From a virus, in IMG/VR virus record IMGVR_UViG_3300049571_000380, positions 128,485-192,484 of that record: a stretch of DNA of 64,000 nt, one strand, 5' to 3'. Position numbers and translations under genes: made by a program. A model generated the notes under the pieces. That model ran no database searches and was not told the DNA's origin. It saw nothing but the letters and a program-made list of their open reading frames with translations. This document shows positions 1 through 64,000 of this stretch, piece after piece; the stretch's first letter is position 1; every line of letters starts with the position of its first letter.

Positions 1-428
1 TGAGCGGCATCGCGAAGGCCCTCGGCGTGACGGTCGATGCCCTCTTCCAGGCGAACCGGGACAGGATCAAGGACAAGGACGAGATCTTCCCCGGTCAGGA
101 GCTGGTCGTCCCGAAGGGGTCCGGGCTGCCGAAGCCGGTCAAGCCGAAGGTGGACCTGTCGCAGCTCGTCGCGGCTGCCCGCTCGAACCCGAAGGCTTCC
201 GGCCAGCCGGTCACCTACGCGGGCGTCAAGACGGTCGAGGCCGCCCTGGTGGACGAAGGGCTCCTGTCCAAGACGTACTCGGACGGGCACTACGGAACCA
301 CCACCGTGAGCGCATACGCCGCCTGGCAGAGGCGCTGCGGGTACACCGGAAGTGACGCCGATGGCATCCCCGGAAAGTCGAGTCTCACTAGGCTCGGCGA
401 CAAGCACGGTTTCACTGTCGTCGCGTGA
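1..428 (+). CDS. Endolysin, C-terminal part (LysM plus peptidoglycan-binding domain); 5' end lies outside the window
   Basis: The frame is open from base 3 (SGIAKALGVTVDALFQANRDRIKDKDEIFPGQELVVP, a LysM pattern). It is followed by DGHYGTTT..AYAAWQRR.G...ADGIPG..SL..LG, a PG-binding pattern. Confidence 0.85.
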   Translation, partial: SGIAKALGVTVDALFQANRDRIKDKDEIFPGQELVVPKGSGLPKPVKPKVDLSQLVAAARSNPKASGQPVTYAGVKTVEAALVDEGLLSKTYSDGHYGTTTVSAYAAWQRRCGYTGSDADGIPGKSSLTRLGDKHGFTVVA

Positions 429-445
429 CCACGAAAGGTGGCCAA

Positions 446-823
446 ATGCGTATCTTCGGTCGTGAGCCGGTGTACATCCTGGCTTTCGTCGCCGTCGCCC
501 TGAAGCTGGGGTCGGCGTACGGGCTGGATGTCTCCGATGAAATGCAGGGCGCCATCATGGCGTTCCTGAGCCTGGTGGTCGCGCTCGTCGAGGCGGTCGT
601 CCTGAAGACCGGTGCCGTCGGCGCCGCCGTGATCAACCTGGCACAGGGTGCCCTGGCCCTCTTCCTCGCCTTCGGGCTGGACATGAGCGCAGAGCAGCAG
701 GCCCTGTGGATGCTGATCGTCGAGAGTGCGGTCGCGCTGTGGCTGCGTGAGAAGGTCACGGCACCGGTCGTCTCCGTACCGATCGAACAGAAGGCGCCCG
801 CCGCCCTCAGCCGGGCGGCCTGA
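446..823 (+). CDS. Holin-like membrane protein
   Basis: ATG at 446 after AAAGGTGG; several hydrophobic segments; directly downstream of the lysin. Confidence 0.7.
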   Translation: MRIFGREPVYILAFVAVALKLGSAYGLDVSDEMQGAIMAFLSLVVALVEAVVLKTGAVGAAVINLAQGALALFLAFGLDMSAEQQALWMLIVESAVALWLREKVTAPVVSVPIEQKAPAALSRAA

Positions 824-1257
824 TGGCCACGGCGATCCGGCGGCTGTACAAGAGGCTGGGTCGCCGTGGCACCGCACTCGTACTCCTGGGCCTGGGCAAG
901 GTGTGCTTCGGCCTGGGGTACGCCCTCGATCCGGGCCCGAGCCCGGCAGGTCTGGGGCTCCTCGACAGGCATGGCGGCGTTCAGTGCTGGTCGTCGGTCT
1001 GGATCATCTGCGGCGCCATCACCTTCGGGTGTGCCTGGCTCCGCATCGGGAGGGATTGGCTCGGTTTCTTCACCGCGCTGACCCCTCCCCTGGTGTGGGG
1101 TTCCACGTTCCTCTGGAGTGCGGTCTCCGGCGAATATCCCAGAGGGTTCGCCCTCGCCGTGTGGTACGCGATAAGCCACATCGGCATCATCCTGTGGGCT
1201 GCGGCGGTACCCGAGTACTCCGTGCCCCGCCAGACCCTCCAGAAGGAGCGAAGATGA
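823..1257 (+). CDS. Multi-pass membrane protein of the lysis cassette
   Basis: TGATG coupling; basic N-terminus then about 4 hydrophobic segments. Confidence 0.75.
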   Translation: MATAIRRLYKRLGRRGTALVLLGLGKVCFGLGYALDPGPSPAGLGLLDRHGGVQCWSSVWIICGAITFGCAWLRIGRDWLGFFTALTPPLVWGSTFLWSAVSGEYPRGFALAVWYAISHIGIILWAAAVPEYSVPRQTLQKERR

Positions 1258-1628
1258 GCGAAAACTGGGGGGCTGTCCTGCCCGTCGTCGGGGCCGTCCT
1301 GGGAGCAGTCGCGCTCCTCGGTTCTGGCCTTTTTGCCGCCCGCGCAACCAAGGCGGCAGCCAAGATGACCGCCGAGGCCCAGCGGGCGACCGCCCTGGCC
1401 AACGCGGAACCGGCTCAGCGGCAGCAGGATCTGGCGACGTTCCGGGAGATCCGGGACGGCCTCGAACGGAAGCTGGAGCGGCACGAGGGGCGCATCGACA
1501 GCCTCACGTCGCTGGTCCGGGCGTTCTCCTGGTACGTCTCGGAGCTGACCGGACAGATGCGCTCGCACGGCATCGAGCCCCCGGCTCCGCCGGAGAGGAT
1601 CGTCGAGTACAACCGCAACGGAACCTGA
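1254..1628 (+). CDS. Membrane-anchored coiled-coil protein of the lysis cassette
   Basis: ATGA overlap at 1254; one N-terminal TM segment then an amphipathic helical region. Confidence 0.75.
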   Translation: MSENWGAVLPVVGAVLGAVALLGSGLFAARATKAAAKMTAEAQRATALANAEPAQRQQDLATFREIRDGLERKLERHEGRIDSLTSLVRAFSWYVSELTGQMRSHGIEPPAPPERIVEYNRNGT

Positions 1629-1629
1629 C

Positions 1630-1661
1630 GAAGGGCCCGGCCGGGGGAGGTCGGGCCCTTC
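1630..1661. terminator. Bidirectional intrinsic terminator
   Basis: GAAGGGCCCG / CGGGCCCTTC inverted repeat between convergent genes. Confidence 0.8.
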
Positions 1662-1666
1662 TGAGT

Positions 1667-1975
1667 TCAGCGCCTGCGCAGGGCTCCGCCGTTCACGATG
1701 GAGCCACGGGGGAGACCTGACTCGCCCGGCTTGCCGTCGTTCATGCGGAGGTACCCCTTCACACCGGAGCCGCCCGACGCGGTGCTCCCCGGGACGGTCC
1801 GCCGATCGCCCCAGGGCAAGTCGGGGAACTCGGTCCGGGCCTTGGCCAGGCGCCCGCTGACCGTCTGCGGGGAGCAGTCGAACGCGATGGAGAGGTCAAG
1901 CTGGGATTCCCCGGCCAGCCATCGTTCCGCGAGCACGCGGTTGTCGATGTCCGGCCTCTTCACTCGTCCGTCCAC
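1667..1975 (-). CDS. Small HTH-like DNA-binding protein
   Basis: GESQLDLSIAFDCSPQTVSGRLAKAR resembles a sigma region-4-type HTH; start (1975 or 1963) uncertain. Confidence 0.6.
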   Translation of the reverse strand: MDGRVKRPDIDNRVLAERWLAGESQLDLSIAFDCSPQTVSGRLAKARTEFPDLPWGDRRTVPGSTASGGSGVKGYLRMNDGKPGESGLPRGSIVNGGALRRR

Positions 1976-2502
1976 TGCACCCCCTTTGCCCACCCCGCCT
2001 TGTGCTCCCTGAGTTCGGTGGTCAGGGACGGGTTCACAATTCTCAGGATCTCGTAGATGTCCGAGGCGTGCAGGTGCGGCCACATCATCTGCCGGGCTTC
2101 TCGGTACTTGCCCTCCAGGCGCTCTCGGGTGGCTCCGTCGAGGTGCTTGAGGCGGTCAGGCAGGGAATTGTGGGCGTTGTCGCTGGTCTTCACCAGCATG
2201 GCCGCGTAGCCGCCCGCGATGACCCGCTCGATCTGCTCGCGCTTTGTCGAGCCCGGCACCTTCGTGACTGCGTCGATGATCTCCAGGGAGATCTCGGTGA
2301 CGCCTGCCGCTCGCAGTGATTCCAGAGTCTCACTGGTGTCCTCGACGACGTCGTGCAGCACTCCGGCAACCCGAATGGGCTCGGAGAAAGACGCGAGACC
2401 GGCGGAGACCGCTCGCACATGCTCGATGTACGGCACCCCGTTCTTGTCGAACTGATCCTTGTGTGCCTTGGTCGCGATGATGTCGGCCTCCCAGGTGCGC
2501 AT
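1960..2502 (-). CDS. HD-domain phosphohydrolase, SpoT/Mesh1-like (p)ppGpp hydrolase family
   Basis: AHKDQFDKNGVPYIEH, VLHDVVEDT and VKTSDNAHN motifs; TAATG coupling to the helicase. Confidence 0.85.
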   Translation of the reverse strand: MRTWEADIIATKAHKDQFDKNGVPYIEHVRAVSAGLASFSEPIRVAGVLHDVVEDTSETLESLRAAGVTEISLEIIDAVTKVPGSTKREQIERVIAGGYAAMLVKTSDNAHNSLPDRLKHLDGATRERLEGKYREARQMMWPHLHASDIYEILRIVNPSLTTELREHKAGWAKGVQWTDE

Positions 2503-4148
2503 TACACATTCTCCTTTTCCGAGTCGTCCCGGTAGATCGATTTCATCCGGGCTCGCTTTTCCAGGTTGTTCACGTAAACCTCGTCGTCGATCGTGCCGAC
2601 GGACGTGAAACGCCAGCGCTGTACCGGCGATGTCTGACCGGGTCGGTGCAGGCGCCCCTCCGCCTGTTCGTTCATCACGTTGTCCTCGGTGTACGAAACG
2701 ATCGCCTCGTACCGGCAGACGTCCTTCAGCCAGTCGACGCCCTCCGACAGGGACTGAAGCTGGGCGATCAGCACCCGCCACTGCGTGCCGAAGCCGGATT
2801 CAATCTGCTTCCGCTTGGCCGCCGTGGTCTTCATCGTCCAGGCAACGGACTGCGCCCCGAGCGCCTTCTCCGCCATCCGGGCCCAGCGCGCCGAGTGCGT
2901 CCACACCAGCAAGGGCTCCTCCGGCGGCAGGTCGGCGAGGAGGTCGATCAGGGCCGTCAGCTTCGGCTGCGGGGCGTTCTCCTCGTAGGACACCTCCAGC
3001 TTGTCGACCGCGTAGGACACATGGATCTTGAGCTGGCCCGTCTCCTCGTCGGTCTTCTCCTCCAGCACCTTGAGGTCGTACACCTTGGCGTCCATGCGCA
3101 GCTCGAAGTGCTTCTGCGGGGTCACCCAGCTCTTCTTCCGGGTGGTCACCTCATCGGCCCGGAGAGTCCCGAGTGCCGCCTGCCGCAGGCGGGTGCGCTG
3201 CTCGACAGGGAGCGGAGCCGCAACGGGCTGCTCGGCCAGCCACGCCAGCGACTGGCTTTCGAAGTCGCGGTACTGCTCAAGCTGCTCCGTGCCGAGCTGG
3301 ACAAGGATCTCCCGCTCGATGACTGGGGGGAGCTGGTCGACGACCTCTTCCGTGCGGTACCGGACCACGGCCGGGATGTCGCGCCAGACGCCGCCGGGAA
3401 CAAGCTCGTCCCCGACGGTCTCCACCTCGACCTTCTTGCCCGCCTTGTAGTAGCTCTTGTCGTCCATGTGGAAGTGCCTGCGGGCCCAGTCGCGGAACGC
3501 CGGATACCTCTCGGGCCACACCAGGTTGAGCGGCGTCCACAGGCCCTCCGGCTTGTTGCCGCCCGGAGTCGCCGACAGGAGCAGCCAGCGGTCTGCCTTG
3601 ATGCACTTCAGGACGTGCCGGGGAACACCGTGCCTGTTCACCATCCGGTGTGACTCGTCGAGGATGACGAGATCCCAGGTACCGGTCCTGGTCCACGGCG
3701 GGACGGTGCCCTCCTTCATCGCCTTCAGGGCCGCCGCCTTGGTGGCCTTGGGCTCCTTGGCCAGAGCGTTGCGTCCATTGGATGCCCGGCGCCGGATGTC
3801 CTCCGGGATGCCGCCGTGCATGGCGTTCCAGCCGATGATGAAGACGCCGGGCGGCTTGGTGCGGGAGGTCAGTGCCGACCAGTTCTCGGTGTCCTTGCGA
3901 TGCGTGCCGAGCAGCCGGGTGAGGCCCTTCTCGGCGAGCGATGGGAACTGCTCCTCGAAGGTGCGCTGCCACTGGCCGAGGGTGTTGATCGGGGCGACGA
4001 CGAGAACGCGAGGCATGCGGCCGAGCTTGAGCAGGCGTACCGCCTCGACGCTGGTGACGGTCTTACCGGCACCGAGGCCGGAGGCGTTGATGCCACCTCC
4101 GGCCAGGATGCGCCGCGTCTCCTCCTGGTAGGGACGCAGGGTTTTCAC
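2502..4148 (-). CDS. SNF2-type (SF2) DNA helicase
   Basis: LRPYQ, GLGAGKT (Walker A), ILDESH, LLLSATP, QAEGRLHRPGQ. Confidence 0.9.
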   Translation of the reverse strand: MKTLRPYQEETRRILAGGGINASGLGAGKTVTSVEAVRLLKLGRMPRVLVVAPINTLGQWQRTFEEQFPSLAEKGLTRLLGTHRKDTENWSALTSRTKPPGVFIIGWNAMHGGIPEDIRRRASNGRNALAKEPKATKAAALKAMKEGTVPPWTRTGTWDLVILDESHRMVNRHGVPRHVLKCIKADRWLLLSATPGGNKPEGLWTPLNLVWPERYPAFRDWARRHFHMDDKSYYKAGKKVEVETVGDELVPGGVWRDIPAVVRYRTEEVVDQLPPVIEREILVQLGTEQLEQYRDFESQSLAWLAEQPVAAPLPVEQRTRLRQAALGTLRADEVTTRKKSWVTPQKHFELRMDAKVYDLKVLEEKTDEETGQLKIHVSYAVDKLEVSYEENAPQPKLTALIDLLADLPPEEPLLVWTHSARWARMAEKALGAQSVAWTMKTTAAKRKQIESGFGTQWRVLIAQLQSLSEGVDWLKDVCRYEAIVSYTEDNVMNEQAEGRLHRPGQTSPVQRWRFTSVGTIDDEVYVNNLEKRARMKSIYRDDSEKENV

Positions 4149-4429
4149 GCGCGCTTCTCCAGTTCGTTGACCGGTGCCTGGCCCTTCTGCCGCAGGTGCG
4201 CCTTCATGACGGTGGCGGCCACGGACTCGCTCACGTAGGTGTCGTTGGGCACGTCGCCGCTCAGGTCCACCCACGAGTAGCCGTCGTGGCTGTACTCCGC
4301 CTCGGGGTCGCGAGGGACGTGGAACGTCCAGCCGACGACGCGCTTCGCCATCGGAAGGCCCGACGTGACGGGGCGGAAACCGCTCGCCCTGGGGTGGACC
4401 TTGGTCGCGTCCTCTTCGTGCTTCAGCAC
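4145..4429 (-). CDS. Hypothetical protein
   Basis: Coupled ORF in a dense operon. Confidence 0.65.
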   Translation of the reverse strand: MLKHEEDATKVHPRASGFRPVTSGLPMAKRVVGWTFHVPRDPEAEYSHDGYSWVDLSGDVPNDTYVSESVAATVMKAHLRQKGQAPVNELEKRA

Positions 4430-4749
4430 GGCTTCTCCTCCTGGTCTGCCGCCCGGCGGCGGGCGACTTCCTTGTAGGCGGCGCGCACCACCGCGTCGCC
4501 CCAGTCTTCCCTGATCGTTCGGATCGCCTGGTTCAGGCGGTCGCGCAGCTCGATGACCGCTTCCAGGTTCAGGTGCGGGTCGGGGCTGCCGTGATCACCC
4601 TTCTCGAAGTAGAGCCGCAGGTGCGGGTTCTCGGCGGCCGACGAGTCCTGAACGGTGAGCTTGCCGCCGTCACGCATGACGACCTTGCTGCCGCCGTACA
4701 TCCGCAGGCCCCGGCCTCCGCCCATGTCGGAGGGTTCCTTCAGAGGCAT
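4423..4749 (-). CDS. Hypothetical protein
   Basis: Coupled ORF; start uncertain (4749, 4725 or 4701). Confidence 0.65.
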   Translation of the reverse strand: MPLKEPSDMGGGRGLRMYGGSKVVMRDGGKLTVQDSSAAENPHLRLYFEKGDHGSPDPHLNLEAVIELRDRLNQAIRTIREDWGDAVVRAAYKEVARRRAADQEEKPC

Positions 4750-4985
4750 GCGAACACCGCCGCAGACTCGGCGTCACCCGCGAGGCCGAGGTCGCCCGCC
4801 ATGTCGGCGAGGTCGTACGGCCACATCTTGTTGGTGTACGTGATGACGACCGTGTCCCCGTCACGCTGGACGGAGTTCTTTCCGCGCCGCTCGGCGGGAA
4901 CCTCCTCAGCCCTTCTCACGACCTCCTTGGCCGATTCCTCGTCCAGGCACACCAGCCGGACTTCCGGCAGCTTCTCACCCTCCAT
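4740..4985 (-). CDS. Hypothetical protein
   Basis: Coupled ORF. Confidence 0.65.
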   Translation of the reverse strand: MEGEKLPEVRLVCLDEESAKEVVRRAEEVPAERRGKNSVQRDGDTVVITYTNKMWPYDLADMAGDLGLAGDAESAAVFACL

Positions 4986-5148
4986 GGGCCTGCATCCTTT
5001 CCGCGTCGCGCAGCTTCCAGCTCAGGAACGCCACGGCCCCCTGCCGGGCGACCGCGTCCTCCATCGTGTGCGAGCTTTCACCCTCGGCTTCAGCCAGGAG
5101 TTCTCGTATGACCCTGATGCGTTCCGGGTCGCTTTCCGTTTCGGCCAT
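4975..5148 (-). CDS. Hypothetical protein (57 aa, not in ORF track)
   Basis: GAAAGGAACGCC-ATG; MAETESDPERIRVIRELLAE...; fills the gap between neighbouring genes. Confidence 0.6.
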   Translation of the reverse strand: MAETESDPERIRVIRELLAEAEGESSHTMEDAVARQGAVAFLSWKLRDAERMQAHGG

Positions 5149-5182
5149 GGCGTTCCTTTCTCGCTGAGCGCCCAGCCTATTT

Positions 5183-5392
5183 CTAGCCGATCTGACTCAG
5201 CATCCCTGCGGTGCCCTTAACCGCGTCAAGAGCAACCTGACCGGTGTTCGTTCCTGCGATGAGAAGCCCGAAAACCAGCACCAGAACTGCCGTGACTTGC
5301 ACACTGCCCGAGCTGCGCGGCTCCGACGAAGGGCGGAGGCGGAAGAACAGGACGATCGCGAGAAGTACCGCCAGGTCGATGTGGATGTTCAT
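5183..5392 (-). CDS. Small two-TM membrane protein
   Basis: GAGGAGGGG RBS; two hydrophobic segments. Confidence 0.7.
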   Translation of the reverse strand: MNIHIDLAVLLAIVLFFRLRPSSEPRSSGSVQVTAVLVLVFGLLIAGTNTGQVALDAVKGTAGMLSQIG

Positions 5393-5407
5393 GGCCCCTC
5401 CTCGGGG

Positions 5408-5635
5408 CTACCGGCTCAGGACCGCCCTCACCCAGGAGGGCGAGAAGCAGTGGGACGGATGGTTGAACCCGATGCCGCAGCAGGTGCACAGCCGCAACCC
5501 GATGAACCAGTGCGAAACCTGCGGGGGCCGGGTGTCGGCCGACTCACAGTGATCCGCTTCGACCTGCCCGCAGTTCGGGAAGAGGCAGTGGACTTCACCA
5601 CGGAAGACGTGGTCCACGATCAGCTTCAGTGCCAC
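5408..5635 (-). CDS. Cys/His-rich small protein (putative metal-binding)
   Basis: HCLFPNC, CTCCG and HPSHC motifs; GTG start inferred. Confidence 0.55.
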   Translation of the reverse strand: MALKLIVDHVFRGEVHCLFPNCGQVEADHCESADTRPPQVSHWFIGLRLCTCCGIGFNHPSHCFSPSWVRAVLSR

Positions 5636-6123
5636 CTGCGCCGCACCTCCTCGATCAGCGGGAAAGTCTCGGGCGAGGTCATCATCTGGTGCGCATGAGC
5701 CACGCAACGTTCCAGGCTCTCGATCTTGTTTCCCTTGGACACAGCCAGGACGAACGGGGCCGCAAGTCCGCAGGGACCGAGCACCTTGTCGCCGAAGGCT
5801 TCGGTGAGTGCCGCCTTGCAGGTGCCGCCACGGTTGGACGTGGTGGCCACCCACTCGGTGACGAACTTCGGTATGGGGCGCACCTCGACCGCCGGGATTT
5901 CCAGGTGATCGCCCCACGTGTCGACGTGAACCTCGGAGGTGTTCGGCTCCAGGTAGGACGCCTTCCAGTAACGGCCCTCATCCTGGAAGACGACGGACCA
6001 CAGGGAGCCGTACTCCTGATGCTCAACGAACTCGCGATGCACGACGAGCTTGCTCATCCCCTCGACGGCGATGTGGTGACGTTCCAGCCACTCGACCGGG
6101 AAGATGCGGACGTTCGGCTTCAT
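5626..6123 (-). CDS. Hypothetical protein
   Basis: Coupled 165-aa ORF. Confidence 0.7.
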   Translation of the reverse strand: MKPNVRIFPVEWLERHHIAVEGMSKLVVHREFVEHQEYGSLWSVVFQDEGRYWKASYLEPNTSEVHVDTWGDHLEIPAVEVRPIPKFVTEWVATTSNRGGTCKAALTEAFGDKVLGPCGLAAPFVLAVSKGNKIESLERCVAHAHQMMTSPETFPLIEEVRRRWH

Positions 6124-6359
6124 CCCTTGCGCTCCGGCATCGCGTTCGACACGGCGATGGCGGCACGGTTCATGGTGCGCCGGACCGGGCCGACCTTCAT
6201 GCCGCCGATGCCCATCGTGGCGATGACACCGGCAGCCGCGACACCGGCCTCGGGGGATCCCGTGACCGCCGCCGCTGTGGCGCCGAGCACCCCGGCGACC
6301 GTGATGGACGTGACGTCGTGAACCACCAGGTGGTCGTCCACGTCCTCGATCGGCTTCAC
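6120..6359 (-). CDS. Small hydrophobic protein
   Basis: GTGA overlap, GGAGAA RBS. Confidence 0.6.
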   Translation of the reverse strand: MKPIEDVDDHLVVHDVTSITVAGVLGATAAAVTGSPEAGVAAAGVIATMGIGGMKVGPVRRTMNRAAIAVSNAMPERKG

Positions 6360-6562
6360 TTCTCCTGCTCCCTTCCGTTGGCGATTTTCTCGATCGCCCG
6401 ATTCAGCCAGTCGGTGTTCACGTACACCACGTAGAACGCGGCCAGGTAGGCGGTGAAGATCCACGGCCCGACCGGTTCCCCGAGCGGGATGGCGACACCG
6501 AATGCGATGCCGACCGACAGGACCATCGCCACCGCGATGTAGCGCAGCTCGTGGGCCTTCAT
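6356..6562 (-). CDS. Small two-TM membrane protein
   Basis: ATGA overlap; two hydrophobic segments. Confidence 0.65.
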   Translation of the reverse strand: MKAHELRYIAVAMVLSVGIAFGVAIPLGEPVGPWIFTAYLAAFYVVYVNTDWLNRAIEKIANGREQEK

Positions 6563-6708
6563 CGCCGCACCCACGCCCTCTGTGAGGTGCTGAGCAGCAC
6601 CATCCAGCAGGCGAAGACCCACACCAGCGCCATGAAGAATCCAGTCTCCTCATTGATCCAGAGGGCGGGGCCCATCACGGCGGCCATCTTGAGCAGGTGC
6701 GCCATCAC
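6559..6708 (-). CDS. Small membrane protein
   Basis: GTGA overlap; hydrophobic. Confidence 0.5.
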   Translation of the reverse strand: MMAHLLKMAAVMGPALWINEETGFFMALVWVFACWMVLLSTSQRAWVRR

Positions 6709-7013
6709 GTTCCCTCGGAGTCGAAGAGGGCACCCTGGTCCTGGTGACCGCCGGGCGGCTGCCCTCCGTTGTCGATGAGGGCCCAGTGCGCCGCAGGGTC
6801 GCTCAGTCCGAGCCGGTGTGCCAGCCACTCACGCAGCAGCGGGAGCTGGTCGCCGGTCCAGGCCGAGTTCTCCTGGCGGGGCCGGTCGCCGTAGCGCACG
6901 GAGGCTGCGGGCATGGGGAAGGCCGCCGTCGGCCGGTCGACCCAGTTGGTGACGGTCGACTTGCTGACGCCGAGGTGCTTCCCCACGTAGGTGGTGTCGT
7001 AGAAGGTCTGCAC
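6705..7013 (-). CDS. HTH DNA-binding protein
   Basis: YVGKHLGVSKSTVTNWV is a typical HTH recognition segment. Confidence 0.75.
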   Translation of the reverse strand: MQTFYDTTYVGKHLGVSKSTVTNWVDRPTAAFPMPAASVRYGDRPRQENSAWTGDQLPLLREWLAHRLGLSDPAAHWALIDNGGQPPGGHQDQGALFDSEGT

Positions 7014-7066
7014 GTGCTTCCCCTTTCGGCCTAGGCCAGCTTAGCACAGACGTGGGCCGGTTGACC

Positions 7067-7095
7067 TCAACCTCGTTGGAATTCCTCGGCGTTGA
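7067..7095. promoter_or_regulatory. TCAA-N21-TTGA motif copy (overlaps a gene end; could be coincidental)
   Basis: TCAACC-N17-CGTTGA, just upstream of the promoter region of 6705..7013. Confidence 0.4.
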
Positions 7096-7465
7096 GCAGG
7101 CTGCGATCGAGCAGTTCGGCCACCTGGCGCAGCGTCTCGGTGGAGTACCGGTCCAGGCCGTCTTTCCCGTGGCCGACGATCCGGGCTTCGATCCCCAGAT
7201 CGCGCAGACGGGACTTCACGCTCGCCCGGATCTGCTCATTGGCTACCTCGGTCAGCGTCTTGAAGTACTGGTGGTAGGCGCCCTGCTGGGCAGACCGGTC
7301 CTCCTTGCTGAAGGGGACCGGCTTGAAACCGTAGGCCGACTCGATGAAGATCCGCTTCGTGCCAATGCTCGTGACGGCCAGCTCGCGCTGACTGTTTCCG
7401 TCGAACACGACAACCTTGCTTCCGACCGTCAGAACCTCTCCGCCGGTCTCGAACGAATTCGCCAT
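7067..7465 (-). CDS. Hypothetical protein
   Basis: GGAGAG RBS; its own upstream promoter/operator region. Confidence 0.75.
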   Translation of the reverse strand: MANSFETGGEVLTVGSKVVVFDGNSQRELAVTSIGTKRIFIESAYGFKPVPFSKEDRSAQQGAYHQYFKTLTEVANEQIRASVKSRLRDLGIEARIVGHGKDGLDRYSTETLRQVAELLDRSLLNAEEFQRG

Positions 7466-7484
7466 TCGTCTCTCCTGCCTTTCC

Positions 7485-7513
7485 TCAACTTATCCAATCT
7501 TAGCGGAAGTTGA
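7485..7513. promoter_or_regulatory. Palindromic operator-like motif
   Basis: TCAACT-N17-AGTTGA enclosing a minus-strand -10-like TAAGAT. Confidence 0.65.
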
Positions 7514-7529
7514 GGGGCATGGAAACACG

Positions 7530-7558
7530 AAGGCCCCCTCCGGCGGGGAGGGGGCCTT
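7530..7558 (-). terminator. Intrinsic terminator after the TROVE gene
   Basis: AAGGCCCCCTCC / GGAGGGGGCCTT hairpin. Confidence 0.75.
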
Positions 7559-7630
7559 GTGCCCTACGTCACTGCATCCACGGCCTTCTGGTTGTGAGCT
7601 TCCAGACTCTTCCCATGGGAAGAGTCTAAC

Positions 7631-9319
7631 TTACTGCATCCACGGCCACGGGGAGTTACGCCCCTGCTCCATCAGGTCGATCAGGGAGAACGACGCATCC
7701 GACAGGCCGCCGAAGCAGTTTCGGTTCGTGCCGCCGGTCTCCAGGATCGAGGCCGAGTAGCCCGCCATGTTCCACAGGTAGACCGGGACCGTCTTCGGGA
7801 TCAGGTCGTCGATCTTCGTCTCGGGCATCCCCCCGTTGCGGCCCATGTTCGACGGCAGCATGCCCGGCTGGGACTGCTCGTCGGTCACGATGACCACGCG
7901 GGTGTAGTCGGCCGTGAAGTTGTCCTTCACGGCACGCGGGATGTCCGTACCACTGATCGGCTCGCCGAAGCTCTCGACCACCTTCAGGACGCTGGCGCCG
8001 CGCGGGACGTTGACCCGGCGCGACCCCGGGGCGTTGCGGTCCCAGCCGTTCCACGACCAGCCGGTGCTGCCACCGAACTCGACCAGCGTCGCGTCCTGCG
8101 CCTTCACCGCCAGGCACGCCCCGAAGAGCGCAGCCTGGTCGGCCAGGGTGATGTCCCCCTTGTGCGGGGTGGACCCCTGGTACCCCGGGAACATGCTCGG
8201 CGAGCGGTCCACGAGGATGAGCGTCTTGCCGCGCAGGGCCGGGACCAGCTCCAGCGAAGCAGTCAGGCCACGTTCCAGGGTGTTCCCCCAGCGCAGCGAC
8301 GGGGCCGCGCGGTAGGCCGACAGGAAGCGGTACGGGAAGAGCCGGGCCTTCCGCACCCGCTCACCGTCCGAGAGCACCTTGGCCACGATGTCGGCCGACG
8401 CGTCGGAGATGCCCTCCTCGTCGAAGTTGCGCAGGTTCTTGATCAGCGCGCCCGGCGCCATGGTCGGGATCATCGCCTCCCACAGCAGCTTCTTCTCGAT
8501 CTTGCCACCCAGCTCGGACAGGACGTCCTCCCAGGTGAGACCGGCGTCCTTGAGCACCTGCGGCGCGATGAGGCCCGAGCCGTAGATGTACTCCGCCGAC
8601 GCCTTCTTCGGGACGCTGGCCGCCACCTGCCGCCACTCACGCTGGTTGCGCGTCATCGACAGGCTCGGCGTGATCGCGCCGCCGTGGCCGTGGCGCCGGT
8701 CGAGGATCAGCCGGAACAGGTCCGACTGCCACTGGGCGCTCGGCACCGGGTGGACGATGTCGATCACGTCGGCGAAGCGGATGCCGCGCTTCGGCGAGTC
8801 CCACTTGCCGTACGCGTACTCGGTGTACAGGCGGCTGACGGCCCGCGCCACGCCTCGCTTGACGGCCTTGTAGCGCTTCGGCCACGCCTTGCCCACGATC
8901 ATGAACCAGTACGCCAGGAACTCGCCCGGCTCGTCGGCACGCTGGAGCACGCCGTCGACCATGTCCTCGACACCGTCGTAGCGGTGCGCGTCGCAGAGCG
9001 CCTTGGCTGTCTCGGCCGCGCCGAGGACGGAGGCGGCGCGCATGTAGCCGTCCTGCCGCAGCCACGGGAGCATGCTGGTGACGTGCCCCTGCTCCAGGAG
9101 GGCCACCTGCTGGAGCAGGTCGACGTACCGCTCGTTGCGGTCCTTGGCGCGCTCGTAGAACGCGTCCTTGCCGACGAGGTTGGAGACCGAGAGCAGGTAG
9201 AGGTCCGACAGCGGGCTGCGGGTGAAGCCGCTCGCGCCCTCGAACGTCTTGGTCGTGCCCTCCGTCGCCACCTTCGAGGTGATGCGCGGCTTCGTCGTCG
9301 GCTTGTTGAACGTTGCCAT
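7631..9319 (-). CDS. rsr: Ro60/TROVE-domain RNA-binding protein with C-terminal vWA domain
   Basis: MATFNKP..., EGASGF, PSLRW, LIKNLRNF, VRKARLFPYRFLSAY, then vWA TLILVDRSPSM, GTD and VVIVTDEQ; ATG at 9319. Confidence 0.9.
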   Translation of the reverse strand: MATFNKPTTKPRITSKVATEGTTKTFEGASGFTRSPLSDLYLLSVSNLVGKDAFYERAKDRNERYVDLLQQVALLEQGHVTSMLPWLRQDGYMRAASVLGAAETAKALCDAHRYDGVEDMVDGVLQRADEPGEFLAYWFMIVGKAWPKRYKAVKRGVARAVSRLYTEYAYGKWDSPKRGIRFADVIDIVHPVPSAQWQSDLFRLILDRRHGHGGAITPSLSMTRNQREWRQVAASVPKKASAEYIYGSGLIAPQVLKDAGLTWEDVLSELGGKIEKKLLWEAMIPTMAPGALIKNLRNFDEEGISDASADIVAKVLSDGERVRKARLFPYRFLSAYRAAPSLRWGNTLERGLTASLELVPALRGKTLILVDRSPSMFPGYQGSTPHKGDITLADQAALFGACLAVKAQDATLVEFGGSTGWSWNGWDRNAPGSRRVNVPRGASVLKVVESFGEPISGTDIPRAVKDNFTADYTRVVIVTDEQSQPGMLPSNMGRNGGMPETKIDDLIPKTVPVYLWNMAGYSASILETGGTNRNCFGGLSDASFSLIDLMEQGRNSPWPWMQ

Positions 9320-9348
9320 GACCCTTCTTCCCTTTCCATGAAAATGCG

Positions 9349-16728: not shown

Positions 16729-16744
16729 GAGGATGTCCCCCGAG

Positions 16745-16785
16745 CAGGGCCCACCTGGGAGCGTCGGTATCCCGGGTGGGCCCTG
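16745..16785. terminator. Bidirectional terminator
   Basis: CAGGGCCCACCTGGGA / TCCCGGGTGGGCCCTG. Confidence 0.75.
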
Positions 16786-16787
16786 AC

Positions 16788-16868
16788 TCATACGACCCCG
16801 ACGAGCGCCAGGATCAGGACGATCAGCAGGATCGCCACGAGCAGGGTGATCAGTCCATTGGTCGTCAT
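16788..16868 (-). CDS. 26-aa single-TM peptide (not in ORF track)
   Basis: GAGGAGG RBS; MTTNGLITLLVAILLIVLILALVGVV. Confidence 0.6.
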   Translation of the reverse strand: MTTNGLITLLVAILLIVLILALVGVV

Positions 16869-16909
16869 GGTGTCCTCCTCACGAGGGCACCTACCCCGGA
16901 TGGCCCGGC

Positions 16910-19900
16910 CTACGAGAGGGCCGCCCAGCGGGAGCCGGTGTTCTGCGACCCCGAGCTGAGCGTGATGCTCGACGGGAGCGCCGTCTGGCCGGTGCCGGAA
17001 GTGAGGAACCGGGAGGTCGCGGTGGTGAGACCGGCGTTCATCGCGCTGGAGACGCCACCCGAGGCGGCCACCGACGGCTGGGTGCCAGTGCCCACCGACA
17101 GGAAGGCGACGTAGTAGTCCCCGACCGCGAGCGTCTGCGCCGCCGTGAGGGCCGCCGTCTTCAGGCCCTGGGAGCCGAAGTTGGTGGTCTGGTCAGCGCT
17201 GACGGCGAGCCGGGTCCCGGAGGAGTTGTACAGGCCGACAAAGTTCTGACCGCTGGTCAGGGATGTTCCCGCCGTGGTGACGCCGTACAGGATGTTCGAG
17301 ACCACGGTCGACCGGTTCACGATCTTGACCTTGGACAGATATACGACGCCCGTGCTCAGCGGGAAGGCGTCGGCGATCGTGGCCGGGTCCTGCGTCCACG
17401 TGATCAGGTCGTGGTCGGCCGGAGTGAAGGTCGGGTTGTTGACCACGCTCAGTGGATACTGGAGAAGCCCGGCGGGCATCGCGTTTCCGGTATTGAAAGT
17501 GATGATGTCCCGGAAAACGGTGGACGACGACTTCGTGTAGGTGACCGTTCCGCCCGTGTTGTTCTCGATGCGGATCCGCTCGAAAATGTTTGGTGCTGCC
17601 GAGGTCGTGTTCAGGTCTTCGATGATCTGAAGCGTGCCGCTCGACTCGACGTTCACCCACTTCGCCTGGAACAGGTTGTTGTAGGAGTTCGAGGCGCAGA
17701 CGAACATCTTGTTTCCGGCCTGACCGCTGTCTCCGGTGACGTAGTTGCAGTAAAACTCGTTGCTCTCACCGTTGGCGACGTTGATACCGGTCTGGAACTG
17801 CTCCAGGTTCAGGCCGTAGAACCGCTGGCTGGCCGTGGGATCGGTTCCTCCGACATAGATGCCCGTGCATCCCGTGGAGTTCGCCCCAGCTTCGAACATG
17901 TGCCAGATGTTCTGGTTCATGTTGTTGGCCTGCGAGTCGAAGTAGAGGGCGTATCCGCCCGTTCCGACGATCTCCACGAAGAAGCGCGAGAAGACGCAGT
18001 CTCCCGCGTTCTGCACGGTGGAGTTGTTGATGATTTTGATGCCGTTCCGGCAGCCCTCCACCTCGATATTTTCGAAGGTGGAACGCCACGGCATTCCCAG
18101 CTCCATGCCCCACGTGGTGTAGGAGGCATTGAAGGCTCCGTTGATGCGGAGGTTCCGGAAGCTGGAGTGCCAGAACGAAATCGTGTTGTTGTCGCCGACG
18201 TCGTTCACGCCGATCGACTTGATTCCGATTCCGGATCCGGCGATGAAGATGCAGAACGAATCGAGGTGGACCTGGGCCCAGTCCGAGATGGTGATGGCGA
18301 CGACGTTCGAGGCCGCGTTCAGGTAGGTCGCCTGCTGGCCGCAGCCGCGCAGGGTCACCGTCTTTGCGTTGTCCTCGTCGATGGTGCCGTTGATCTCCAC
18401 GGTGGCCGCGACGTTGAAGGTGCCGGGCGAGAGCAGCACCACGCCGCCACCCGTGGCCTGCACCGCATCGATCGCCGCCTGGATCTGCACCTCGTCCGCC
18501 GTGCCGTCGCAGACGTAGTCGGCCATCGCCTTGTCGGCGGCCGGGGCGTCCGAAGCGGCCACGTACAGGGCTCCGGCCAGCGCCCGGCTGGTCACCGGGA
18601 CGTAGCTCCAGGTGCCGCTGATGCGCGTGTACAGCCGCTTGTTGGTCGTGTCGACGCCCATCATGCCGTCGCTGGGCACGAGCGGAGCGAAGGTCGCGTC
18701 GGAGATGGCCCCGGCGTTCGTCCGCAGGGCGGGGGTCACATCCCCCTTCGCGCCGCCGCCCATGTTGTCGCGCGCCATCGTGCCGGGGGCGTTGATGTCG
18801 AGGGCGGCCACGGCCAGCGTGCCCTTGGTGATGAGCATGTTGCCGAGGATCAGGTTGCTGCCCGAGTCGCCGACGGACTCCTCGCGGATCAGGGAGTGAG
18901 CGGCACCGTTCGTCGTGTGGGACGTGAGGGAGTTGCCCGAGATCAGGTTGCCGGTCGCGGCGTACTCCAGGTGGATGCCGGTGTACGCACCGGCCGTGCC
19001 GACGGCGCCGATGCCGAAGATGGTGTTCCCCTCGACCACGCAGTTCTGGGCCGCGAGGAAGATGGCGTCACCGGCCACCCCGTCGAAGTTGCATCCGATG
19101 ATCTTCGTGGCTGCCACATCCTGCACCCGGATGGCCGGTCGGCTGTTTCCGCCGTTGACGAAGTTGCACCCCAGGATCGTCTGCGTTCCGGCCGAGTCGT
19201 GGATCATACCCATGACCGCGCCGGATCCGCCGAGGAACTGGAAGTCGCAGGCCACGATGAAGTTCTCGTCGTTCGACGTCATGTAGATCGCGTTGCCCTC
19301 CAGGGTGGAGGTGTTCGCGTTGTCGAACAGGCAGTGCGTGACGATGTTGTTGTGGCCGAACGCCGGGCCGGTGATGGCACCGAGGACCAGGCCGGTGCTC
19401 TTGCAGGCGGTGAAGTGGATGCGCTGGAACACGCACTCGACGGCGCCGATGGCCCAGATGCCGCCGCTCGGGCCGGTCGTCTGGTTGGTGTGGTTGCCGT
19501 CGATGGTGAAGTCGGAGAAGGTCGAGCGCGTCTCGCCTCCGGAGAAGGTGATCGCGTTGTCGTCGACTCCGGCGGCCAGCTTCAGCACGGTTCCCCAGCC
19601 CGACCCCACCAGGCCCAGCCCGACCCCGTCCGGCCAGTTGATCGTGGCGCCCAGGTTGAAGGTGCCGTCGAGCAGCCGGATGCGGCCCTTGCCGGGAAAG
19701 CCGTCCACCAGATCGACGGCCTGCTGGATCACGAGGTGGTCGTCGGTGCCGGTGCAGATGAAGTCGGCATCATCCTTCGAGGCGGAGTCTGCGGCGGCGA
19801 CCGTGACTTCCCCCGAGACGGCCCGGCTCCGGGTGAAGGTGCTGGTCGTGCCGATCGCGTAGGTGATGTTCGAGCCGAGCCGGATCTCTCCGTTGTCGCC

Positions 19901-22900
19901 CGCGTCGAAGATGCCGCCGGTCGCCGCGTGCAGGTAGGCGTTGTCGACCTGCACGAACGGAGTGTCGGTGAAGGATCCGCCGTACTGAGGCGAGTTGGTG
20001 GACGCGCCTCCGTCGTCCACGCCGGGGAAGTTCGTCCAGTCGCCGATGATGACCGGGGTGGTCGCGCCGTTGGTGGCCAGGCCCGCGTACCCGCCACCGC
20101 CAGTGCCGCCGTTGCGGCCGTCGCGGCGCGTCATCAGGTTCGAGATGACGATCGGCGGCGTGCCGGTGCAGTCCAGGTAGACGCCGTTGAAGCCGTTGCG
20201 GTCGGTCGAGCAGCCCGACATCAGCATGCCGCCGGACCCGGCGCCGTTGCCCCAGTCGCCACTCAGATAGAAGCCATGGTTGCCGTTCCACTCGGCCCGG
20301 CATCCGAGCATCTGCGAGTTCGCCGCATTCTGGAGCATCCAGCCGTTGGACCAGTTGCCGATGGACTGGCAGTCGATGGCGGTTAGATCGACCATGCGCT
20401 CGCCGAAGAACCCGTGGGCGTGGTTGTTGTCGAGCATCACGCGGTGCATGCGCCAGGAGTAAGGAGCGACGCCGCCCTGGAGGCCGCAGTAGATGCCGGA
20501 GTTCGGGAAGCGCCGGATTGTGACGTCGCGCAGGGCCACGTTCTGGATGTTTCCCTTGGCCTGGATGCCGTCGACTCCGGCCGCCACGTTCGAGCCGTCG
20601 AGCGTGAGGTTCAGGATCCGCTGTTCACCGGAGATGTCCGCATAGCCGCCGTCGGTGGCGTCCAGGAAGCGGATGGCCGCGACACCCGTGAAGGTGGCCA
20701 GGGGCTTGATCTGCACGTTCGGCTCGTAGAGGTCGGTGACCGTCATCAGGTCTGAACGCAGGCCCATCAGCGTCTTGCCGGGCGGCACGACGATCGGCTC
20801 GTCGGTTGCGTAGGTGCGCGCAGGCAGCACGATGACGCTGCCTGCGGGGGAGGTGCTGAGGATGGTGTTGATGGCAGGGGCGTCGTCCGTGGTTCCGTCG
20901 CCGACGACACCGTGATCGACGCCGTTGATCCACAGGGAGTCCTGCGCCATGTAAAGGTCGTCGGCCGTGGCCTGGTCGAGTGCGCCGACGTCGGCCGCAC
21001 TCAGACTCACGGCGCCGGTCTCGCCGTTCACGGAGGTCACGGGAGCGGTCGGAAGCTGCGCCGAGGGGACCTTGCCCGTGTTGTCGAGGGTGGCGACGCC
21101 GTTGTTGGCGCCCTTCTCGTCCGAGTCGATCGCCCCCACGTCGGCCGCGCTCAGGCTGACCGCTCCGGTTTCCCCGTTGACCGAGGTGACCGGAGCGGTG
21201 GGGAGCTGGCCGGAAGGGACCTTGCCGTCGAGGCCGAGGGTGGCCACACCGCTGGCGACACCCTTCTCGGTCGTGTCGATCGCGCCGACGTCGGCTGCCG
21301 AGAGCGTCACATCCGGGCCGGATTCGCCGTTCACGGTCTCCACGACGGGCTCTCCGGCCGTCGAGGTGTCAGTGATGAGGCCGAGCGCTTCCAGGCCGTC
21401 CAGCAGGCTCTGGAGGGCGCCGCCGGTCGTGCGTTCGCCGGAGACCGTCTGCCTTCCGACGGCCGTCGCGCCGAAGAAGCCGAGCAGGTTGTTCAGCCCG
21501 TCGATGGTGTGCACCGACGTGTCGTCCGGGTTGGCCCCGAACAGCCACTTGCCGCTCGCGTGAGCGGTGAACTCACCGGACTCCAGACGCAGGTACGTCC
21601 ACTGCTCACCGAGGAAGTTGACCAGCTCGAAGACCGACACGAACAGATCGGCACCCGAGGCGTCGAGGTCCAGGGATGCGCCGGACTGCCGGAAGCGGTA
21701 GCTCTTCGCGTCTTCCTGGCCGATGAGGAAGTCGGAGTTGATCAGTGCCAGCAGGCCGACACCGAGCCGCTTGAGGAAGGTGTCCATCGAGCCGGAGCCC
21801 GAGCCCCACTGCATCTCACCGTCGGTGAGCCGACGCCAGAGATCGTTGGTGTTGACCAGCGTCCGGGAGGACTGGGCCACGTCGTCGTCGGCCGCGCGCA
21901 GCGAGGAGATGGTGCCGGTGAACTCGGCGCCGGAGAGCTGGGCGTATCCGCTCAGGTCGACAGCGGCACCGCCGCCGGGACCCGAGCCGAACTTGCCCGC
22001 CTTGATGAACAGGGCCTGCGCCACGTCGGAGAGATCGGTGGCCGAGCCGGAGGTCGCCAGGAATCCCAGGTTGATGGCGTTGCCGGGGAGTGCCGGGTTC
22101 GTCGCGAAGGCTTCCTTGCCCGCAGCGGAGACCGCGTCGTCGAGCGAGGCGTACGTCTGCTGGCCGTACTGAAGGACGTGGACCTCTGAGCCCTCGTTGG
22201 TGGGGAACATCCAGAGCTGGTGGACCACATACTCCCCGCCAGGGACGGCCGTCAGGGAACCATTGTTGTCGTAGTTGCCGACGTCCACCACGGTCGACGA
22301 CAGGACGTGCTCCAGGTCGGAATCCCGCAGGACGTTCGTCCAGGAGGCCGGGGAGGCGCCGACCGTGTTCGTGATGTGCGGGTTGTTGGTTTCGGCGTTG
22401 CCGTCGAAGTGGTTCCAGCCCCGGGAGAAGACCTGACCGGCGCCCACGTTGAGCATCAGGTTCGCACCGTTGGGGCTGACGTCGTTGCCCGAGATGCCGA
22501 AGGCGCCGATCGCGTCCATCAGGTCGTAGAGCTGGTTGACCGGGTTGCCCGAGATGGTGGGGATGGACTGCGCCAGGAAGATGGACCCGTTGTCCTGCGC
22601 GGCCAGGCCGAGGACGATGAACGTCCGTCGGTCTTCGGGGGTGGGCCGGTTCTCCTGCTGGTAGACGTTCAGATCGGCGTCCATCACGAACCAGGTGATG
22701 TCCCGGGTTTGGGCGACGCTGTCCAGTTCGACGGTGATGACGCTCGTGCTCTCGACGGGGGTGATCGTCGGAGGGTTGCTGAGGTAGTCGACGATCCGGC
22801 CGCTCAGGGGGTTGATGTCGATGGCCAGGGGGTTGCCCGGGTTCACCGAGATGTCGCCACCGGAGGTGATGCCGGTGTCGAGGCCGCCGTCCACGCCGGA

Positions 22901-23431
22901 GGGACCGGCGGGGCCCACGAGGGAGGCAAGCCACTCTTCCTCAGTTCCGACGAAGCCGTTGTCGACCGCGACCTGGTAGGCGGACTCGCCGTCCTGGCCG
23001 TCGGCGCCCGGAGTGCCGGGTGCGCCGGGCGCACCGGGACTGCCGGGCGGTCCGGGGACGGGCACGTAGTCGACGCCGCAGATGTCCACCGAGAGGATGT
23101 CGGTGATGTCGAGTGCGCCAGTCCCTTCCGGGAGGGCGAAGACACTCTCTTCCCAGTCACCGCCGACGAACTGCCGCAGGCGCCACATGCGGCCGTCGGC
23201 CGGGAGGACTCCAGTCGCATCGGTGCAGACGAGATCTTCCGAGAAGTGGCCGTTCTCGTCGAGCGTGACCTTTCCGCCACCGAGGAGAATCTGATTCCCT
23301 TCCTGATCCGTCCAGCGGGCCGGAACAGGTTCGAAAATCACGTAGTTGGATCCGTCGCTTCCGTCATACGGCTCACCATTGACCGGATTGACGTAAGTGC
23401 CGGTGACGGTACGTTCGGTCGGCAGCGCCAT
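16910..23431 (-). CDS. Giant fibre/adhesin-like protein with a collagen-like segment, tandem repeats and three right-handed beta-helix (pectate-lyase-like) regions
   Basis: GXY repeats; three VTSVNGETGAV-type repeats; GVVGDGTTDDAPAIN, CTGTDDHLVIQQAVD and CDGTADEVQIQAAID module starts. Confidence 0.85.
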   Translation of the reverse strand: MALPTERTVTGTYVNPVNGEPYDGSDGSNYVIFEPVPARWTDQEGNQILLGGGKVTLDENGHFSEDLVCTDATGVLPADGRMWRLRQFVGGDWEESVFALPEGTGALDITDILSVDICGVDYVPVPGPPGSPGAPGAPGTPGADGQDGESAYQVAVDNGFVGTEEEWLASLVGPAGPSGVDGGLDTGITSGGDISVNPGNPLAIDINPLSGRIVDYLSNPPTITPVESTSVITVELDSVAQTRDITWFVMDADLNVYQQENRPTPEDRRTFIVLGLAAQDNGSIFLAQSIPTISGNPVNQLYDLMDAIGAFGISGNDVSPNGANLMLNVGAGQVFSRGWNHFDGNAETNNPHITNTVGASPASWTNVLRDSDLEHVLSSTVVDVGNYDNNGSLTAVPGGEYVVHQLWMFPTNEGSEVHVLQYGQQTYASLDDAVSAAGKEAFATNPALPGNAINLGFLATSGSATDLSDVAQALFIKAGKFGSGPGGGAAVDLSGYAQLSGAEFTGTISSLRAADDDVAQSSRTLVNTNDLWRRLTDGEMQWGSGSGSMDTFLKRLGVGLLALINSDFLIGQEDAKSYRFRQSGASLDLDASGADLFVSVFELVNFLGEQWTYLRLESGEFTAHASGKWLFGANPDDTSVHTIDGLNNLLGFFGATAVGRQTVSGERTTGGALQSLLDGLEALGLITDTSTAGEPVVETVNGESGPDVTLSAADVGAIDTTEKGVASGVATLGLDGKVPSGQLPTAPVTSVNGETGAVSLSAADVGAIDSDEKGANNGVATLDNTGKVPSAQLPTAPVTSVNGETGAVSLSAADVGALDQATADDLYMAQDSLWINGVDHGVVGDGTTDDAPAINTILSTSPAGSVIVLPARTYATDEPIVVPPGKTLMGLRSDLMTVTDLYEPNVQIKPLATFTGVAAIRFLDATDGGYADISGEQRILNLTLDGSNVAAGVDGIQAKGNIQNVALRDVTIRRFPNSGIYCGLQGGVAPYSWRMHRVMLDNNHAHGFFGERMVDLTAIDCQSIGNWSNGWMLQNAANSQMLGCRAEWNGNHGFYLSGDWGNGAGSGGMLMSGCSTDRNGFNGVYLDCTGTPPIVISNLMTRRDGRNGGTGGGGYAGLATNGATTPVIIGDWTNFPGVDDGGASTNSPQYGGSFTDTPFVQVDNAYLHAATGGIFDAGDNGEIRLGSNITYAIGTTSTFTRSRAVSGEVTVAAADSASKDDADFICTGTDDHLVIQQAVDLVDGFPGKGRIRLLDGTFNLGATINWPDGVGLGLVGSGWGTVLKLAAGVDDNAITFSGGETRSTFSDFTIDGNHTNQTTGPSGGIWAIGAVECVFQRIHFTACKSTGLVLGAITGPAFGHNNIVTHCLFDNANTSTLEGNAIYMTSNDENFIVACDFQFLGGSGAVMGMIHDSAGTQTILGCNFVNGGNSRPAIRVQDVAATKIIGCNFDGVAGDAIFLAAQNCVVEGNTIFGIGAVGTAGAYTGIHLEYAATGNLISGNSLTSHTTNGAAHSLIREESVGDSGSNLILGNMLITKGTLAVAALDINAPGTMARDNMGGGAKGDVTPALRTNAGAISDATFAPLVPSDGMMGVDTTNKRLYTRISGTWSYVPVTSRALAGALYVAASDAPAADKAMADYVCDGTADEVQIQAAIDAVQATGGGVVLLSPGTFNVAATVEINGTIDEDNAKTVTLRGCGQQATYLNAASNVVAITISDWAQVHLDSFCIFIAGSGIGIKSIGVNDVGDNNTISFWHSSFRNLRINGAFNASYTTWGMELGMPWRSTFENIEVEGCRNGIKIINNSTVQNAGDCVFSRFFVEIVGTGGYALYFDSQANNMNQNIWHMFEAGANSTGCTGIYVGGTDPTASQRFYGLNLEQFQTGINVANGESNEFYCNYVTGDSGQAGNKMFVCASNSYNNLFQAKWVNVESSGTLQIIEDLNTTSAAPNIFERIRIENNTGGTVTYTKSSSTVFRDIITFNTGNAMPAGLLQYPLSVVNNPTFTPADHDLITWTQDPATIADAFPLSTGVVYLSKVKIVNRSTVVSNILYGVTTAGTSLTSGQNFVGLYNSSGTRLAVSADQTTNFGSQGLKTAALTAAQTLAVGDYYVAFLSVGTGTQPSVAASGGVSSAMNAGLTTATSRFLTSGTGQTALPSSITLSSGSQNTGSRWAALS

Positions 23432-23497
23432 GGTCAGCCTTTCTCTCGTCTGGGAGCAGAGTAATCAGGAATTACGACGAGCGCCGAAGCGATTGGC

Positions 23498-25024
23498 TCA
23501 CGGACCCACGGCGGCCCATGGACCGGCGAAGTCCGTACCCGTATTGATCTCCGGAACAAGCGGTGAAGGAAGCACAGTCCGGCCGGATCCGTTCTTGGCG
23601 AAACGCAGGTTGGCAGCCGTCAGGCCGACGTTCGCCACGGCCTCCACGCCAGTCCATCCGGATCCACGAGTCAAGGTGGGGGCGACCGAAGAGTTGAAGA
23701 GGAGGCCGACCCAGTAGAACGACCCAGCCGCGAGGGACTGACTGGTGATGGTGGTCGTCTTCAGACCGGCCGAGGAGATGGCCGAGTCGATCCCGGTCGA
23801 GGCCATCAGCGCTCCAGCCGAGGAGTAGAGGCCGACCCAGTTCTGCCCGGCCACGGCGCCGGACCCCGTGTTGCTGATCCACCAGTAGATCTTCGTAACG
23901 TTGACGGCTGCCGCGATGTTGAGCCGCACCAGATACAGAACGCCGTTGGACATCTCGGTGGAGTTCACGGCGAGTGCCGGGTCGTAGCACCAGGCGGCCA
24001 GGCCGTGAGCAGCCGGAAAGTCCTGGCCCAGCGCATGGCCGGTGACGGCGACACTTCCCGTGACCGTGCCGCCGGAGGACGGGAAGGCACCGGTGATCCG
24101 GGAATCGTTGCCTGCCGCCACGGTTCCGCTGCCGGTGCCGATATCGGCCACTGCCGCACCCCCGAGCCCCAGGTTGTCCCGGGCGAGCGACGGGTCGAGC
24201 AGATCCGAGAGGTTGTTCGCCTTCTCCAGAGAATCCCCGAGACTCGACTCGACGGCAGTCACCCGGCCATCGAGTGCATCTCCATCCGCCTGGGTGAAGG
24301 CGCCGATCGACTCGGGGCTGACCGGGTCAGATCCTGCGGAGGCGTGACTGGCAGCATGGGTCGTAGGAGTGCGCGCGTTGGTGGTGGTCGGGTCGTCCGA
24401 CTTCAGGGCGACGGTCGGCCCGTCTCCGGCGTCGCCGAGCGGCGGCTGTGGACCGACGGGCCCTTCCGCCCCCTCGGGTCCGACCAGGGAGGCAAGCCAC
24501 TGCGATTCCGTTCCGACGAATCCGTTGTCCACGGCCACGTCGTACGCCGACTCGCCGTCGGCGCCTGTCGCTCCGGCCGGACCGGCGGGTCCTTCCGCTC
24601 CGGCGGCTCCGGCCGGGCCGGCCGGTCCTGCGGGACCAGGAGGGCCGGGGGAAGGAACGAAGACGACTCCACCTTCCTCGATCGAGAGGAGGTCGCTGAT
24701 ATCCAGAGGGCCGTCCCCCTCTGGGACGGCGATGTATCCAGTGGTGCTGAAATCTCCGACATGCTGGTGGATTTTCCACAGACGGCCACTCGGGAGAACA
24801 CCGGGATCGTCGGTGCACACGAGGTCTTTCTGGAAGCTGCCATTCTCGGAGAGATTCACCCGGCCGGTCCCCAGAAGAATCTGGTTTCCGTCCTGGTCGG
24901 TCCACACGGACGGATACGGCTCGAAGACCACGTACTGGTTACGCCCGTTTGTGCCGTCGTACGGCTTGCCCGTCACGGGGTTCACGTACGTTCCGGTGAC
25001 CGTGCGCTGGGTGGGCAGAGCCAT
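23498..25024 (-). CDS. Collagen-repeat fibre/minor tail-like protein, paralogous to 16910..23431
   Basis: Similar N-terminal ~115 aa, GXY run, GESAYxVAVDNGFVGTExxWLASLVGP motif, and a related C-terminal domain. Confidence 0.85.
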   Translation of the reverse strand: MALPTQRTVTGTYVNPVTGKPYDGTNGRNQYVVFEPYPSVWTDQDGNQILLGTGRVNLSENGSFQKDLVCTDDPGVLPSGRLWKIHQHVGDFSTTGYIAVPEGDGPLDISDLLSIEEGGVVFVPSPGPPGPAGPAGPAGAAGAEGPAGPAGATGADGESAYDVAVDNGFVGTESQWLASLVGPEGAEGPVGPQPPLGDAGDGPTVALKSDDPTTTNARTPTTHAASHASAGSDPVSPESIGAFTQADGDALDGRVTAVESSLGDSLEKANNLSDLLDPSLARDNLGLGGAAVADIGTGSGTVAAGNDSRITGAFPSSGGTVTGSVAVTGHALGQDFPAAHGLAAWCYDPALAVNSTEMSNGVLYLVRLNIAAAVNVTKIYWWISNTGSGAVAGQNWVGLYSSAGALMASTGIDSAISSAGLKTTTITSQSLAAGSFYWVGLLFNSSVAPTLTRGSGWTGVEAVANVGLTAANLRFAKNGSGRTVLPSPLVPEINTGTDFAGPWAAVGP

Positions 25025-25092
25025 TCGGGCCTCCTCGGATGCTGAGAGCAGCGTAGACGGAGGTCAGGCCGGATGGGATCACGGAATGCAGA

Positions 25093-25125
25093 ACACCCCG
25101 CCCATCTTCCGGATGAGCGGGGTGT
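25093..25125. terminator. Terminator hairpin
   Basis: ACACCCCGC.CATC / GATG.GCGGGGTGT. Confidence 0.65.
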
Positions 25126-25128
25126 CGG

Positions 25129-25287
25129 TCAGCCCTCTTCGGGCGTCCAGCGGCGGCCGTAGCGGCGCTTCAGGCCCGTCTTGCGGACCTCGCGCCACGG
25201 GTCACGGACCGGGCGGCCGTTGCGCTTGTCCTTGTGAGGTGCGCAGAGACGGCACCCCTTCCACTGGCGATGCGGACTGTGCGCCAT
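25129..25287 (-). CDS. 52-aa basic protein with CxxC (not in ORF track)
   Basis: MAHSPHRQWKGCRLCAPHKDKRNG...; AAAGG RBS. Confidence 0.6.
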   Translation of the reverse strand: MAHSPHRQWKGCRLCAPHKDKRNGRPVRDPWREVRKTGLKRRYGRRWTPEEG

Positions 25288-25293
25288 CGCGTT

Positions 25294-25336
25294 CCTTTCC
25301 CACTTCAGCCCCGCCTTGGGGCTGAAGTGGGAAAGG
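25294..25336 (-). terminator. 19-bp perfect hairpin after the vWA gene
   Basis: CCTTTCCCACTTCAGCCCC / GGGGCTGAAGTGGGAAAGG. Confidence 0.7.
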
Positions 25337-25373
25337 CGCGTCAGGAGTCATGCCGGAACTGTACCGGCCGGGC

Positions 25374-26480
25374 TCACAGCTTGACGAGGAGCTTCGTGTT
25401 CTTCTTGAGCTTGCGGTTGTAGCTGCCCGACATCACGAAGACCTTCAGGTCCGGGTTGAACCCGGCCTTCACCGAGAGGGTGCCGTTCGTGCGTCCGTCG
25501 GGGCCGAACAGCAGCTCGCGGGCGTCCTCGCCGCCGTAGACCTTCCGGGTCTTCTTGTCGTAGACCAGGACGTCCTTGTTGGACTGGACCGAGACGCGAA
25601 CCCCCAGCTCGTAGTACGCGGAGCGCGGGCGGTAGGGCTTCTCCGTGTGCTTCTCGACGAAGTCGCGGATCTCCATGCCGTCCTCGGCCGTCTCCACGTC
25701 GTAGATCTCGTAGGAGCCCCGGCTGAGCGGCTTCAGCACGGCCTTCACCGTGTTGATGTCGATGTCCTGGCCGACCGCGAAAAGGCTCTTCGTGCCGCGA
25801 ACGCCCGCCTCGCGCCCCCGCAGGAAGCTCGTGGCCGCCGCCTTGACGGTGCCGATGGCCTCCTCGACGCCCTTCGTGGAGTCGGCATCCCAGGTGGCGA
25901 TGTTACCCGCCGGGAAGCCGTAGGACTGGGCGGTGCGCTTGGCCAGCGAGCTGGGCACGAGGATCGCGGACGTCCAGTGGTCGGCGAGGCCGCCCATGAC
26001 GGTCTGGATCCGGCGCAGCCAGCGGTCGAGCTGCTGGCGGTCCTGCACGCCGCCGTACGGGGAGGTGTGCATGTGGCCGCTCTCGGAGCAGCCGGAGGCG
26101 TTCTCCTCGCCGTCGGTCCACACGACCTGGAGGAAGGAGTGCTCACCGTACTTCTCGGAGACCTCCGTCTTGAGGTCTTCGAGCGAGAGCACCGACGCCT
26201 CGATCAGCGAGGTGGCTCCCCGGTCGACGTGGTAGACGCCCTTCATGGACGGCAGCGCCTTCACGTCCATGTCCCAGACGAGGCACTTCACCTCGTGGTC
26301 GAAGGCGTAGAGCGAGATGCGGGTCTCGTGGCCGAGCGCGTCGGACTCCTCCTTGAGGCCCTTCACGAACTCGTCCACGACCCGGATGACGGTCGACTCG
26401 TGCTTCTGCATCGAGCCGGACTTGTCGATCACCAGGGCGACGTGGTTGACCTTGTGCTTCTTGAGGACGTCGGTGGTCAC
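25374..26480 (-). CDS. vWA-domain protein
   Basis: MIDAS-like LVIDKSGSM, T in GATSL, and VVWTDGEEN. Confidence 0.85.
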   Translation of the reverse strand: MTTDVLKKHKVNHVALVIDKSGSMQKHESTVIRVVDEFVKGLKEESDALGHETRISLYAFDHEVKCLVWDMDVKALPSMKGVYHVDRGATSLIEASVLSLEDLKTEVSEKYGEHSFLQVVWTDGEENASGCSESGHMHTSPYGGVQDRQQLDRWLRRIQTVMGGLADHWTSAILVPSSLAKRTAQSYGFPAGNIATWDADSTKGVEEAIGTVKAAATSFLRGREAGVRGTKSLFAVGQDIDINTVKAVLKPLSRGSYEIYDVETAEDGMEIRDFVEKHTEKPYRPRSAYYELGVRVSVQSNKDVLVYDKKTRKVYGGEDARELLFGPDGRTNGTLSVKAGFNPDLKVFVMSGSYNRKLKKNTKLLVKL

Positions 26481-26647
26481 GTTCTTCTCCTTGATCCTGT
26501 GCGTTTTGTTCTCGTTCTCGTGGCTTGTTCTTGCGTGGTTCCCACTGTAGTGCACGGCACTGACAACGCGATCTGACCTGCACTTTTGCGTTCCAGACGT
26601 GTGGCCTTGTGGCAGACTGCCGATCAATGGCAGTCAAGGAGGCGTGC

Positions 26648-27619
26648 ATGAAGATCGGCGTAACGGGATCTCAGGGCTTCATCGGCAGTTGGGCACGTCG
26701 AGAGCTTCTGCGACGCGGTCACGAGGTGGTCGTCTTCGACCGCTACCCGCGCACCCCGATGGCCGAAGGGGAGTCCTTCTTCCTCGGCGACATCGAGAAC
26801 GCGAACTCGGTCACGGAACTGGCCGCTCACGTGGACGGGATCATTCACCTGGCGGCCGTGCTCGGCACCCAGGAGACGATCCAGAATCCCCGCCCGTCGG
26901 CCGCGACGAACATCCTGGGCGGTCTCAACGTCTTCGAGGCGGCCGTGCAGTACCACCTTCCGGTGGTCTACGCAGGTGTCGGCAACGCCTGGATGCGCGA
27001 CCACGCGACCGGCAGCTACACGATCTCGAAGACCTGCGTCGAGGACTACGGCCGCATGTACAACGCCTACCGAGGCGGCCTCGTCTCGGTGGTCCGGCCG
27101 GTCAACGCGTACGGCCCGGGGCAGTCCGTCGCGGCGCCGTACGGGCCGTCGAAGGTGCGGAAGGTGCTTCCGGCGTTCGCCTGTCGCGCACTCACCGGTA
27201 CGAGCATCGAGGTGTACGGCGACGGCACGCAGGTGTCTGATTGTGTCTACGTCGAAGACGTAGCCAAGACGTTCGCAACGGCACTCGAATGGACGGCGAC
27301 TCACGGGCCGATCGAGAAGCCGGTCGGCTGCGGCCCGAAGGTCTCAGCTACGATCAATGAGATTGCTGAGATGGTGGCTTCGGAAGCGGCTCGCGCCACT
27401 GGCAAGAACCCTGTAGGCGTGACCCACCTGCCCATGCGGCCGGGCGAAGTTCCGAACGCTGTCGTCCGAGCCGACACCGAGAGCCTGGGGCTGATCGGCA
27501 TGGACGCAGATGACTTTCTCCCCCTGGATCAGGGGATCCGTAAGACTGTGGAGTGGTTCGCGGCCGAATGGCTGCCCTTCTGGGAAGTAGCGAATGGAAA
27601 AAAGATGCCCGGCATGTGA
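26648..27619 (+). CDS. NAD-dependent nucleotide-sugar epimerase/dehydratase
   Basis: VTGSQGFIG Rossmann motif, YTISK (YxxxK), RPVNAYGP, DCVYVEDVA. Confidence 0.9.
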   Translation: MKIGVTGSQGFIGSWARRELLRRGHEVVVFDRYPRTPMAEGESFFLGDIENANSVTELAAHVDGIIHLAAVLGTQETIQNPRPSAATNILGGLNVFEAAVQYHLPVVYAGVGNAWMRDHATGSYTISKTCVEDYGRMYNAYRGGLVSVVRPVNAYGPGQSVAAPYGPSKVRKVLPAFACRALTGTSIEVYGDGTQVSDCVYVEDVAKTFATALEWTATHGPIEKPVGCGPKVSATINEIAEMVASEAARATGKNPVGVTHLPMRPGEVPNAVVRADTESLGLIGMDADDFLPLDQGIRKTVEWFAAEWLPFWEVANGKKMPGM

Positions 27620-28061
27620 AAAGGGCAAGCCTCTGGGTGATTTTTACGTCACAAAGAGGGGCACTTCGGAGGAGAAGATTTCGACATACTGCAAACAGTG
27701 CACAAGGGAAAGACAGAAAAGCTACGGGGAACGCAGCTCGGAAGAGATAAGTAGGCGACGAACCGCCCGACGAAACACTCCAGAAGGTCTTCGGAAGGAG
27801 CGGGATCGAGGGTGGATGCGTCGCTACGGCATGACCTACGAACAGGTGGTTGACCTGCTGGAGCACCAGGGAGGATGTTGTGCATCCTGTGGCGACGAGG
27901 TGGAGATCGGCAAGAGTATGCACGTTGATCACTGTCACTCGTCGAACCAGGTTCGCGGCATCCTCTGCTCCGCCTGTAATCTGATGATCGGCCACGCAAA
28001 AGACGACCCAGAACGGCTTCGTCTGGCCGCGAAGTATCTGGAAAATTCTCAGAAACCCTGA
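27594..28061 (+). CDS. Endonuclease VII-family (His-Me) endonuclease, probably a free-standing homing type
   Basis: N-terminal CxxC..CxxC; CASCG, HVDHCH, VRGILCSACNLMIG; visibly AT-richer than its neighbours. Confidence 0.85.
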   Translation: MEKRCPACEKGKPLGDFYVTKRGTSEEKISTYCKQCTRERQKSYGERSSEEISRRRTARRNTPEGLRKERDRGWMRRYGMTYEQVVDLLEHQGGCCASCGDEVEIGKSMHVDHCHSSNQVRGILCSACNLMIGHAKDDPERLRLAAKYLENSQKP

Positions 28062-28075
28062 GAAGGGATGTCGTC

Positions 28076-28924
28076 GTGGACTATGTGATCGTTCCCCTGT
28101 GGCGCCGGGCCGGATTCGCTGCGGCATGCCTGCGACGGCTGGCCCGAGCCATGGACGGAGGGGTGCGCGTCATGCTCTCCGTGGATTGCGGCCACGACGA
28201 GGAGACGCTGGCCGTGGCCAAGGAGTTCGAGTACGCGCACCCGGGCCGGGCGGTTCTGAAGGTGCGCGAGATCGACTACCCGAGCGGCAGCTACAACGTC
28301 TTCACCGCGATGGGCGAGGCGCTGGACTGGGTGGGCCCCGACGATCTGGTGCACGTCCTGGAAGAGGACATCCTGATCGGCACGGGGTACTTCAGCTTCC
28401 ACCGGGACACCCACAAGCTGGCGCCGGGCGCCTACTCGGTGAGCGCCTGCGAGAACATCTTCCTCGCCGACGACGTGCGGGTGCCGAACCGGCCGGATGC
28501 CGTCTACCTCTCGGGCGCCTTCCAGGTGTGGGGATCCAGCTACCGGCCGGAGAGGATCGGAAAGATCCTCAAGAGGCTCCGGCCGAACTACTTCCCCGAG
28601 ATGGGCGCCGCCGTGACGGCCGAGTTCGGCGAGGAGAACATGCTGCGCACGGGCCCGTTGTACGACGGTGTGATGGCCAACGACATGGCTCAGCAGGGTC
28701 TGCACGTCGCCTTCCCGTTCACGCCCCGGGCCTACCATGCGGGCTTCGAGGGCCTGAGCTACGGCGACATGGCACTCACGGGCCCGGCCGAGGAGCAGGC
28801 CGACGCCATCCTTGAAATGTCGGGCGAAGAACTCAAGGCACGTTGCACTCTGCCCGGCGCCCGGTTCCGGCCGGTCGACCTGGACCGGAACCCGGGGCCG
28901 GTGAAGCGGGTCACCGCGTTCTGA
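28076..28924 (+). CDS. GT-A-fold glycosyltransferase-like protein
   Basis: YVIVPLWRR, LSVDCG, and VHVLEEDILI (DxD-like); operonic with the epimerase. Confidence 0.7.
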   Translation: MDYVIVPLWRRAGFAAACLRRLARAMDGGVRVMLSVDCGHDEETLAVAKEFEYAHPGRAVLKVREIDYPSGSYNVFTAMGEALDWVGPDDLVHVLEEDILIGTGYFSFHRDTHKLAPGAYSVSACENIFLADDVRVPNRPDAVYLSGAFQVWGSSYRPERIGKILKRLRPNYFPEMGAAVTAEFGEENMLRTGPLYDGVMANDMAQQGLHVAFPFTPRAYHAGFEGLSYGDMALTGPAEEQADAILEMSGEELKARCTLPGARFRPVDLDRNPGPVKRVTAF

Positions 28925-29662
28925 TCAGCCCCAGTACACGCAGAGCACGGGACGGAGCTGGAGCCACACGTCGGGCCCGTTGAACAGGTTCAGCCAGGAG
29001 ATGACATACCGGATGTCGGGCGGCACAACGGGGGCGACGTGCTTCTGGGCGTGCCCGGCGTTGTCGAACCCCATCGACTTGGCCAGGTGGTCGGCCGCCT
29101 TCAGGCGGTCCTCACGCTTGTCGTCATCCTTCTCGGCCGCCTTCAGCAGCCGGTCGAAGAGCCGTTTGGCCGTGGAGTCCAGCTTCCGGCCGTCGCGGCT
29201 GTCCATGTACAGACCCTCGAAGGGGTAGATGCCGTACGGCATGGACACCACGCGGGGTTCGATGCCCGGGTGCAGCATCGCCTCCTCCTGCTGGTCGAGG
29301 TGGTCGCCGTACCGGCTCCAACCGCTGTAGCCGACCGGCTGGATAAGCAGCAGGTCGCGGAGCCCGGCATCCGAGCGGCAGGTAACCGGCCAGTCGAGCA
29401 CGCCGTCCTTCTCGCGGGCCGCCTTCACCATTTCGATCGACATCGTCACGTCGAACCAGGCGTCGGACTGCTCCATGTCGTCGTCGCCGCGCCTCTCCGC
29501 GTCGCGCAGCGCCTCCAGGTACTCCAGGTACAGCGGAGCGAAGTCCTCCACGTAACGGCTGGCGCCGTCGAGGCTGACGCGCGGATCGGTCAACCGTCCG
29601 TGCTCGTCGCGCTCCAGGCCGGTCAGCGCCCAGCCGAGCTTCTTGTGCAGGCGGATGCCCAC
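28925..29662 (-). CDS. Hypothetical protein
   Basis: AAGGAGAAGACC-GTG; 245 aa. Confidence 0.75.
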   Translation of the reverse strand: MGIRLHKKLGWALTGLERDEHGRLTDPRVSLDGASRYVEDFAPLYLEYLEALRDAERRGDDDMEQSDAWFDVTMSIEMVKAAREKDGVLDWPVTCRSDAGLRDLLLIQPVGYSGWSRYGDHLDQQEEAMLHPGIEPRVVSMPYGIYPFEGLYMDSRDGRKLDSTAKRLFDRLLKAAEKDDDKREDRLKAADHLAKSMGFDNAGHAQKHVAPVVPPDIRYVISWLNLFNGPDVWLQLRPVLCVYWG

Positions 29663-29717
29663 GGTCTTCTCCTTCACGAGATCGAGCCGCCCGGCTCGGG
29701 CCGGGCGGCTGTGCCGG

Positions 29718-30467
29718 TCAGTAGACCGGCGGTTCCTGCGGGTTGCCCATGTCGATGGCCCGCTCGGGCCCACAGGCGTTGTACAGGGCTGCCACGGCCG
29801 GGCCAGCCTCGTCGGCCTCTCCGAGGTAGGCGGCGCCCTGGGGGCGCATCTTCCGGCGCCGGGCCGCGTACAGCTCGGCGGTGAAGGACTCCCCGCCGAC
29901 GGCCTTCAGGTCGGCGTACGCCTGCTCCAGCTCGGGCAGCGTCTCGCGGGTGATCTCCTCGACGTCGCTGCCGCCCCACATGAAGACGTCCGAGACGTTG
30001 GCGTACAGCGTCAGCTTGCCGTCGTCGACCCGCCAGAACAGGTCGCCGTAGCTGTCGGCGTGCGACAGGGAGAAGATCTCCATGACGCGCGTGGCGAACG
30101 GGGTCTGGAGGGGCGGCCGGTCCGGGTTGTTGCGGTGCACGATCGCGTGCGCCGCCTGCCGGGCGATGGCCCACATCTCGCCGCCGGAGAGGCGGAACGG
30201 CTCACCGCGCCGGGCGGCGGCCGACGAGTTCGGCCCGAGGTGGACGGTGATGCCCTTCAGGGCGGGCTCGATCAGGTCGGTGAGCTGGTCGACGGTGTAC
30301 GAGTCGTACCCGATCGAGGGGTAGCCGTCGGTGTCGGTGAACACCTTCGACATGTTCACGGTGGGCTCCGGCTTGATGCCGAACTCGCAGCCGCCCCACA
30401 CCCGGGAGTGCTTGCCCTTGATGCGGCATTCCCGGTGGCATCCGGTGAAGTCGGTGTCGTCCGTCAC
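29718..30467 (-). CDS. Hypothetical protein
   Basis: GTGA coupling. Confidence 0.75.
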   Translation of the reverse strand: MTDDTDFTGCHRECRIKGKHSRVWGGCEFGIKPEPTVNMSKVFTDTDGYPSIGYDSYTVDQLTDLIEPALKGITVHLGPNSSAAARRGEPFRLSGGEMWAIARQAAHAIVHRNNPDRPPLQTPFATRVMEIFSLSHADSYGDLFWRVDDGKLTLYANVSDVFMWGGSDVEEITRETLPELEQAYADLKAVGGESFTAELYAARRRKMRPQGAAYLGEADEAGPAVAALYNACGPERAIDMGNPQEPPVY

Positions 30468-30721
30468 AGCTTGTCCTCCTGCGATCCACGGGGCGCCGGG
30501 CGCGGGTTCTCGGCGGTGGGAACGAAGCGTTCGTCGGGGTCCAGTTCGGCATGGTACGAGACGCCCAGGAGGGCGCCCGTGTGCGAGCGGTACTCGACGT
30601 CCTTGCCGGGGCAGCCGGAGCAGATCCGCCGGAAGCCTGTGCCGTTCTCCATGTCGCCGACGGCGTAGACGGTCTCTCCGTCCGGGGTTTCCCGGATCCT
30701 GCTGATGCGCTCCAGGGCCAT
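30464..30721 (-). CDS. Small hypothetical protein with CxxC
   Basis: TGATG coupling. Confidence 0.65.
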   Translation of the reverse strand: MALERISRIRETPDGETVYAVGDMENGTGFRRICSGCPGKDVEYRSHTGALLGVSYHAELDPDERFVPTAENPRPAPRGSQEDKL

Positions 30722-30990
30722 CAGACCAGCACCGCCATGTCGGGGCGGTCGGCGTGGCAGCGGACCAGGCTGCGCCGGACCAGCTCGTCGAGGGCGGCCG
30801 TCGGGATCGTCATGGCGACGACCTTCTGCGAAGCGCAGGCGAGAGCCGTGAGGTGGATCAGCGAACGCAGGGCGAGGTCGCTGATCTTCCAGTACGAGGC
30901 GGCCATCACCAGGCGGTCGACCGTGGCCGTGGTGCCCTCCTCCGGGTCACTGAACTCGGCCTTGACGATCGCCGTCACGGGAACGCTCAT
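30721..30990 (-). CDS. Hypothetical protein
   Basis: AAGGAGAAG RBS. Confidence 0.65.
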   Translation of the reverse strand: MSVPVTAIVKAEFSDPEEGTTATVDRLVMAASYWKISDLALRSLIHLTALACASQKVVAMTIPTAALDELVRRSLVRCHADRPDMAVLV

Positions 30991-31102
30991 GTCTTTCTTC
31001 TCCTTCCGGATGGCCGCTCTCCGTTGTCGGCCACTGGTGAAATCCTCGCAGAAACCCGACGGCCGCAGTGTCCAGGATTGGTCACTGCGGCCGTAACGAG
31101 CG

Positions 31103-31297
31103 TCACACCGAAACGGCGACGGCGGGGTTGTTGAACGTGCGGCCGTTGTCCTCGTAGGTCACCCAGGGCTGGTTGTAGGAGTGCCCCAGGTTCGACCGGC
31201 AGCCGTACTTCGCGCTCGGCCGCATCGGCTTGACCCGCAGCTTGATCCGGCAGCCGCAGGACAGGATGGTCAGCACCGGCTCGTTGATGCGGCTCAC
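31103..31297 (-). CDS. Small hypothetical protein
   Basis: GTGA coupling. Confidence 0.6.
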   Translation of the reverse strand: MSRINEPVLTILSCGCRIKLRVKPMRPSAKYGCRSNLGHSYNQPWVTYEDNGRTFNNPAVAVSV

Positions 31298-31749
31298 CGG
31301 ACCACCTCCAGCTTCAGCACCGGCATGGCCGGGAGCTGGACCACTGACCCCGATGCCACGGCCCTGGCGATCTGGTCGTACACCGGGCGGCCCGGCAGGG
31401 CCAGCCAGACGCAGCCGTTGTCACGGGCCGCCCGGCGCCATCCCGGTGACGTCGTGCTCCACGCGGCCTCGAAGTGCATGCCCATGAAGCTGCCGCCGGT
31501 TCCCTCCACGGTCAGCATCACGCCGCCGGAGCGGACCTCGCAGTCGCCGACGTCGTCGGCGCCCCATGGAACACCCTTCTCCAGGTCCACCCGGGGCGCT
31601 TCGTGGATCTCGAAGACCCGCCCCAGGGCGTCCTCGATGTCTGTGTCATCGGAGGCCATCAGGACGATCGCCGCGCTGCGGCCGTCGTCGTACACCCGCA
31701 GCGCGTTCATCGCGTGCGTGTCATTCGTACTCTGCACGTTCATCCTCAC
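31294..31749 (-). CDS. Hypothetical protein
   Basis: ORF in an operon. Confidence 0.7.
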   Translation of the reverse strand: MRMNVQSTNDTHAMNALRVYDDGRSAAIVLMASDDTDIEDALGRVFEIHEAPRVDLEKGVPWGADDVGDCEVRSGGVMLTVEGTGGSFMGMHFEAAWSTTSPGWRRAARDNGCVWLALPGRPVYDQIARAVASGSVVQLPAMPVLKLEVVR

Positions 31750-31830
31750 GTCGGACTTCTCTCTTTCCGGAAGGGGCCGCCCGCCAGGCGGCCCCCAGTC
31801 ACTTCTCGTCGCTGGCCGGGCGGTCGAACA

Positions 31831-32445
31831 TCACGCGTCTGCGCCTTCCGTCAGCTCCGGCATCTCGAACCGGGCGAACACGCCGCCCGCCCCCTTGTGG
31901 CGCCGCAGAGCGGCGGCTACCTGCCAGCCCCGCTCGGTCAGGCCGAACTTCGCCCACGGCATCAGCAGCCACTCGACGTGACCGGTGAGCAGGTCACGCG
32001 GACTCGGGTCGCTGAGCGCGTGGCCGTCGGGACGCAGGTAGGACTGACCGGTCTGGCTGACCTTCGGCATGTCCACCGTCACCAGGCCCGCGTCGACCAG
32101 ATCCATCAGGGCATCGACCTCGCAGTGGTCGGCGAGGATCACTCCGTGGTCGCCGTGGGCCGGAGGCTTCAGCCGCAGCCCGTACTCGGCGCCGTCCTTG
32201 AACGGCCCGAAGCTGATCTGCGCCACCTTGCGGGCCGCGTACAGCATCGGCCAGTGCTTCCGGGAGACCTGGACCTTGTCCCAGTCCAGAAGCCCGTGCC
32301 AGTTGACCACGCGCTCGTCCACGTACCCGAGCAGCGACCAGTGGCTCTTGCCCCAGCGCTCCGGCTCGATGCGCTCGCGCTCGGGCCGGTCCTGCCACTG
32401 GGGTCCTTCCTTCGCGACGTCCTCCAGATCTCTGGCGAACCTCAT
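31831..32445 (-). CDS. Hypothetical protein
   Basis: AAAGGAGAGG RBS. Confidence 0.75.
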   Translation of the reverse strand: MRFARDLEDVAKEGPQWQDRPERERIEPERWGKSHWSLLGYVDERVVNWHGLLDWDKVQVSRKHWPMLYAARKVAQISFGPFKDGAEYGLRLKPPAHGDHGVILADHCEVDALMDLVDAGLVTVDMPKVSQTGQSYLRPDGHALSDPSPRDLLTGHVEWLLMPWAKFGLTERGWQVAAALRRHKGAGGVFARFEMPELTEGADA

Positions 32446-32490
32446 GACCCTCTCCTTTCCGGCCGCGCTGTGGGGGAGCGGCCCGGTCCT

Positions 32491-33027
32491 TCAGGTGAGC
32501 TGCGCGTCGACAGCTCGGGCGAGATCCACCAGGTGCCCGAAGATCGAGCACGTGTGGTCTTCGCACGTCTTGCGATTGTGATCCGAGATCAGCTCGGCGT
32601 AGTTCTTGTCCATCGCCGCGACCTCGGCGAGAGCGCCGACGATGGCACGCACCGCGTCGGGCCCCAGCAGGGAGGCCATGTCGCCGGTCGCCCCGCCCAT
32701 TCCATTGACCATGCCGTCGCGGTAGGCCGTCGCGGACGGGTAGCAGGCGTAGTAACGGTCCGTCCGGAGATCGTCCTCGACCCTGTCCACGTGCTCGGCC
32801 AGGGCCTCGGAGGCGCGCTTCGCCGCGAGGCCGTTACCGTCCGCGTTGTCCGCGAACTCCGGCTTGTGCCGGTCCCACTCGTGCATCGTGATCTCGGTGT
32901 GCATCTCCTCGACCGAGAACGAGCCGCCCTTGAAGGCGTGCACCACCTCGCGGTGCTCGCCGTTGCGGCAGTCGTTGCAGACGATGACGCTGCCCGCGAT
33001 CACCTCGTAACGACTGAGGTCAGCCAT
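32491..33027 (-). CDS. Hypothetical protein with CxxC
   Basis: GAGGAG RBS. Confidence 0.75.
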   Translation of the reverse strand: MADLSRYEVIAGSVIVCNDCRNGEHREVVHAFKGGSFSVEEMHTEITMHEWDRHKPEFADNADGNGLAAKRASEALAEHVDRVEDDLRTDRYYACYPSATAYRDGMVNGMGGATGDMASLLGPDAVRAIVGALAEVAAMDKNYAELISDHNRKTCEDHTCSIFGHLVDLARAVDAQLT

Positions 33028-33397
33028 CCTTGCTCCTCTCGGGAAGTGCCACCGTGACCTGATGGAAGGAGTATCCGGGGCCTTCTCCGCCGGGCTTCAC
33101 CTCGCGGGCCACGTACTCCTTCACGATGAGCCGGATGCCGTCCAGGTCGATCTCGTCGTCGATGACGAACGCGACCGCCGGGTCCTCGTCGGGCACGTAG
33201 TGCGCGAGGATCGGCATCCGGTACTCGGTGTCGTCCGGGTACTTGATCGAGTACAGGTACTCGACGACATCACGGGCCGTCTCGGGAACGGCCTCGCCAC
33301 GGAACCCGAACAGCGGGTACAGCTCCTCGGGGAGCTGGGCCGTGATCCAGCCGACGTTCGGCATCGGGAACCGGCCGGTACCAGCGGCTTCACTCAT
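33020..33397 (-). CDS. Hypothetical protein
   Basis: GAGGAG RBS before ATG 33397. Confidence 0.65.
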   Translation of the reverse strand: MSEAAGTGRFPMPNVGWITAQLPEELYPLFGFRGEAVPETARDVVEYLYSIKYPDDTEYRMPILAHYVPDEDPAVAFVIDDEIDLDGIRLIVKEYVAREVKPGGEGPGYSFHQVTVALPERSKDG

Positions 33398-33713
33398 CGG
33401 ACTCCTCCGGTGGGACCCAGCCCGTGTGGGCCGAGCAGTTGTGCTTGCATCCCTCACAACCACAGCGGCAGATGTTCGGGTCGGTCTCATAGCCAGGGCA
33501 CCGGCCTTCGGCGATCTGCGCGGCGGCCTCGGCCCAGTAGCACAGGTCGTGCCAGTCACCCCGGATCACGGCGCGACCGATGGCGGCCTGGTGGGGGCCG
33601 GGCACGCCCTGCGCGTCCAGGCGTGCCGCCTCCTTCTGGATCTCGTCGTATACGTGGCAGCAGACCAGCTCGGCGCGGATCCGGTAGGCGACCTCGTCCT
33701 GCCTGTGCTTCAC
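33390..33713 (-). CDS. Cys/His-rich hypothetical protein
   Basis: GTGA coupling; CRCGCEGCKHNCSAH. Confidence 0.65.
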   Translation of the reverse strand: MKHRQDEVAYRIRAELVCCHVYDEIQKEAARLDAQGVPGPHQAAIGRAVIRGDWHDLCYWAEAAAQIAEGRCPGYETDPNICRCGCEGCKHNCSAHTGWVPPEESDE

Positions 33714-34228
33714 CGCTTCGCCTTCTTTCCGCTGTACCACGGAAGCGCCAGGCCGTCGTTCTCCTGTCGCGGAACCAGGTGAAGGTGCAGATGGAAGACG
33801 CTCCGCGTGGCTTCCTTGCCCTTCGAGGTGATCACATTCATCGGCCGGTCGGTCCACCGCATCAGCTCGGCCGCGCGCCGGGCCGTGTCGGCGAACGTCT
33901 CGGGGTCGGCCGCGAAGTCCTTGACGTGCCGCTTCGGAACGATGAGGCAGTGCCCCTCCGTCACCGGGTTGAGCGGGACGAAGGCGACCGCATCGTGCCA
34001 GGTGTCGGGCTCCAGAATCCACTCGACCGGCTCGCGCTTCGCGATGATCTCGCAGAACACGCAGGGCGCCGGAAGGATCTGATCCTCGCAGCCACGGCAG
34101 AACACGATCGGCGGCAGCTCGTTGGCGTAGACCGGCTGCTGCCGCAGGGTCACGCCGCGAGCGCACTCCGGGTGGACGTAGGAACCGAGGACGATGTACG
34201 CCACCGGCTCGGGCTTCTCGTACATCAC
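33710..34228 (-). CDS. HIT-family nucleotide hydrolase with an N-terminal extension
   Basis: CVFCEII, GHCLIVPKRH, VFHLHLHLVPR. Confidence 0.9.
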   Translation of the reverse strand: MMYEKPEPVAYIVLGSYVHPECARGVTLRQQPVYANELPPIVFCRGCEDQILPAPCVFCEIIAKREPVEWILEPDTWHDAVAFVPLNPVTEGHCLIVPKRHVKDFAADPETFADTARRAAELMRWTDRPMNVITSKGKEATRSVFHLHLHLVPRQENDGLALPWYSGKKAKR

Positions 34229-34593
34229 CTCACCACCCTCAGCACTCGGCGCCCTTCGCGGCCGGGGTCGTCCCCCTCGGTGACCTGGAAGGAGCAGTTC
34301 TCCAGGGCGAGGCGGTACAGCCGGAGCTTGTCGGCCTCACGCTTGGGCGAGCCCTGGTACCGGACCAGGGCCTCGTCGTGGGTCACGGCCTCCGTGGAGA
34401 AGATGTCCTCGCGGAACGAGTTGGAGACCACCAGGCTTCCAGCCTTGCGGCCGGTCTCCTGACGGGTGCGCCAGGCAATGTCGCGCTCGGTGGTGCCGAA
34501 GGCGATCTCCCTGGTCACGCTGTCGTCGGTGTTGTGCCCGGCGCTCACCAGAATCCCCTTGGCGCGCTGCGCCATGCTGAACTGGAAGGCCAT
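34225..34593 (-). CDS. Hypothetical protein
   Basis: Coupled ORF. Confidence 0.7.
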   Translation of the reverse strand: MAFQFSMAQRAKGILVSAGHNTDDSVTREIAFGTTERDIAWRTRQETGRKAGSLVVSNSFREDIFSTEAVTHDEALVRYQGSPKREADKLRLYRLALENCSFQVTEGDDPGREGRRVLRVVR

Positions 34594-34596
34594 GAT

Positions 34597-34953
34597 CTAC
34601 ACCTCCGCCACGTCGAACGGCAGCTCGGGCGAACCGGTCGGCCGGGCGCCGTCGATGAGCTTCTTCAGCCAGCCGCTCTCGGTACGGGACGGGGCCGTCA
34701 GGATCTGCCCCTTCCACTGGCGCTGGGACCGCGTTCCGTCCGCCTTCAGGATCCACCCCTCGGCGTAGACGGCGGGCGAGGTACGCCCGGCGACCTGCCA
34801 GGTGCCGGAGACCAGAACGTAGTGGATCTCCGCCTTCGTGAGCAGGATCTTCTTACCGCGCACCGAACTGTCGGGGTGCGGGATCTCCGGGCCGTCGATG
34901 AGGTTCACGTACCGGCGCACGATCGACTCGCTGCGGGCGTGCACGAACTTCAT
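34597..34953 (-). CDS. Hypothetical protein
   Basis: ORF in an operon. Confidence 0.7.
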   Translation of the reverse strand: MKFVHARSESIVRRYVNLIDGPEIPHPDSSVRGKKILLTKAEIHYVLVSGTWQVAGRTSPAVYAEGWILKADGTRSQRQWKGQILTAPSRTESGWLKKLIDGARPTGSPELPFDVAEV

Positions 34954-35012
34954 CGCGTCACCGCCGAGTCCTGCTGCCCGTCACTCAGCTTGTCCACTTT
35001 TTCTCCCTTCCG

Positions 35013-35041
35013 TGAACACAAGTCTACCACAACGATGTTGA
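35013..35041. promoter_or_regulatory. Operator-like motif over a minus-strand promoter
   Basis: TGAACA-N17-TGTTGA enclosing minus-strand TGTGG-TAGACT. Confidence 0.6.
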
Positions 35042-35088
35042 TGGCCTACGGCCCGAGCTTCACTCTGGCATATGCCAGAGTTGACCGA

Positions 35089-35457
35089 TCATGGGGACTC
35101 CGTGATCGCCGGTTTCTTCGGGCCGTAGACGGCCCGGTACCCGGCGTATTCGGCCTCGGTGATCCGGCCGTTCTCGTGCGCCCACTCCATCATCTCGGCG
35201 AGCGCCTGCGTCGAGTCCTTCATCCAACCGTCCCCCTCCTGCGTCGACAGCTCGTACGAAGGAAGACGCCCGGCGAGGTACAGAAGTGAGCCGAGCGTGT
35301 CGACCGCGCCGATGAACGACGCCTCCGCCGACAGGACCATCGCGTCGTGCGCCTTCGGATCCGGGATGTCCGGGTTGGCGCGGGCCCCTTCGACCGCGAC
35401 GCTGTGCTCCCACGCCACCTCGAACGCCTTGTCCAGCGCCTGCTCGAATGTCGCCAT
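35089..35457 (-). CDS. Hypothetical protein
   Basis: GGAGGAG RBS. Confidence 0.75.
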   Translation of the reverse strand: MATFEQALDKAFEVAWEHSVAVEGARANPDIPDPKAHDAMVLSAEASFIGAVDTLGSLLYLAGRLPSYELSTQEGDGWMKDSTQALAEMMEWAHENGRITEAEYAGYRAVYGPKKPAITESP

Positions 35458-35540
35458 GATCTCCTCCAGATTCGTACGCAGAACGCCCCGCCGGGATGGC
35501 GGGGCGCTGCGCTAACTCAGGGACGGTACCGCCAGATCGG

Positions 35541-35993
35541 TCAGCCGAAGTACGGCTGGCCGGTGTGGTACGCGATGACCAGGTTCTCGACCGGCGCGAA
35601 GAGCGGCGTCGGCAGGTTGTCGATCGGGTGCCACGTCCAGCCGAGGCACTTCTCCGGCTCCATCAGCTTCGGGTCGCCGGAGACCCAGTGCGACACCATG
35701 CCGATGTCGGCGTAGTGCTTGCCCTGGTCCGTGTACTCGCGCAGGTTCGTGATGCAGAGGAACCGGGGGCGGGTGACGTTGATCTCGTCGCCGCACTCCT
35801 CCTCCAGCTCGCTCAGGCCGGTCTCCTCGTAGGTCTCGCCGAACTCCTGGTGACCGCCCGGCGTGCCCCACTCGCCCTCACCGTGGGAGCCACGGCGCTG
35901 GCCGAGCAGGACGTGCAGCCTGCCCTCGAACTGCCGCACCACCAGCAGGCTGATGCCCACCTTCGGGCGCGGAGCGCTCTCGTCTCGCTTCAC
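35541..35993 (-). CDS. Nudix (MutT/NUDT15-like) hydrolase
   Basis: GGHQEFGETYEETGLSELEEECG Nudix box (Arg replaced by Ser); PKLMEPEKC. Confidence 0.9.
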   Translation of the reverse strand: MKRDESAPRPKVGISLLVVRQFEGRLHVLLGQRRGSHGEGEWGTPGGHQEFGETYEETGLSELEEECGDEINVTRPRFLCITNLREYTDQGKHYADIGMVSHWVSGDPKLMEPEKCLGWTWHPIDNLPTPLFAPVENLVIAYHTGQPYFG

Positions 35994-36010
35994 GTTCTTC
36001 TTCCCCTCCG

Positions 36011-36220
36011 TCAGGCGAGCCGCATGCCGGGCTCGTCGGGCACCTGGACCATCGCGGTGGCGACCAGGGCGTTCATGACAGCCAGCATCTGGCGGTCCTT
36101 GTTGTCGAGCTTGTCCGGGTTCTTCTCAGCCAGCTCGTTCAGGAAGTCGGCGTGCCCCCTGGCCCTGCCCAGGTAGGCACGGGCAAGGTCGCCACGGTCC
36201 GGTTCGTCGATGCGTCGCAC
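36011..36220 (-). CDS. Hypothetical protein
   Basis: GAGGAGAGCC-GTG. Confidence 0.6.
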   Translation of the reverse strand: MRRIDEPDRGDLARAYLGRARGHADFLNELAEKNPDKLDNKDRQMLAVMNALVATAMVQVPDEPGMRLA

Positions 36221-36228
36221 GGCTCTCC

Positions 36229-36984
36229 TCAGATCCGGAAGACGGTGGACTTGCGGACGTTGACCGAGTTCGTGGTCGCCGCCTGCTGGGTGGATCCGCC
36301 CGGGACGAACGGCACCTGGGCGGCCCGCGACTGGGCGCCGAGCAGGTCCATGAGGAACGTGTTCAGGTCGCAGTGGAGGTGGTTGGTCACGTCGTAGCCC
36401 CGGCGGTTGACCGCCAGACCGCCCGTGATCGTCCAGTCCATCGACCCGGAACCGCCGCCGACGAACCCGAAGGTGAGGGCGACCGTGCTCTCGTCGCCGT
36501 CCTCGTCGGTGTCGGTGACGCTCAGGATGTACTGCTTGCCGTCGAGCGAGATCGAGGCCGTGACGACCGTGGTCGTCTTGGTGCTGGCGTTGCGCATGCT
36601 CCGCAGGCACTCGGCGACCGCCGAGGGCAGGTGCTCCTCGTTCTCCACGATGCGCATCTCGGGCAGCTCGGCCTTCTTGGCGCCCGCCGGGACGAAGTCC
36701 TTGCGGCCGTTGTCCGGGTCCTTGTAGATGGAGACGTACATGTCCCATCCTCTGGCCAGAGGCTTGGCCTTGCCGTCGATGAAGAGGTGGGACTTCTCCC
36801 AGCGCCACCTCCGGCCGTCGAGGCGGAACTTGATGGTCATCTTCGTCCGCTCGCCCAGGTGGGTGAGCAGGATCTTGCCGTAGCCGTTGCGCTCGACGAT
36901 GGGCTCGACGCCCGTCTTGTCGAGCAGGAACGCGTACGGCTCGTGGACGACCTCGGGCATGTTGTCGATGCTGAGCGTGGTCAA
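36229..36984 (-). CDS. Hypothetical protein
   Basis: GGAGAAG RBS, TTG start; 251 aa. Confidence 0.75.
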   Translation of the reverse strand: MTTLSIDNMPEVVHEPYAFLLDKTGVEPIVERNGYGKILLTHLGERTKMTIKFRLDGRRWRWEKSHLFIDGKAKPLARGWDMYVSIYKDPDNGRKDFVPAGAKKAELPEMRIVENEEHLPSAVAECLRSMRNASTKTTTVVTASISLDGKQYILSVTDTDEDGDESTVALTFGFVGGGSGSMDWTITGGLAVNRRGYDVTNHLHCDLNTFLMDLLGAQSRAAQVPFVPGGSTQQAATTNSVNVRKSTVFRI

Positions 36985-37085
36985 GCTCTTCTCCGTCCGA
37001 TTCCGATGTGAGATGGGCCGAAAGCCCCGGGGTGCCGTTGTTCTTGGCCGGAGCGCGGGCGCCCCCGGGGCTCCTCCCTTTCTCC

Positions 37086-37114
37086 TGAAAACTACTCTAC
37101 CACAAGGGAGTTGA
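37086..37114. promoter_or_regulatory. Operator-like motif over a minus-strand promoter
   Basis: TGAAAA-N17-AGTTGA enclosing minus-strand TGTGG-TAGAGT. Confidence 0.55.
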
Positions 37115-37126
37115 GGATCTGGGCGG

Positions 37127-37432
37127 TCAGTCGATGTGGCGGCCGATGTACTCGACCTCGATGACCTTGACCTCTTCGCCCTGTTCTCCGTACGCCCACA
37201 GGATGCGCTCGCCGCCGGGGCCGATGCGGATGTACGAGATCCACAGGTCGTCGCGGTTTCCGAAGCGGGGCTCCGGCTTCATCCGGTGCGTATTCAGGCC
37301 GGGATGAGCCGGATTGTCGGCCAGCTTCTCCAGCGCGGACTGGATCTGTTTCAACTTGCCCCGGTCGCCGGACTTGCGGATCTTCTTGATCCCCTTCTCG
37401 GCGGCCGGGGTGATCTCCAGCGTGAACCTCAT
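37127..37432 (-). CDS. RelE/ParE-fold toxin-like protein
   Basis: 101 aa, basic; FTLEIT..A.K.IKK, LEKLADNPAHPGLNTH, ERILWAY; ATGA coupling to the upstream gene. Confidence 0.7.
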   Translation of the reverse strand: MRFTLEITPAAEKGIKKIRKSGDRGKLKQIQSALEKLADNPAHPGLNTHRMKPEPRFGNRDDLWISYIRIGPGGERILWAYGEQGEEVKVIEVEYIGRHID

Positions 37433-38118
37433 GCCGCGTCCCCCCAGATCAGCGCACTCAGGTCGGCCGTGGTGGAAACCCGGCGCCCCCAGTCCCCCGC
37501 ACTGCGGGACTTGCGGTTGTCCTGTACGGCCTGCGCCGCCTCGATCGCGCCGCGCTGGCCGAACGCCTCCTCCGGCGACAGCACCGGGCGAACGGCGGTC
37601 AGTGCGTTCAGGTCCACCTGGGAGATGACCGCCGACGGGATCAGCTTGATTACACCAGCCTCGTCGATCGACACCTGGTAGATCTCCGCGTTTGCAATGC
37701 GGCCCAAGACCACTCCACCACGAGAGTCCGGGATGACGATCTTCATGGAAGAGTGGCCGTTGATCTTGATCACTCCTGAGATGCCATCCATGCCAGGCCA
37801 CTCCGTGGCGATGCGATCAGTGAGCGAGACCAGTTCCTCCGGATCGATCAGGTCGGAACTGACCGTCTCCGACCATCCGCCCTGCGGCATCTGCTCGGCG
37901 GTCAGGTGAGGCGGAAGCACTCGCTCCATGCGAAGTTCATGGAGCACGCTACGCTCCACGCCGCGCGCATCGCCCACGGTCGGAAGAACGCGCTCGTACA
38001 GTGCGGTCCACCCTTCACGCAGGTGCTGTCCGAGTCGAAGTCCATCGGAACTTCCGGTGATTCCGACCTTCAGGGATCGGAGGGATTCGTTGAAAACGAC
38101 GTAGACCCGTTCGGCCAT
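37429..38118 (-). CDS. GIY-YIG/T5orf172-like domain fused to a putative AbrB-like antitoxin domain
   Basis: N-terminal VYVV..LKVGITG..RL.QH, VERSVL, QGGWSET; C-terminal VIPDSRGGVVLG..EIYQVSIDEAGVIKLIP. Confidence 0.65.
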   Translation of the reverse strand: MAERVYVVFNESLRSLKVGITGSSDGLRLGQHLREGWTALYERVLPTVGDARGVERSVLHELRMERVLPPHLTAEQMPQGGWSETVSSDLIDPEELVSLTDRIATEWPGMDGISGVIKINGHSSMKIVIPDSRGGVVLGRIANAEIYQVSIDEAGVIKLIPSAVISQVDLNALTAVRPVLSPEEAFGQRGAIEAAQAVQDNRKSRSAGDWGRRVSTTADLSALIWGDAA

Positions 38119-38135
38119 GTCATGTCCCCTTTCCG

Positions 38136-38190
38136 TCAACTCGACTCTATCACAGCTCAGTTGAACTTGGCTGCCATCGCAACAAGTTCA
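38136..38190. promoter_or_regulatory. Two overlapping operator-like palindromes over the TA promoter
   Basis: TCAACT-N17-AGTTGA (38136-38164) and TGAACT-N17-AGTTCA (38162-38190); minus-strand TGTGA-TAGAGT inside the first. Confidence 0.7.
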
Positions 38191-38305
38191 GACGGCCAGC
38201 ATCTTGCGGTCCGCCGCGTCCATCGTTCCCACGATCTCATCCTCTCCGTCGGGGCACCTTCCCCAACGGAGAGGATATCAGCGGATCTTGATGGCCTGGG
38301 CCGAA

Positions 38306-38581
38306 TCAGGAGGGCCAGGGCCACGTGTCGGTTTCACCGCGCACCAGGTACTGCCGGTTCGCGTTCACCGTCACGCCGGGATACGCCGCTTCCATCGACG
38401 CCTTCCAGGCGCCCATCGCCGCTTCGGCCGCCGCGTCCTCGTTCTCCGTCACCGCCGAGCCGAAGCCGTTCGTGAGCGGGAAGGTCTGCTCGATGCCGGT
38501 GTCCACCGGGTTCTCGGGGTCCGTGTCGTTGAACAGCCACAGCCGGTACGTGACGGCGTAGGCGCCGGTCGGGATCGCCAT
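38306..38581 (-). CDS. Hypothetical protein
   Basis: GGAGG RBS. Confidence 0.7.
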   Translation of the reverse strand: MAIPTGAYAVTYRLWLFNDTDPENPVDTGIEQTFPLTNGFGSAVTENEDAAAEAAMGAWKASMEAAYPGVTVNANRQYLVRGETDTWPWPS

Positions 38582-38589
38582 GATCAACC

Positions 38590-39200
38590 TCCAGTCGGGG
38601 AAACCCGGCCACCCTACTTCTCACGTACGCCTTCAGGCCCCTGCGGCTCGCAGGCGGCCGACTGCGCCCGCCGACCACCCGAGGGGCGCCGCGCCTGCCA
38701 CCGGCCCGCAGCCGGGCGCCCAGCCACCTTCCTGCCGCACCCGCAGCGCGAGCCCCGCCAGCACCCCGCACCCGGCAGACCACAGAAGCCCAGAGGTCTT
38801 TCGAGCGCAGCGAGTCCATCCCTCCTCCGGCGGCGCGGAGCGCCGACGCGCTGAGGACGACGATGAAGGCTTGGCGGAAGACAGGTCAGGTGCGGGCCGG
38901 TGGGTGGGGAACCCACTCCGGCATGTGCCTGGCATGGCTGGAGCCAAGCCTGAAGAGGAGGACTTCTAGATACTTCTATAGGGGGTGGAAAATCGACGTT
39001 TCCCCAGGTCAGGTGGGCTACCGACTCTGTCATTTTCTGCCAGGGACGTTGACCTCATATGGTCAACCATATGGCCTACTTTGGCAACGAGAGGTCAAGG
39101 GTATTTCATGGCAAACTTGGACATCTCTACTAGCGTGAACATGTCATCAATGTGACCCCGCTCTCCCTGTCGCACCCTTCCCATACGCGGATAGAGGGAG
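38590..39200. other. Non-coding strand-switch region (candidate origin or divergent control region)
   Basis: No convincing ORF; a strand-skewed GC tract then an AT-richer tract with the palindrome GTTGACC-N6-GGTCAAC; lies upstream of the replication genes. Confidence 0.5.
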
Positions 39201-39287
39201 TACCTTCTGGTGGACAAGGGGGCGACTTCTAGCTGCACTGCCGAGATCATTCTGCTAGAGTCGCAACTACGGAAAGGAGTGACCGGC

Positions 39288-39683
39288 ATGGGACACGAGG
39301 CCAGCGTCATCGACGCGACCCTGATGAACGAGTTCGGGCAGTACGCCCAGACGGCGCCGTTCCCCATCTGGGTGGTGGCGAAGCTCAGCGAGGAGTTCGA
39401 GGCCCTGGGCCTGTACGCGCGGATCGCCTCCGCCGCGACGATGGAGGACTCCGACAGGATGCGCGTCACCATCTCGAAGGACTGGGCCGACGCCCTGTTC
39501 GGCGAGGACGGCGAGTGGAAGAAGCCGATGCAGTTCCTGCTGGACATCGAGGCGATCACGAAGGTCGCCGTGTACCGCAGCGGCAAGGTCCGGCTTCAGA
39601 TGGAGGCATACCCGCCCGACATCCGCGACGAGCTGGACGCTTACCGGCGCCCGAACGGCAAGCTGGTGGCAGCCTTCTCCTGA
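39288..39683 (+). CDS. Hypothetical protein
   Basis: AAAGGAG RBS; followed by a hairpin at about 39693-39717. Confidence 0.75.
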   Translation: MGHEASVIDATLMNEFGQYAQTAPFPIWVVAKLSEEFEALGLYARIASAATMEDSDRMRVTISKDWADALFGEDGEWKKPMQFLLDIEAITKVAVYRSGKVRLQMEAYPPDIRDELDAYRRPNGKLVAAFS

Positions 39684-39754
39684 GAAAGGAGAAGGCCCCA
39701 GCGTGAACTGGGGCCTCGATCAAGCAAACTGACTGAAAGGTTACAGCGGAAGCC

Positions 39755-40699
39755 ATGTCGGATTCAAGGCACTTCACCGTGGTTGACGACTGGGTGCTGC
39801 TGCACCCGGACGTGACGTCCACCGAGTACCGGATCTACTCGATCATCAAGGGCAACCTGAAGCACACCCACGGAGGTGTGCCCGAGACCGGCTTCCGTGC
39901 GACCGCCGCCTGGGTCAACGAGATCTCCAACGGCCTCGTGTCGGTGAGCACCGCGCACAAGGCGATGCAGGCCCTGGCCAAGAAGGGCATCCTGCGCAGG
40001 CTCAACAACCCGCAGTCCGGCGAGGGTGCTGACTTCGAGTTCGTCGTGGTGCCGCCGGAGGAGTACGCCGGGCCCAAGAGCGTGATGGCCGAGGCCGCCG
40101 CGATCAGCAAGAAGAAGAGCCGCAGCGTGGTCTTCGTGACGGTGCCGCTGAACCGCAGGCCCCGCAAGGGTGCCCGCCAGCAGGAAGCACAGGCGCAGGC
40201 GATCGTCCTCATGGATGAAGAGGCCGAGGAGCCGGAGCCCGAGTTCGACATGTCGGCTCTGGAGGATTCCGGGCCGACCGGCGCCGAGGCGGAGTTCGCC
40301 GTCGAGCTGGAAGAGGTCACCGCTCGGAACACCGAACCCCGGCTGCGCCTGATGTCGGCCGCCTGCGAACGCGTTGCCGCTGCGGTGCGCCCGGCGCTGG
40401 AGGCCGGATGGAGCCCGCGCGAACTGGCGCTGCGGATGGCGGCCGAGCTGAACCCCCGGGTCAACGCCCCGGAGCGGCTGCTGATCAGCAAGGCGGGGGA
40501 CCTCGGCAAGCCGCCGAAGGCGCGCACCGTGATGCCCGAGGCGTCGAAGGAAGAAAGCCAGCTCAACCGGTACGTGCCGCCGAAGCAGTTCCACCAGCGG
40601 CCTGGCCTGGACATCAGCCCCGAGGAGCAGGAGAAGATCGACGCGAGGCTGCGTGAGTACCAGGCCCAGCGTGACCGGGCCAACCTGCTGAAGAGCTGA
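39755..40699 (+). CDS. HTH replication initiator-like protein
   Basis: HFTVVDDWVLLHPDVTSTEYRIY..., VSTAHKAMQALAKKGILRR; immediately upstream of dnaB. Confidence 0.75.
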   Translation: MSDSRHFTVVDDWVLLHPDVTSTEYRIYSIIKGNLKHTHGGVPETGFRATAAWVNEISNGLVSVSTAHKAMQALAKKGILRRLNNPQSGEGADFEFVVVPPEEYAGPKSVMAEAAAISKKKSRSVVFVTVPLNRRPRKGARQQEAQAQAIVLMDEEAEEPEPEFDMSALEDSGPTGAEAEFAVELEEVTARNTEPRLRLMSAACERVAAAVRPALEAGWSPRELALRMAAELNPRVNAPERLLISKAGDLGKPPKARTVMPEASKEESQLNRYVPPKQFHQRPGLDISPEEQEKIDARLREYQAQRDRANLLKS

Positions 40700-40722
40700 A
40701 GAAGCGGACAAGGAGAACAAAC

Positions 40723-42084
40723 GTGGGTGAAGTACGTGCCATTGCGGGTGGGACGATGGTCGACCCGCATGCGGAGACGGCCGTTCTGGGGGAACTGCTC
40801 GTCTCCGACGGTCACCCGCTCGACTGCCGTGACGAAGTCACCGACATCCTGCGGGACGCCGGGCCGGAAGTGTTCCACGACCCGCTGAACCGCAAGGTGT
40901 ACGAGGCGTTCCTGTCCTGCTTCATCGACGGCGGCCACACCGACCCGGTGGCGGTCGTCGGCGCACTGCGACAGGAAGGGGAGCTGACCGCCGAGCTGTT
41001 CGATCACGTGCACAGCCTTCCGTCGAAGGCCGGGAACCTCGCGGCCTCGCACGGCGGGGCGCGGAGCCTGCTCGACCTGTACCGGCGGCGCATGCTGCAC
41101 AAGGTGCTGGTGGAGTCCTCCGGCCGGGTCCAGGCGGGCGGCGGGTCCTACGGCGAGATCGCCGGGGAGGTCTCGGTGGTGGTGTCGGAGGTCATCGACA
41201 CCTCCACGAAGGTGGAGACCACCTTCTCCGCGTCGCAGGTCTCCGAGGCTGCCCTGGGGCACATCCTCCACGGCCGGACCATGGAGAAGGGCATCCCGAT
41301 GGGGTTGCACGACATCGACGAGCTGACCGGCGGCATGCGGCCGGGCCAGTTCATCGTTCTCGCGGGCAGGCCGGGCATGGGTAAGACCACCCTCGGCGCG
41401 CAGGTCGCGCGGAACGTGGCACACCAGGGGGTCGCCACGGAGATCTTTTCGCTGGAGATGCCAAAGGAGGAGCTTGGCCAGCGCAACGCGTCGGCCGAGA
41501 CCGGCATCCCCTTCGAGGATATCCGCGACGGCCGGGTGGATGCCGAGGCGATCGAGCGGCTGATCGAGTACGACGCCAGCCAGGCCGACTACCCGATGAC
41601 GGTCGACGACGACCCGGGCCAGACGCTCGGTGAGATCGCGCTGAAGGTCCGCAAGTCGGCCCGGGAGAAGGGTGCGAAGGTCTTCGTCATCGACTACCTC
41701 CAGCTCGTAAAGCCGGACAAGCCGACCGGCAACCCGACGGTGGACGTGGCGATCGTCTCGGAGGGGCTGCGCAGGCTGGCCCGTACGCTCCGGGTCATCA
41801 TCATCGCCCTGGCCCAGCTCAACCGTGAGTCGGCCGGTCGCGACGACGGCAAGCCGAAGCTGACTGACCTGCGCCAGTCCGGCCAGATCGAGCAGGATGC
41901 CAACCTGGTGATCCTCGTACACCTGCCGTTCAAGGTCGACCCGGACACGGCGCGTGGCAAGGAAGCCGACATCATCCTCGCGAAGAACCGAGGGGGCAAG
42001 ACGGCCGAACGGGTGATGCTGTTCGACGGCGCCCACAGCCGGTTCCTCAACCCGTCCGACATGCTCGCCGGGATCTCGTCGTGA
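40723..42084 (+). CDS. dnaB: DnaB-like replicative helicase
   Basis: AGRPGMGKT, FSLEM, VIDYLQL, LAQLNR, DLRQSGQIEQDA, AKNRGG. Confidence 0.95.
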   Translation: MGEVRAIAGGTMVDPHAETAVLGELLVSDGHPLDCRDEVTDILRDAGPEVFHDPLNRKVYEAFLSCFIDGGHTDPVAVVGALRQEGELTAELFDHVHSLPSKAGNLAASHGGARSLLDLYRRRMLHKVLVESSGRVQAGGGSYGEIAGEVSVVVSEVIDTSTKVETTFSASQVSEAALGHILHGRTMEKGIPMGLHDIDELTGGMRPGQFIVLAGRPGMGKTTLGAQVARNVAHQGVATEIFSLEMPKEELGQRNASAETGIPFEDIRDGRVDAEAIERLIEYDASQADYPMTVDDDPGQTLGEIALKVRKSAREKGAKVFVIDYLQLVKPDKPTGNPTVDVAIVSEGLRRLARTLRVIIIALAQLNRESAGRDDGKPKLTDLRQSGQIEQDANLVILVHLPFKVDPDTARGKEADIILAKNRGGKTAERVMLFDGAHSRFLNPSDMLAGISS

Positions 42085-42527
42085 TCACGGGGGAGTTCCT
42101 GGTCTGCGACGACCTCGGTCCGCTCGGACGGCTGGCCCCGCCCGGCGACCTCTTCGTGATGGAGCCCCGGGACGTCAACCTCGTGATCTCCGAACGCAAG
42201 TGGATCAACGGGAAGTATCTGGAGGCCGACGAGAAGGCCGAGAAGTACCGGAAGTGGCTGAAGACGGCACACCTGCGGGGACGGCGTGACGCGATCCGGG
42301 AGTGGTTCGACATCTGGACCATCGAGGCCGCGAAGTACGCCGTCTGCGACGGCTGGCTGCTGAGCGTCGTCGGCCTGCTGGAGATGGGCAAGCAGCAGGC
42401 GATGAACGTGCCGAAGAACTTCTCCTACAACGGCTTCGGCCCGATCCGCGAGCTGACGAAGAAGGTCGTCGAGGCGACCGACGAGGAGATCATCGGGGGC
42501 GCCCGGTTCCGGGCGAAGCTCCGGTAG
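42081..42527 (+). CDS. Hypothetical protein
   Basis: GTGA coupling to dnaB. Confidence 0.75.
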   Translation: MITGEFLVCDDLGPLGRLAPPGDLFVMEPRDVNLVISERKWINGKYLEADEKAEKYRKWLKTAHLRGRRDAIREWFDIWTIEAAKYAVCDGWLLSVVGLLEMGKQQAMNVPKNFSYNGFGPIRELTKKVVEATDEEIIGGARFRAKLR

Positions 42528-42734
42528 AAGCGCGAAGGCCAGGCGTCCGGTGTCCACCGGATGGCCTGGCCCCACTTCCTGCCCCTCGTGGGGCGGCATG
42601 TAGAGTATGGCAGCCATGGGTGACGGGCGGCAAGCCCCTTTCGAGGGGCTTGCCAGTAGAAGTGGCCCAGGCCATGTAGTAGGCTGTGGGTGAACCAAGT
42701 TGATGTTGGTTCACCCCTCGGAAAGGGTGAAGAG

Positions 42735-43274
42735 ATGGTTGTGTCTGTGGGGCCCATCGCTCTGGCGCGGCCCGGATGGGGACTGAAGGAGGGCGCGGTC
42801 ACGTTGCTCGTGTCGAACGACTCGGGAGGCAGGCCGGACGTCCTCTGCGCGCAGATGCTGCTGAACGCGGCGATCTGTGGAATGAAGGTGCTCGTGCTCC
42901 TGCCGGGGCTCCGGTCCGACGACGAGGTGTGGTCCTCGGTCGGCCAGATCCTGGGCGGCGGGGACGGGCGCGTGGCGGCCAGGGAGATGCGCCATCTGCG
43001 GCTCGTCATGTACGCCTCCGGCACCGGCCGGGAGCACGTCAACAAGGCTGAGCTGGTGTACGCTCCTGGACTCAGCCCTTCCGAACTCGGCCGCCTCAGC
43101 GATGAGACGACGGCCCCGATCCTGACCCTCGCCGACCTCGGAAGCGAGACGGCGAAGCGGCTGTCCAGCGAAGTGATCCGCGTCGGCGGCGACACGATCG
43201 TCTACGACGCCGAGGGCTTCGAGGTTCCTGTCGTGTTCGACCCGAGCGGTCCGGTCTACCGGGTGGCAGAATGA
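42735..43274 (+). CDS. Degenerate DnaB/RecA-fold-like protein lacking Walker A
   Basis: GLKEGAVTLLVSNDSGGRPDVLCAQMLLNAAICGMKVLVL aligns by eye with the DnaB Walker A region. Confidence 0.6.
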   Translation: MVVSVGPIALARPGWGLKEGAVTLLVSNDSGGRPDVLCAQMLLNAAICGMKVLVLLPGLRSDDEVWSSVGQILGGGDGRVAAREMRHLRLVMYASGTGREHVNKAELVYAPGLSPSELGRLSDETTAPILTLADLGSETAKRLSSEVIRVGGDTIVYDAEGFEVPVVFDPSGPVYRVAE

Positions 43275-43804
43275 GGCCCCCGGCGCTCATCGTGAACGAC
43301 GGAACCAGTCGCGCGTTCTTGTCTGACGGAATGCCGGGGACGGGAGGGCTCTTCGTGCCGGAAATGCACCGTTTCCCCCTCAAGCAGACGATCGCGCAGG
43401 CTCTCGTCGAATATGCCGAGCAGAACCACCCGGTCCTGATGGTCGACGACGGAACCCGGCGCACAGGGGAGATCCTGTACCACGTGGCTCACATGCTCGG
43501 ACTCAGGACCCCGGACGCCCTCTCCGAGGAGCGGTCTTCCGTTCCCCTCCGGGTCACTGACGACCTGGATGGCGCATGGAGCAGTGCACAGGGTGTCCAC
43601 GTGGGCGACTTCCAGCATGTCGGAGGGTTCGAGGTGATGTATCACCCGGCATGCGGCGAGCCGGACGATCACGCATGCGACATGGGCGACGCCCACGGGG
43701 TTCTCCTGGTGATGGAGTATCCGAACCTGGATTCCCGAACGCTCCTCATGCGTGAACACAATCTCACGCGCGATGCAAGTGGACGACTCGCGCGCAAGAG
43801 CTGA
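43271..43804 (+). CDS. Hypothetical protein
   Basis: ATGA coupling. Confidence 0.7.
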   Translation: MRPPALIVNDGTSRAFLSDGMPGTGGLFVPEMHRFPLKQTIAQALVEYAEQNHPVLMVDDGTRRTGEILYHVAHMLGLRTPDALSEERSSVPLRVTDDLDGAWSSAQGVHVGDFQHVGGFEVMYHPACGEPDDHACDMGDAHGVLLVMEYPNLDSRTLLMREHNLTRDASGRLARKS

Positions 43805-43817
43805 AGGAGAAGAAGCG

Positions 43818-45356
43818 GTGGGCAAGGCTCTTGAAGTGATGATCGCGGCGCTGGACGCCGCCGGATCCAAGCGGTCTCGGGCCGGTGGTGGCCAGGTGTT
43901 TCAGTGCCCGGCGCACGACGACAGGAGCCCCAGCCTCAGTGTGAGCGCAGGCACCAAGGGTATGGACGTGGTCTTCAAGTGCCACGCGGGGTGCGAGCGG
44001 GACGATATCCTCGCTGCTCTCGGTCTGACCTGGAAGGACATCCTCGGGAAAGGCGACAGCGAGGAGTACCGCAAGCATCGCGCCGACCTCTGGATGCCCT
44101 GCCAGGGAGGCAAGGACACGCCCGACAGCGAGCGGTGCCCCGGTCAGAAGAAGGCCGAGTACCAGTACACGGACGAGAACGGGAACCTGCTCTACGCGGT
44201 GGCCCGGTGCTCTCACAAGGGGAAGGGCTGCCGTGCCCCGTTCGCCCAGTGGCGCCCCGACTCGACCCGCCCGTACGGCAAGGCGTGGGGCCTTCCGGGT
44301 TCGGTCCGGCGGGTGCTCTACAACCTGCCGAGGGTGATCGAGGCGGCGAAGGCCGGGCGCCGGATCTGGCTCATGGAGGGCGAGAAGGACGCCGACCGGA
44401 TGAGGCGGGACTTCCCCGACGAGGCGGTGACGACCATCGTCTCGGGGGCGGGCAAGTCGAAGTGGCGACTGGAGTACGGCCGCTACTTCAAGGGCGCCTC
44501 CGAGGTGATCATCGTGGCCGACTGTGACCGTACCGGCCTGGAGTTCGCCGAAGAGGTGCACAAGCACCTGAGCAACGTGGTGACCAAGGTCAAGGTGGTG
44601 TGCTCGCCGCTCATGGCCGATGGCGCCGACTTCTCCGATCACCGTGATCACGGATTCGGTCTCGACGAGTTCGAGATCGTGCCCTTCACGCCGATCAAGA
44701 AGCGGCCCGAGATGGTGATCCTGGTCGAGGAGGAACACCGCGAGAAGCCGGTGGTGTTCGGCGGCTTCAGTCAGGAGTCCGTCGAGCGCAGCCTGGTCGG
44801 ATCGATTCTGCGGTACGGCCACTCCTACGGGATCGCCGAGGTCGACATCCAGACCGACAGCCGCATGAACGTGATCATCAAGGCGGCTGCCCGGCTGGCC
44901 CGGCAGGAGAACGTGATCACGCCGGACATGGTGGCCGCCGAGGTCGAGGAGATGGGGGTGAGCACCTTCGAGAAGGTGCTGCCCTACGCCCTCGAACTGG
45001 AGGCGGTCGCCTTCGATGACACGACCAAGCCGCTCGTCGCGGCGCGCATCCTGCGGGAGCGCACCATGCGTCGCATGCTGGCGCTCGTCAGCCGGGCCAC
45101 CGAGTCGGCGGCCCGGGACGAGAAGAGGCCGCTGGACCAGATCCTGGCCGAGGTCGGCCGGACGGCGGAACGGATGAACGAGGAGTACGCCTCGCTGGAA
45201 CGCGAGTACTGCGAGCCGGTCGGCGACGTGTTCACCGGAGATGTTCTCGAAGAGATCGTCATGGAAGAGATCGAGCAGGAGAAGACGAACGTCACCCCGA
45301 TGCACCCGAAGAAGCAGGGTGTGACGTACCGGCCGAAGGCGGCCCAGGGAAGCTGA
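43818..45356 (+). CDS. DNA primase (Zn finger plus Toprim) with a C-terminal DnaB-NTD-like domain
   Basis: CPAHDDRSPSL..CHAGC; WLMEGEKDAD; IVADCDRTG; C-terminal QESVERSLVGSIL. Confidence 0.85.
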   Translation: MGKALEVMIAALDAAGSKRSRAGGGQVFQCPAHDDRSPSLSVSAGTKGMDVVFKCHAGCERDDILAALGLTWKDILGKGDSEEYRKHRADLWMPCQGGKDTPDSERCPGQKKAEYQYTDENGNLLYAVARCSHKGKGCRAPFAQWRPDSTRPYGKAWGLPGSVRRVLYNLPRVIEAAKAGRRIWLMEGEKDADRMRRDFPDEAVTTIVSGAGKSKWRLEYGRYFKGASEVIIVADCDRTGLEFAEEVHKHLSNVVTKVKVVCSPLMADGADFSDHRDHGFGLDEFEIVPFTPIKKRPEMVILVEEEHREKPVVFGGFSQESVERSLVGSILRYGHSYGIAEVDIQTDSRMNVIIKAAARLARQENVITPDMVAAEVEEMGVSTFEKVLPYALELEAVAFDDTTKPLVAARILRERTMRRMLALVSRATESAARDEKRPLDQILAEVGRTAERMNEEYASLEREYCEPVGDVFTGDVLEEIVMEEIEQEKTNVTPMHPKKQGVTYRPKAAQGS

Positions 45357-45380
45357 CATGGCCCAGGCCATCTGGTAATC

Positions 45381-45409
45381 TCAACAGAAGGAAACGGAGC
45401 CCCGGTTGA
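45381..45409. promoter_or_regulatory. Operator-like motif
   Basis: TCAACA-N17-GGTTGA; the right half lies in the loop of the primase terminator (45399-45423). Confidence 0.55.
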
Positions 45410-45436
45410 GAATCGGGGCTTTCGGAAGGAGACGAC

Positions 45437-45658
45437 GTGGCACGCAAGGGACGTGAGAAGTACTACGAGGATCTGCTGGAGGGGGCAGAGTCCCCGAAGG
45501 AGCGGTTCGAAGTTCTGCGCAGCAGGTTGCTGGCGGACGTCAAGCGCCTGCCCGCCGAGCTGCGCGACGGCGCCTACGCCAGCGCGGCCGACGCGCTGAA
45601 GGGTGTCATCGAGGCCATCGACGACGCGATCGAGGACATCCGGCCGGTGGGCGTATGA
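45437..45658 (+). CDS. Hypothetical protein
   Basis: AAGGAG RBS. Confidence 0.7.
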   Translation: MARKGREKYYEDLLEGAESPKERFEVLRSRLLADVKRLPAELRDGAYASAADALKGVIEAIDDAIEDIRPVGV

Positions 45659-46047
45659 GGATCGACAGCACACGGCTGGACCTGCGCACGATGGCCGACC
45701 GGATCAACCGCAAGCCGCTGATCGGCGGACGTCGGCACCTCGGGGTCGGTGGCGACATGGTCATCGTCAGCGAACTCGGTCACCGGGACCGGGCGGGGAT
45801 CGGCATCGGCATGCCCGGTCCCTGGGTGACCATCCACTGCACCACGCGCGGGTATGACGAGCACATGTCACCCATCGACCGGGACGGCTGGCTGGATGTC
45901 GCCGCCCTGACGCCCTGGCGGGAGTACTGGCTGGAGCTGGACGCGATCGGCGGCGTGCGGCTGGAGCGGGCCGACTCGGACGGGAGCAGCTTCCGCTGGT
46001 ACTGGCCGATCCCCTCCGACTCCTGGAGGCGGATCCAGTGCGGGTGA
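45655..46047 (+). CDS. Hypothetical protein
   Basis: ATGA coupling. Confidence 0.7.
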   Translation: MRIDSTRLDLRTMADRINRKPLIGGRRHLGVGGDMVIVSELGHRDRAGIGIGMPGPWVTIHCTTRGYDEHMSPIDRDGWLDVAALTPWREYWLELDAIGGVRLERADSDGSSFRWYWPIPSDSWRRIQCG

Positions 46048-46463
46048 ACACCGGTCGCCTCGACCTGAAGAGCCTCAACGTCGGCGAGCCCTGCACCATC
46101 ACGACCGGCGGCTCGTCGATCAAGCTGGTACACATCGGTCAGACCATCGAGATGGGCCTGTACCTCACGGGTATCGGCATGCAGCCGCTCGCCGACGACC
46201 GCCTGCTGCGGATCGAGCACGTCAAGGGGTTCCCCGTCTACTGGCTGCACCTGAGCAAGCTGGCCCCGAGGCGGCTGTACACGGTCCTCGTGACGAGTCC
46301 GCCCCGGATGCACGACGAAGCCATGGACTCCCGCTTCAGTGGGATGCCGGGCTGGCAGATCAGTGACGACACCCCAGGGAACGGGCCGCAGCCGGGCGAG
46401 ATGGAGTCCGGCGGCCGGAGCTGGAACCTGCTGGGCAAACTACTGGGAAGAAGGGAAGACTGA
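46044..46463 (+). CDS. Hypothetical protein
   Basis: GTGA coupling. Confidence 0.65.
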   Translation: MNTGRLDLKSLNVGEPCTITTGGSSIKLVHIGQTIEMGLYLTGIGMQPLADDRLLRIEHVKGFPVYWLHLSKLAPRRLYTVLVTSPPRMHDEAMDSRFSGMPGWQISDDTPGNGPQPGEMESGGRSWNLLGKLLGRRED

Positions 46464-46933
46464 TGGACCGCAGAGAGCTGCTGTTCCAGGACGAGTACTG
46501 GGTGGACGGTCCGGGACGGATCCACCGGGTTGCCGACATGGACATCAAGCACGCCCAGAACACCTACCGGTACCTGACCATGGCCGACCGGGCGCTGGCT
46601 CACCTCGACCTCCTGATCTCCTCGTCCCCGCTCGGGCCCGGCCCGAGCGGGGACGCTGCGACCGACGCCTACGAGGGCGAGCTGGCCCGGCTGGAGGCGG
46701 CACGCAGCAACCCCATCGGTTGGATCAAGGAGCTGCCCCTGCTGGTGGCCCTCCAGGAGCGCGGCTGGGGCAACCCCGAACCGAAGCCGAAGCCGAAGCC
46801 CCGGCACCGGGAGCTGCTGGTGGTGCTCAAGGTCAAGATCGGTCACGACGCTGACGCGAACCCGGTCGAGTGGGACATCGAAGAGGCAGTGAAGGCGCTG
46901 CCCTACGACATCGAGATCACCGACGTACGGTGA
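46463..46933 (+). CDS. Hypothetical protein
   Basis: TGATG coupling. Confidence 0.7.
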   Translation: MDRRELLFQDEYWVDGPGRIHRVADMDIKHAQNTYRYLTMADRALAHLDLLISSSPLGPGPSGDAATDAYEGELARLEAARSNPIGWIKELPLLVALQERGWGNPEPKPKPKPRHRELLVVLKVKIGHDADANPVEWDIEEAVKALPYDIEITDVR

Positions 46934-46955
46934 TCCGAACAAGGGAAGAGGAAGC

Positions 46956-47243
46956 GTGACGTACATCGAGAAGGCCAGGGAGATCCTGGTCGCGAAGCTC
47001 GCAGGGGCGATGGGGGACGGTCCGCTGATGGACCTGTACCTGCTGCTCGTCTTCACGAAGGGGGCTGACACCACCCTGGAGGATGTGCACGACGCCTGGG
47101 CCATCGCGAAGAGCCGCACGAGGCCGGACCATTGGTCGATCATTCCGTTCAGCGAGCTGACCGTCGAGATCCAGGAGCTGGACCGGGAGTTCGTGGAGGC
47201 CATCGCGGAGACGGCCAAGGAGCTGGAGGGCCGGGGCCGATGA
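46956..47243 (+). CDS. Hypothetical protein
   Basis: GAGGAAGC-GTG. Confidence 0.75.
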   Translation: MTYIEKAREILVAKLAGAMGDGPLMDLYLLLVFTKGADTTLEDVHDAWAIAKSRTRPDHWSIIPFSELTVEIQELDREFVEAIAETAKELEGRGR

Positions 47244-47881
47244 GACGCAGGCGACTGCTGGCGCTCGGCGCTGCCGGAGTCCTGGTGGCCTCGACCTGCA
47301 CGGCTGCCACGGCGGCCGGAACGGAGGAGCGACCGGTCACGGCGCGGGCGGTTGCCCCCGCGCGCATCGAACTGCCGCCGCTCGGCCGGATCGAAGGACC
47401 GAAGCCCGAGCCCCGGCCGACTTTCACCCCGCCGGTCCGCACGAAGGCTCCGGCGGTGCACCGGCCGACGGTCAAGCCGAAGCCTGTGGTGAAGCCCAAG
47501 TCGAAGCCGACCAAGACGGTGAAGAGGAAGGCCGCCGAGGCAGTCACCCGGATCGGTGGGTACGCCTTCTGCGGGTCGGCCGTGGCATCGGCCCAGCGCT
47601 GCATCGACCAGGGCAAGCTGACGCTGTACTACCCGGCCGGAGTGAGGACGCTGGCGGGACACAACTACATGGGCTGGTCCTGGATGGACGACCTGCCTGT
47701 GGGCCGGAAGGTGGTCATCGGCTCGGGTGCCCTAGCGGGCACGTACCGGGTGTACGGCCACGGCTGGGCGAAGCGGGGCAGTCAGGGCGGCACCTTCCCG
47801 TCGGCCGGTCTCGGCGCTTCGGTGGCGCTTCAGACGTGCACGAGCAACGGAACGGGCTTCTCCTTCCTCCGCCGCGCGTGA
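47240..47881 (+). CDS. Secreted or membrane-anchored protein with a Pro/Lys linker and a sortase-like C-terminal domain
   Basis: RRRR signal/anchor; LAGHNY..W..DDLPVGRKV..YRV..ALQTC. Confidence 0.65.
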   Translation: MRRRRLLALGAAGVLVASTCTAATAAGTEERPVTARAVAPARIELPPLGRIEGPKPEPRPTFTPPVRTKAPAVHRPTVKPKPVVKPKSKPTKTVKRKAAEAVTRIGGYAFCGSAVASAQRCIDQGKLTLYYPAGVRTLAGHNYMGWSWMDDLPVGRKVVIGSGALAGTYRVYGHGWAKRGSQGGTFPSAGLGASVALQTCTSNGTGFSFLRRA

Positions 47882-47996
47882 GGCTCATCACCGAAAACCG
47901 CTATGAGATAGCGAAGTTCTGCTGTAGAGTAGTACTCGTAGCCGGGAGGAAGAAGCTCCGTTGAGACAACGGAAGCAGGCGCCTCCCGGCAGGCAA

Positions 47997-48071
47997 AGGG
48001 ATATAGCTCAGTTCGGCCAGAGCAGCCGTCTCCAAAGCGGCGTGTCGCAGGTTCAACTCCTGCTATCCCTG
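47997..48071 (+). tRNA. tRNA-Trp(CCA)
   Basis: Cloverleaf; GCCGT CT CCA AA GCGGC. Confidence 0.9.
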
Positions 48072-48120
48072 CTGGTTCCCCGGGGTTACCCCCCCCCCGT
48101 CACCCTGGGGAACCTTCAAT

Positions 48121-48195
48121 CGGAATGTAGCGCAGCTTGTGTAGCGCGCTCGCTTCGGGAGCGAGAGGTCGCGGGTTCAAATCCCGCCATTCCGA
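48121..48195 (+). tRNA. tRNA-Pro(CGG)
   Basis: CTCGC TT CGG GA GCGAG; the D loop has GTG instead of GG. Confidence 0.9.
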
Positions 48196-48364
48196 CTGGA
48201 CTCCGGAGGTTGCCTTCCTTTAGAAGGCGACGTCCACGGCCTCCGGGGTCCGCAGTTCTCGCGCCGACCGCATTTAGTAGTGGAGGGCAGGGTTGGCATC
48301 CTGCACAGGGGAGACCGCCCGCCGGGTTTGCGAGTGGTCGGTAGTAGAAAGGCGGTCTCCCCGC

Positions 48365-48437
48365 GCCCTTGTAGCTCAGTCGGTAGAGCGCCGTCTTCGT
48401 AAGTCGGATGTAGCAGGTTCAATTCCTGTCGAGGGCT
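48365..48437 (+). tRNA. tRNA-Thr(CGT)
   Basis: CCGTC TT CGT AA GTCGG (one T-T mismatch). Confidence 0.85.
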
Positions 48438-48442
48438 CGTGG

Positions 48443-48516
48443 GTCCCTGTAGCTCAGATGGTCAGAGCACTCCCCTCATAAGGGAAAGGCCACTGGTTCA
48501 AGTCCAGTCAGGGATA
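48443..48516 (+). tRNA. tRNA-Met or tRNA-Ile2 (CAT)
   Basis: CTCCC CT CAT AA GGGAA. Confidence 0.85.
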
Positions 48517-48672
48517 CGAAGGTGCGGCGCGGACTCATAATCCGTAAGCCGTATGCCAGCGGAAGGATCGGGAGGACAGACCCGGCCGGGTGCTAGGCAG
48601 ACCCCTGGTGGAACGCTGTCCCGGGAAGCCAGGGGTTCCTGTTGGAATCGGGACGAGAAAGAAGGTGCGATC

Positions 48673-48795
48673 GTGAGCTGTAAGTGCAAAGCTCGGACGT
48701 ACGAAGGGCACCTGAAGAAGGTGCAGAAGGACGGATACCCCGCCCACGTCTACACGGGCCACTACTGGGGCCCCAAGGACGACAAGCAGAACTGA
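48673..48795 (+). CDS. 40-aa basic peptide inside the tRNA array
   Basis: GAAGGTG RBS; MSCKCKARTYEGHLKK... Confidence 0.5.
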   Translation: MSCKCKARTYEGHLKKVQKDGYPAHVYTGHYWGPKDDKQN

Positions 48796-48802
48796 AGAAC
48801 GC

Positions 48803-48875
48803 GCGCCCATAGCTCAGTTGGTAGAGCAGGAGATTCTTAATCTTCGTGTCACAGGTTCAAGTCCTGTTGGGCGTA
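48803..48875 (+). tRNA. tRNA-Lys(CTT)
   Basis: GGAGA TT CTT AA TCTTC. Confidence 0.9.
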
Positions 48876-48951
48876 CGTGAGGACTCGGAGGTACGTACTA
48901 CCCAGAATTGCTCGCCTGGGGGTCCGAGTGGCAGAGAACCGTACCAACCCT

Positions 48952-49026
48952 TGAGGTGTAGCTCAGTTCGGATAGAGCGCCGTACTACGGATGCGGAAGT
49001 CGCAGGTTCAAATCCTGTCACCTCAG
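48952..49026 (+). tRNA. tRNA-Arg(ACG)
   Basis: CCGTA CT ACG GA TGCGG. Confidence 0.9.
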
Positions 49027-49123
49027 CGAGACCCCCTGACGGGTCTATTGGGAGCCCCGCCGTAAGGCGGAGGCCGGGAAAGCGGGGCTCCCCTTTTTCA
49101 ACTCAACAGCGGCAAGAAGCAAT

Positions 49124-49197
49124 GGTCTCGTGGCTCAGTTCGGCAGAGCACTCGGTTGTCATCCGAGAGGTCGCGGGTTCAAATCCCGTCGGGACCG
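49124..49197 (+). tRNA. tRNA-Asp(GTC)
   Basis: CTCGG TT GTC AT CCGAG. Confidence 0.9.
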
Positions 49198-49345
49198 CTG
49201 GCTTCGGAGGCAGATCACATGGAGTTCGCCGTCATTTAGATGACTATCCATGAGGCAGACAGTGAGGCAAAGCGAGTCCTGAGCCAACCTTCTCCGGGAG
49301 GCGACGGAGGGTGGACCCCGCCCAGCTCCATCTCAAGGGGTGCCT

Positions 49346-49422
49346 GGCCCTGTAGCTCAGTTCGCGTAAGAGCGCTCGCCTGAAAAGCGAGAGGTTCGCC
49401 GGTTCGAATCCGGCCGGGGCCA
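49346..49422 (+). tRNA. tRNA-Phe(GAA)
   Basis: CTCGC CT GAA AA GCGAG; the D loop has GCG instead of GG. Confidence 0.9.
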
Positions 49423-49536
49423 CTGGCCGGACGGTAAGCTATCGACGCAGCCCCACTGTGGCGGGTGGGACATACATGCGAAGATAGCCCATGCGTGGAA
49501 GCATTGCCGTCCGGTTGCCGACAATTTCATAATCGA

Positions 49537-49608
49537 TCGCCCGTAGTTTAACTGGCAAAACTCCGGCCTCTGGAGTCGGCGTTCTTGGTTCAAATCCAGG
49601 CGGGCGAG
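49537..49608 (+). tRNA. tRNA-Gln(CTG)
   Basis: CCGGC CT CTG GA GTCGG. Confidence 0.9.
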
Positions 49609-49682
49609 CTGCGTCGGACCGGCACGTTGAGTGGTCCGTAACCAGTCGGTCGCGTGCGACCGGTCCGGCGTGAACAAGTCAA

Positions 49683-50145
49683 TCCCTCGTAGCTCAGTTG
49701 GCAGAGCAATGCGAATAACAGGATAGCGCGTGAGAGTTTGCACTAAGTGCGGAAAAAGCAAAAAGCTGTCTGAGTATTACCTCAGTAAGGGAAAGCCTAG
49801 ATCTCGCTGTAAACCCTGCTTCAATGAAAGCCATGCACCGAATGTGACCGCATGGAGGAGAAGGACCAAGGCGAAACTCGTTGAGGCTCACGGAGGAAAG
49901 TGCAAAGACTGCGGTTTGGTTGGTCCGCCGTACGTTTACGAATTTGATCACAGGGATCCCTCTCGGAAATCCTTCAATGTGACGGATTCGAAAACTACCA
50001 GATCTTGGGATGCAATTTTTGCAGAGTCCCTGAAGTGTGACCTCCTTTGCGCCAACTGTCACGCAATTCGCACCCATATTCAGAGGTGCGGAGGGTGTAA
50101 ATACTGTTAATCGACAGGTCACTGGTTCGAGTCCAGTCGGGGGAG
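49683..50145 (+). pseudogene. tRNA-Asn(GTT) split by an HNH gene (5' half 49683-49708, 3' half 50104-50145)
   Basis: TCCCTCG TA GCTC AGTTGGCA GAGC A ... CT GTT AA TCGAC AGGTC ACTGG TTCGAGT CCAGT CGGGGGA G. The acceptor strands pair, but the 5' anticodon-stem strand is missing. Confidence 0.8.
49730..50110 (+). CDS. HNH endonuclease (homing-type) with an N-terminal Zn finger
   Basis: CTKC..CKPC; CKDCG, EFDHRD, LCANCH; visibly AT-richer than its flanks. Confidence 0.9.
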   Translation: MRVCTKCGKSKKLSEYYLSKGKPRSRCKPCFNESHAPNVTAWRRRTKAKLVEAHGGKCKDCGLVGPPYVYEFDHRDPSRKSFNVTDSKTTRSWDAIFAESLKCDLLCANCHAIRTHIQRCGGCKYC

Positions 50146-50334
50146 CGTGTGCCGACGACACCATGCCCTTCCGTGGTCTGAAAAACCCGGTCGGGCTCAC
50201 AGTCGGTGGTAAAGGACCGCATTGCGCAGTGCGGTCGCGCGTGCAAGGGAACTCCGAGTCAGAGCCCGGCGAACAGGGCACCCGGAAAGGCCCTGTGGAG
50301 ACGTCCAGTGCAGGTTCGATCCCTGCCTCGCGCA
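50145..50334 (+). ncRNA. Putative tRNA-like structured RNA with a T-arm and 3' acceptor strand but no canonical D or anticodon arm
   Basis: GCAGG TTCGATC CCTGC CTCGCGC A at 50310-50334; possible 5' partner GCGTGTG (50145) or GCGCGTG (about 50236); several internal hairpins. Confidence 0.45.
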
Positions 50335-50435
50335 CTCAGGAGCGACCGTGCCTGAACAGCTTGGAGGAGTGATGGACATCGTCACCGGATTCACCTAGGT
50401 CCGCGAGATTCGCGGCCCTAGGAGGATGAATTCCG

Positions 50436-50831
50436 ATGGGCAAGACGCCGCATCACACGCCCGGAAAGTTCGACCAGCGCGAGTGGCCTGACGGCTACAT
50501 GATGTACTGGCGCAAGCGGCCGATCACTCCGGTGCGCGAGCACGAGGTCTACGACCTGCGCTACAGCGCTGCGGAACTCCGCAACGCCGAGAGGCAGGGC
50601 CGCAGGCCGCAGCCCCGGAAGGTGAGGCGCACCGCTCGCTGGTGGACCTACACCGGGGCCTGGACTCCCAGCTCCAGCCGGACCTACTGGGCCGGTAAGC
50701 ACGAGCGTGCCAACCGGCGCTACGTGAAGAGCAAGCTGGAAGCCGGGCGCCGCACGAAGGGCGAACTCGAACGTCGGCTGTACGAGAAGGCCGAGAAGGT
50801 TCCTCGCCGGATGTTGTACGACATCTGGTGA
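50436..50831 (+). CDS. Basic Trp/Arg-rich hypothetical protein
   Basis: GGAGGA RBS. Confidence 0.7.
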   Translation: MGKTPHHTPGKFDQREWPDGYMMYWRKRPITPVREHEVYDLRYSAAELRNAERQGRRPQPRKVRRTARWWTYTGAWTPSSSRTYWAGKHERANRRYVKSKLEAGRRTKGELERRLYEKAEKVPRRMLYDIW

Positions 50832-50840
50832 AATAGAAAG

Positions 50841-50913
50841 GCTCCTGTAGCTCAGCGGATAGAGCGCCGGATTCCGGATCCGGATGTCGCAGGTTCAATT
50901 CCTGTCAGGAGCA
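50841..50913 (+). tRNA. tRNA-Arg(CCG)
   Basis: CCGGA TT CCG GA TCCGG. Confidence 0.9.
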
Positions 50914-51064
50914 CGGCGGTGCCACCGCGTCACGCCGGGCGCGAATGGGTGCGAAAAGGCCAACTTTAGTGATCCGCGTGGCGGCTCTCCTGAAGAAAGA
51001 TCTCGCACGGTCGAGGCTATACGGCCCCCGCGCTTCTTTATCGGAAGAGGAGAAACGGGAAAAC

Positions 51065-51382
51065 ATGGCTGACACCATCACGGTTTCTGAACTGCCCAAG
51101 CCCAGCGGCATGTCCCAGGGACACCCCCAGTCGTACGAGATCACCGTCGAACCCGCCGCCCCCGGCGGCTCGTTGCCTCAGCTTCCCTTCCTCCACAAGG
51201 AGGACGGGATCACCATCGAGGACGGCACCGGCTACTGGATCACCAGCGCCCGGCAGGTCCCGGTGAAGGGTGTGGGTACGACCCGGTGGAAGTGGGTGTA
51301 CCGGGCGACGCGCGACACCTCCAACGACCCCGAGCCGTGGGATGACGAGGAGCCGTTCGGCGTCTCGCGCTTCGGGAGGTGA
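51065..51382 (+). CDS. Hypothetical protein
   Basis: ATG at 51065. Confidence 0.65.
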   Translation: MADTITVSELPKPSGMSQGHPQSYEITVEPAAPGGSLPQLPFLHKEDGITIEDGTGYWITSARQVPVKGVGTTRWKWVYRATRDTSNDPEPWDDEEPFGVSRFGR

Positions 51383-51885
51383 ACGGCGTGGCGGAGTACA
51401 AGGCAGGGATCATCAAGCATGCCGGTGCCTGGTTCAAGCTGCGCGTCAACGACGAGGGCGACTGGCTGACCGAGTTCGACGGCCGCGACCTGAAGCAGCC
51501 CACCCGGGCCAAGCTGCTCGCCGACATCGAACGCGTGATGCGCCTGAAGAAGAAGGCCGTCAACATCCCCTTCACGAAGGTCGAGTCGAAGAACAACGGC
51601 TACATCACCCTGAAGCACGGCGTGGTGACCGGCGTCCATGCGGGCACCGGCAATCTGCTCGTCTCCTGGGACGACGGAACCAACGGTCAGCTCGCCGTGG
51701 GCTACGGCTCGGAGGTCATGCGGCGCCTGCTTCCCCACGAGGAGGACGAGCTGCGCCGCCTCGTCAAGGAGGCCCACGAGAGCGCGGAGACCCTGCGCGA
51801 GTTCAGCCAGCGCCGCCAGGTCTACAAGGGCACGAAGGGCCTGACCGAGCAGGTCGAGGCCGAGCTGAAGAAGGGCGAGAAGTGA
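51379..51885 (+). CDS. Hypothetical protein
   Basis: GGAGGTG RBS. Confidence 0.75.
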   Translation: MNGVAEYKAGIIKHAGAWFKLRVNDEGDWLTEFDGRDLKQPTRAKLLADIERVMRLKKKAVNIPFTKVESKNNGYITLKHGVVTGVHAGTGNLLVSWDDGTNGQLAVGYGSEVMRRLLPHEEDELRRLVKEAHESAETLREFSQRRQVYKGTKGLTEQVEAELKKGEK

Positions 51886-52157
51886 TGGAGCGCAAGCTGG
51901 TTCAGGTCGATAGTTCGATCGAGTTCCGGGACGCCGTGATGACGCTCGACCGGGAGGGCCACAGCGGCAACATCTTCGTGCGCCGCACCGGAACGGACCA
52001 GACGTACCGGGTGATCCCCCGGCACACCGACGCCTTCCAGAAGATCACCTTCGCCGATCTCTTCCTGTCGAAGGTGCCGCCGATCTACATGGAGGACTTC
52101 GCTCAGGTGCTGGTGGGCCTGGAGTCGACCGGCACCTTCGACGTCTTCACCCGGTAG
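51885..52157 (+). CDS. Hypothetical protein
   Basis: TGATG coupling. Confidence 0.65.
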   Translation: MERKLVQVDSSIEFRDAVMTLDREGHSGNIFVRRTGTDQTYRVIPRHTDAFQKITFADLFLSKVPPIYMEDFAQVLVGLESTGTFDVFTR

Positions 52158-52166
52158 GGGGTCGCG

Positions 52167-52391
52167 ATGTACGGCGAGTACTACGACGGAAGGCGCAAGC
52201 ACCGGCCGATCAAGCGGCAGCCGCCGGGCCCCGAGGACATGCCGGACGAGACGACGGCCGCGCGGATCCGTGAGGCGATCGGGCGGTATCCGAAGGCGAC
52301 GGCTGAGGAGGTCCGGGTCTTCGTGAAGGAGCTGGAGCGCGGCCCCGAGTTCGACGTGAAGGCCACCCGCGCGGTCATGCACTTCGGATAG
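52167..52391 (+). CDS. Hypothetical protein
   Basis: ORF in an operon. Confidence 0.65.
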   Translation: MYGEYYDGRRKHRPIKRQPPGPEDMPDETTAARIREAIGRYPKATAEEVRVFVKELERGPEFDVKATRAVMHFG

Positions 52392-52394
52392 TAG

Positions 52395-52423
52395 TCAACT
52401 CGGCTACAGTTCGGTACAGTTGA
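52395..52423. promoter_or_regulatory. Operator-like palindrome over a plus-strand promoter
   Basis: TCAACT-N17-AGTTGA with two TACAGT -10-like hexamers. Confidence 0.7.
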
Positions 52424-52491
52424 AGAATCGCAACCCACGGAACCCCCGGTCTGGCGATCGGGGGTTCCGTCATCGGACGAGGAGAGAAGCG

Positions 52492-52704
52492 ATGGGCACG
52501 TACGACGGCGGGCAGGCGCCCGTGGACAGCTCGACCTGGAAGCAGGCGACCAGCGGCAAGGGTGGCGAGGTGCACCCGGCCCCGGCGCCGATGGTGCGCG
52601 ACGAGAGCACCGGCACCATGAAGCGAGCCGTCACCCCGGACCCGTACGCGAACGGCGGCAACGGCCACACCCTGCGCAACTTCGGCCACGGCGGTGGCCA
52701 GTGA
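52492..52704 (+). CDS. Hypothetical protein
   Basis: GAGGAGAG RBS. Confidence 0.65.
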   Translation: MGTYDGGQAPVDSSTWKQATSGKGGEVHPAPAPMVRDESTGTMKRAVTPDPYANGGNGHTLRNFGHGGGQ

Positions 52705-53132
52705 CGACGAAGATCGAGAGCGAGTACGACGTCGCCACGGTCCTCGGGTCGCTCGACATCGCCCGCTGGGGTGAGGTGCGTGAGGCCATCCGCAAGGGCG
52801 GCACCGGCTACGCGTTCGGGCCCGACCTGGACTTCGGCGAGGCGCCGGAGGGCGGTGACAGCGAGGCCGAGTACATCTTCAACGAGGCCACCGAGATCGC
52901 CGGGACGAACCGGCTCATGCGCCAGGCCGCGCGCAGCCTGCACGGCAACCTGGACGAAGCCCTGCGCCGGATCAGGTCGGCCCAGCGCAACATCCAGGAG
53001 TTGCGCGACCTCGGCGACATCGAGTTCCTGGAGGGCAACGGTGACGTCGAGCAGTTCCTGAAGGACGCTGCCCGTGCACTGCGCGCCGCCCAGGAGATGA
53101 AGCCCACCGACGAGACGGGGGAGATGAAGTGA
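52701..53132 (+). CDS. Hypothetical helical protein
   Basis: GTGA coupling. Confidence 0.75.
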   Translation: MTTKIESEYDVATVLGSLDIARWGEVREAIRKGGTGYAFGPDLDFGEAPEGGDSEAEYIFNEATEIAGTNRLMRQAARSLHGNLDEALRRIRSAQRNIQELRDLGDIEFLEGNGDVEQFLKDAARALRAAQEMKPTDETGEMK

Positions 53133-53371
53133 CCGGATCCGGCTGGGACAGCCACGGCCACGTCAGCGACCGGGGCCGTTCGGGGACGGCATGCCGGAAC
53201 CGGAAGCAGCACTTCGAGCGCTGGGTGGTCACGGTCAGGAACGCGAACTACTCCGCCTTCAACGGCTACCACCGCACGCCCAGTGACTACTCCGAGATCC
53301 GGTGCACGGCCTGCCCGACGCGCTGGCACTCGAAGGCGGCCTACGTGGACCAGCTTCCCGACGAGAAGTGA
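53129..53371 (+). CDS. Small Cys-containing hypothetical protein
   Basis: GTGA coupling; CTAC motif. Confidence 0.65.
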   Translation: MTGSGWDSHGHVSDRGRSGTACRNRKQHFERWVVTVRNANYSAFNGYHRTPSDYSEIRCTACPTRWHSKAAYVDQLPDEK

Positions 53372-53439
53372 ACACGCCACGGGGCTGGAAAACAGGGTAG
53401 ATTTCCTCCGGCAAGACAGCAGAGAGACCGGAGAGAAAC

Positions 53440-53646
53440 ATGCCTGCTGGCACCGTGAAGTGGTTCAACGCCGAGAAGGGCTTCGGCTTCATCGAGCAGG
53501 ACGGCGGCGGCCCCGACGTCTTCGTGCACTACTCGCAGATCAACGCCCAGGGCTACCGTCAGCTCGAAGAGGGCCAGCGGGTGGTGTTCGAGACCCAGCA
53601 GGGCAAGAAGGGGATCGAGGCGCAGGGCGTCACGGTCACTTCGTGA
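53440..53646 (+). CDS. cspA: Cold-shock protein (CspA family)
   Basis: [15 protein letters not shown] (RNP1) and DVFVHYS (RNP2). Confidence 0.95.
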
Positions 53647-54155
53647 GAGCAGCGGAGCGCCCCGACTGGGACGCCTGGGCACTTGGCATCGCCAAGGCTG
53701 TGTCCCTCCGGGGAGACTGCACCAGGCGCCAGGTCGGGGCCATTCTGCTTGATCAGGGGCACCGGGTCATCGGCTGCGGCTACAACGGCGGCCCGGCTGG
53801 TGGCGAGAGCTGTCTGGCCGGTGAGTGCCCGCGTGGCAGGCACTACGAGATCTCGCAGTGCCCCGGGGAGCCGCATCCACCGGACTGCAAGTGCCGGGTG
53901 TTCACCGGCCGCTGCGCCTGCGGTGAAATGTGGCCCTGCGCCTGGTCGGTCGCGCCGGGCAGCTCGTACGACACGGGCCCCGGCATGTGCATCGCGGTGC
54001 ACGCCGAGATGAACGCCCTGCTGGACGTCTCGGATCGCAGCCGCCTGCTCGGCGCCACGATGTACATCACCGAGCAGCCCTGTGCCGGGTGCCTGAAGAT
54101 CTTGAAGAACACCGAGATCAAGACGTTCGTCTGGCCAGGCGGCCGGATCGGCTGA
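53643..54155 (+). CDS. dCMP deaminase with a Cys-rich insertion
   Basis: [24 protein letters not shown]. Confidence 0.9.
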
Positions 54156-54271
54156 GTGACGGGCCTCTCCTTGACGGAGGGGCCCGTTCCCGTATCCCCG
54201 GTGGCCTGGGCCATGTTAGAATCGAAGGACCAACTAGCCTTACCGGCAAGGAACTTCGGAGAGGGAAGAAC

Positions 54272-54715
54272 ATGGGACAGGTTGCCCCGTACCACCTGCT
54301 CGGCGACGCCGCCCAACCAGCCCTGATCCTGCTGGCCGGACCGGACTACACCCGGATCCGCGAGATCGTCGCGAAGGCGGGGATCGCCTTCGACATGAGG
54401 CACTTCGGCAGCGACGTGGACGTGGACGCACTGAAGGCGGAGGTTGCCCGCGAGGGGAAGCCCATCGTGGTCTTCGCCTCCATGCCCGAGGTCGAAGGGC
54501 GGCTGGACCGCAGCGCCTTCGACGGCCGTCTCACCGATCTCGCGTACGCCGCCGACCGGGTCGTCTACGTCGGCACGACCGGTGCCGCCCTCGTCCACCC
54601 GTGCTCGCCTGGCACCCGGCAGGAGATCCGCAACGGCCACCTGACGGTGATCCAGAAGCTGGACGTCGTGGCGGCCGGTGAGACGGTCGTCGGCCTGACG
54701 GCGGACTGGCTGTGA
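54272..54715 (+). CDS. Hypothetical protein
   Basis: GAGGGAAG RBS; an upstream TAGAAT -10-like hexamer. Confidence 0.7.
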   Translation: MGQVAPYHLLGDAAQPALILLAGPDYTRIREIVAKAGIAFDMRHFGSDVDVDALKAEVAREGKPIVVFASMPEVEGRLDRSAFDGRLTDLAYAADRVVYVGTTGAALVHPCSPGTRQEIRNGHLTVIQKLDVVAAGETVVGLTADWL

Positions 54716-54809
54716 ACACCGGACCCGACGACGGGTGGCCCGTGATCAAGCTGCTCGGGACGATCACGGACGAGGACCACCGGCCGCTGAACGAGATCGA
54801 GGTGACACC

Positions 54810-55100
54810 GTGAGTGAACGTGTCAGCATGGTCCGCCTGCTGCACGGGCTGATGTACCCGACGATCGCCCGCCGCCAGAACAAGGACTGCTTCCTCGGGC
54901 GCACGCTGCCCGGGGTCCGGCTGGAGACCGGGGCGGTCATGGAGTTCGCCGTGGCTGACGACGCCATGCACGCGCTGCGCTCGCGCCTCGACGAGAAGAG
55001 GCAACGGGACGACCTGATGGAGGTCATGCGGGCGGGCGGCCGGAACGTCGTGCGTTTCGACGCCCGGGGCGTCATGGTCGTCACCCGGCGGGAGGACTGA
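54810..55100 (+). CDS. Hypothetical protein
   Basis: GAGGTG RBS. Confidence 0.65.
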   Translation: MSERVSMVRLLHGLMYPTIARRQNKDCFLGRTLPGVRLETGAVMEFAVADDAMHALRSRLDEKRQRDDLMEVMRAGGRNVVRFDARGVMVVTRRED

Positions 55101-55270
55101 TGGACGCGGGGCGGATCATCGGCGTCGGCGTGGCGGGTGGGGCGATCCTGTCGGGCCTGCTCGTCGGCTCGGCCGAGCTGTACAAGAAGCTGACCCAGCC
55201 CGGCATGAAGCCGGAGCAGGGGCCGGTGAAGACGAGCCTGTCGAAGGAGCCCGGCGATGAGGAAGGGTGA
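55100..55270 (+). CDS. Small membrane-anchored protein (56 aa)
   Basis: TGATG coupling; hydrophobic N-terminus. Confidence 0.55.
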   Translation: MDAGRIIGVGVAGGAILSGLLVGSAELYKKLTQPGMKPEQGPVKTSLSKEPGDEEG

Positions 55271-55727
55271 ACCGACACGCGCCGACCTGGCGCTGGGTGC
55301 ACTGGCTGACGTGCGCAAGGTGCTCGATGAGTGGACCGGGACGGACTGGAGCCACACGAACCCGGCTCAGGAAATCGATCACATCGTGCACCTCGCGTAC
55401 GCGAAGCTCCGCATGGAGTCCATGCGCCGCGAGCGCCGGTCGGCCACGTGGCTGGGTCAGGTGATCAGCGCCGTCTTCCCTCGCGAACTCGCCTGGTACC
55501 GGGAGCGGGAGCCCGACACGGCGCTCTGCTTCGAGGTGTGCATCACGGACGGAACGAAGGACGCGGTCGGCCGGAAGGTGGAGATCCGCCTGTCGGCCAA
55601 CGACGCCGAGTTCCTGGCCATGTCGATGAAGGGCATGGCCGAGTGGGGCAAGGGCAAGCCGGGCCCCGCCGACCGACTGGGAGAGCTGCTGCCCGGCGGC
55701 TCCGTGAGTGAGGAGGATCGGACATGA
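55257..55727 (+). CDS. Hypothetical protein
   Basis: Coupled ORF. Confidence 0.7.
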   Translation: MRKGEPTRADLALGALADVRKVLDEWTGTDWSHTNPAQEIDHIVHLAYAKLRMESMRRERRSATWLGQVISAVFPRELAWYREREPDTALCFEVCITDGTKDAVGRKVEIRLSANDAEFLAMSMKGMAEWGKGKPGPADRLGELLPGGSVSEEDRT

Positions 55728-56137
55728 GCTACCCAACGCTGTTCTCGGTGCCCGGCATGAAGGACTTCGCCGAGAAGGTGGACGACGAGCGCGCCCGCCA
55801 GCTCAAGAAGTGGGGCGACCAGATCCACCCGGACATCGACCCTCGCGACATCGCGTTCGTGACGCACCACCACTACGAGTACAAGGCCCAGATCATGAAG
55901 GGGGTCAACGACGAGCGCGAGACCCCCAGTCGGACCGTCGGCCGGTGCAGCCGGTGCCAGCCCGAGGGCGATCACAAGCACGTGGCCTGGGACTTCATCC
56001 TGCTGGAAGAGGTCTACGAGGCGCTGACCGAAGCCGCCGCCGGAGACCTGGAGAAGCTGGAGACCGAGCTGATCCAGACGGCCGCCGTCGTGGCGGCGTG
56101 GATCTACGACATCCGGCGCCGGAAGGGACTCGTCTGA
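55724..56137 (+). CDS. Hypothetical protein with a possible MazG-like helical C-terminus
   Basis: LLEEVYEAL..LETELIQTAAVVAAWI. Confidence 0.65.
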   Translation: MSYPTLFSVPGMKDFAEKVDDERARQLKKWGDQIHPDIDPRDIAFVTHHHYEYKAQIMKGVNDERETPSRTVGRCSRCQPEGDHKHVAWDFILLEEVYEALTEAAAGDLEKLETELIQTAAVVAAWIYDIRRRKGLV

Positions 56138-56703
56138 TGGAAGCGGTTTTCGGCGAGAGCCCGTTCGTCGCGGGCCTGAAGGGGCTCGGCATTCGGCAGT
56201 ATCACGACGCCGAAGGGATGGACGGAGAGATCGTCCTGCACCCGGGCGACGTCGAGAAGTGCCCGGAAGGGCAATGCCAGTGGCCTCGGGTCTGGGGCAT
56301 GGTGACCGTTCCCGACGGGGGCCGTGAGCGCACCGGCACGGTTGTCCACCGGGACGAGGAAACGGTCAGGATCGAGACGGCCAGCGGTGAGGCGTACGAA
56401 TGTGCCGTCTCCGCCGCCCGGCGCCCCACGTGGGGCGTGTACTGCCCGCACGGGATCAAGCTGATCGAGGCCGAGCTCGTTGAGCACATCTGCCAGCTCC
56501 CGCCGCCGCCCTGCGACATGAAGGGCGTACCGGGTCACCTCTGCGCCGACCACCGCTGGTGCAAGGCGTGCTACCCCGACGGCCGGAAGATTCTGCCGTG
56601 GCCCTGCGCAGAAGAAGGCTGCACGGAGGCCGACTTCGACCGGGAGCAGCAGGAGCAGATCGATGCGTACCACGAGGAGATGCGGCAGTCGTACTACCGC
56701 TGA
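56137..56703 (+). CDS. Cys-rich hypothetical protein
   Basis: TGATG coupling; multiple Cys/His. Confidence 0.7.
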   Translation: MEAVFGESPFVAGLKGLGIRQYHDAEGMDGEIVLHPGDVEKCPEGQCQWPRVWGMVTVPDGGRERTGTVVHRDEETVRIETASGEAYECAVSAARRPTWGVYCPHGIKLIEAELVEHICQLPPPPCDMKGVPGHLCADHRWCKACYPDGRKILPWPCAEEGCTEADFDREQQEQIDAYHEEMRQSYYR

Positions 56704-56722
56704 ACCGGAAAGGGTGAAGGGC

Positions 56723-57430
56723 GTGGAACGGCCCAAGAAGTCGAACGTCAGGCACGGCATGGCTTCCTGCGGCCGGTACGGCTGCGAGAGGACCGAGTGC
56801 AAGGAGGCGTACTACCGGTCCCAGAAGCTCAGCCGGATCGGGCAGGAGCGAGGCGAGAGTGCACGGGTTCCGGCCGACGAGGCGCGGGCTCACGGGAAGC
56901 TGTTGACTGAAGCGGGCATGTTCGTGACGGACATCGCCCGGCTGGCCGGGGTCTCCCGCTCGATCGTCGGCCAGGTGATCTCCGGCCGGGTGGCTCGGAT
57001 TCACCGCGACACGTCCGCCGCCATCCTCGGGGTGCCCGTTCCCCGCAAGGAGTTCGTCGGATGTGACGGCATCGTTCCGGCCCTGGCTGCACAGCGCAGG
57101 ATCAGGGCTCTGAGCAGGCGGGGCTTCTCGCTGAAGGTCATGGCGCGCGAGATGAACGCCAGCGTCTTCACCGTCGACAGCATCCGCAACGGCAACAGGG
57201 TGCGCATCCGCGCCTCCATGGATCAGGCGATCCACGCCGCTTACAACCGGCTGTGGAACGTGGATCCGCTGAGCCTCGGGGTAACGCCGGGCGGAGTGAC
57301 GCAGGCCAGGAACTGGGCGATCGAGCAGGAGTGGCCGCCCCCGGCCGCCTGGGACGACGACACGATCGGCGACCCGAAGGCGAAGCCGAAGGGCATGCTG
57401 CCCAAGGACAGGGACGAGATAGGCGCCTAG
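56723..57430 (+). CDS. Tandem-HTH DNA-binding protein with an N-terminal Cys motif
   Basis: VTDIARLAGVSRSIVGQVI; a second HTH-like SLKVMAREM; PPPAAWDDD tail. Confidence 0.75.
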   Translation: MERPKKSNVRHGMASCGRYGCERTECKEAYYRSQKLSRIGQERGESARVPADEARAHGKLLTEAGMFVTDIARLAGVSRSIVGQVISGRVARIHRDTSAAILGVPVPRKEFVGCDGIVPALAAQRRIRALSRRGFSLKVMAREMNASVFTVDSIRNGNRVRIRASMDQAIHAAYNRLWNVDPLSLGVTPGGVTQARNWAIEQEWPPPAAWDDDTIGDPKAKPKGMLPKDRDEIGA

Positions 57431-57448
57431 CGCCAGGAGAGGGGAAGC

Positions 57449-57703
57449 GTGATGGCCACGCCGAACGGCATGACCACGGCCGAGCTGGACGACAAGCTCC
57501 GCCCTGCTGGCCATCGAGCACGCACTGGCTCTCGCCGCCACTTCGGCCGCTGGCACGAGATCCTTCACTGGCTTCACGAACCGGCCGACTGGGGACGGAA
57601 GAACAAGTACGAGATCCGGCACCCGCTGGGGCACCGGATCCACCTGATACCCGGCTCCCTCCTGGACCGGGCCTGCACGAGAGCGGAGAGGAAGAAGCGA
57701 TGA
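57449..57703 (+). CDS. Hypothetical protein
   Basis: GAGGGGAAG RBS. Confidence 0.6.
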   Translation: MMATPNGMTTAELDDKLRPAGHRARTGSRRHFGRWHEILHWLHEPADWGRKNKYEIRHPLGHRIHLIPGSLLDRACTRAERKKR

Positions 57704-57999
57704 GGCGGATGTTCAGGTACGAGGTCCCGGTCGACGACCGGGAGCACCGGCACCTCGTCACTGGCGAAGTGCGCAAGGTCGCCACTCAGCCCTGGGTGCC
57801 CGGCAAGGTGCCGGTCGTCGAGTTCTGGGCGGAGAACACCGACCCGGCGCCGGATGGCACGCTGCTCCAGCGCACCTTCCTGATCGTCGGCCCCGGGCAC
57901 CCCATTCCCGACGGGGCGCAGTGGCGCGGCACTACCGATCGGGACCCGGTCGGTCTGGTCTGGCACCTCTACGAGATGACCGGAGAGGGAGATGGCTGA
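57700..57999 (+). CDS. Hypothetical protein
   Basis: ATGA coupling. Confidence 0.7.
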   Translation: MRRMFRYEVPVDDREHRHLVTGEVRKVATQPWVPGKVPVVEFWAENTDPAPDGTLLQRTFLIVGPGHPIPDGAQWRGTTDRDPVGLVWHLYEMTGEGDG

Positions 58000-58780
58000 C
58001 CCCTGCCGGACGACCCGGCACTGCGCGGACCACGGTTGGTGCCACCGTTGCGATCCGGCGCTCGCCGCCCTCATGAGCGAGGTCAACCGGCTGGTGCATG
58101 AGGCCACCACGGACAGCTCGGTGCGCAGTGTGCTGTACGAGCAGATCGGCGCCCTGCTGCACACCGGGGATCCGGCGCGGGCGGCGGCGGAGCTGGCCGA
58201 GGCCCGGCAGACGATCCAGAAGCTGAACCGGCGAGCCCAGGCGGCGGAGTCCGTGGCCGAACGGTACGCTCGGGCGATCCGCGACTGGCGGGTCAGCGAG
58301 AAGGGCACATACGTGCCCTACGAGAGCCTGAAGGAGATCGGCGCCCTGGCCGGGGTCGAGATCCTTCCTCATGTCCGGTACATGCAGCGCTTCGAGAACG
58401 CCCGGCAGGCCGAGGAGTTCATCGAACGGATCTACGCCCTGCTGGAGTACTGGAACACCCTCACGGCACCCTTCGGGCCGCCGCAGTCGTGGTGGTGGGA
58501 GGAGCGCCGGGCGGAACTGTCGGACGTCCTCGCCGGGCGCGGCCAGCCCGGCGCCCGGGACAGCATGCGGGCCCAGGTGAAGGCGGCCGTCGAGGCGTCC
58601 CGCCTGAACGACGCCGACGTGGCCCGGCACCTCGGGCTGAGCACCAAGCACGTGAGCCAGATGCTCACGGGGCAGGCGACGCTCACCATCGGGTGGGCGG
58701 AGAAGATCCTGGCCCTCTGCGGCCAGCGGCTGGAGATCAGAGCGGTCTCCGCCATCCCTTCGGAAGGGGAGAGTTCGTGA
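57992..58780 (+). CDS. Protein with a C-terminal XRE-type HTH
   Basis: LNDADVARHLGLSTKHVSQMLTG. Confidence 0.75.
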   Translation: MADPCRTTRHCADHGWCHRCDPALAALMSEVNRLVHEATTDSSVRSVLYEQIGALLHTGDPARAAAELAEARQTIQKLNRRAQAAESVAERYARAIRDWRVSEKGTYVPYESLKEIGALAGVEILPHVRYMQRFENARQAEEFIERIYALLEYWNTLTAPFGPPQSWWWEERRAELSDVLAGRGQPGARDSMRAQVKAAVEASRLNDADVARHLGLSTKHVSQMLTGQATLTIGWAEKILALCGQRLEIRAVSAIPSEGESS

Positions 58781-59043
58781 GCGACGAGAACTACAGGGTG
58801 GAGAAGGGCAACATCTACGAGTCGGCCGACCCGCGTGACGGCGGGCGCCAGATCCTGGTCACCTCGTACGTGCCGGGCTACCTGAAGGCCAACATCGTCA
58901 GCCACCCGAGCGGGAAGAACCACCGCACCGTCGGCGTGAAGTACCTTCACAAGGACCGCAACACCGACAAGGGGACGCCGCGCAAGAATGGCTACTTCTT
59001 CGTCGGCAAGAAGCAGGAGGACACCGCCGAGGACACGGCCTGA
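58777..59043 (+). CDS. Hypothetical protein
   Basis: GTGA coupling. Confidence 0.7.
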   Translation: MSDENYRVEKGNIYESADPRDGGRQILVTSYVPGYLKANIVSHPSGKNHRTVGVKYLHKDRNTDKGTPRKNGYFFVGKKQEDTAEDTA

Positions 59044-59054
59044 CACAGATGCCG

Positions 59055-59103
59055 GAAGGAGCTGCACCTGATCCGCCACGCGAGCGGAAGGTGCAGCTCC
59101 TTC
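59055..59103. terminator. Bidirectional terminator
   Basis: GAAGGAGCTGCACCT / AGGTGCAGCTCCTTC between convergent genes. Confidence 0.8.
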
Positions 59104-59200
59104 GTCGTTGAGCCGTCGGTGTACTCGATCTCGATCGTGTCCTCACCCGGTTCGGGCTCGGCCCAGGACGGGGCCGGAACTTCGCCACCCGGCAAGGGTG

Positions 59201-59650
59201 TCAGGTCCGCGACCACTCCACCTGCTGGGTGGCGGCCTGGTTCTTCTCGGCCTGCTCGGCTTCCTGCATCCTGACCTGGTTGCGGAGCAGGCTGTTGACG
59301 ACGGGCTCGCTCACGCCCAGCTCCTCGGCGTGCGTACGCACCTGCTGGGCGCACTCGTTGAACCCGTCCGCCCAGCGCTGATCGGCCTCGTTCTTGATCC
59401 GGTTGATGCCGTCGTGCATCTCCCTGACGGCCTTCTCCAGCGAGACGATCTCCTTGACCAGGCGGTTCCGGCTGGTGCAGATGCGCTCCAGCAGGCCCTC
59501 GGGCGCCCCGGCCGGGAAGAACTCGTCCAGCAGCAGGCGGGTGACACGCTCGCCGTCGAGACGCATCCGCTCGTCCATCTGCTGGAAGTGCCGCCGCCGG
59601 GCCCGGCTCGCCTCCCGTTCGCGCCGGGCCCGCTCCTGGTAGTCAGTCAC
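59201..59650 (-). CDS. Coiled-coil hypothetical protein
   Basis: GTGA coupling. Confidence 0.7.
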   Translation of the reverse strand: MTDYQERARREREASRARRRHFQQMDERMRLDGERVTRLLLDEFFPAGAPEGLLERICTSRNRLVKEIVSLEKAVREMHDGINRIKNEADQRWADGFNECAQQVRTHAEELGVSEPVVNSLLRNQVRMQEAEQAEKNQAATQQVEWSRT

Positions 59651-60401
59651 CGCTCGCCTCCGCCGCCAGTTCGGCCTGCTTCACGGCGGCCCGCTCGATC
59701 TGGAACTTCATCTCCGGCACCGCCTTGCGCTTCTTGGCCAGCGCCTCGGGCAGCCCCGGGTGGCGGGGCTCGTCACGCAGCCACTTCTCGTACAGGCGGA
59801 TCCTGCCCTCCAGCACGGCGAGCCGGGCCTGAGCCTGCTCGACGAGCGTGCCGGAGAAGTCGCCGCTCTCGATCCGGATCTGCTCCTCGCGCAGCCGCGT
59901 CGCCTCCGGCAGGACGTAGTCCGGGGTGCGGGGACTGACGGCCAGGCCGGTCTCCACCCGGCGCTCCTTCAGCACCCACGGAGGGGTGCCACCCCGCTTG
60001 CCCTGCGGCGGCTTGCTGCGGGTCTCGGGACGCCGGGATGCGGCAGACGCACTGCGCGGTGCCGGGACGGAGCGCTGAGGTGCCGGACGTCGGTCGTCGA
60101 ACTTGCGGGGCACTCGGGGCACGAAGCCGCCGAGCCGCACCGACATGGGGCGCTCGTTGCCCATGCCGTACACCGACACGATCTTCAGGTCACCGAGCTG
60201 GCGCACGATGTCCCTCGCCTCGGCCCGGCCGAGCTTCTTGCCGTCGCGGTCTTCGAGGTTGGCCACGTCGAGCGACGTCACGGGCCTGTTGGCGGCGGTC
60301 GACCAGGAGAGCAGGGCCAGGACCGCCATCTCTTCGTAGTCGAGCTGACCGAGAACCGTCGGCGACGGGGCGATACCCGTCCAGGGCTGCTTCTCGTTCA
60401 C
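59643..60401 (-). CDS. Hypothetical protein with a wHTH-like N-terminus
   Basis: AAGGGAGAG RBS before GTG 60401. Confidence 0.7.
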   Translation of the reverse strand: MNEKQPWTGIAPSPTVLGQLDYEEMAVLALLSWSTAANRPVTSLDVANLEDRDGKKLGRAEARDIVRQLGDLKIVSVYGMGNERPMSVRLGGFVPRVPRKFDDRRPAPQRSVPAPRSASAASRRPETRSKPPQGKRGGTPPWVLKERRVETGLAVSPRTPDYVLPEATRLREEQIRIESGDFSGTLVEQAQARLAVLEGRIRLYEKWLRDEPRHPGLPEALAKKRKAVPEMKFQIERAAVKQAELAAEASGD

Positions 60402-60535
60402 GTTCTCTCCCTTCCTTGTCCCCGGAGCACGGGGATCATGATAGGCATCATATCGCCGTTGACCTGCACGTGTCACTCTCGGTTCATCGTTCACCGAACG
60501 ACGTGAAACCGTAGAACTCTCTGTGATGCAGATCG

Positions 60536-60576
60536 CCAAGACGAGCTTGCGGCAAACATGTTGATGTGGATAGACT
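60536..60576 (+). promoter_or_regulatory. Promoter TTGCGG-N18-TAGACT overlapped by CCAA-N21-TTGA
   Basis: -35 at 60547-60552, -10 at 60571-60576; motif at 60536-60564. Confidence 0.55.
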
Positions 60577-60628
60577 GGCCTAGGCAGCAACAGAAAAACG
60601 GCAGAATAAGCCGAGGAAAGGGAAGAGC

Positions 60629-60781
60629 GTGACGCTCGAATTCCGTAACGGAAGTAGCGGCTCCGGGGGTTCCGGATCCAGCGGCAGCACGGGCATCCCG
60701 GACGAGAGCCCGGACCGTGGTACGAAGGACAACGCGGGCAAGTCCATCCAGGACTGGCGAGCCGGACGAGGGGCGGTCTGA
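60629..60781 (+). CDS. 50-aa Gly/Ser-rich peptide
   Basis: AAAGGGAAG RBS; ends 2 nt before the TerD gene. Confidence 0.45.
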   Translation: MTLEFRNGSSGSGGSGSSGSTGIPDESPDRGTKDNAGKSIQDWRAGRGAV

Positions 60782-60783
60782 AC

Positions 60784-61503
60784 ATGGCGGACATGACGAA
60801 GGAGCCGACGCTCACCGACGCGCAGCTCGCCCCGGCGGGTCTGCCCGTACTGGGCATGGACGACGTCGCCCAGGTCACCGGAACCATCTCGGTCGGCGCC
60901 GCGTGGGACGCCAGCACCAAGGGCCGTGGAGGCATCTTCGGCCGAGCATCGAAGAAGGCGGGCGCTGACCTCGACGCCGCCGCCGTCCTCTTCCAGGACA
61001 ACGACCCGGTCACCCTCTGCGTCGGCTGGGACGAGAACTACAAGAACCCCCTGCACGGCCAGCCCGGCGACGGCTCGGTGCGGCACACGGGTGACGCCAT
61101 CACCGGGGCCGAGGCCCAGGACGGCGACGACGAGGCCGTGATCCTTCACCTCGACCAGATCCCCGCCGAGTTCCACCGCATCGTGGTCCAGGTCGCCGCG
61201 TTCAAGAAGAAGAACAAGGCGATGAAGGACCAGGGCTTCCAGGGCGCGAGCAACGTCCTGTTCACCGTCTACGACGGCGAGCCCACGGCCAACAACAAGC
61301 AGTTCTGCATCCGCCCCTCGCTGGTCGGCCGCGAGAACTGCGTGATCGTCTGCGTCCTCGACCGGGTCCTCGACGGCTCCGGCCGCCCGACCACCACGTG
61401 GGAGCTGCGCAAGCGCAAGGCCCGCGTGAACGTCGAGCACGGCAACGTGGAGGCGTTCATCAATGCCGCCGTCGCTGCCGGGAACGCCGCGCAGAACGCC
61501 TGA
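60784..61503 (+). CDS. TerD/TerZ-family stress protein
   Basis: VGAAWD, DLDAAA, DGSVRHTGDAITG..DGDDEAV.LHLDQIP. Confidence 0.85.
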   Translation: MADMTKEPTLTDAQLAPAGLPVLGMDDVAQVTGTISVGAAWDASTKGRGGIFGRASKKAGADLDAAAVLFQDNDPVTLCVGWDENYKNPLHGQPGDGSVRHTGDAITGAEAQDGDDEAVILHLDQIPAEFHRIVVQVAAFKKKNKAMKDQGFQGASNVLFTVYDGEPTANNKQFCIRPSLVGRENCVIVCVLDRVLDGSGRPTTTWELRKRKARVNVEHGNVEAFINAAVAAGNAAQNA

Positions 61504-61521
61504 CCTACACCGCGCAGGACA

Positions 61522-61560
61522 GAACGGCCCGTCTCCCCAGACCCTGGAGGCGGGCCGTTC
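61522..61560 (+). terminator. Terminator after TerD
   Basis: GAACGGCCCGTCTCC / GGAGGCGGGCCGTTC. Confidence 0.75.
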
Positions 61561-61618
61561 GCCGTTCCCACGGATACGCTCTTGCTGATACGGGCACGCC
61601 CGGAAATGAGGTGGAGCA

Positions 61619-62386
61619 GTGGCCAACGGATACGACAGTCACAGCCTGAAGACGACCGGCCTGAGCGAGGCGGCCAGTTCGGACATGCCGATGGGTCTGC
61701 GCACGGCGGTGAAGGACAAGAGGTTCACCCGGAACGGCATCGGCTTCCGGACCCAGCAGGAGGCCGACTACCCCGGCGGCACGGCCAACCGCAAGCGCGG
61801 CATGGACGAGTCGCAGCGGCCCTGGGAGACGGCACAGGAGGCGACGAGCCCGCAGATCCGGCCGCGCGCCACTCTGGAGAAGTCCGGGCTGCTCGAAGCG
61901 CTTCCCCCGTGGCTCCAGAAGAAGGGCGAGGGCGACGAGGAGGAGCAGAAGGAGGCAGCCGCCGAGTTCGTGCGTGAGAACATGAGCGCCTTCCCTTGCG
62001 AGGATGACGCGCGCATGGCGCTCGCCGTGCTGAGCCAGTTCGTGGACGGCGACACCCTCGACGACCTCCAGCAGGCGATCGAGGATCAGTACGGCGACCC
62101 GATGGAGGCGCCGCCGGTCGACGACTACGAGTACGGCGACCCCGACGAGGACGAGTACAGCTACATGGGGGAGAGCGATCTCCAGGAGGCGCCGCTGAAC
62201 GCCGACAAGCGCAACAAGCTGCCGGACTCCGCCTTCGCCCTGCCGGGAGAACGGGCGTATCCGATCGACACGCCCGCTCGGGCCCGCAGCGCCCTGTCCC
62301 GGGTCGAGCAGTTCGGCTCTGACGAGGACAAGCGCAAGGTGCGCGCGGCCGTGAAGAAGCGATACCCGAACATGGACGTGAGCTGA
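61619..62386 (+). CDS. Acidic protein with a conserved C-terminal small domain (DUF6582-like)
   Basis: LNADKRNKLPDSAFALPGERAYPI..ARARSALSRVEQFG..KRYP. Confidence 0.7.
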   Translation: MANGYDSHSLKTTGLSEAASSDMPMGLRTAVKDKRFTRNGIGFRTQQEADYPGGTANRKRGMDESQRPWETAQEATSPQIRPRATLEKSGLLEALPPWLQKKGEGDEEEQKEAAAEFVRENMSAFPCEDDARMALAVLSQFVDGDTLDDLQQAIEDQYGDPMEAPPVDDYEYGDPDEDEYSYMGESDLQEAPLNADKRNKLPDSAFALPGERAYPIDTPARARSALSRVEQFGSDEDKRKVRAAVKKRYPNMDVS

Positions 62387-62552
62387 GATGGGCGAACCCC
62401 GCTGCCGGTGAAGTCGGCCGGGCAAGGCCGGGCAGCGGGGTTCTGGAGGGGCCGTCCGGGTCACTGCAGGCGCCTCGTGAGCCAGACCATCATCGCGTCC
62501 GCCTGGCTCGCCGGGCAAGCGATCCGGAAGAGTCCGAACGGCCGGGAAGAAC

Positions 62553-63071
62553 TCAGGGGTTCTGATCGGCCGTGTGGTACAGCATGCCGGTCGGCAGGGC
62601 GATGAGCGAGCAGTTCGCCCAGCGGCAGATGTCCTGCGGTTCCGGGCCGTACTGCACGTAGGCGCCCTCTTCGGTGATCCGGTCGGTATCGGCCAGGGTG
62701 TAGCCCTCCGCCTCTGCCTCGGCCTGGTACTCCTGCCACTTCTCGTCGGTGCAGGCCCACTCGGCGCGCTGTCCCAGCAGGATGCCGAAGCAGGTGACCG
62801 CCCGCGCGTCACCGTCGGAGTCCCGGCCGAGCGGTGTTCGCATGCCGACGGTCTCGACTACGAGGTCACCCATCCGGGGGTTCGCCATCCGTTCGTACAG
62901 CTCCCGGCCGCTCTCGGTGTGGGCGCCGTTCAGTGCCGCTCTCCACAGCTCGGTGGCGATCTGGAGGATCACCACCCGCCGCTGCATGGCGGCCTCGTCG
63001 AGGGCGAGCAGATCGTCCCGGGTCCGCTTGATTCCGGCGACGCCCTCGTGAGGCTGAGGCCACTTCGACAT
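62553..63071 (-). CDS. Hypothetical protein
   Basis: GAGGG RBS; 172 aa. Confidence 0.7.
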   Translation of the reverse strand: MSKWPQPHEGVAGIKRTRDDLLALDEAAMQRRVVILQIATELWRAALNGAHTESGRELYERMANPRMGDLVVETVGMRTPLGRDSDGDARAVTCFGILLGQRAEWACTDEKWQEYQAEAEAEGYTLADTDRITEEGAYVQYGPEPQDICRWANCSLIALPTGMLYHTADQNP

Positions 63072-63125
63072 TTCCCGGTCCCCTCTTCTCCGTTTTCCTG
63101 GAGAAATCCTACCGAGAAAGAGACG

Positions 63126-63302
63126 TCAGAGTCGCCACATCAGAGCGGTGCGGTTCCGCTCGCTGATGAAGTCGGTCCTCGGGGTCATGTCGTGATCCGG
63201 CCAGTAGTTCCGCACCGGCTCGCGGGTGACGCGACCGGTGAGGGATCCACGGATCCCGGTTGTGGTGCTGCTGCACCCGCTGGAGCTGGCTTGCGTGGTC
63301 AT
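63126..63302 (-). CDS. Hypothetical protein (58 aa, not in ORF track)
   Basis: GGGGAGG RBS. Confidence 0.5.
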   Translation of the reverse strand: MTTQASSSGCSSTTTGIRGSLTGRVTREPVRNYWPDHDMTPRTDFISERNRTALMWRL

Positions 63303-63336
63303 CTCGACCTCCCCTTCGGTTCGTACGGGCAGTGTC

Positions 63337-63582
63337 TCAGGGATGCTCCGCGAGCGCCCCCAACCACTGGATGATCTGGTAGAAGTCGTAGATCATGACG
63401 GCCGCCTCGACGCATACGTACAGGGAGACGGCGAGGAGGGTGGCGATGGTGGCGTACAGGAGGGCGCGCAGGGGCGACGGCATGGGCACGTGGGGATCCT
63501 GAAGGAGGGTGCCGGTCTGGGGGACTGCCACCATCATCGCAGCCCCTTCGAACTCCTGCTCCACCACGTTCAGCGGTTGCAA
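63337..63582 (-). CDS. Small membrane protein
   Basis: Hydrophobic C-terminal half; start uncertain. Confidence 0.5.
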   Translation of the reverse strand: MQPLNVVEQEFEGAAMMVAVPQTGTLLQDPHVPMPSPLRALLYATIATLLAVSLYVCVEAAVMIYDFYQIIQWLGALAEHP

Positions 63583-63662
63583 CTTGAACCTCTTCTATCG
63601 CTCTGACCAGGGGATAGGAGTAGAATACAGGCAGGAAAAGAGGAGAAACGAGGGGGTAGAAA

Positions 63663-63953
63663 GTGGACTCGGATACGCGGATAAGTCTCAGCCGGGATGC
63701 AGTCGGCCGCGCCCTGACCTTCGCCAGCCTGACGTGGCGCGGGCTGAAGCGGGGGCCGCACCCCGACAACGGGACGGACTGCCTCTACCTGGAGGCCGAC
63801 GTCCGGGAGTACAGCGCCTTCCTGGTGGCGCTGGCCGTGCAGTACCGGCACGCGGACGATCTGCTGATGCTGGCCGACCGCGTGCAGCTCCAGCACACCG
63901 AGACGGGGGACACCCGGTTCTGGGTTCCCGGCCTGTCGGTGCACGGCGTTTGA
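63663..63953 (+). CDS. Hypothetical protein
   Basis: GAGGGGG RBS; an upstream TAGAAT. Confidence 0.7.
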   Translation: MDSDTRISLSRDAVGRALTFASLTWRGLKRGPHPDNGTDCLYLEADVREYSAFLVALAVQYRHADDLLMLADRVQLQHTETGDTRFWVPGLSVHGV

Positions 63954-63974
63954 ACGGAGCCGGAACGCAGAGAA

Positions 63975-64000: not shown

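Follow-up and report, generated by a model that had tools for sequence, protein, structure and literature searches.

The tRNA-Asn gene of a Streptomyces phage was most likely killed by an inserted HNH gene

What becomes of a phage tRNA gene once an endonuclease reading frame lies between its two halves, and is the intruder an intron that can be removed or a mobile gene that has ruined its own target? This question is raised by the window analyzed here, a stretch of 64,000 nt that corresponds to bases 128485–192484 of a 192,484-bp virus record. In DNA searches, the phage falls among Streptomyces phages; the flanks of the split gene match Kela and JustBecause at ~90%, with Quantum, Satis, Kradal and EhyElimayoE more distant. 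The gene sits in a plus-strand tRNA array with the order Trp, Pro, Thr, Met, Lys, Arg, Asp, Phe, Gln, split tRNA-Asn/HNH and Arg. Elsewhere in the window, on the minus strand (11146–11231), ARAGORN reports a tRNA beside tRNA-Ile(gat) whose type it leaves undetermined and whose ‘anticodon’ has two bases. The original prediction of a tRNA-Asn gene split by an HNH gene was borne out by alignment with Kela and Quantum. We consider it probable, at roughly 80%, that an intron-less HNH homing endonuclease gene lies in tRNA-Asn(GUU) and disrupts its own target.

The anatomy of the locus becomes apparent when the window is aligned to the uninterrupted tRNA-Asn(gtt) of Kela (L001:2885-2958) and that of Quantum (L002:2468-2542), which in both phages follows tRNA-Gln. 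The six bases TTCGAT of Kela (positions 27–32, comprising the 5′ strand of the anticodon stem and nt 32) are replaced in the window by 396 nt at 49709–50104, of which 375 are coding and 21 non-coding; the 3′ end of the insert is coding. Both tRNA fragments (Table 1) are also identical to the intact gene of Streptomyces phage JustBecause. The 3′ fragment retains the loop sequence TGTTAA, the 3′ strand of the anticodon stem (TCGAC), the variable loop, the T arm, the 3′ acceptor strand and the discriminator G. As predicted, the acceptor strands of the two halves are still complementary, with six Watson–Crick pairs and one G-U, and the open reading frame (ORF) runs through the anticodon loop as TAC TGT TAA, its stop codon TAA (50108–50110) coinciding with loop positions 36–38. 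A Shine–Dalgarno-like AGGA (49720–49723) lies 6 nt before the GTG start.

The original description of the split is correct and can be refined at the two junctions. It had the 3′ half beginning at CT-GTT-AA, where the leading C belongs to the HNH reading frame. This C at 50104 (‘C32’) is the last base of a Tyr codon conserved in the HNH family, and insert-less relatives have T32; the junction is therefore placed in the shared TGT (50105–50107), a 3-nt microhomology through which the UAA of the loop becomes the stop codon of the ORF. The strand that should pair with TCGAC had been described as absent. TTCGAT is indeed replaced; the bases TGCGA at 49710–49714, however, match TTCGA of Kela at four of five positions with a 1-nt offset (A-TGCGA after position 26), for which we estimate a chance probability of ~4%. 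The 5′ strand of the anticodon stem may thus have been mutated rather than cleanly deleted, with TGCGA as its altered remnant.

Table 1. Coordinates of features at the split gene and records in which related HNH genes accompany tRNA genes.
Feature	Location	Strand	Basis or remark
tRNA-Asn(GUU) 5′ fragment, positions 1–26 (acceptor 5′ strand, nt 8–9, D arm, nt 26)	49683..49708	+	26/26 identical to Kela
Insert leader, 21 nt	49709..49729	+	Read from sequence
HNH (His-Me finger) endonuclease gene, GTG start, 126 aa	49730..50110	+	phrog_2255 match
tRNA-Asn(GUU) 3′ fragment, positions 33–73	50105..50145	+	41/41 identical to Kela
Sigma-70-like promoter match TTGCCG-18-CATAAT	49504..49533	+	Upstream of tRNA-Gln; consensus scan only
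Kela-lineage patch around HNH insert (363 nt left, 111 nt right)	49346..50215	.	~870 bp; likely co-conversion/recombination tract
HNH upstream of tRNA-Asn, nine lineages	L009, L010/11, L012, L013, L017/L053, L021, L061, L062/63, L064		
HNH downstream of tRNA-Asn, five lineages	Gordonia phages Bachita, ClubL, Miskis; L015; L016; L018; L024/27		Spacing 4–37 nt
tRNA-Asn on both sides of HNH, one lineage	L065		
HNH inside tRNA-Asn, one lineage	Window		
HNH beside other tRNAs, five lineages	Myrna, L014, L025, L048, L066		
tRNA-Asn lying 5′ of HNH, GTTAC loop	L015:1090-1164, L016:1078-1151, L004:1394-1469, L018:1113-1184, L065:1114-1187		

Neither ARAGORN without its intron option nor the Rfam tRNA model called a tRNA at the split locus. 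Because positions 27–32 are lost or scrambled, the gene should no longer be able to give a tRNA, and a tRNA scan of the whole 192-kb genome found no other tRNA-Asn, so that the phage would depend on the tRNA-Asn of its host. A possible start of a transcript through tRNA-Gln and the split tRNA-Asn/HNH gene is suggested by the promoter-like match upstream of tRNA-Gln.

Several observations speak against an intron. Rfam searches of 4 kb at E ≤ 1 and of 711 nt at E ≤ 10 identified no intron family, whether group I, group II or other; in particular, there was no Intron_gpI match and hence no group I core (P3–P9), for which the insert also has too few non-coding bases, in agreement with the earlier statement that no room exists for such a core. 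Furthermore, the insert starts after position 26 instead of between loop nucleotides, and positions 27–32 are absent or altered. As the insert consists of leader plus ORF and no intron family was found in Rfam, the HNH gene is free-standing, outside any self-splicing intron or intein, and the insert is not an intron. In its intron mode, ARAGORN returned a tRNA-Ser(aga) with a 373-nt intron, which we rejected as a forced fit with a mismatched anticodon stem and a long unpaired ‘variable arm’.

The encoded protein comprises an N-terminal CxxC...CxxC zinc ribbon and an HNH core. PHROGs assigned it to phrog_2255 (E = 1.8e-31) and phrog_3106 (7.7e-27), both named ‘HNH endonuclease’, while Pfam, searched at E ≤ 1, returned no HNH model, its one match being a weak one to DUF7685 on the zinc ribbon. 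In an alignment of 13 sequences (A3; the window protein and 12 relatives), all 31 invariant columns are kept, including H74 (FDH), C58/C61, C107, C110, H111, H116 and C120/C123/C126; N109 of the motif C107-A-N-C110-H111 was read from the sequence and lies outside the invariant columns. The AlphaFold model is of high confidence, with a pLDDT of 87.7. Its best Foldseek matches in the PDB were all HNH enzymes (Cap5, T4 endonuclease VII, PacI and Gme HNH) at weak scores (E ~0.05, TM ~0.33), and a PDB sequence search with the protein gave no match. Some relatives terminate exactly at the same final ...Y-C, so that the ORF is not truncated. The reading frame is intact, and the gene looks functional. 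Its composition is foreign, with a GC content of ~0.50 versus 0.58–0.65 in the flanks.

The original prediction had proposed a search for relatives with an undisturbed allele. Eight related records with an uninterrupted tRNA-Asn were found: Kela, JustBecause, Quantum, Satis, Kradal, EhyElimayoE and the two Kela-type metagenome records L050 and L051. The insert is thus polymorphic, present or absent at one locus among close relatives. A second proposal, to compare the tRNA halves across other HNH-containing alleles, yielded nothing to compare: viral contigs, searched with both junction patterns and by a protein-based locus search, contained no further HNH-bearing allele, and the 3′-half pattern of the tRNA retrieved nothing but uninterrupted genes from metagenomes. 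Only one HNH-bearing allele is known.

The insert lies in the middle of a patch of Kela-lineage sequence (Table 1), set in a genome that has otherwise diverged from that lineage. Within it, the window differs from Kela at six of 474 nt, with all six differences in the 363 nt to the left (49346–49708) and none in the 111 nt to the right (50105–50215), which include 70 identical nucleotides after the 3′ fragment (50146–50215). Outside, the 155 nt adjoining on the left contain 30 differences, and beyond the right end roughly every fifth position differs. A four-way alignment revealed the same boundary in the non-tRNA spacers, which are 96–100% identical to the Kela lineage inside 49346–50215 and 76–79% outside; Kela, L050 and L051 are 97–100% alike across the region covered by all three. 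This pattern of flanking markers is consistent with co-conversion during homing, and ordinary mosaic recombination could also be its source. Arrival in a Kela-lineage patch, as a recent event, accounts for the lack of decay in the tRNA halves. The stretch that follows the split gene (50146–50340) ends in a T-arm-like GCAGG-TTCGATC-CCTGC plus CTCGCGCA, and neither a tRNA nor an Rfam family is called there. Kela, L050 and L051, which lack the HNH gene, have this stretch as well, and its identity to the Kela lineage is 97–100% until 50215 and ~76% thereafter.

To place the protein in a wider context, relatives with 43–63% identity were drawn from records of phages, from viral contigs and metagenomes and from genomes, and tRNAs were sought in the sequence on either side of them. 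Of 8,000 candidates scored, 7,494 were homologues at E ≤ 1e-6. Members of the clade lie directly beside tRNA-Asn(gtt) in 16 lineages, the window counted, versus other tRNAs in five, and a few have no tRNA nearby. In the nine lineages with HNH upstream, the ORF ends at points ranging from 13 nt before the tRNA to 46 nt inside it. The protein tree is poorly resolved (one of 19 branches starred) and was used for two supported sister pairs only. One pairs L016, with HNH downstream of the tRNA, with L021, with HNH upstream (93/83); the other comprises L004 and L012 in a three-row fork drawn open (86/91). Since sister lineages occupy opposite sides of the tRNA, the side has probably been switched more than once.

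Several relatives of the HNH gene are unannotated in their deposited records, namely in the Gordonia phages Miskis (L005:1477-1806) and ClubL (7174-7434) and in Mycobacterium phage Myrna (L003:1528-1833), where the gene lies between tRNA-Lys and tRNA-Gly and has its stop in the D-arm region of tRNA-Gly. HNH genes unrelated to the clade also overlap the 5′ ends of tRNAs: in the Gordonia phage WilliamBoone (L059:758-1285), one extends 54 nt into tRNA-Ser, and in the Gordonia phage Smoothie (L060:2013-2504), another extends 10 nt into tRNA-Asn. Nuclease ORFs that end inside tRNAs thus seem common in actinophage tRNA arrays. Because the family at the Smoothie tRNA-Asn is unrelated, the association described above may partly reflect tRNA arrays as general safe harbors, and tRNA-Asn, or tRNA arrays generally, may attract several nuclease families. 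It also counts against the homing reading that most relatives adjoin an intact tRNA-Asn rather than interrupt one and would have to spare their own genome from cutting; the target of the HNH enzyme could lie elsewhere than in tRNA-Asn.

In three lineages, orphan pieces of tRNA-Asn were found on the far side of the HNH gene, each with p < 0.001 against shuffles. In L012, positions 1–18 (17/18 identical) stand 13 nt ahead of the HNH start codon, with a whole tRNA-Asn behind the ORF. In L024/L027, the order is whole tRNA-Asn, HNH and an orphan of positions ~27–75 (anticodon hairpin, T arm and the same 3′ acceptor strand); the HNH stop codon TAG lies in the orphan loop, CTGTT-TAG, a geometry as in the window. 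L018 has a diverged second tRNA with a shared acceptor stem. Orphan pieces were borderline in L009, L016 and L021 (p ~0.01–0.07) and not significant in L004, L010, L013, L015, L017, L061, L062 and L064. At the edge of its contig, L019 carries TCCCTTGTAGCTCAGC (L019:4-19), which corresponds to tRNA positions 1–16 and is close to the 5′ end of the window tRNA-Asn, followed by a leader and an HNH gene with a degraded C-terminal cysteine motif; this may be a second case of a 5′ fragment followed by HNH. Two further structures were noted directly behind HNH genes. L016 has a ‘minihelix’ (L016:1483-1530) immediately after the HNH stop, with a 7-bp acceptor-like stem, a 9-nt linker, the T-arm-like hairpin CTGAGG-TTCAACT-CCTCAG and no D or anticodon arm, which may be a remnant of another tRNA. 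In L020 (L020:1534-1620), tandem ~18-nt units (GTCGGCCACTTCCCCTTG) extend from the HNH stop codon onward.

The anticodon loops also differ with position. In the nine lineages read, tRNA-Asn copies 5′ of HNH have loops ending in GTTAC (C38), or GTTAG in L024/L027, versus the canonical CTGTTAA in the 3′ copies. L065 has one tRNA-Asn of the GTTAC type and one canonical copy around a single HNH gene, and in L015 and L016 the loop reads CCGTTAC, with C33 in place of the near-universal U33. The GTTAC loops might mark alleles immune to cleavage. The two tRNA-Ile genes that flank HNH in L014 were considered as recent duplicates and rejected, being identical at 47 of 76 positions.

These arrangements suggest a broader reading, which we regard as doubtful: the whole clade would be a mobile cassette specialized on tRNA-Asn, which inserts into the gene or next to it and as a rule supplies or restores a functional tRNA-Asn, so that the orphan pieces would be scars and the window a ‘bare’ state. 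Here, the nuclease may have become fused to the anticodon loop at the price of the tRNA, with the paired ends serving as an RNase P/Z handle for the mRNA. HNH-less relatives of L024/L027, sought for evidence on whether the cassette brings a replacement tRNA part, were not found.

The same material bears on a two-step origin of the split gene, which we judge unlikely. An arrangement of orphan positions 1–26, HNH and a whole tRNA (positions 1–76) would have come first, and two ACTGT repeats, one at the end of HNH and the other in the anticodon loop, would then have mediated a deletion of the stop codon, the spacer and tRNA positions 1–35. The order orphan, HNH, whole tRNA does occur in L012. In addition, the closest full-length relative, L061, ends in TAC TGT GAA TGA only 3 nt before a tRNA-Asn with the loop ACTGTTAA, so that the repeat needed for the deletion exists, and the window junction falls in TGT. 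A single illegitimate insertion, however, would lead to an identical result; the two halves and the two flanks are all Kela-type, and no intermediate is known in this phage group. The choice between these origins alters the history of the locus and not its present function.

Less probable still is a new role for the tRNA halves. RNase P and 3′-end enzymes would release an RNA of ~463 nt whose paired ends stabilize the HNH mRNA or time its translation, and pairing of 49712–49721 with 50104–50113 would partly hide the ribosome-binding site. Those two segments are complementary at nine of ten positions, and the Shine–Dalgarno-like AGGA overlaps the 5′ pairing arm. The acceptor stem and D arm are present in the minimum free energy (MFE) fold of 49683–50145; in both the MFE and the centroid fold, acceptor stem, D arm and T arm are retained and the leader is drawn as pairing with the loop region, with z = −3.0 versus shuffles. 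For SegB and the T5 enzymes, it has been proposed that expression of the endonuclease is coupled to processing of the tRNAs (PMC2330249), and many relatives of the HNH gene have their stop codon inside the next tRNA. The leader–loop inverted repeat was nonetheless rejected as evidence, since a match as good occurs in 2% of shuffles, 8% of interior windows and 17% of genomic windows and is thus not beyond chance; the intact halves are explained by a recent event, and no second HNH-bearing allele was found.

The weakest alternative, that the insert (intron or other) is removed and a working tRNA-Asn is restored by splicing or by cutting and ligation with TGCGA (49710–49714) as a weak stem strand, can draw on the four-of-five match to TTCGA (three of five possible stem pairs, compared with four of five in Kela), on bacterial tRNA-Asn genes split by HNH-carrying group I introns (Williams 2020) and on the ARAGORN intron-mode call, but is highly improbable in view of the missing group I/II signal, the scarce non-coding sequence and coding 3′ end, the forced nature of that call, the position of known tRNA introns inside the anticodon loop and with a core, and a spliced product that would have one base too many at position 26 and be mismatched at two places in the stem.

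We therefore return to the intron-less homing endonuclease that invaded and inactivated its target tRNA, as originally proposed. Six results support this reading: the lack of an intron core, the mere 21 non-coding nucleotides, the insert polymorphism, the Kela patch, the linkage to tRNA-Asn and the lack of a second tRNA-Asn. Recombination with a Kela-like donor would have brought in the HNH gene along with ~0.5 kb of donor DNA on its flanks. What we infer beyond this concerns its expression, cleavage specificity, homing and immunity. The enzyme is probably made from the tRNA-array transcript and, in mixed infections, would cut the intact tRNA-Asn region of relatives that lack HNH. Repair off the HNH-bearing genome would then copy the gene with its flanks, and the split allele would be immune as its own site is broken. 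The cost would be the only tRNA-Asn of the phage.

Homing endonucleases in phage tRNA clusters, and intron-borne ones in tRNA genes, are already known. In the literature searched, we found no description of an intron-less HNH gene inside a tRNA gene and no account of an HNH clade tied to tRNA-Asn with orphan pieces, stop codons in tRNA loops and unusual loops in the 5′ copies. Phage tRNA arrays are now viewed as a counter-defense against host anticodon nucleases, and homing endonucleases that reside in such arrays are able to reshape them. SegB, for example, promotes amplification of anti-defense loci including tRNA genes (PMC13096335). With the HNH-split gene described here and the intact one in Kela and JustBecause, a defined natural allele pair exists in cultivable Streptomyces phages, which allows one to ask whether the HNH enzyme homes on a tRNA gene, what site it recognizes and what the loss of a phage tRNA costs. 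The data also carry a warning for annotation: nuclease genes of this kind lack annotation in several deposited genomes, and tRNA finders do not see the split tRNA.

Among known systems, integrative elements target tRNA genes and restore the disrupted gene from a copy of the tRNA end that they bring along. Their attL/attR topology resembles L012, L024/L027, L018 and L065, where HNH lies between a whole tRNA-Asn and either an orphan piece or a second copy. In contrast to such elements, there is no integrase here, the mechanism would be break repair or illegitimate recombination, and the window has no rebuilt tRNA copy. The group I introns of bacterial tRNA-Asn genes are similar in that an endonuclease gene interrupts the tRNA near the anticodon and in that tRNA-Asn(GUU) is a recurrent host (Williams 2020). 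They have a self-splicing core, lie between loop nucleotides and leave complete exons, whereas in our insert, which the ORF fills, no core was detected, and tRNA positions 27–32 have been lost or altered by mutation.

Comparable, too, are the free-standing endonuclease ORFs that phages carry in their tRNA clusters or beside conserved genes, such as those of T5 and T4 mobE (PMC2790892), for which low, processing-linked expression has been proposed; the T5 ORFs are placed in the tRNA gene cluster and, in the available portion of the source, are not described as inside a tRNA gene (PMC2330249). The closest known system is T4 SegB, also an intron-less endonuclease gene among phage tRNA genes. SegB is described as a free-standing GIY-YIG homing endonuclease in a tRNA gene cluster, with a site that includes a conserved tRNA T-arm motif; it promotes transmission of its own gene together with neighboring markers, and processing of the tRNA cuts the stop codon off the ORF (PMC2330249). 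Possible parallels are the tRNA motif in the site, the co-inherited markers of the flanking tRNA region, the ORF end abutting a tRNA and the possible limitation of expression by processing (PMC2330249). Unlike SegB, which is a GIY-YIG enzyme encoded between whole tRNA genes, the enzyme described here is an HNH endonuclease by sequence, and its gene lies inside a tRNA gene, most likely destroying the tRNA.
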